Assembly: GCA_030167865.1 (NCBI GenBank)
Contig: JALAGF010003405.1
Location: forward strand, 62,001-91,148
DNA: 29,148 bases
Reading direction: 5' to 3'
From: Craspedostauros australis
Taxonomy: Eukaryota
Shown here: positions 1-29,148 of the stretch, piece by piece
Layout: each line of letters starts with the position of its first letter
Numbering within the stretch: position 1 is the stretch's first letter
The notes under the pieces: generated by a model
The model's database searches: none
The model's input: only the letters and a program-made list of their open reading frames with translations
Told to the model about the DNA's origin: nothing
Position numbers and translations under genes: made by a program

Positions 1-3000
1 GCATGAATACCGTCACGAGCAGCATGAATGTGATCCCCGCTACCCAGTGCACGATAGCGAATGAGAACAGGTCCCTCGCCGCGAAGGATGTTCGGTCTTG
101 CACCGTATCACCAAAGAGTGACAGGGTGCATACATCCAGGTAAAGCCCGAGACTGGTGGGCATGAAGAACATCTTCAGAAACAGCAGCACTCCAACCTTG
201 ACGATTGATGTAGTCGCATCCAGTGCTGCTCCAAATCCTTCGGCATTCAAAGGGAGGACATTATCAATGTCAGCATCACCATGGCCATTCGCAAGTGGTT
301 CAGGTCGGTCTGCCAAGAACCTGTCCATGTTTTGAGGATCGGGGATTGGTGGAATCTCATTGCGGGCACCGCCAATTGGTTGCTGCACTTGTCCTTGTGC
401 TTGCGCTTGTTCCTGGCGTTGTCCTTCTGCCGCAGGCTGGTCGTCTCCTGCATTCGCAACGAGATTGTCAACTGCCTCTTCTTGTTGTTCTTGTTCTTGT
501 GCTGGTGCTGCGGCTGCTGCTGCTCCATCTGCGCCCGTGGCTACTGCTCCTTGCGGCGAGTTTTGCACTCCCGTAGAAGTTCTGAGAGTGTACAAGAGAA
601 AGCTGCTCCAAATAATGAATGCCGATAGAGAAATGTATCCGAGAAAGACCATGGCGATGTCGTCAAGTTGCAAAGTGGTTTTCAGCTTGGTGCTTTCGTC
701 CGTCACAGCGGTGATGATGGAGATGACGGTTGTCACATTCTTGTCGTCGGAATGAAGGTAAGGGATGGAGTGGATCACCTCGGTGCAGACCGTTGTGTTC
801 AGAAGGTATGAATTAACAATCGAGCCAAAGGATTTGGGAAGGAACATGAAGACGAACAGGGACAGCGCGTTGCATGCCAACAACCACATCAAGTTCCGCG
901 TCAGTAGATTGATGGGCCCCCGCAGTCCCAGCAACTCGTCCAACGCAACGTTGATTTCCATATCCTATGATTCAATGAGTGCGATCAGCAAGGTTGTGAA
1001 GCAGAGCAGACGATGGCGACATGTCAAAGGGGGAGGGGGAGATTTACAAAGTAAGTATGATGTCTCTGCATGGTAGGTGGCAGGTGCTGCGGAATCTTGT
1101 GAAGACACCGGAATGAACGAGCCAATGTAGGTAGAATCGCATACACCCACACAACGACAGAATCCCGTGGTAAAACCATTCACACATGCTGCATTGCAAA
1201 ACCGATCCACACGGGCTGCGGCATCCGATTGGCACAATACTCACCACCTGGTTGTCTTCGAAGATAGGGTCCAGCGGATCATTGATATCTCCAAACCCAC
1301 CCAACTCATGCTGTGGTTGGTTCAGGCCGAAGGGTCCTTGATCAACGTTGATTGGCGGCAGATTGTTCCCTCTTGCGCCTGCGTCGAGTGGGTTCCCGGC
1401 ACCTTGTCGTTGGTCATTTCTGAGAATATTGTCGATTCTGTCCATACCATCGCCACCAGCCCCAGGAACTCCATCATCGTCGTCGTCGTCGTCATCCAGT
1501 TCGTTCAGCACGAAATGTTCAAAGTTCAGCGCAAGCTCCTCTTCGTCCAGTTCGTCATCTTCGTTGGAGTCCACGTCGAGAATCTCACCGTCGCCATCAG
1601 TGCCATCGGCAACACCATTGCCATTGTTGTTCCTGTCGTGAACGTGGTCATCCAACGCAACGTCGCCGGGAATGTCGTCAGCAGAATCACCAACACGGTC
1701 TGGATTTGTTGGATGTCCGGTGGTACCATTGGAAGCAGCGCCAGCCGCAGCATCGTCAACGGTAGCGCCATTGTCAGTGTCGTTGGATTGGCCAGCTCCC
1801 ATCTCTCGGGAATTCTGTTGTTGGTGCGGGCCCTCCCGCTGCTCTGCGTCATCCAATTCCTGCCTGAGTCCCTGTTCGATGATCCGTACGTGATCGACGA
1901 TTGCTTGATCGATCCTTTGTTCGTTCTCGTCAATATTGATGTTGTTGAGGCGGTTGCCATTCTGCTGGTGTGGGCGTAGTTGCTGCAGATTATCTACGTC
2001 GATATTGCCGTTGCCGTCAACGTTAACGTTGATGTTGTGCATATCATGTCCGTTGCCCATAGCGTTGCCCACATCATTTTCATCGTCTTGCTGACGCGCT
2101 TGCCTCGGTGGTTCCTGCCAGTGTATTCGGAGAAAGTCGGCAAAGCTCATCAAACTGATGAGGCTGATGGCGATTGTGGCAACGATGACTGCGCCGCTGA
2201 CCGTGTCAACTGCCAGCAAAGCCCAGGTCCATCTGGAAGGAATAGAAGATGCGCGGAACATGAATATGTGATAGAGGTACGATGTGATGAGGGGTGCCAC
2301 GATGAGCCACATGGAGGCCGCTAAGGCGATCCGCAGCATGAACGGAAGCCATTTGGACATCATGCGGCTGCAGAGACCTAGTATAACCTCGTAGAAGGGA
2401 AGCTGATCGGGTGCATTGTTAGCGTACTGTGGCTCGAAGCGAAACTTGGTCTTGCAGACCTCGCAACGTCCTATGATTCCGTAAAGAATATGAAGATGGC
2501 CATTCGGCATCGCCGATAAATGATTCGACATGCGAAAGAAATGGTTGACGATTGTGAGTGTTGATGTTCGGTAAACATCCATTCCAATTCCAATACCAAT
2601 ACCAATACCCATACCCATACCGTATCAATATGAATGAAAATTCAATTCTGAGGACGAGAAGACGGGCATGAGATGCTGCACGAAGCAATGCGTCACATGA
2701 TCGTAGACCGTCCGTTTGTAACATGACGCAACGTATCACGACGCAATGTAACGTACCGTCTCCGCGCGTGACCTCTAGCCACGATGTCAAGCAATCCTGG
2801 TGAACCAAGCCGATCGACCCGGAGCACTTGCAGGGATGAAATAGAGGTTGGCTGTGTGATGTGCAAGATGATGGGAGGGGAGGAAACGTAAGCAAAAGGC
2901 ATATCGGCAGCATGCAATGGGCCCATGCATACATCCACCCATCCATTCAGTATATCTATATATCCATGTATCCATATATCCATGCATCTATGCATTCATG

Positions 3001-3579
3001 TGTGTATCTGAACGCATGCTCGCGTGGAACCATTGACACCCATCGTCACTCGTGAGCAAAGATCTCTCTGCCATGAATCGCAGCATCATTTCGTAGCACA
3101 GAACCGCATATAATCGCATCATGCATGTGAAGCAGGAATAGCGTTACAGAATTGGGTTTTCACGAAGCAATGACTCACTCGTCTGTGGTTGGTCCACGGC
3201 ACACTCTGCATTCATCTTCTTCCTCAGCATGCGCTTCATCCGCTGCTGCTGCTGCCTCATTGCGCGTCTCATTGCGCGTCTCATTGGTGGTGCCTCCATT
3301 GACTTGAGCATCGACCTCTGCCTTCTCCTCCTCTTCTTGTTGCTCCTGCTCCTGCTCCTGCTGTTGATGTTGATCTACAGCCACTTCCTGTTCCCGTTGG
3401 TGGAGCTCAGCTTCATCTTCATCGTTGTGGTCCTTGTTGTCTTCTTCTCCACTCTCCTTTCGCAGTGGTTGGTCATTGTGGCGACTGTGGTCATCGTGGT
3501 CACCCTCGCCTGCCTGCTCTGCCTGGTTGATGGCTTCGGCGAACGCATGATCGGCCTCCTGATGAACGAGATCGTCCAT
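1..3579 (-). CDS. MARCH6: RING-CH (RINGv) transmembrane E3 ubiquitin ligase, MARCH6/Doa10/SUD1 family; 4 exons visible, 3' end beyond the window
   Basis: Manually spliced exons 3579-3179, 2851-2757, 2470-1245 and 964-<1. All introns are GT-AG (donors GTGAGT, GTACGT, GTGAGT; acceptors CAG, TAG, TAG) with consistent phases 2, 1, 0. They rebuild a complete C4HC3 RING-CH: CRVCRGPTTDDQPLFHPCKCSGSIGLVHQDCLTSWLEVTRGDGRCEVCKTKFRFEPQY. This is followed by TM helices, ELLGLRGP and a TD-domain-like VKVGVLLFLKMFFMPTSLGLYLDVCTLSLF...HWVAG. Exon 4 is stop-free to base 1 and is missed by the ORF track. Confidence 0.93.
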
Positions 3580-4046
3580 GACGGAATTGATGCTCGCGAA
3601 CAGAGTGCTCTACGTGCGGCAATCACTCAGCGCGCTTCTCTGATCGATCAATCAATCAATCAATCCACTGCCTGACAGCGTGATGGGTATAATAGTATGC
3701 AATGGATATGATCGAAGGCGTCTTCCTCAGGAATGTCTGGACGTGGGCCTTGCACACTCTGGGTTATCGGTTGGACTACGATCTATCAGTATTGTCGGTG
3801 CTGTTGTTCACTTTGTGTCGTCTGTGGCCTCTTTGGTCTTCTCCGGAGGGAGGCTGCGATGCGGATGTGGTCTTTGTTTCGCTTTGCTTTGCTTTGCTTC
3901 TCTTGTTGTGTTCCTCTCTTCGTCTTTCTTGTGACAACCGTTGATTCTGCCACGCAGAGCCTCCGTCTCCATTGTACCCGAAAAACACTGTGCACAGCCG
4001 CGTGGTCGAGCGAAAGAGATCGCAATCAACACGCAAAATCAGAAGC

Positions 4047-4055
4047 GTGACGTGG
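4047..4055 (+). promoter_or_regulatory. UPRE-like bZIP site GTGACGTGG about 470 bp upstream of the MARCH6/Doa10 start
   Basis: Exact TGACGTGG (the metazoan XBP1-bound UPRE consensus; the TGACGT core is also a general bZIP/aureochrome site) at 4048-4055. Function is inferred only. Confidence 0.35.
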
Positions 4056-4487
4056 AAAGAAGCTATCAAAGTCCGTTAGCCATCAATACATGCTACAAGT
4101 AGGGCGCTGAGCTTGAGCTACATGATGTGCATCCGCACACAGCGCATTTAACCATCCCTCTTTCTTTCATCTAACTCTCGCCTTCTACTTTTATTGTATT
4201 TCTGTTCTCTACGAGTGCAGTGTGTACCATATGGACTCCACACGCATTCCCCCCTTCTGTCGCCGTGCGAGGTGGTTCCGATGTCAACAATCCATCGATG
4301 TCTCCCAATCGCCAGGCTCTCTCTGTTTGTCTCTGTCTCTCATTATATTGTTGGTAGGTTTCTATTTCGTCTTCCCCCACCGCATGCATGGCACTATGCG
4401 TGGATCGCCATGACTGCGATACCTGGGATGAACAACGTCGCGTGTTCAATAGTACTCACCAAAATCCTCGGAATCGTCAAAGACCTG

Positions 4488-5222
4488 CTATGCCAACCGC
4501 ATCATCGCTCTCTTCGTCTTCTGGATGTGATCGAGCAACTTCGTTTCCAGCTCCTGTTCACGGTAGAAATCCGAGTTCAGCTGCGACTGCATGATGTCGA
4601 CATGCGGGATGCCGGCGTCCATCAGGATGTCATACCGCGTCGCTGCAGACAGTCGGCCAGGACGTCTGCGAAGGCTGGACGACGATGACGACGATGATGA
4701 CGACGACGACGAGGATCTGCTGTGGGAGGAGTTGGAATCCATCTCGGCTCTGTAGGCTTCCACGTCTGCCACGGTCGTTCGCGTTGTTCGGATCGGCGTC
4801 CAGTCCAAGGCGACCGGCGCGCCGCAGGATACCACGCCCGATCCGAGTGTGATGGAGTACTCGCGGATCTCGATGCTTGAGAATCGCACATTCCGTCGTT
4901 CTTTCACAGTCGGTGTTGGCACTGGTCTTGATCTTGATGAGGTTCTCTCCGTCTTCTTTGTTTGCTTTGTGCGTGGGCTAAAGATTGCCGTTGGTGGCGC
5001 GATCACGGAGCTCTTCATCTGGCCGTTCATCGTAAATCTCGACCGTCCGCGCCTTTGCCGGCGTTTCTCTCTGCGACGATCGCGGCGGTTGGCCCGTCGT
5101 TGTTTCTGCATCGCCTCGTATCCGGACAGCGAAAAGATGGCCATGAAGGCATTGACGTTGGTCACTTTGTCTGGAGCGCACATCGTGAGTTGCTTTTGCT
5201 TCGATGTTGGAATTGTGAGCAT
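4488..5222 (-). CDS. Hypothetical protein with RNVRF-x2-IEIREY-x3-LG...GAPVALDW motif (start at 5222 or 5183)
   Basis: 244-codon ORF with a basic N-terminal region, a compact motif RRNVRFSSIEIREYSITLGSGVVSCGAPVALDW followed by RLSAATRYDILMDAG, and a poly-Ser linker. From memory, this motif pattern recurs in diatom uncharacterised proteins. Confidence 0.7.
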   Translation of the reverse strand: MLTIPTSKQKQLTMCAPDKVTNVNAFMAIFSLSGYEAMQKQRRANRRDRRREKRRQRRGRSRFTMNGQMKSSVIAPPTAIFSPRTKQTKKTERTSSRSRPVPTPTVKERRNVRFSSIEIREYSITLGSGVVSCGAPVALDWTPIRTTRTTVADVEAYRAEMDSNSSHSRSSSSSSSSSSSSSSLRRRPGRLSAATRYDILMDAGIPHVDIMQSQLNSDFYREQELETKLLDHIQKTKRAMMRLA

Positions 5223-6768
5223 TCTATGTTACTCTGCTCTACTTGGACTCCATGCGCAACGGTTGCATTTACATGCTCTGCAGTTTCGGACTGTGCATCA
5301 TCACATGGCGATGTGCATTCCACCATCCACGTGATGCGATGTGATGGGAGGCCTGCTTACGAGCTATCTTCTCCACCAGGAGCATTTCCAGGCGATCATC
5401 TGTAATCACGGTACTAATACCCAGCTCCACGCACTCTGTAGATGGATGACATGCTTGGATGTGGAGAGGCGAGGTGAGGAGAGTCGACACGTTGCGAGTG
5501 TGGACCGATGCGTGGAAAAGCCTTGGGATTTGATTCGAAATCGACACATCAACCAGGTCGCAAAGTTTCGTCCAATCAACTCAATTTTTGCGACAGCTTC
5601 CATTTGTGGACAGACTCAATCACTCCTTTCTTCCAGGCAGGCGTTGTTTGCTTTGTCTTGTCCCGTATCGCTGCGACTCCGTCGAGTTAACAACACATGG
5701 TCCGAACAACCCAAAGCGTGAACTTTTCTCGTTCTCTGATACGTCTGCGACACGTATGCGACACATTCAATGGATGTTTACAGAGGAAAATAGTTTTGTT
5801 CACAATTTTGCGACAGATTGCTCAACGCGTTTCGTCTTCCCCCCTCGGAACAAATCGCAACGCAATCTCATGTACCATGGGTACGTCCCATCCGGAGCGC
5901 AGCAGAGTATTATAATACATGGCCAGATCTGTCTCGTTGATGCCATTGAATGGGTGGGCCAATCATGAGGAGACATTCATTGCTTTATTCTGTGTGCACA
6001 TGATACTCGTCAGAAGGTGAACTTGCAGTACCGGCAGTGTTTCTTAGATGATCACAACATCGCAGAACGAGACGTGGAGAGAGTATGGTAGATTGCGACT
6101 CAGCGACTCGTCGGTTCGGTAGTTGAGGATTCGAGTCCACAGTTGTAGCCGTGCTACGGATACATCTGTCTCCATCCACTTTTGTCATCGTTGGCTGCCG
6201 TTTGAGCAATTGGCGATCTGACGATTGATGGCCCTTACTCCATGAGCCAAAGAGATGTGTGCTCGTGTCTGCGCGGAGGTAGGATGGAAAATTGGCTTCA
6301 CATGAGAACAAGACATGCTCCAAACCGTACCGCCAAGAAGGCGGCAACACTCTGCGTTGAATCAATTCTGTGCAATGGGTGTCAACAGCATTGCGGATAC
6401 CAATCCAGCTCTCTGCCTGCCTGCCTGTCTCTCCCTCTCCCCAAGTCATCACTCCCTCGTCGTCGTCTTCGCCTTGGTCTTCCTCCTTCACCCGACTCCG
6501 CCAACTGACCCCTGCTGGCTCCAATTCGGTTGGAACGAGAGTGTTGTGATGTGACAGATGATGTGCTTTCCATTCTCTATTCGTACGCGTGCTCGTGGTG
6601 TGACGCGACTTGATGGGATTGTGAAATAGTGCTCCTCTCTTCAGAGAGAGAGAGAGAGACAGCAGAGTGCTGCGTGTGTTACAAATACAAAGGCGCTATT
6701 TATCACACTTTACATACTGATTCTCTACAACCGGAATCATGTGCGCTGCGTATGGCTGTTCTCACCAT

Positions 6769-9700
6769 CTACTCTGATCCATCCGTCAAAACGGAAACAT
6801 CATCCTCATCTTCCTCCACCATGCCGATGCCCAACGTTCCAGAAGCACGGCGGTTCTTTCCCTGTCCAGACCTGGAAATGATGGGCGTGATCGTTGAGAT
6901 CGTTCCCGTGTTACCTCCGATGGTGTCTTCGGATGAATTTCCCTTTCCGGGCAAGCCAACGGTCACCATCTGCATCTTACTTGCTGCCATCTCCTGCAAA
7001 GTCAAGAGCTTCTCGTGATCAAGGAACTCCATGCGGCGCTGCTTGATGTCGTCGACCTTGGCCATGCAACCCCAGGCGGTGTAGTACTTGACAGCCTCCA
7101 TGAAATAATCGCGGATCATCTCCTTCTTCCCCATTCGCAAGAAAGCTTCGCCGGCAAGCTCCGACGCGAGGGCCGCGTCGTGCAAGCAGCCGTTCTTCTT
7201 CGCGATGAGAATCGCGAGCTCGTACCTGTCCCTGATCTTGCTGGGATGGGCCTTCGTGACGGCCTTGACTTCGGCCTCCAGCAGGAAACTGCGATGCAAG
7301 CAGTTCGCTCCTTTGTCGCGCGCCAGCTTCTCCAGAGTCTCATCGGCCCGCCGGAGTTTCCTCAGGTACTTCCTCTTCTTGGTTGCTCTGTAGCATCCCG
7401 CAGCTGCCAGACCCGTGAACATGAGTCTGGAAACGAGCTGCGCGTACGAATGATCACCCTTGGCAACTCCCGCGAACCGATCGGCGATCTTGTCAGCCTG
7501 ATCGTAACGGAAGAAGTAGACAGCAAGTTGCAGACGCACCCAGTATCCGATCATCAAATCGACGACGTTATCGGAACCTTCCTTGCCGTCGGCGTCTACA
7601 CCGAAGTTGCACACATCGTCCCAGTCGGTGGTAAGCTCTCCTGTCATGTACCGCATCATCTTGAACTGCGAATCGGCAGCCCTTGCGATGTTCGCGATTT
7701 GGTATTGCTTGGCCTGATGAGCCAAGGCGTAGCCGTCATGGATGACGGATTGCAGAAGGTGACCGACCGTGTAGCACAGGGTGACGCGTGCGTGCCAGTT
7801 GATGCACGCCACCTCGACGTCACCGACTTGCATCGATGTCTCGTACCCTTGCTGCAGGTCCTCGAGCTGCTCTTCGTGCGGTTTGTCCCACGCGAAAGTG
7901 TACATGGAGGTGTGGAATGCCACGCGGCCTGCGATCACCTTGCCGTTGGTGATGTGGACGATCTTCTTGGACAGCATCGCCACCCTGCTGGCAGTCTCAT
8001 GGTCGTTCATGGTGTCCATCAGCATGCCGAACATGAAGACAGGGTACGCCGAATACTTGCACAGTCCACGTTTCCGGATGAGCTTGATCTGCTGGCCGAT
8101 GCAGACGAACCAAAGCAGCAGGCTCTTCGTGAAGTACGCCTGGACGGAGAGCTCGTTGAGGAGTTGCATCGTCATTTCGGTCGTGGGATCTTGGGTGATG
8201 GGGAGGTTAAGGAAGTCTTCATCCGACATCTTGCGGAAGAATGACTTGCAGGAACGCCACCCTTTCGCGGCGTGCAGTGCGAACCACCTGCGGGGGAAGA
8301 CCTTGAGGTCTTGCGTCACGTTGCAGATGAGGTGGAGCGCGGCCAGGTGCTGGTCCTGGCGACTCAGTGTCTTCGCCATGGCGACGTACGCCGGTAGCTT
8401 TTCCTCGAGAGTGTTGGCCCGATCCAGGACGATTTCGAAGAGGTCGCTGGCGACGCTGTAGTTGCCCAACGCTGCCTCCGTGCTGGCCCTCGTGTGATGC
8501 AGGTGGATGAAGAAGTCGTAGTTTTCGTCGCTCATTCGGTCGCGGACTTTCTGGAAGACACTGTGCGCCTTCGCCAGGTACATGGAGGCCGCCGTGAGCG
8601 CGCCCTTCGAGACGGACTTTTGACCGACCTCCAGGTTGAGGCGGGCGAGGAACCAATGGTCCTTGCTGGGGACGCAGTTGAGATGGTCCGCCGCGATGAA
8701 GAACATTGCATCGTCGACTGCTGCCGCGTTGCTGATTCTGGTGTCCTGGACGTACGAGTGTCGGAAGATCCCGAGCATGCTGTGGCCGATCTTGGTGCGG
8801 AGCTTGTTGCGGTACTCGCCGCACGGGATGGCGTTGTAGGATGCCTGCTGGATGAGGCAGTGCGCAAATCGATAGCTGGAGCCTCCGATGGTGTTACTCA
8901 GCAGTCCTTCCAGCACGGCTCGCTCCACAAACGGCGTGATGTCATCTTCGCATGCGTTCGCATCGCGCGAATCATCAACAGTATCAACAGCATCAGCTTG
9001 TCCACCCCAGCACATGATGTCTTCGTCGTATTCCTCCATGAGCGGCTTGGCGTCGTCCCAGATGGCCTGCAGCGTGGCAACTTCGAATTGAAACTGGATA
9101 TACGATGCCACCGTCAGAAGCTGTTGCAGCATCTTCGGTAACCGTCTCATCCTGGTGGCGACGAGCTCCTCGATGCTGCTGTCGATGGACAGCGATTCCA
9201 GATTCGCGCCGTCCGAGTTGCTGCTTGGATCCGAGGCCCACGTCCAGGAGTTACATACGCTGTCGAATACGATGTGCTGTTCTCGTTGCAGCTCTTCGAG
9301 GGCCTGGAATGTGTGGAAGGGGTTGCCGCGCGTCTTGCTGTGCAGCTTGACAGAAAGCGCCTGGATGGTCTTTGACGGGGCATCAAACATCGACGTCAAC
9401 CACTCGTTGACATCCGCCACGGTCAGGTTGTACAGCTTCACTTGCGACAGGGCGGGGTCGTATCCAGGCAATTGGCTGATCTCCTCCATCATGTGCAGCA
9501 CGGGGTTATCAGGCGGGAGGTTGAGCTTGTGCTGTTGAATGGGAGCGATGGTGTTGCTATGCGAGTCGATGCCATCTTCGCGAATGGTGCCGAAGAGGAT
9601 GAAGTTGGTCATGGAGAGATCCAGCAGAATGCGCTTGAGCAGAGTCAATGTTGCGGACGAAGCCCACTGCAGGTCATCGAGGAGGAGGATGATGGCTGGG

Positions 9701-11178
9701 GATTGCGGTGCTTCGGCTGGTGCCTGGTGCTGCTTGAGGTGATTGAGATCAATGCCGAGCTCGTTGGCGGCTTTGGCAGGCTCGTCTGGAATGGGCGGCG
9801 GCGACGAGATGGTCTTGATGAACTTTGTGAATAGGTACTGCACCCGCTTCCATGTGTCACCAGCATCGATGCTGGGATCTGCGCGATCCGAGCCCAGCTG
9901 TCTGCTGCGTCGCCTAACTGCTGCGTTCGTCGGCTGCGGCTCCATGTTGAGCGAGAACTCATCCGAGCTGTCCGTGGTTTCATCCAAGCACACCAGGCTC
10001 GAAAGAGAAGGGACGATCTGGACCAGCATGCGGATATCATCTTGCGACAGCTCGGACGCCAGCTTGGCTTGGAAGTACTCCAGGTCCCTCCGAGGGCCGT
10101 GCTCCAGCTCCCGCACGAAGCCGGAGATGGCCTGGGCCAACGCGACGTACGGATTGCTCATCCCATTGAACTCGTCGAGCTTGCCTCTGAGGATGTAGGC
10201 CCTCCTCTTGGCCCTTGTCGTCCCCTTGTCGGTGCCGCTGTCGATGGTTTCAAGTCTGCTGCTACTCCTGGGTTGCGTGGTGCGTGGCTCCTGCTGCAGC
10301 CTGGCTTTGAGGTTGGTGAGGAACTCTTCCAGGAGCCTGGACTTTCCCGTTCCGCTCACGCCCGACACAAACACAGCTGGGATGGGATGGCGGTGCGGGC
10401 TTTCGTCATTGTCTGCAGGGTTCGTCTGTGGCTGAATCGTCCTCTGGCTTCGTTGCTGCTGCTGCTGCTGTATCTGCTGCTGTTGTAACTGGTGCTGCTG
10501 CTGTAACTGATGCTGTTGTCTCTGCTGTATCTGTTGCAGCTGCTGTAGCTGCTGCCGTTGGTGCTGAAGCCGGTGTTGGAGTTGCAGATGCTGCCGCAGA
10601 AAGTGTCGTTGCTGTAGCTTCTGATACTGCTGCTGCCGCTCCTGCTGTGGCTGCGTGATGATGCGATCGTATGCATCGGAGAGCACCTTCATCTCGGCTG
10701 ACCGGCCGAACATGGCCTTGGGAAGGGTGCTGGTGGTGCGAGCGTCGGTGGCGGAAGCATCGGCTGGGCCTCTGGAGTTCGATCGACTCACGGGTGTTCC
10801 TGCATGCTCATGCTGCTGTTGCTCATGCTGCTGTTGCTCATGCTGCTGCGGCTGCTTTTCATTGGTATTCGTACGCGTATTTGTGCTGCCGCTGGTGCTG
10901 GTGCTGTGGCTGGTGCTCAAGGAGGATGCTGCGCTCATGGGCACGCTCATGGTGTCGCTGATCGTCGCTGCGTCCATCATCATCATGTGCGCTTTGGATT
11001 CAGTCTGCGGACATGCCTGGTGGGAATGTTCTGTCTGCTGGCTTCCTTCCTTGTTCCTTCCTCGCATTGCTGCATTGCCGTCTTGTTGTTGTTGTTGCTT
11101 CTGTTGTTGCTTCTGTTGTTGCTTCTGTTGCTTCTGTTCATGTTGTTGCTGTTGTTGCTGTTGCTGCTGTTGCTCCAT
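6769..11178 (-). CDS. STAND-class P-loop NTPase (AAA_16/COG3899-like) with C-terminal TPR-like helical region and N-terminal polyQ
   Basis: 1469-aa intronless ORF. Motifs: MFGRSAE, Walker A GVSGTGKS (10339-10362), GKLDE..PY, Walker B IILLLDDLQWA (~9661-9693), KTRGNPF (GxP), YRFAHCLIQQASY, and the C-terminal LASELAG...AVKYYTAWGCMAKV. These match the ATPase+TPR core of bacterial multi-domain sensor kinases. No kinase or HisKA domain is seen. Confidence 0.88.
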   Translation of the reverse strand: MEQQQQQQQQQQHEQKQQKQQQKQQQKQQQQQDGNAAMRGRNKEGSQQTEHSHQACPQTESKAHMMMMDAATISDTMSVPMSAASSLSTSHSTSTSGSTNTRTNTNEKQPQQHEQQQHEQQQHEHAGTPVSRSNSRGPADASATDARTTSTLPKAMFGRSAEMKVLSDAYDRIITQPQQERQQQYQKLQQRHFLRQHLQLQHRLQHQRQQLQQLQQIQQRQQHQLQQQHQLQQQQIQQQQQQRSQRTIQPQTNPADNDESPHRHPIPAVFVSGVSGTGKSRLLEEFLTNLKARLQQEPRTTQPRSSSRLETIDSGTDKGTTRAKRRAYILRGKLDEFNGMSNPYVALAQAISGFVRELEHGPRRDLEYFQAKLASELSQDDIRMLVQIVPSLSSLVCLDETTDSSDEFSLNMEPQPTNAAVRRRSRQLGSDRADPSIDAGDTWKRVQYLFTKFIKTISSPPPIPDEPAKAANELGIDLNHLKQHQAPAEAPQSPAIILLLDDLQWASSATLTLLKRILLDLSMTNFILFGTIREDGIDSHSNTIAPIQQHKLNLPPDNPVLHMMEEISQLPGYDPALSQVKLYNLTVADVNEWLTSMFDAPSKTIQALSVKLHSKTRGNPFHTFQALEELQREQHIVFDSVCNSWTWASDPSSNSDGANLESLSIDSSIEELVATRMRRLPKMLQQLLTVASYIQFQFEVATLQAIWDDAKPLMEEYDEDIMCWGGQADAVDTVDDSRDANACEDDITPFVERAVLEGLLSNTIGGSSYRFAHCLIQQASYNAIPCGEYRNKLRTKIGHSMLGIFRHSYVQDTRISNAAAVDDAMFFIAADHLNCVPSKDHWFLARLNLEVGQKSVSKGALTAASMYLAKAHSVFQKVRDRMSDENYDFFIHLHHTRASTEAALGNYSVASDLFEIVLDRANTLEEKLPAYVAMAKTLSRQDQHLAALHLICNVTQDLKVFPRRWFALHAAKGWRSCKSFFRKMSDEDFLNLPITQDPTTEMTMQLLNELSVQAYFTKSLLLWFVCIGQQIKLIRKRGLCKYSAYPVFMFGMLMDTMNDHETASRVAMLSKKIVHITNGKVIAGRVAFHTSMYTFAWDKPHEEQLEDLQQGYETSMQVGDVEVACINWHARVTLCYTVGHLLQSVIHDGYALAHQAKQYQIANIARAADSQFKMMRYMTGELTTDWDDVCNFGVDADGKEGSDNVVDLMIGYWVRLQLAVYFFRYDQADKIADRFAGVAKGDHSYAQLVSRLMFTGLAAAGCYRATKKRKYLRKLRRADETLEKLARDKGANCLHRSFLLEAEVKAVTKAHPSKIRDRYELAILIAKKNGCLHDAALASELAGEAFLRMGKKEMIRDYFMEAVKYYTAWGCMAKVDDIKQRRMEFLDHEKLLTLQEMAASKMQMVTVGLPGKGNSSEDTIGGNTGTISTITPIISRSGQGKNRRASGTLGIGMVEEDEDDVSVLTDGSE

Positions 11179-12846
11179 TGTCGCTCTTCTTGCCTTCTTG
11201 TCGTGCTTGCTGCGTTCCTTGTTGCGATTGTGGTGGCTGGGGAGAGCCTCCCAGATGTGCTGACCTGTCTACGACCTATTGGTACTCACGCACATGCGTC
11301 CATGTACGCGCACGTACGCGTATGTTCATACAGTACGGTACAGTGCGGCACGAGCACGAACTCCGAGTATGTATGGGACGTTACTCGCGCGGCCTCGCTC
11401 TGCTTGGCTGGGGGCACCAGTACCGCAAACTACGAATGGTACAATAGTTCGTGGGAGGAACACAGGAACAGAAAAGGCAAGGAAGGAGAGGGACGGTGCA
11501 GGGAGTGAAACGCTCTTTGCTTGTCCTCTCTCTGTCTTCTGCGATGGATTGTGTCGCGCGGTGGAGACGGCGACACACACACATAGACCGCGTTCTTCCC
11601 CATGATTTTCTCAACAAAAACAGGCAGTGTACCACAGCACACCGAGAAATACGAGCGTCCAGTTCTGCTTTTGTTGAACCAAGACGACACAACACACGCA
11701 GCACTCGCTGGCGCACCATGTCACGTCACGTCACGGATTAATGGGACCGCGACAACAGAGTGTGCCAATACAATTATGACATCGCGATAGATCTTGGAAA
11801 CTCGGCGACGCTCTCTGTCGCATGATAATTTATGGCAAAATGACTGTCGCGGAAGGCGCAATTCTCCAGTGATGCCCCAAGAGTCGGCCACGCCTCGACT
11901 TGCTCGCGTGCTGCGAACCATGACGGTGCTCTGGCCCATGACGAGTCCGAGGCAGTTCGCGTCTTGTTTGCAAAGAAACCTCCTCACAAATGTCACGGTT
12001 AGATGAGTGTCTTGGTGAGGAATAGGCCCCCCAAGTTGGGCGGAGACATTTGCGTCGGACATCCTTGTCAACAACTAGTCGGAAGTAGGTTGTGAACCCC
12101 TGGCGCGGAAGGAGGGCAGCGTTGCTCTCGTTGCTCCGTTCCCGATGCCGTTCGTCTTCCGTATCCAAGAAGCAAGAGGTGTGCCTCGAGTTCGTGCTAT
12201 TGATCGGTGAGCGAGAATTGGAGGAGGAGTGCGACAACAGTCCAACCACATGGGGAGCATCGTCTTGTGATCTCCAAGTGCACAAAGATTCTACTCGTAG
12301 TCGTATCCCGAAGACAAGAGTCCACAACTCCCACCATACCAGGCATAGACGAACCATACTGGTACAACTGAGAGTATCCGCAGAGAGAGAGAGAGAGAGA
12401 GATGTGAAGTCTGATCAGAGCTACGAACTCACCGAGCGCTCATGCACAGAGGCAAGTGGAAACAAGACATCCCACCCATGCAAACATCGTGATGTTGGAT
12501 GCAGGGTCACAGGGATGGAAAAGTGCTTCTGCGTGTCCATGAATGGAGATGTCTCACCTCTCTCGAACCCAGAATGTGGACACGTCGGCTTGTCCATTCT
12601 TTCGTCATGCCATCCGCGTCTGTCCGTCGCTACGGGAAAACGCCGCCCGGTTCTGGCGAATTGCTTCGCGCCTCCATCCGTCATGACATTCGCGGCTGCG
12701 TCCCCCACCCACAGGCGCTGCCTCCGCATGATGCCGCCACCAATCATTGCCCAATGATCGCGGCGCCAAAACGGAGAGAGTCAATGTCCTCCTCTCTGTG
12801 AGTGGACGGAGAGGGAACTGACACAACAACAACGAAGGCAGAGAAG

Positions 12847-13830
12847 ATGCTTGTGCCACTGCAACAGAAGCGGAACCTCATCACGTGCATGTATGCAACA
12901 ACAATAGCAACAACAATAGCAACAGCAGGAAGAAGAAGGAGGAGTTCGATCAACTGCGTCGCTTGCTTCGTCGCAATTGTAGCCGCGATCATCACCGCTC
13001 CCGCCTGCGTCCACGGTCTGCTGCCCTTGCGTTGCCTTCCAGCGCAGGTTCGATTCTCCGCGCTTTCTCGTGCGAGTACAGGTTTTGTGACAGCATCTGA
13101 CGCCAAGCCGCGTTGGACAACCGCAGTGGCGATGTCCACAACAGCAGGCGATGATCCCCTGACCAGCAGCGGACTGCCGGGTCCGTTGATCTTGGGATCG
13201 GCGTCGTTCACGCGCAAGCTCATCCTCAAGGAGATGGGGGTGCCATTCCAGATCATCAAACGTCCCATCGATGAGAAGGCGCTGGGCGATCGTTGCCAGG
13301 ATGCGCCGATGGATCTCGTGCTCACTCTGGCCAAGGCCAAGATGGATCATCTCATTTCCGAAATCCAGGCCGGCAATTGCGAGAAGGAGCTGCCGGATGG
13401 CGTTCCATCCTCGGCTGTCGTGCTCACCGGGGATCAGGTCGTGACGTGCGATGGCAAGATCCTGGAGAAGCCGGAAACTGTGGAGGAGGCCAAGCAATTC
13501 GTGTCATCGTACGGCAAGCATCCTCCGTCGACGGTGGGATCCTGCGTGCTGCACCATATCCCAAGCGGCATCCAGGTGTCAGGTGTGGATACGGCGACGA
13601 TACATTTCGTCGAGGCCATTCCGGAGGATTTGATCGATCGGTTGCTGAAGGAGGACGAGCCCATTCTGTCGTGCGCTGGCGGTTTGATGGTGGAGCATCC
13701 TTTCGTCAAGGAGCACATCGTGTCTATCGATGGAACGGAGGACAGCGTCATGGGCCTCAGCAAGGACTTGGTGCTCAAGTTGTTCGCAGACCTCAGGCAG
13801 AAGCTAGATGCGCAGGAGGAGGCTTCATGA
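12847..13830 (+). CDS. Maf family nucleoside-triphosphate pyrophosphatase, YceF (m7GTP)-like, with N-terminal extension; ATG candidates 12847 and 12889
   Basis: LILGSASFTRKLIL, IDEK, LAKAK, VLTGDQVV.CDGKILEKP, SCAGGLMVE and DSVMGL are Maf signature motifs. The DQ and CAG..(x)E residues are YceF-type rather than YhdE-type. A hydrophobic stretch CVACFVAIVAAIITAPACVHG precedes the domain. Confidence 0.9.
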   Translation: MLVPLQQKRNLITCMYATTIATTIATAGRRRRSSINCVACFVAIVAAIITAPACVHGLLPLRCLPAQVRFSALSRASTGFVTASDAKPRWTTAVAMSTTAGDDPLTSSGLPGPLILGSASFTRKLILKEMGVPFQIIKRPIDEKALGDRCQDAPMDLVLTLAKAKMDHLISEIQAGNCEKELPDGVPSSAVVLTGDQVVTCDGKILEKPETVEEAKQFVSSYGKHPPSTVGSCVLHHIPSGIQVSGVDTATIHFVEAIPEDLIDRLLKEDEPILSCAGGLMVEHPFVKEHIVSIDGTEDSVMGLSKDLVLKLFADLRQKLDAQEEAS

Positions 13831-14239
13831 CTGGTGACACGTCCACGCAATATGGCACATGAATGAATTCATAGAGGTATTTTTCGAATGATTCTATGAA
13901 TCGACGCATGGATCGACATGTGGATGGATACATGGACGGATGGAGGAATGGCCACTCGCATTCGTTTTTGTTGGTTATCTGTCAGATCCTTGAGAATACG
14001 CTACGTGTACGAACATGATGCTGTCATCTCAAGTTGTTTGGTTGTTTGGCCATCGTTTCTGCATCTTTCAGCACAGATCGCGTCTCGATCGTCCCTGCGC
14101 CTGGGTTTCGCAGCTGCTGTTGTAGACCTGCAACGGCGCGCAATTGCATCATCGTATAGAGAACTGGCGTACTATACGAGTACTCGTATGCATTATATAA
14201 TATTGTGTAACGGATACTAGTACTCGCAGAGTGGTCCAG

Positions 14240-14860
14240 CTACTCTATGAGGAGCCGGGATGGTCCCTGGTTGATCATCACTCCAAAGTCCTCTAGCAAT
14301 GCACGCGCCAAGTCGTCGCTAATCACAGCACGTTGTACTGCACGCGCCTTCAGGGCAGGGTCCGTCATCGTGCGCAAGTGCTGTTGCAACTTGGCGGTGC
14401 AGTCTGCAGCATTGCGAGGGCGGCCGCTACAGCGTTCGTCTCTGGACGAGTGCCCTCCGAGCATGTCTGTTGTAAAGTGTGCTCGAGTCGCGGTGAGGAT
14501 TCATCTTGCAGAGAGTAGAGTCCAGCATGCTCTGAGGTGGCTGCGGGCAAGGCGTGCCTGGGCATGGAGGGAGGTACCGCCTTCTCCCGAAACCAAATGA
14601 GGCATTCGTCTTTGCATGGCCTCACCCCGTGCCACCATCTCATCCACCTCCAGGTCGTCGATGTGCACCATGGATCGCATCTGGGATTGTGCCTACACCT
14701 TGGCCTTCTTCCTGGCGTTGCGCTTGGACCTGTGTGATGACTCCTGGTGGTTGCGTTACAATGGGGATGGGTTGGGGTTGCATCATTTCCAAACCACAGC
14801 GCTGCGCTGCCTGATGCAGCAGGGAAAGGAGTCGGAAGACATGTCGCGAACGAAGGCCGA
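14240..14860 (-). pseudogene. Possible decayed coding sequence of unknown family
   Basis: One minus frame reads protein-like (RSKRNARKKAKV*AQSQMRSMVHIDDLEVDEMV...SAR*ILTATRAHFTTDMLGG...ARALLEDFGV) with in-frame stops at 14783-85, 14756-58, 14693-95 and 14501-03. The opposite-strand shadow frame (14247-15023) is almost fully open, as it is for real genes in this window. Confidence 0.25.
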
Positions 14861-15269
14861 TGTGGATACTTGGGACTACGACCACAAGTGGAACCGAGAT
14901 GTCTGTTGTGTGGAGCACCACCACACGCCGTACTCGTGCGATCCCATGGTCAGCAGCACGGATGGGCAGCTGAGAGGGGTGGATGGTGTTGTGGAGACGA
15001 CGAAGGGGCGGTGTACGCCATGAGAATCATTCGTATTCCGACGAGAACATGGATCTTGTGTCCTCCTCCAGATCTTCTGAGAATTGGTCCGCGAGAGTTC
15101 GGACGAAGACGAATGTCAGCCCAAATATTGAAGCGAAAGTGGTGTCAAGTGATGGTGAAAGGATCGTCTGAACGGATTATGACCGAAGTCTTTGTTTTTG
15201 TTTTGGGTGATCTCGTTTGTGTTTGCCTTTTCTTCGTTTCGCTGCTGTTTCGCTGCTTTGCTGCTGCTT

Positions 15270-15337
15270 TGGTCTGTGCGTGGTCTGTGCGTGGTCTGTG
15301 CGTGGTGTGCGCGTGGTGTGCGCGTGGTGTGCGCGTG
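15270..15337 (+). repeat. 11-bp minisatellite: (TGGTCTGTGCG)x3 then (TGGTGTGCGCG)x3
   Basis: Read directly from the sequence. Confidence 0.85.
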
Positions 15338-16094
15338 CCTTCGATCTTTGACACGTTCGGTTGCTGTTCTGCTTCCCTACCGGTTTGTGGTCGACCCGCT
15401 TGACCACTTCTCTTCGTTACCAAACGCGAAGCAGCCACCATGAACGGCCTCTCGGAGTTTCTTGGGTGGGGATGGGTGGGGCGAGCGCGACAAGCAAAGC
15501 CAGAGCTCTTGCAACACCTGCAGACCTATCGTTCTCATGTTAGATCACGCCAACTCTGAAGCGTCAGAATAATGTAACATAATAGAATACTACTCTGCTC
15601 ATTGCGCTACTTGAGATCATCACGTTCAGCATCCATGATGTTCCGACAGGTCCCGACAGGCTCATCATTGCATCCCTTCATCGCGAGGTGGGGTGCACGT
15701 GGTAAGTCGGGTTGGATTGACCGTCGACGTTCATGTCTTCGGTCGCTGCTAAAGATGAAAGAACTGGAAATAAGGTGAGGTAAGGTAAGGCATGGTGCCA
15801 GTAGGCAAGGATTGGGACCAACATCGCGATCATCACCACTACCAATCCTCCACATGCTCTACTCAATCTTCAAGCATGCGTGCATTCAAAATGTGAAGGA
15901 CTGCTGCAAACGGGAGGCACCACGATGTTGGTGCGCTCGCACAACCGCGATGGTATGGGACGCCTGTGTCGTTTGCAGCGCTGCATTGGCCGCGTCTGTC
16001 TTCCACTACCACTTGCAAGCAAGCAATCTTGCAGGCCTGTTACAGGCCAAGTCAGCTTTGCTTCCGTTTCGATGCGATCGACTCGGGACGGTGC

Positions 16095-17342
16095 TTAGAG
16101 AGCCAGCATGGAGGTGGCGTCGAGGCCTTCCATGGCTCCCATGTCACAACCTTCGAAGTCGTTGAGGGCATCCAGGAGGAACTCGCCAAGTTCGCACTCG
16201 TCCAGTTCGGACGCCGTGTCCGATCCGGAAGTCTCCGAAACCGCCGGGGTGGCGGTCTCTTCCGCAGGGGCGTCGCGATGTCCAGCATCGTCGTCGCTCT
16301 CTTTGGCCCTGCCTTGGACATTGCTGTTCGATGCGGCCAGGCCGGTGTTTTGCGTCGGTAGATACAACACCTCGTGATCATCAGCACCAGTGATCTTCGC
16401 TGCTGGAAGGTTTTTGGTGAAATTAGTGGGTTTGACAGCGCCGCTGCGGACGTGCGTGATCGAGAGTGTCGATCAGCGTGCCGAGCATGTTCGGCATGAG
16501 CCAGATGCATCGTCGCTGGGACGATGAATCCGTCCATGCGTCTGCGCGTCAAGTGTACCCGAGAGTCGGAAATATGAGACTCAAGCTATAGGTCGATTGA
16601 TCATTTCCGTTATATGCTGATGGTGATTCGAGGTGAGATCGGGGACGCAACGACCGGCTGTCGGCATCGAAGAGTATGTCATGACAGGGGACGGGGGAGG
16701 GGACACGGTCTTGACGTGGAGGAGGCCGTTGGTGAGTTGCGTGGCGGATGGGGAAGCTGGGCGGTATCCCTGGGTGTTCATGGTGGTGGCGGCGGCTGTG
16801 GCACCAGCGGCAGAGGAGGCAGTCGCGGTGATGTTCAGGTTGGCGATGTCCTGACGCAGGTTCTTGGGTGTGAAGGAGTCGTTGGTGCTGCTGTTGGCTG
16901 CGGCGGCTTCGAGCTCCACAATGCGCTTGAGGGCGGCGGCGTACTTGGACTGGAGGACATCGACTTCGCCCTCCAGCTCCGTGACACGCTCTCGGTTGCG
17001 CTTGCGCGAGGCCGCGGCGCTCTCGCGATTGCGCACGCGTCGGGCCTCCTTGCGCCACTCGCGCAGCTCCTCGCGGGTCATCGGGACGCCTGGATGGTAC
17101 CTGGACTGCTTCTTGATCCCGGTGGGGTGCGGCTTGGGCATGGAGCCTGGTTCGCCTTCCGCCGAAGCGTCGTCATCGCTGTTGGTGCGGGAGCGCTTGG
17201 ACGACACCGATTCGGCGTCGAGGTCCAGGTCCGCGTCGGCTTCCGCATCGGAGTCCAGCTCGCGCTGTCTCTTGAGCTGCTGGATGCGGTGCTTGCGAGC
17301 CGCGGCCGCTTCCGCGGATGATGCGATGCTTTGTTGGGCCAT
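16095..17342 (-). CDS. bZIP transcription factor, HAC1/XBP1-like candidate: unspliced form 17342-16581 (253 aa); putative spliced form 17342-16586 + 16402-16095 (354 aa) with an acidic C-terminal tail
   Basis: Basic region and zipper: KKQSRYHPGVPMTREELREWRKEARRVRNRESAAASRKRNRERVTELEGEVDVLQSKYAAALKRIVELE. The downstream same-frame segment AKITGADDHEVLYLP...SELDECELGEFLLDALNDFEGCDMGAMEGLDATSMLAL* is acidic and hydrophobic. Confidence 0.88.
16403..16585 (-). other. Putative non-spliceosomal (IRE1-type) 183-nt intron in the bZIP mRNA
   Basis: Begins CTTGAG (no GT) and contains the TGA stop. It ends within the stem-loop CTTC-CAG|CAGC-GAAG. The flanking exons are complementary (CACCTCG/CGAGGTG, CATCAGCA/TGCTGATG, TGATC/GATCA). 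Removal restores the frame (ATA G|CA GCG AAG = I A A K). Confidence 0.65.
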
Positions 17343-17413
17343 CGTGGAGGCTGTGATGGGTGGAACCGATGGATGAGGGGGAAGGATTGCACTCGAAGAG
17401 CGGAGCAGTAGCG

Positions 17414-17446
17414 TTGGTTTGGTTTGGTTTGGTTTGGTTTGGTTTG
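17414..17446 (+). repeat. (TTGGT/GGTTT)n pentanucleotide microsatellite in the bZIP 5' region
   Basis: ttggtttggtttggtttggtttggtttggtttg, read directly. Confidence 0.85.
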
Positions 17447-17920
17447 TGATGGCTTGGGTTTGACAGAACAAGTCGAAGAGTTTTGTGAGCACTTTCAACA
17501 CGGAGGCTCCGAAAGGTATCCATTGCCCCCACACAGAACTGCACGCGCTTGCACACACCTGACAACGAAGAACTAACTACTCACGACAAACGGTAGCGCT
17601 GCAGAGAACAGCACGAAGCACAAAACACAAACCGCCCCCAACACGAAACCCAACAAAGAGACACGAACCAAATCGCACACACAAAAGCACGAGGACGGAA
17701 CAAAAGAGAAGCACCAACCACTCGGAATGGCACAGAAAAACCCCACGTTTCGGAAGCTGTCGCAATTCTTTGACACCAGATTCTGCGCTGGCGGCAAAAC
17801 ACGACTCCAACAACTCAGAACCGAAAAAAGGACACGCGGCAATTTTGGCAGTTGTATTCAAAGGAGTCGAATTGAGGCGGCGTCTGATGAGCGTCCGCCG
17901 AAGCGGTTGCAAATGAATCT

Positions 17921-17963
17921 GTTCCACGTTGAACCGTCAAACTGACGATTGGCTTCCACGTGG
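17921..17963. promoter_or_regulatory. Cluster of ACGT/TGACG bZIP-type sites in the shared divergent promoter
   Basis: TTCCACGT (17922), inverted half-CREs CGTCA-AAC-TGACG (17935-17947) and ATTGG-N3-CCACGTGG (17948-17963, G-box) within 43 bp. Confidence 0.4.
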
Positions 17964-18457
17964 TGTAGAAAATGTACCACGGTTTACGGCAGGTCGATTT
18001 CTCCCTATCGTTTCAAAAGATACGATCCTGACACTGCGCGAACATCAGTGTCGGTTGGAAGAAGGGAAGCCTACCGATGGGGATACAATGGACCAATCGC
18101 CACCTTGTTGGCGTCAACAGGGAAGACAAGAAGGAACGCTTTGACACACAAGGGGAAGCAACAACGAGGAACCAACACGGAAACAGAATGCGTTTTGTGA
18201 GGAACGGAACAAAAGAGTACCATCGATCGTGATGGCCACAAGACAAGGGCTTCTCCTCTCTTGTCGTCTTGTCGTCTTGTCCTCTTGTGTTCCGTTGTTC
18301 CGTTGTTCCATTGCTCCATTGTCGCCTCTCTTGGAGTCACTCTGCTCCATGCCCGAGAGTGTCGCCAGTGCATGTGAATGCGACCGTACGTGCAGTTGCA
18401 ACATCATCACCAACATCGACAACAACTGCAAGAAGAAGAAGAAGCAGAAGAACGACG

Positions 18458-19735
18458 ATGACTACTGGTACCACGGCGCCTGCTGCGAACAATGATCCTG
18501 CTGCGGCGAGGAGACGGAGGAAGGAGATCATCCAAGCGCAGAGATCGATGGAGGACGCTGCCGGTGAGGCCGGAGGTCGCAAGAAGCGAGGCAATGTAAC
18601 CCATTTCCAGCCAGGTTCATTGCTGGCTCCGAAATTGACGAAGGTGTTGGCGGAGACCGTCGCGAACAACGCGCAGCAGCCTCCAGTGGCAATAGCGACC
18701 GTTGCCAAGCAGGCGGGGCCGCCTCCGCCCGCAGCAGTCCTGCAGCCGATCCAACCGAAGGCACCCAGTGCGCCTGCTGTCGCACCGCCAGTTGGCAGCG
18801 TGATGGTTGCAGGTTCCGCGCCTGTCCAAGAAGCTGCTGTTGCAACCGCTCAGCCGGTCATCGAGCCATGCACGAGACCGATAACAGTGCCAATCGCAGT
18901 GGCGCAACCGGCAGCGCCACAGGTGGCTGCGGCACCAACAACGACGGCAGTGACGACAACGCCTGTGTTGGCAACGGCGGGAGCATGCGGTGTTGCGTCA
19001 CTGCCGGCGGGTGCAGCAGCTGCAGCGCATGCAGCACAGGCGATGCCTGCATCGCATTCGGTTGGATACGCCAATGTGGGAGCGAAGGTGGGAGCAACAG
19101 CAGCATCAACTGGCGCGCAAGCCGGCGTTCAGATGCAACCGCATGTCCATGTCCATGCATCCGCAGCAACCAACGCTGCAATCGCCGCACCGCCCACCGC
19201 AAACGCTCGAGGCGACGTAGCAACCGCGAAGACAGATGAGTCCAGGCCACCGAAGAAGCGCAAGATCGTGAATGCACCAGAAATGAATGACGAAGCTCCA
19301 GAACCTGTGGCCGCCGCTGTCGCCACTGCTGCTGTCGTGACCGAAATAGCAACCACGGCGGAAGCTGCGCTAGATATGGAGATGGTTCCTGGTGTGGGAG
19401 GCGATGAAGGATTTGCTGTGGGCCCGGGTGCAGCCGCTGGCGTGGCATCACGGACGGGTCCCAAGAAGACGCAGGTTCGGTACGATCCCGACGTGCCGAT
19501 GAACAAGGAGCAGCTGGCAGCCTGGAGGAGGGAGGCGCGCAGAGTGCGCAACAGGGAAAGTGCTGCGGCCAGCCGGCAAAGGATACGAGACAGAATATCG
19601 GAGCTTCAGGACGAGGCCGATGGCTGGAAGCTCAAGTACATTCAAGCCATGCAACGGCTGCAAGCTTTGGAGCGGGCCGTCGGCCAGGCTGACGATGGAA
19701 CGACGAATGCTTGTCAGCCGACTGGTCTGATATGA
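18458..19735 (+). CDS. bZIP transcription factor with long Ala/Pro/Thr-rich N-terminus and C-terminal bZIP (start ATG uncertain, 18458 or 18548)
   Basis: KKTQVRYDPDVPMNKEQLAAWRREARRVRNRESAAASRQRIRDRISELQDEADGWKLKY; NLS-like PPKKRK; paralogous to the minus-strand bZIP. Confidence 0.88.
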   Translation: MTTGTTAPAANNDPAAARRRRKEIIQAQRSMEDAAGEAGGRKKRGNVTHFQPGSLLAPKLTKVLAETVANNAQQPPVAIATVAKQAGPPPPAAVLQPIQPKAPSAPAVAPPVGSVMVAGSAPVQEAAVATAQPVIEPCTRPITVPIAVAQPAAPQVAAAPTTTAVTTTPVLATAGACGVASLPAGAAAAAHAAQAMPASHSVGYANVGAKVGATAASTGAQAGVQMQPHVHVHASAATNAAIAAPPTANARGDVATAKTDESRPPKKRKIVNAPEMNDEAPEPVAAAVATAAVVTEIATTAEAALDMEMVPGVGGDEGFAVGPGAAAGVASRTGPKKTQVRYDPDVPMNKEQLAAWRREARRVRNRESAAASRQRIRDRISELQDEADGWKLKYIQAMQRLQALERAVGQADDGTTNACQPTGLI

Positions 19736-20335
19736 GGAGCAACTCCGCTGTGATGTACGTACGATTCGCACAATGGATCGCATTCATCATCCATAGCATC
19801 ATCAGTATTATTCATAACGATGCTCCAACGCATGATGGGTCTTGTCAAGCAGACGTACTCGCAACCGACTATTGTAGGATGGTGGCACTTTAGACAGTGC
19901 GGGGAATACTATTTTTATTACACATGTTTAGGGACCGCTCTTTCTCCGGAGAGTGGCGCTATTGGTGAATCTGACTCTTTTGGGACGAAGAAAAGATGCT
20001 GTGTTGTGGCATAGGTCGTAGATCGGGGTGCATGTATCGTTGTCTGCTCAGACCCAACTCTTGTTGGTGGAAGGCGATGGAAAAGATGTGTCTCGGAAGA
20101 ATGGAGCAGACAGCGTGGACGGACACGGGAGGAGGAAGGACGGTTTTCGCTTCATCTCCAACCAACAACAAACCACGCACAAACCAACACACAGCACAAA
20201 CTAACACAAACCAAAACGAAGGAACAAAAGCACAACGCAAGAGCATTCAGCGCTCTCTCTCTTTTTCTCCGGAGCCTGCTGCGTGCATACCAATACTCCA
20301 CTCACGCTTCGCTCACATTTACACTCACAGTCACA

Positions 20336-20398
20336 GTTACATTTACATTTACATTTACATTTACATTTACATTTACGTTTACGTTTACTTTTACTTTT
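20336..20398 (+). repeat. Degenerating (TTTACA)n hexamer microsatellite just upstream of BUD20
   Basis: ttacatttacatttacatttacatttacatttacatttacgtttacgtttacttttactttt; explains the YIYIYI and CKCKCK artefact ORFs. Confidence 0.85.
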
Positions 20399-20424
20399 GC
20401 ACTCAGACCAAACATCCACCAACC

Positions 20425-20796
20425 ATGGGAACAGGACCATCCGCCAAGAGGCCAGGTGCCCGATCGAAGATCAAGAAGTACAAGAAGAAGACCTGGCTGT
20501 GCCACAGACGCAAGGACACGGATCAGATTCAGGATGAGATAGAAAAGGCCGAGGAGGCCGGCAAGCCCATCGCCTTCGCGTACGACGATGAATTGCCCGG
20601 CGGTGGACAATTCTACTGCGTCGAGACGGCCATGCACTTCATCGATGCCAAGGCCTTGGCGGATCACAAGAAGACGAGGTATTACAAGAAGCGTTGCAAG
20701 GAGCTCAAGCAAGAGAAGTACACGCAGGCATCGGCGGAGGCGTATGCGGGCATGACCAAGGAGGTATTGCCACCAGCACATCCGCGCAAGACGTAG
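20425..20796 (+). CDS. BUD20: BUD20/ZNF593 family 60S ribosome biogenesis/export factor (123 aa)
   Basis: RRKDTDQIQDEI...DDELPGGGQFYCVETAMHFIDAKALADHKKTRYYKKRCKELKQEKYTQASAEAYAGM matches the family motifs (RDLDQI, DLPG.GQFYC, KKR.KEL...PYTQ.EAE.AAG). ATG in ACCATGG context. Confidence 0.9.
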   Translation: MGTGPSAKRPGARSKIKKYKKKTWLCHRRKDTDQIQDEIEKAEEAGKPIAFAYDDELPGGGQFYCVETAMHFIDAKALADHKKTRYYKKRCKELKQEKYTQASAEAYAGMTKEVLPPAHPRKT

Positions 20797-21162
20797 GAGC
20801 GTCTCCTTCGTCATTTGTTGGTTGGATGAGTGGTTGGATTTTGTCTTTCTGGAACTCCGCAGCCGCTCTACACAATGTGTTGCCAGCAAGGGAGTGGTTA
20901 TCAAAGGTGCGATGGAATGGAAGAACAGGAACAAATGTTCTTGGGATGAAAGATGGTGAAAGACGGACGTCATACTCTGCTGGTCTATCGTATCATAATT
21001 GCATTTGTGCATGTTACGACAGATGCAGCGGATGGAGCGAAGGGACGCCGACGTACCATCAGGACATTTCAATCGGAAAGAGTTGTGAGACCTGGTTTCG
21101 AAAGGAGAGTGGACACCACTCTCACGATCTCAATATGGTACATTAGTCTCAGGAGGCCTCAA

Positions 21163-21178
21163 CACCACCACCACCACC

Positions 21179-21209
<31 letters not shown>
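21163..21209 (+). repeat. Compound (CAC)n(CAA)n microsatellite, intergenic
   Basis: Read directly from the sequence. Confidence 0.85.
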
Positions 21210-21738
21210 GGGATAAACTTGAAGAACAATCAGAATGGATTGGCAGAGGCACCATGCCATTGCGTGCATGTCCAGAATGATATCATCAACCTCAAACAAT
21301 GAGTGGAGCACACAATGAATACGTTTTGGCAGTCCTCTCTAGTACAGTAAAGTAGAATCAGCCTTGCAGTTGCTGCATCCGAGACCCTTGTTGCGAGTAC
21401 AGTCGTTGTGCCAGGAGCAATCACTACCTCCTTCCTCCGAAGCTGTGGCTTCGGTACGAGTTTGGTCAGCCGATTTGGACAGGACATCGAACGTGGTTGT
21501 TGTGGGTCACGAATGAAAAAATGAGTTCGATCACGGGAGTGACGTTTATCGTTCCTTTCCGTGTTCCTGCATTTGTGATGCAACCCACCAACACAGCAAC
21601 ATGGACAGGAACAGATCACTGCGGCCATCTCTTTCCAGAGTCAACCGTACCCATCCATCTATACGCTTGGGCATCTCACCCAAGCAACCACAGTCTCTTG
21701 TACAAGGACAACACGTGCCAAACATCATCCGCTCCGAC

Positions 21739-22506
21739 ATGTCCAGGATGAACAGGATGAACAGGACCTTCCCTTCTCTCAACACCATTGTTGTGGCATC
21801 GTTGTGGCTGCTGTGCATTGGAAGTGCATCGATATCCATTCCATTCGTTGAATCATTCGCACCATCACCTGGCAGTTACCATCACCATCGATTATTCACA
21901 ACAGCAACAACAGCAACAACAGCAACAACAGCAACAACAGCAACAACAACAATCGCAGGACTTCAATCATATTCGTCGTCTTGTACTGCACTGCAAGAGC
22001 AGCAGCAACCGCAAGACGGAGAGCAGGAGCAACCAAGCGATGCCAATGACCATGACCATGACAATGGCAACCAGCAGAATCCGACGGAAGATAAGGAACC
22101 CATCGTCCAGTCCACCGTGACGATGGACGACGGCGGATCCGACCTCACGGATCGCTTCAAGTACAAGGTTCAGGCCCTGATGGGCAACTTCAATCCCACG
22201 GGTGAAGACGACGAACGCCAGGATGGCAACATCCTCAACGCCATGATGAAATTCCCAGTGCGGTACACCTTCAACATCGTCGGACGCACGGAGGGCGACG
22301 ATGCCATCCAGGAAATCTACGTCGAGGATGTCAAACGGACCGTGTTAGAAACCTCCGGCGATTCCGATGGTCTGATGTGTCATGTCACGCCACGCGGCAA
22401 GAACTTCGTCAAGCTGCAATGCGAAGTCACGGTGCACAGCTCGCAGATGATCAATCAGATCTACGAGGATCTGGACAAACTCGAGCGAACGAAGATGAGG
22501 TTTTGA
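21739..22506 (+). CDS. Plastid-targeted DUF493/YbeD-like (ACT-like fold) protein; ATG candidates 21739, 21748, 21757
   Basis: Signal peptide IVVASLWLLCIGSASISIPFVES followed by FAP (ASAFAP-type cleavage motif) and a Thr/Ser-rich transit region. The C-terminal MKFPVRYTFNIVG...TPRGKNFVKLQCEVTVHSSQMINQIYEDLDKLERTKMRF resembles YbeD (FP..F.YKVMG...KGNY.SVSI...YEEL....VRM). Confidence 0.8.
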   Translation: MSRMNRMNRTFPSLNTIVVASLWLLCIGSASISIPFVESFAPSPGSYHHHRLFTTATTATTATTATTATTTIAGLQSYSSSCTALQEQQQPQDGEQEQPSDANDHDHDNGNQQNPTEDKEPIVQSTVTMDDGGSDLTDRFKYKVQALMGNFNPTGEDDERQDGNILNAMMKFPVRYTFNIVGRTEGDDAIQEIYVEDVKRTVLETSGDSDGLMCHVTPRGKNFVKLQCEVTVHSSQMINQIYEDLDKLERTKMRF

Positions 22507-22709
22507 TCAGGTGCCATCATGATTCTCTGGAGTTGAGGAGAGGGGAGTACTCACTCTTTGCGCGACGAAGATAAGAAGGCATACGTGGGGCTGCAATGGA
22601 GTGTATTCTCTCCAGAATAATAGACAAGTTGTGTTGCGATCGTAGCTACCCTGCAGTCGTTTTGTATAATAGGTATTCTGCTACTCTATTTCCTTTCCTC
22701 CTACTACGA

Positions 22710-25081
22710 TTACGTCGATATCTCTGCCGCAAGCTGCTCGACGGCCGTGTAGTTGGGCAGTCCAACGCTGAGCGTGGCAAACAGTCCCATAATGTTCGCA
22801 AAGATAATCCACAGCAGCCCTCCGCTGTGATGGTCCATGATTCTGTACCAGCAGAATATCAGCAGCAGCAGTGAAATGAATACCAGCTGCAGAGCTGAAA
22901 CGTGCGTGATGATCTCCGACCTCACGGGGCTGCCGAGCTCGTTGCGGAAGAAGTCGTGCGAGGCGCGCAGGTAGAGATCCAACGGTCGGCCTTCGGGGGA
23001 GTTGGACACCGCCTTGTAATACAGCTGGCCCTTGAGACCTGGCGTTTGCTGCACGATGATGTCGCCCTTCTTGTATCGGCGACGTGGATCCCACGGCGAT
23101 GGCGCCATGACGGTCTGCAAGGAAGGATCCGACTTGTCAATGACGGTCCACTCGCCAGCCAGGTGTCCCATGATCGCCAGGTACGATCTACTCAACGTGG
23201 CCGACTGCGCCATGAGCACCGACATCGTGATGAGGACGACGGAGATGACACACAGCACGGTGACAGTTCTGTCGGCCGCGAAGAATCCCAGTTGGTACCC
23301 GGACTGGATATCTTCTCTCAGTACGGACGTTATGCCAGAGAAGTAGAGCACCTTGGATAGCTCCCAGATCGGTGTGCCCTCCGAACACTGGCCGGTGGCA
23401 CGGCACGCGAAGCCCGTCCTTGGGAAGAAGATGCAGAGGAAGATGTTTTCGAAGATGCGAATCGAGGCAGCCTTGCAGATCAAGCGGAATCGATTCTCAT
23501 TCGCGATGGATTTGTGTCGTTCGGCCCACGGCATTTCGTTGTTCTCGCGTTGCATTCGAGATTTGGATTTCTGCAAAGTGATGATATTAACGATGATGGT
23601 ATTGGCGGTGGCAACAGCGGTTGCAACGTTGGCAATGTGAGAGGTGGGAGAAGTTTGCAGGTTGTGAAATGTTGTTTGAGATTGCCCTTCACCTTCCCGC
23701 AATTGAATGCGAGCATATGGACAATCGCATTCAAACACAGAGTACATAAAATGCAAATGAAGGCAACTCATCAATCAGCACAGCAGCAACACATCACAAC
23801 ACAGCAGCACAGTCCAGCAGCAACGCGCAATCATCGAGAGACTGCACTCACAGATGGCCCGCTCTGCACGGAGCTCTTGGCCTCGTTGCGCACGGCCTTG
23901 AGGACGTTGCAGCCAGCGACGAGATCTGGAATCGGAAGGAAGATGCGACCGAAGAGGAAGATGCTGGCCAAGGTGCCACCGCACGAAAGGAAGAATATGA
24001 CCTGCCTCCATTCCGGCCGATCCAGGCGTTTGTAGGTCCCGTGCGGCTTCATGCCCTGATCGAAGTTCATCGGGGTGCCGTTCTTGTGTGCCATGGCCAT
24101 CTGATGATTCATCGCCAGCGCTGCTGCCGCGTCTTCCGGCATGGCAGGCGTGAGTACCAGATGCCACAGGTAGAATGCCGCCACCAGCAACGGGATCAGC
24201 ATCTGCAACGGCGGACCGTAGCGCACGCCGAGTTTCCACCAAAAGTTGAAGAATTTCGTCAGCATGGATGAGGGAGACGACGGGGATGTTCCCATGGAGA
24301 GCGAGTTGGAATTCCTTTGATTGTAACGTCCCTGATTCTTCTTCTTCGACGAACGATTGCCATCGTGATTGCTGTGGCCGCCACGTGCCTTTCCGCCGCG
24401 TTTGTTCCCAACATCCATCGAATTGTTGCCACCGCCACCGCCACCAGCGCCATTTCCACTTCCACTTCCACTTGCGTTGCCACCTGAGCTATCAGGAAGG
24501 GCTGCCGTTTCCGTCTGAGCATTTTGCACTTGTCTGTTGCTGACAGTGTCACCATTGATCTTCGTGAGCAAGCCACCCATGACCAGGTTCCAAACGCTGT
24601 GGAACGGGTACAGTATCCTGATCTTGAGGTACTGGCACAAGTAGTTGATCCACGGAAACGGCTGACTGGCGGTGAAGGACGACGTCCTGCCATCATCCGC
24701 GTTGATGGTGCCAATGTGCTTGCCCACGACCTGAAAGCTGGGGCGATCGAAGTACTGTCCTGCGCCGTTGATGTGCGATGTGAGCAGATGCGCCAGCGCA
24801 CCCAGCAGGGTCGGCGAGCTGTTGGTCGATCTGTCGTGCGTGCACACCCAGCGGATGACGAGATGCCGCGACAGCCACAGCGTCGAGATGCCGACGAGGA
24901 TGGTGTCGCCTCTGGTCCCCGACGAGTACTTGTACAGCGTCGAGAGGCTGGAGATCGTGAGCATCGCCAACGACGCGAGGAGGCATGCCTCGTGCTTCAG
25001 ATGCAGCGTACTGGGGCCAGCCAGCCTGTACGTCCACTCTCTCCGCCGCCGCACCATCTCCTCCATGATGTTCATCGCCAT
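22710..25081 (-). CDS. Multi-pass membrane protein, TMEM39-like; 2 exons (25081-23852, 23570-22710)
   Basis: A phase-0 GTGAGT...TTTGCAG intron joins the two ORFs. The C-terminal half (GHLAGEW...PSPWDPRRRYKKGDIIV...LYYKAVS...P.D...HDFF...FANIMGLF) parallels the TMEM39 motif (HLGKW...W.....W.QG.LV....LYRA.G..N.A.P.D..H..F...FCNY), recalled from memory. Confidence 0.7.
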
Positions 25082-28000
25082 CTTGGCCTGTGCTGCTATA
25101 CTCCTGTGCTGCTGTGGTACTGCTGTAAGGGTGGTGTTAGTGTTACTGTTACTGTTGATGGTGTTGCTGTGGGTAACACAGAGAGTAATTCAATATAATA
25201 GAATACAATACAATATCATATAATAGGATGGATCATATCCGTACTCTCCGGATACAAGTCAGCTTCTTGGAGGCAATGCCTGTTTGCACAACGGCGCTGG
25301 TTGTGGTTGTGTGGTCGTTGTGTGTCTTTCGTTGTTTCTTGGTGGGAGCTGCGTTGTTTGTGCCAACATTTCACGATCTTTTCCTTTTCGGGGGTTGCGG
25401 CAAATAGTTCATACCTTGGTCGATTCAAACTGCGTGTCTATTCTCAACACACTAGACTGATATAATGGCCTGTAAGCTGATATGGTTCGCGAATTAGCCT
25501 ATTTCTATGCATGGTCGCGTTTCGCACGTACGTACTTGTATGAATTCAAAGCAAGCTGTTTCTTGTCCCAGTCCACATTCATGACGGATTCTCTGTGGAC
25601 GTTGTGAGGCAATACTTCAGGACCAGCTGGAAAAGTGCCCAACAATAAGATGAAAGTGCAACTTCGGGAGGCGCAGCGAGAGCGAAACTGAAACAAAGTG
25701 AGCGTTCGTTGCGTGTGTTGGCGCAGATTCGTTTCGGTTGTCCTGCAGAAGAGGCGTGGAGAGGGAATAGAACCTTCGTGGCGACTTCTTGAGGGCTGAG
25801 TCGTCGCGGACTTTGGGATGTTATGTGTTTGTGGTCCGGGGGCGCCCTTTGCGGGAAGTGGTTGTTGCGCGAGCTACTTCCTTCCTTCGCTACCACACCA
25901 TGTTTATGGCCAGTGATGTTCTTTTGCGCGCTGCAGGAATGAAGTGATTCAGATCACAAAACGGTCAACAAGCAACGCCATGGTGGGTTTTCGCAACAAA
26001 AGGGCACAGAAAATGAACACATGGTCATCTCCGGTCCAGAATGGTTTGTCCACGTTTGAATGAGAGTGTGATAAAGTAAGTAAAGTTGGGTCCTCGATGA
26101 GGACTTGCAATTGCAATTCGACGATGAGGAACTTTCATCACGGGAGAGCGCGGAGATGTCCTCGGCTCTCCACTCCAAATTGCCCTCATGGTGGTTCACG
26201 ATGTGAGCCATGCTGTCCCCGTGTTGGTTCGCATTCTGCGTGTTTTGGTGGGACCTTTGTGCGCGCAAGGGGGCAAGTGGACAGCGCAGAACAGGATTGT
26301 GTGTCCCCCTTGCCTTCCCTTCACTCCTTCTCCTCCTCGTGTTTTTTTTTTCGCTGTGTCCAGGTTTGGACGCATGGCTCACATGGAAGAAAGCCATCTG
26401 GGAATGGAGTCGCTGATTCTGAATGGCGATGCGGAAGTTTTGGCGCAAACTGCCGGTCCGTGTCATCGTCAGCAGCGGTGCTGGCGAGACAGCACCATGG
26501 CGAAAAGTGAGGACGTCATCATCTTTCTCTCTTTCGCAGGATGCGCTCCGAGGACCCTTCCCTTGGGAGGGTGCGACCTCACCCCAGATTAGAAAGGTTC
26601 TCATTCGAAGGCAGATCCTTGTGGCAACAAAGTCCAGCGTTGGGACATGACCTCATCAGTGTGTGCTCGACAGCAACAGAGCACGTTCTGTGCATTCGCA
26701 ACTGCTCTTGTGGCGACGTCTTTTCACGGTTCTGGGTTTGGATGGGCTCTGCTTCGGTTTAATTCCAACCAGGGAGCACCCTTCACGACTCTCGTGTGGG
26801 CGACGAAGCATGTTTCCCGTTATTGCATGCAAGCACGGGGCATTAGCAACTTCGCAACGTACGAGTATAAATACTCGTGAGGGTCCTATCTTCCACTTCT
26901 TGGGACGGCATCGCATCCCATGATAGCGCTGATGTCATTGCTGTTCGTTTTCAATTGTGGAAGTGCATGCGGAATGCACTCTGTGCAAGTATGGTGTATA
27001 GTGCGAAGCAGGATGACTTCAAGTCGGTTGTCTCGATGCTCCGCACCCCCTTTCAATCGTACGGATAGAGAGAACACGAGAAATGAGATGGAAATACACC
27101 TACTCTGCTCGACCATACTTCTTCCAGTCGTACCATGGAATATTGACTTGTTGTTGCTATTGTACTGTGTTGCTACTGGCTGTGGTTGGTCTGCTACATT
27201 CCCCGCCCTACTTCCCATGCTCTTGGAGCTTTGCACCTGCGACTGCATGCTTGTCACATGCTGTGCTGTGGTTGGGTGTTGATCGTAGGCGGCTCTGTCA
27301 TGCGACGACCACCCATGCATTGCTGTTGCCTTGTTGACCGCCATGAGTTGGAAACTCACTGTTTGGCCCAGCTTCCCAGTGAAGAAGATTCATCAGGGAC
27401 GGGGAAAGAGAAGACAGACAGAAACGTTGGTTGCATTTGCATTCTGAAATTGCAGTTGTGTTGGAGCTGAAAGACTGCTCCCTGCTGCCTCTTGTCTCTG
27501 TCTATCTTCAACTTGCGTTGCGTTGCCTGGAATTCGTTTGATCTGGTTGGCCACTTGTCGGCAACCATGTGAACGTGCACGTGGCGTGTGTCCTGTTGAT
27601 TGGAGTGTGCCCACCGGCGGCTCTGCCAGGCACGTTCGGGTTCGACCACCCCATTGCCCATCTTCGTCTTTCCGAGTTGGAACTGACGTTGGTTGACCCC
27701 AGTAGACGCATGAACGGGCACGTTCGTTGGATCAAGGTCCTTCACTCCCGCCTCTTCTTGTCTTTCTCTCTCTCTGTTTCTCTTGCTCTCTTCCTTGCTC
27801 GGCTGTTGTGTCTGTGATCTTTGATTGTTGCCTGTGGTGAAGGCCTATGTACCATCCGAGTACGGTATGGTCCTCGTCCGCACACGTGTCCCCATCTCGC
27901 CTTGATGCAAAATTGGATCCATGGGGCCGTGTGCTTTCGAGTACCTGTGTTTGTGTCTGTGTTTGTGTCTGTGCTTTGCTTTCCTGTGCTTTCCTGTGCC

Positions 28001-28091
28001 ATGTATCACTGTGTCTCTCTCTCTATCTTGCACTTCTATCAATGGTCGCGCCGCTGGTGCCGCAACAGATGCTCTCTCTCGCGCGCTCTCG

Positions 28092-28901
28092 CTAGAGCAC
28101 GATCTCTCCGGCCGCGACGTTCGGTAGAATGGGCGCAGCGGGAAGAGGCCCGCCAATGTGCGTGTGTGTGCGCATGTTCAATGGCCTGTGGATGGGCGAA
28201 ACAGCCATGTAGGGCGGTCGCAGGGCATGGCTGTCGTCGTTGCTCGCCGCGGCGTTGTCACCATGCCGATAGTGGCGCACAACGACCCTTGGGTATGCAG
28301 ACGTCGGAGAGCAGGCGATCGTGTTGGGGTGTGGCGCTTCGCCTGCAGTGTGAATGGCATGATCGATGACATTGCAGATCGTGGGCGGTCGCGGCGCGAT
28401 GGTGGCCACTCTGGGTCGCACGAGCGGCCGGATGCCCGTGGCTGGCACCTGCGACAGCGAGACCAGGATGCTGGAGGCCAAGGTCCTGTCGTTGTGCTCT
28501 TCGTCATCGGTCTTTCCGGTCGTGCTTGCGCCTGTGTTGGTGCCTATGGTTGTGTTCGTGGTTGGAGAGGCCAGTCGCTGTCTCTTGCGCTCTCTGCCTT
28601 CCTCGACCTTCACTGGCTTGGCGTGGACTTGCCGTTGCTGTTGCTGCTGAAGGCAATGACGATGATGATGACGATCGTGACGATCGTGACTGTATCCATG
28701 GTGGTGTTGCTGCGCTCGAAGCTGCCGGTGGTGGTACTGCTGGGATTGATCATCTTGGCGCGGCGCAGAGCTTGCGGAGCGCGCAGATGGACGGGGCTTG
28801 CCTGCTGTGCCGCCATCGTCGTGGTTGTTGTCAGGCTCAATCAATGCTGGCGCATTGCGGAGGGGTGCCCAGCGGTTCGCATGGCTGGTCTTGTCGCTCA
28901 T
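28092..28901 (-). CDS. Hypothetical low-complexity (Q/H-rich) nuclear protein
   Basis: 269-codon ORF from ATG 28901 with a basic NLS-like RERKRQR, a short amphipathic LASSILVSLS and a C-terminal GGPLPAAPILP. No recognisable domain. Confidence 0.55.
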   Translation of the reverse strand: MSDKTSHANRWAPLRNAPALIEPDNNHDDGGTAGKPRPSARSASSAPRQDDQSQQYHHRQLRAQQHHHGYSHDRHDRHHHRHCLQQQQQRQVHAKPVKVEEGRERKRQRLASPTTNTTIGTNTGASTTGKTDDEEHNDRTLASSILVSLSQVPATGIRPLVRPRVATIAPRPPTICNVIDHAIHTAGEAPHPNTIACSPTSAYPRVVVRHYRHGDNAAASNDDSHALRPPYMAVSPIHRPLNMRTHTHIGGPLPAAPILPNVAAGEIVL

Positions 28902-29148
28902 CTTGGTTGCAGTTCTCGAACGGTGTGCGGTGTCTGTGTGGTGTCTGTGTCGGTTCCGGCGATGACTGGTTTTCTTGCTTGCTTGTTTGGTTGCTTGTCC
29001 TGATTGTGAGATTATGGTTGCGGTTGTGATTGTGAAGGCGGCGATTGTGGGGTTGCGGGGTTGTGGGTACAATGACACAATGACACAATGGACTATTGCT
29101 GCTGTTGCACGGGCCACGATGGGAGAAGAGTCCGAGGGGGGGGGGGGG

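Follow-up and report, generated by a model that had tools for sequence, protein, structure and literature searches.

Does the minus-strand bZIP gene in this stretch of Craspedostauros australis DNA (29,148 nt, referred to here as the window) encode only the short protein of its open reading frame, or is its mRNA recut by an unconventional splice that appends a new tail? No branch of the unfolded protein response is older than the IRE1-driven splicing of a bZIP mRNA, for which substrates are known from fungi, animals, land plants and Chlamydomonas. A HAC1/XBP1-like switch had been proposed in an earlier note on this DNA, and that reading was supported here by the 3' loops, by consensus 5' loops in part of the family, by the pairing between the exons and by joined sequences in relatives. 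We consider it probable (about 0.8) that the gene is the diatom unfolded-protein-response bZIP factor, the counterpart of HAC1, XBP1 and bZIP60, and that its mRNA serves as substrate for non-spliceosomal splicing of the IRE1 type. The features of the locus are listed in Table 1; a vertical line in a sequence marks the predicted cut.

Table 1. Features of the bZIP locus in window coordinates, in order of transcription
Feature	Position	Strand	Basis or remark
Exon 1 coding sequence	16586..17342	-	ATG 17342-17340 to G16586, which is base 1 of the Ala codon at the predicted cut; ORF listing and sequence
bZIP domain, residues 94-145	16908..17063	-	Pfam bZIP_1 E 8.1e-9, bZIP_2 E 3.7e-5
5' strand of exon-exon stem ('zipper')	16616..16668	-	MFE helices; within last ~25 codons of short ORF
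Upstream consensus-type hairpin cga[CAG|CCGG]tcg	16651..16663	-	Hairpin scan; cut after G16658, equal codon phase
5' splice-site hairpin, predicted cut G16586|C16585	16567..16609	-	Fold; same architecture in related loci
Stop TGA of unspliced short protein	16581..16583	-	2 nt past 5' cut, within 5' hairpin
Predicted non-spliceosomal intron, 183 nt, CT..AG	16403..16585	-	Two stops in bZIP frame; sequence
Branched central intron domain, three internal hairpins	16428..16560	-	MFE
CCACTAAT motif upstream of 3' hairpin, branch-point-like	16422..16429	-	Sequence
3' splice-site hairpin cuuc[CAG|CAGC]gaag, predicted cut G16403|C16402	16395..16409	-	Sequence, hairpin scan, folds
3' strand of exon-exon stem	16330..16385	-	MFE helices; within first ~24 codons of exon 2
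Exon 2 coding sequence (A)AKITGADD...LAL, 101 codons past shared Ala codon	16098..16402	-	Stop TAA 16097-16095
Acidic/hydrophobic motif ELDECELGEFLLDALNDF, presumed activation motif	16155..16208	-	Motif found in related tails

The bZIP ORF that begins at ATG 17342 ends CGA CCT ATA GCT TGA (RPIA and stop, the stop at 16583-16581), and its translation, the unspliced short protein, is 253 residues long. Reading on in the same frame, a second stop (16475-16473) is followed by ...PAAKITGADD...ELDECELGEFLLDALNDF...LAL and a stop, so that both the RPIA end and the same-frame tail past a second stop were found where they had been reported. A PDB sequence search with the bZIP protein returned generic bZIP matches alone, all weak (CREB, Jun and Fos; E 0.02-0.07), and revealed no specific sequence kinship of the bZIP domain to XBP1, HAC1 or bZIP60. 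The short ORF has 348 homologues, the majority of which terminate at the identical ...SRPIA motif; it is conserved among them up to its final residue and looks translatable. One sequencing run, the kind of which was guessed, gave an unbroken contig over 15950-16855 and two more over 16827-17404 with no joints or loose ends, and is neutral on expression and splicing. A second bZIP gene in the window was considered as a further substrate, and the hairpin scan for a downstream 3' partner hairpin found none there.

Relatives of the locus comprised 80 metagenome loci, 79 of them unspliced and one (L036) spliced. Most counts given below refer to 69 unique sequences, six loci (L009, L036, L049, L050, L076 and L079) having been removed beforehand. 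Relatives of the tail were found by an HMM profile search; a word search with residues 226-357 of the relative P0018 returned P0018 alone, as tail sequences have diverged too far for word seeding to work.

The acidic tail is in frame with the bZIP region only upon removal of 16585-16403. Across the family the position of the junction, rather than the length of the intron, governs the frame of the tail. Intron lengths left a remainder of 0, 1 and 2 on division by three in 21, 25 and 23 of the 69 loci, respectively, and joining at G|C gave a long exon-2 frame in 66 of them (median 123 codons, versus 12 and 8). The first stop of the bZIP frame lies 2-23 nt past the predicted cut in 66 of the 69 loci. 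The exon-2 frame is itself shut by a stop within the intron in 62 of the 69, at a median of 16 nt ahead of the cut, and in 57 no ATG occurs within 30 nt of where it begins. Closed upstream and with no nearby ATG, the tail frame has splicing as its only evident route of access. The tail was also found to be conserved in orthologues, as had been suggested for checking: the motif ELGEFLxD(A/T)(L/F) recurs in related tails, and F74 and L75 are invariant in an alignment of 32 tail sequences.

The predicted join, G|C to G|C, was seen in exactly that form in three sequences, all of them from relatives. P0018, from the culture transcriptome MMETSP0744, reads ...MISRPIAAKIPPGAD...LGEFLLDTF. The metagenome contig L036 is without exactly the predicted 100 nt when compared with the unspliced L019 (blastn 31-797 to 34-818 and 796-1380 to 917-1525). 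P0172, a Logan contig of 958 nt, reads ...MISRQAAKITGADT... and aligns with both window ORFs; the window tail aligns with residues 200-275 of this continuous protein, beginning at the first tail residue. Three NCBI gene models, P0045 (RPIASKIPPGAD), P0026 (RPIACILPGAD) and P0059 (...LPLSAKILPGAD), were set aside as junction evidence and treated as predictions, their join points differing slightly.

At the 3' site, the cut had been placed in a CAG|CAGC loop closed by CUUC/GAAG at 16409-16395. This hairpin is present (CUUC 16409-16406, loop 16405-16399, GAAG 16398-16395) and was seen in the centroid fold and in two MFE folds of window stretches. Its 7-nt loop on a stem, C-N-G|C-N-G-N, fits the IRE1 loop consensus. 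Within the single window the hairpin pattern was not significant (1 match versus 0.21 expected, with at least one match in 17 of 100 shuffles), and CNG|CNG loops on stems of at least 3 bp number 27 over both strands, about 1 per 2 kb by chance. It is conservation in the relatives that raises the observation above chance. A consensus hairpin (stem of at least 3 bp, loop C-N-G|C-N-G-N) was found 42-162 nt past the short-ORF stop in 77 of the 79 unspliced loci, and the two exceptions are near variants, with a 6-nt loop CGCAGU in L076 and UAGCAGU in L079. Conservation of the loop in orthologues, another check that had been suggested, was thus found at the 3' site.

The loops of the 69 unique loci were CAGCAGC (41), CAGCAGU (16), CCGCAGC (7), CCGCAGU (2), CUGCCGC (2) and CAGCCGC (1), and the variation is confined to positions that are free in the known IRE1 consensus, the other positions having been partly selected on (within the 69, the fixed 5' G|C and loop positions 1, 3, 4 and 6 are partly so by construction, as the scripts selected on them). 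The stems were CUUC/GAAG in 66 loci, CUUC/GGAG in two and UUUC/GAAG in one. There is no co-variation within the 3' hairpin because it is invariant. Single-sequence MFE folds had it closed in just 26 of the 69 loci, while RNAalifold on the full 35-sequence MAFFT alignment recovered no more than this hairpin, since variation in intron length breaks the alignment; anchored analyses were used instead.

The 5' cut had been proposed to lie at the apex of a hairpin, with the caveat that the loop is off consensus, and both points were borne out. The outer stem pairs CGGAAAUG (16609-16602) with UAUUUCCG (16574-16567), and the inner stem pairs GAC (16594-16592) with GUC (16580-16578) below a closing pair C16591-G16582. 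The loop has 8 nt, UAUAG|CUU (16590-16583), and is non-consensus, retaining G-1 and C+1 only and being without C-3 and G+3. Counting the window, 47 of the 69 unique loci are of this kind, with an 8-nt loop in which C-3 and G+3 are lacking and which mostly reads UUG|CUU around the cut. In the remaining 22, the orthologous cut falls in a stem-borne 7-nt loop of the consensus form CNG|CNG. Outside the 69, L049 and L050 have CAG|UAG at the 5' site. The architecture of the 5' hairpin is kept in related loci while the outer-stem sequences differ, and compensatory changes distinguish the stems, as in GACCAA/UUGGUC in L012, GCUCAA/UUGAGU in L037 and GCACAA/UUGUGU in L010.

The two exons pair with each other over a long interrupted stem. 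Of the exon pairings listed in the earlier note, 16635-29 with 16374-68 and 16622-16 with 16385-79 were recovered in the MFE fold; UGAUC (16603-599) and GAUCA (16395-91) are complementary but do not pair together, both being taken up by the two hairpins in the window MFE. Folding was stronger than in shuffled sequence for a 286-nt stretch (z = -4.55, 0 of 200 shuffles as good) and a 391-nt stretch (z = -4.56, 0 of 100). At least 5 bridging exon-exon pairs were present in the MFE of 66 of the 69 loci, and the flank duplex energy had a median z of -4.0 and lay below -2 in 60 of the 69. The stem sequences themselves are quite unlike between lineages. A covariation check had also been suggested, and in 35 aligned sequences the exon-exon stem exceeded both the shuffle and the slide controls: 81.3% of cells were paired, versus 71.2% when shuffled (0 of 500 shuffles reached 81.3%) and 31-50% in slid controls, with 70 double-change cells versus 29 and a covariation score of 0.221 versus 0.099 in the shuffles.

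The following series of events may be envisaged. The primary polyadenylated mRNA would retain the 183-nt insert 16585-16403 and would direct synthesis of the 253-residue bZIP protein. About 50 nt of exon 1 would pair with about 55 nt of exon 2, and the stem would present the two hairpins side by side. Upon ER stress the RNase of IRE1 would cleave after G16586 and G16403, the exon-exon stem would keep the halves together and a tRNA-type ligase would join them. The joined mRNA would read ...NRPIA-AKITGADD..., adding a 101-residue acidic tail, for a protein of about 354 residues in all, through which the factor may become an activator.

The best-surviving alternative accepts the same intron and junction but assigns them to an endonuclease other than IRE1, or to a constitutive or developmental splice rather than an ER-stress switch. 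IRE1 and the stress trigger are suggested here by motif likeness, and the 47 of 69 5' loops without C-3 and G+3 would suit another enzyme, though joined sequences are known for relatives of that non-consensus type. The variation of the 3' loop solely at positions free for IRE1, the consensus 5' loops of the other 22 loci and the combination of two arms with an exon stem, which is the architecture described for XBP1 (PMC4687415), argue for IRE1. Unspliced forms also prevailed among the sequences retrieved (79 of 80 loci, and 67 of 69 tail-profile matches that are tail-only ORFs), which is unexpected for a constitutive splice. We regard this alternative as unlikely.

Within the reading of an IRE1-type substrate, a further proposal is put forward tentatively, the odds being somewhat against it. 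The diatom IRE1 may read RNA architecture and not loop sequence, a co-evolving exon-exon stem of 40-70 bp setting a degenerate loop beside a perfect one, or a second nuclease may make the 5' cut. Under the same proposal, some 20 codons to either side of the intron would be locked in antisense co-evolution, because the exon-exon stem lies wholly in coding sequence.

It was also considered whether the 5' site has decayed in this species, with splicing either lost or moved to the upstream loop, where a cut after G16658 would give a 255-nt in-frame intron. The upstream hairpin lies 72 nt upstream of the orthologous 5' site in equal codon phase, the 5' loop of the window is non-consensus and its intron is the longest of the set. 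Against this, the bases of the upstream hairpin are paired within the exon-exon stem in the 391-nt fold and not in an exposed loop, and such hairpins occur in the window at the chance frequency given above. A cut there would delete the peptide QHITEMINRPIA, which is the conserved end of the family, and the tail ORF and hairpins of the window are intact. Decay of the site is very unlikely.

The ends of the intron bear on whether the spliceosome might remove it through unusual splice sites. When G16586 is joined to C16402 the product reads RPIA-AKIT without a GT donor, as had been noted, and the predicted junction is CCTATAG|CAGCGAAG. Both sites carry the dinucleotide GC, which leaves three equivalent placements of the junction (GC..CA, CT..AG and TT..GC), none of which is GT-AG. 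Orthologous introns are 56-183 nt long, and their ends in the 69 loci are CT..AG (39), CA..AG (14), CA..CG (7), CC..AG (5), CT..TG (2), CC..CG (1) and CT..CG (1). A canonical donor had been named as grounds for abandoning the proposal; no usable one was found in the 69 unique loci, window included, where no GT/GC..AG intron gives the same product and no GT, GC or AT stands at the 5' end in any equivalent register giving the observed product.

The 3' end of the window intron does resemble a spliceosomal acceptor, a caveat raised in the earlier note: it ends in the pyrimidine-rich CCUUCCAG, with CCACTAAT 20 nt upstream, and 58 of the 69 introns end in AG. The resemblance is weakened in the family by the other 11, which end in CG or TG, and by the occurrence of CTAAY in just 15 of the 69 loci, on which CCACTAAT was rejected as a general branch point. 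Moreover, the last 7 bases of the intron, which are conserved, form one side and half of the loop of a hairpin that is completed by exon sequence. A spliceosomal origin is therefore highly improbable.

Least credible of all is that no splicing occurs, the joined sequences being reverse-transcription or assembly skips over the strong stem and the tail either a separate ORF or a dead one: a long stem with a short direct repeat is a context in which template switching occurs, the exon-exon stem with its 2-nt GC repeat at both sites suits it and there are only three joined sequences, but it leaves unexplained why a tail frame with no start codon, closed just upstream and carrying a conserved motif, obeys the junction rule in 66 of 69 loci despite all residues mod 3.

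Other explanations of the intron were also set aside. A tRNA-type intron with a bulge-helix-bulge (a 4-bp helix flanked by two 3-nt bulges on opposite strands) was rejected by inspection, the cut sites lying in the terminal loops of two separate hairpins and not in bulges of one helix. Read-through of a double stop was discarded, the window having two in-frame stops and the tail being out of frame in 48 of 69 relatives. Rfam covariance models run over 16200-16800 on both strands gave no match at E up to 1. In an alignment examined by inspection, the shorter introns of relatives have a single central hairpin at the place of the branched domain.

Among primary producers diatoms are a major group, and they also serve as hosts in which secreted and membrane proteins and lipids are produced. 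If the main reading is true, the long-missing stress-response switch of diatoms would be identified. With a defined splice junction, ER stress in cultures and metatranscriptomes could be read by RT-PCR in a single tube, and there would be a handle by which secretion capacity might be engineered. Within the family, one scaffold carries both consensus and non-consensus 5' loops, a natural series on which what IRE1 truly recognises becomes directly testable. Full-text literature searches found no prior description of an IRE1-spliced bZIP substrate in diatoms or other stramenopiles, and the relevant passage of a 2026 microalgal review cites the Chlamydomonas case only (PMC13545648).

In the architecture of its RNA the locus matches XBP1. 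XBP1 RNA is described as having the consensus C(C/U)G|CAGC and a bifurcated stem-loop, whose central stem, made by exon-exon pairing, bears a pair of short arms that each end in a 7-mer loop (PMC4687415). Like metazoan XBP1 (IRE1alpha/RTCB), the diatom locus has a bZIP mRNA with two short arms, and the exon-exon central stem is extended as a long interrupted stem (PMC4687415). The 3' loop of the window fits the XBP1-type consensus, whereas its 8-nt 5' loop does not. Spliced XBP1 mRNA encodes a longer protein that has an activation domain (PMC3216516), and splicing in the diatom would likewise lengthen the protein, the tail presumably serving as the activation domain. Unlike XBP1, the diatom short ORF ends within the 5' hairpin and is without a long C-terminal region of the XBP1u type. 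Removal of the 26-nt XBP1 intron invariably changes the frame; the diatom introns, in contrast, are 56-183 nt long and a multiple of three in 21 of 69 loci, the window included, and the block is therefore made by stops and not by a frame shift.

In yeast HAC1 the intron is 252 nt (PMC3216516). The diatom gene is similar to HAC1 (Ire1/Trl1) in having a long non-spliceosomal intron between two stem-loops, which in HAC1 have 7-nt loops, and the spliced form gains a C-terminal segment, in HAC1 one that is needed for activity. Translation of HAC1 is prevented because its intron base-pairs with the 5' UTR, whereas the short diatom ORF looks translatable. Plant bZIP60 loses 23 nt on splicing, and with this a transmembrane domain; by contrast, no membrane anchor is evident on inspection of the short diatom protein sequence. 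The plant loops keep three conserved bases, unlike the 5' loop of the window, which has lost two of the three, and an 8-nt second loop is described as tolerated in bZIP60 (PMC3216516). Chlamydomonas CrbZIP1 is reported to be spliced by CrIRE1 (PMC13545648) and, like it and plant bZIP60, the diatom gene is a gene of a photosynthetic eukaryote with twin stem-loops.

The bZIP gene on the minus strand of the window has the anatomy that an earlier note had described from the sequence alone. The short ORF encodes the unspliced protein of 253 residues and ends in RPIA followed by a stop, and beyond a second in-frame stop at 16475–16473 the same frame continues as ...PAAKITGADD...ELDECELGEFLLDALNDF...LAL to a stop at 16097–16095. 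Deleting the predicted intron fuses G16586 to C16402 to give RPIA-AKITGADD, and the earlier note was right that this join uses no GT donor. As GC is repeated at both borders, three junction registers are possible in the window, and none of these equivalent registers is GT-AG. Outside the bZIP domain, conservation in all related loci is highest in the final 12 residues of the short protein, QHIMxMISRPIA (16584–16620, minus strand), and the Ile codon in this region is nearly always ATA. The RNA (stem and hairpin), the peptide (e.g. XBP1u-like stalling or targeting) or both may impose this constraint. A second open frame of 177 codons (16052–16585, minus strand) spans the 3′ part of the intron and exon 2, overlapping the conserved tail frame. 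The G+C-rich sequence probably produced it as a by-product, the same frame being short in relatives (median 12 codons). The nine other long ORFs scanned in the window had no Pfam match.

Features of the window, with the support for each
Feature	Position	Strand	Details
Long ORF with AAA_16 ATPase domain	6772–11268	minus	Pfam E 3.3e-17
Long ORF with Maf-like domain	12802–13827	plus	Pfam E 5.4e-30
Exon-exon stem, interrupted	16668–16616 with 16385–16330	minus	MFE
3′ hairpin cuuc[CAG|CAGC]gaag	16409–16395	minus	MFE
Branched intron core	16560–16428	minus	MFE
5′ hairpin	outer stem 16609–16602 / 16574–16567	minus	MFE; cut site in apical loop
Predicted intron	16585–16403	minus	183 nt; starts CT, ends AG
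bZIP ORF	ATG 17342 to stop 16583–16581	minus	ends CGA CCT ATA GCT TGA
bZIP domain	residues 94–145 of short ORF	minus	Pfam bZIP_1, E 8.1e-9
(CAAAC)n microsatellite	17405–17457	minus	in presumed 5′ leader of bZIP gene
Long ORF with DUF493 domain	21517–22503	plus	Pfam E 3.1e-10

The RNA of this region folds far more stably than shuffled sequence: z = -4.55 for a 286-nt stretch, matched by none of 200 shuffles, and z = -4.56 for a 391-nt stretch, matched by none of 100. The minimum free energy (MFE) structure includes the 3′ cut in a 7-nt loop on a CUUC/GAAG stem, the 5′ cut in the apical loop of a hairpin and the pairing between the exons, all of which had been proposed, and the stem and loop coordinates of the earlier note all agreed with the sequence. 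Within a single window the 3′ hairpin pattern does not reach significance (0.21 matches expected; at least one in 17 of 100 shuffles), and the two strands together hold 27 CNG|CNG loops on stems of at least 3 bp. It is thus the comparison with relatives that carries the case.

Among 8000 scored candidates, 348 homologues of the short ORF were found at E ≤0.001. Among the 120 matches listed, those that are named belong to pennate diatoms (Tryblionella/Nitzschia, Nitzschia inconspicua, Cylindrotheca fusiformis, Licmophora paradoxa and Bacillariaceae MAGs), and most are 190–250 residues long. Seven of the 12 examined at full length are short forms, with 0–2 residues between QHIMxMISRPIA and the stop, and the other five extend 4–144 residues past it, three of them (P0018, P0026 and P0045) being long forms. 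NCBI gene models of the orthologues in N. inconspicua and Bacillariaceae MAGs place the join between bZIP part and tail at slightly different points, which read RPIASKI (P0045/P0189), RPIACILPGAD (P0026) and LPLSAKILPGAD (P0059). The shifts suggest that annotation pipelines, faced with a non-canonical intron, imposed an approximate one. Scanning metagenome contigs yielded 393 matching stretches; 126 of them code for a relative, and 80 loci were retained. Both splice sites were assigned in 74 loci and the window, making 69 unique sequences; left out before the counts were L009 (premature stop in the ORF), L036 (spliced), L076, L079, and L049 and L050 (5′ site CAG|UAG, missed by the G|C rule).

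Introns in the 69 sequences are 56–183 nt long, with lengths of 0, 1 and 2 modulo 3 in 21, 25 and 23 loci. Even so, the long frame of exon 2 (median 123 codons versus 12 and 8) is the one set by the G|C–G|C join in 66 of 69; in the three exceptions, the window among them, a second frame is open by chance. This frame is stopped inside the intron in 62 of 69 (median 16 nt before the cut) and has no ATG within 30 nt of its start in 57, while the stop of the short ORF lies 2–23 nt past the 5′ cut in 66. The introns begin and end with CT..AG (39), CA..AG (14), CA..CG (7), CC..AG (5), CT..TG (2), CC..CG (1) and CT..CG (1), and a search for a GT/GC..AG pair yielding the same product found none in the 69 loci. 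The likeness of the 3′ end to a spliceosomal acceptor, a caveat of the earlier note, is weakened: most introns end in AG, but 11 end in CG or TG, and the branch-point-like CTAAY is present in only 15 of 69 (TAAT in 53). A CCACTAAT-like motif lies between the central hairpin of the intron and the 3′ hairpin in the window (16422–16429, minus strand), and at the same place in L001, L008, L010, L014, L023, L027, L030 and L072; it often provides the stop closing the exon-2 frame. Judged on these sequences, the intron is neither spliceosomal nor an independent ORF.

Of the 80 loci, 77 have a C-N-G|C-N-G-N loop on a stem of at least 3 bp, 42–162 nt past the stop. The others are L076, with a 6-nt loop (CGCAGU), L079, with UAGCAGU, and L036, which lacks the intron; the fair figure for conservation of the 3′ consensus hairpin is thus 77 of 79 unspliced loci. 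The loops in the 69 are CAGCAGC (41), CAGCAGU (16), CCGCAGC (7), CCGCAGU (2), CUGCCGC (2) and CAGCCGC (1), on stems CUUC/GAAG (66), CUUC/GGAG (2) and UUUC/GAAG (1). Positions 1, 3, 4 and 6 are constant by construction, because they are in the search pattern. Not by construction, variation is confined to the three positions free in the published consensus, and the last seven bases of the intron, though non-coding, are as conserved as exon.

The orthologous 5′ cut falls in a C-N-G|C-N-G-N loop on a stem of at least 3 bp in 22 of the 69, and the stems vary by paired changes (GACCAA/UUGGUC in L012, GCUCAA/UUGAGU in L037, GCACAA/UUGUGU in L010, GAC/GUC in L003–L007). In the remaining loci the aligned loop is three bases shorter, giving an 8-nt loop closed by C-G above a GAC/GUC stem, with the cut in UUG|CUU (31), UAG|CUU (4, including the window), CAG|CUU (3), AUG|CAU (2) or a few other contexts; the assignment is doubtful in four distant loci (L054, L058, L068 and L078). 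The window loop does deviate from the consensus, as had been conceded, lacking two of three consensus bases. Most loci have GAUC/GAUC as the outer stem; several have different pairings there, the window for instance CGGAAAUG/UAUUUCCG. A consensus-type hairpin, cga[CAG|CCGG]tcg (16651–16663, minus strand), lies in-phase 72 nt upstream and could serve as the 5′ site in place of the orthologous one, since a cut after G16658 together with the 3′ site would remove 255 nt in frame; however, the 391-nt fold buries it inside the exon-exon stem. Head-to-head with the first bZIP gene is a second one (18233–19735, plus strand), whose ORF ends ...TTNACQPTGLI* and whose bZIP_1 match in Pfam (E 1.3e-5) falls slightly short of the curated cut-off. 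Its ...NAC codons are within GAC[GAAUGCUU]GUC (19702–19715, plus strand), which resembles the 8-nt 5′ hairpin of the first-gene family, and no 3′ partner hairpin was found downstream within the window.

At least 5 exon 1-exon 2 pairs (typically 17–36) form in 66 of the 69 single-sequence MFE folds, and measured against shuffles the flank duplexes reach a median energy z of -4.0, with 60 of the 69 loci under -2. The paired exon sequences are very different between lineages. Covariation was tested with a 17-pair exon-exon structure plus the 3′ hairpin on a 35-sequence alignment (A2) and 500 shuffles, none of which reached the observed values for paired cells (81.3% versus 71.2%), double-change cells (70 versus 29.3) or covariation score (0.221 versus 0.099). 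Sliding the partner by 1–3 columns lowered pairing to 31–50%, which is the safer comparison because the structure came from the same sequences and is somewhat favoured. The expectation of covariation in orthologues was thus borne out in the anchored test, but RNAalifold on the raw alignment recovered the 3′ hairpin alone, a hairpin closed in just 26 of the 69 single-sequence folds. On this comparative evidence, the exons pair across the intron and co-evolve.

Joined molecules were found in relatives. P0018, a protein from culture transcriptome MMETSP0744, reads ...HIIDMISRPIAAKIPPGAD...CALGEFLLDTF, and L036 has a single 415-codon ORF running through ...IIRPIAAKISPGANEK.... Positions 31–797 and 796–1380 of L036 align to 34–818 and 917–1525 of the unspliced L019, and L036 therefore lacks exactly the predicted 100 nt, with a 2-nt GC overlap. 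When a tail profile built from 32 exon-2 translations was searched against 1.84 billion representatives, 67 of the 69 proteins found were tail-only ORFs of 30–168 residues. The two long matches were P0059, an NCBI MAG gene model, and P0172 from a 958-nt Logan contig, which reads ...QHVTEMISRQAAKITGADT...LGSFLLDALSDFDP..., shares 53% over 115 residues with the window bZIP ORF and aligns to exon 2 of the window starting at its first residue. Unspliced forms are far commoner than joined ones among the sequences retrieved, and runs of 9–10 A terminating 3 of the 80 contigs give a slight hint of intron-containing polyadenylated RNA. No joined molecule of the window organism was recovered, and the one run covering this stretch, of unknown kind, showed no joint.

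Twin loops on short arms with paired exons are the architecture of XBP1, and by this analogy we infer that the element is an IRE1 substrate, and with it the enzyme, ligase, trigger and activity of the tail. The unspliced mRNA would give the short bZIP protein; IRE1 would cut after G16586 and G16403, a tRNA-type ligase would join the two halves and the spliced product would gain a 101-residue acidic tail with a conserved motif. It is unlikely that a nuclease other than IRE1 cuts the junction, or that the splice is constitutive. A spliceosomal oddity and a reverse-transcription artefact are ruled out for practical purposes by the frame logic and the intron ends.

A diatom or stramenopile IRE1 substrate is named nowhere in the main texts of the open-access papers searched. 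The words diatom, stramenopile and alga are all absent from a cross-kingdom comparison (PMC4891664), a 2026 microalgae review cites only Chlamydomonas CrIRE1-CrbZIP1 (PMC13545648), and Rfam has no family matching the element. XBP1 RNA, as described in PMC4687415, has C(C/U)G|CAGC at both borders; 7-mer loops cap its two short exon-intron arms, and the exons pair with each other in a central stem, which continues as a long interrupted stem and keeps them in place for ligation. The diatom element has the same architecture. HAC1 and bZIP60 also have twin loops, the second being 8 nt in plants (PMC3216516), and human IRE1alpha requires CUGCAG in a stem-loop (PMC2952871). As a putative member of the IRE1-spliced bZIP mRNAs, the element is a variant one, with long introns, which are in-frame in a third of loci, a degenerate 8-nt 5′ loop and a very long coding-coding stem.
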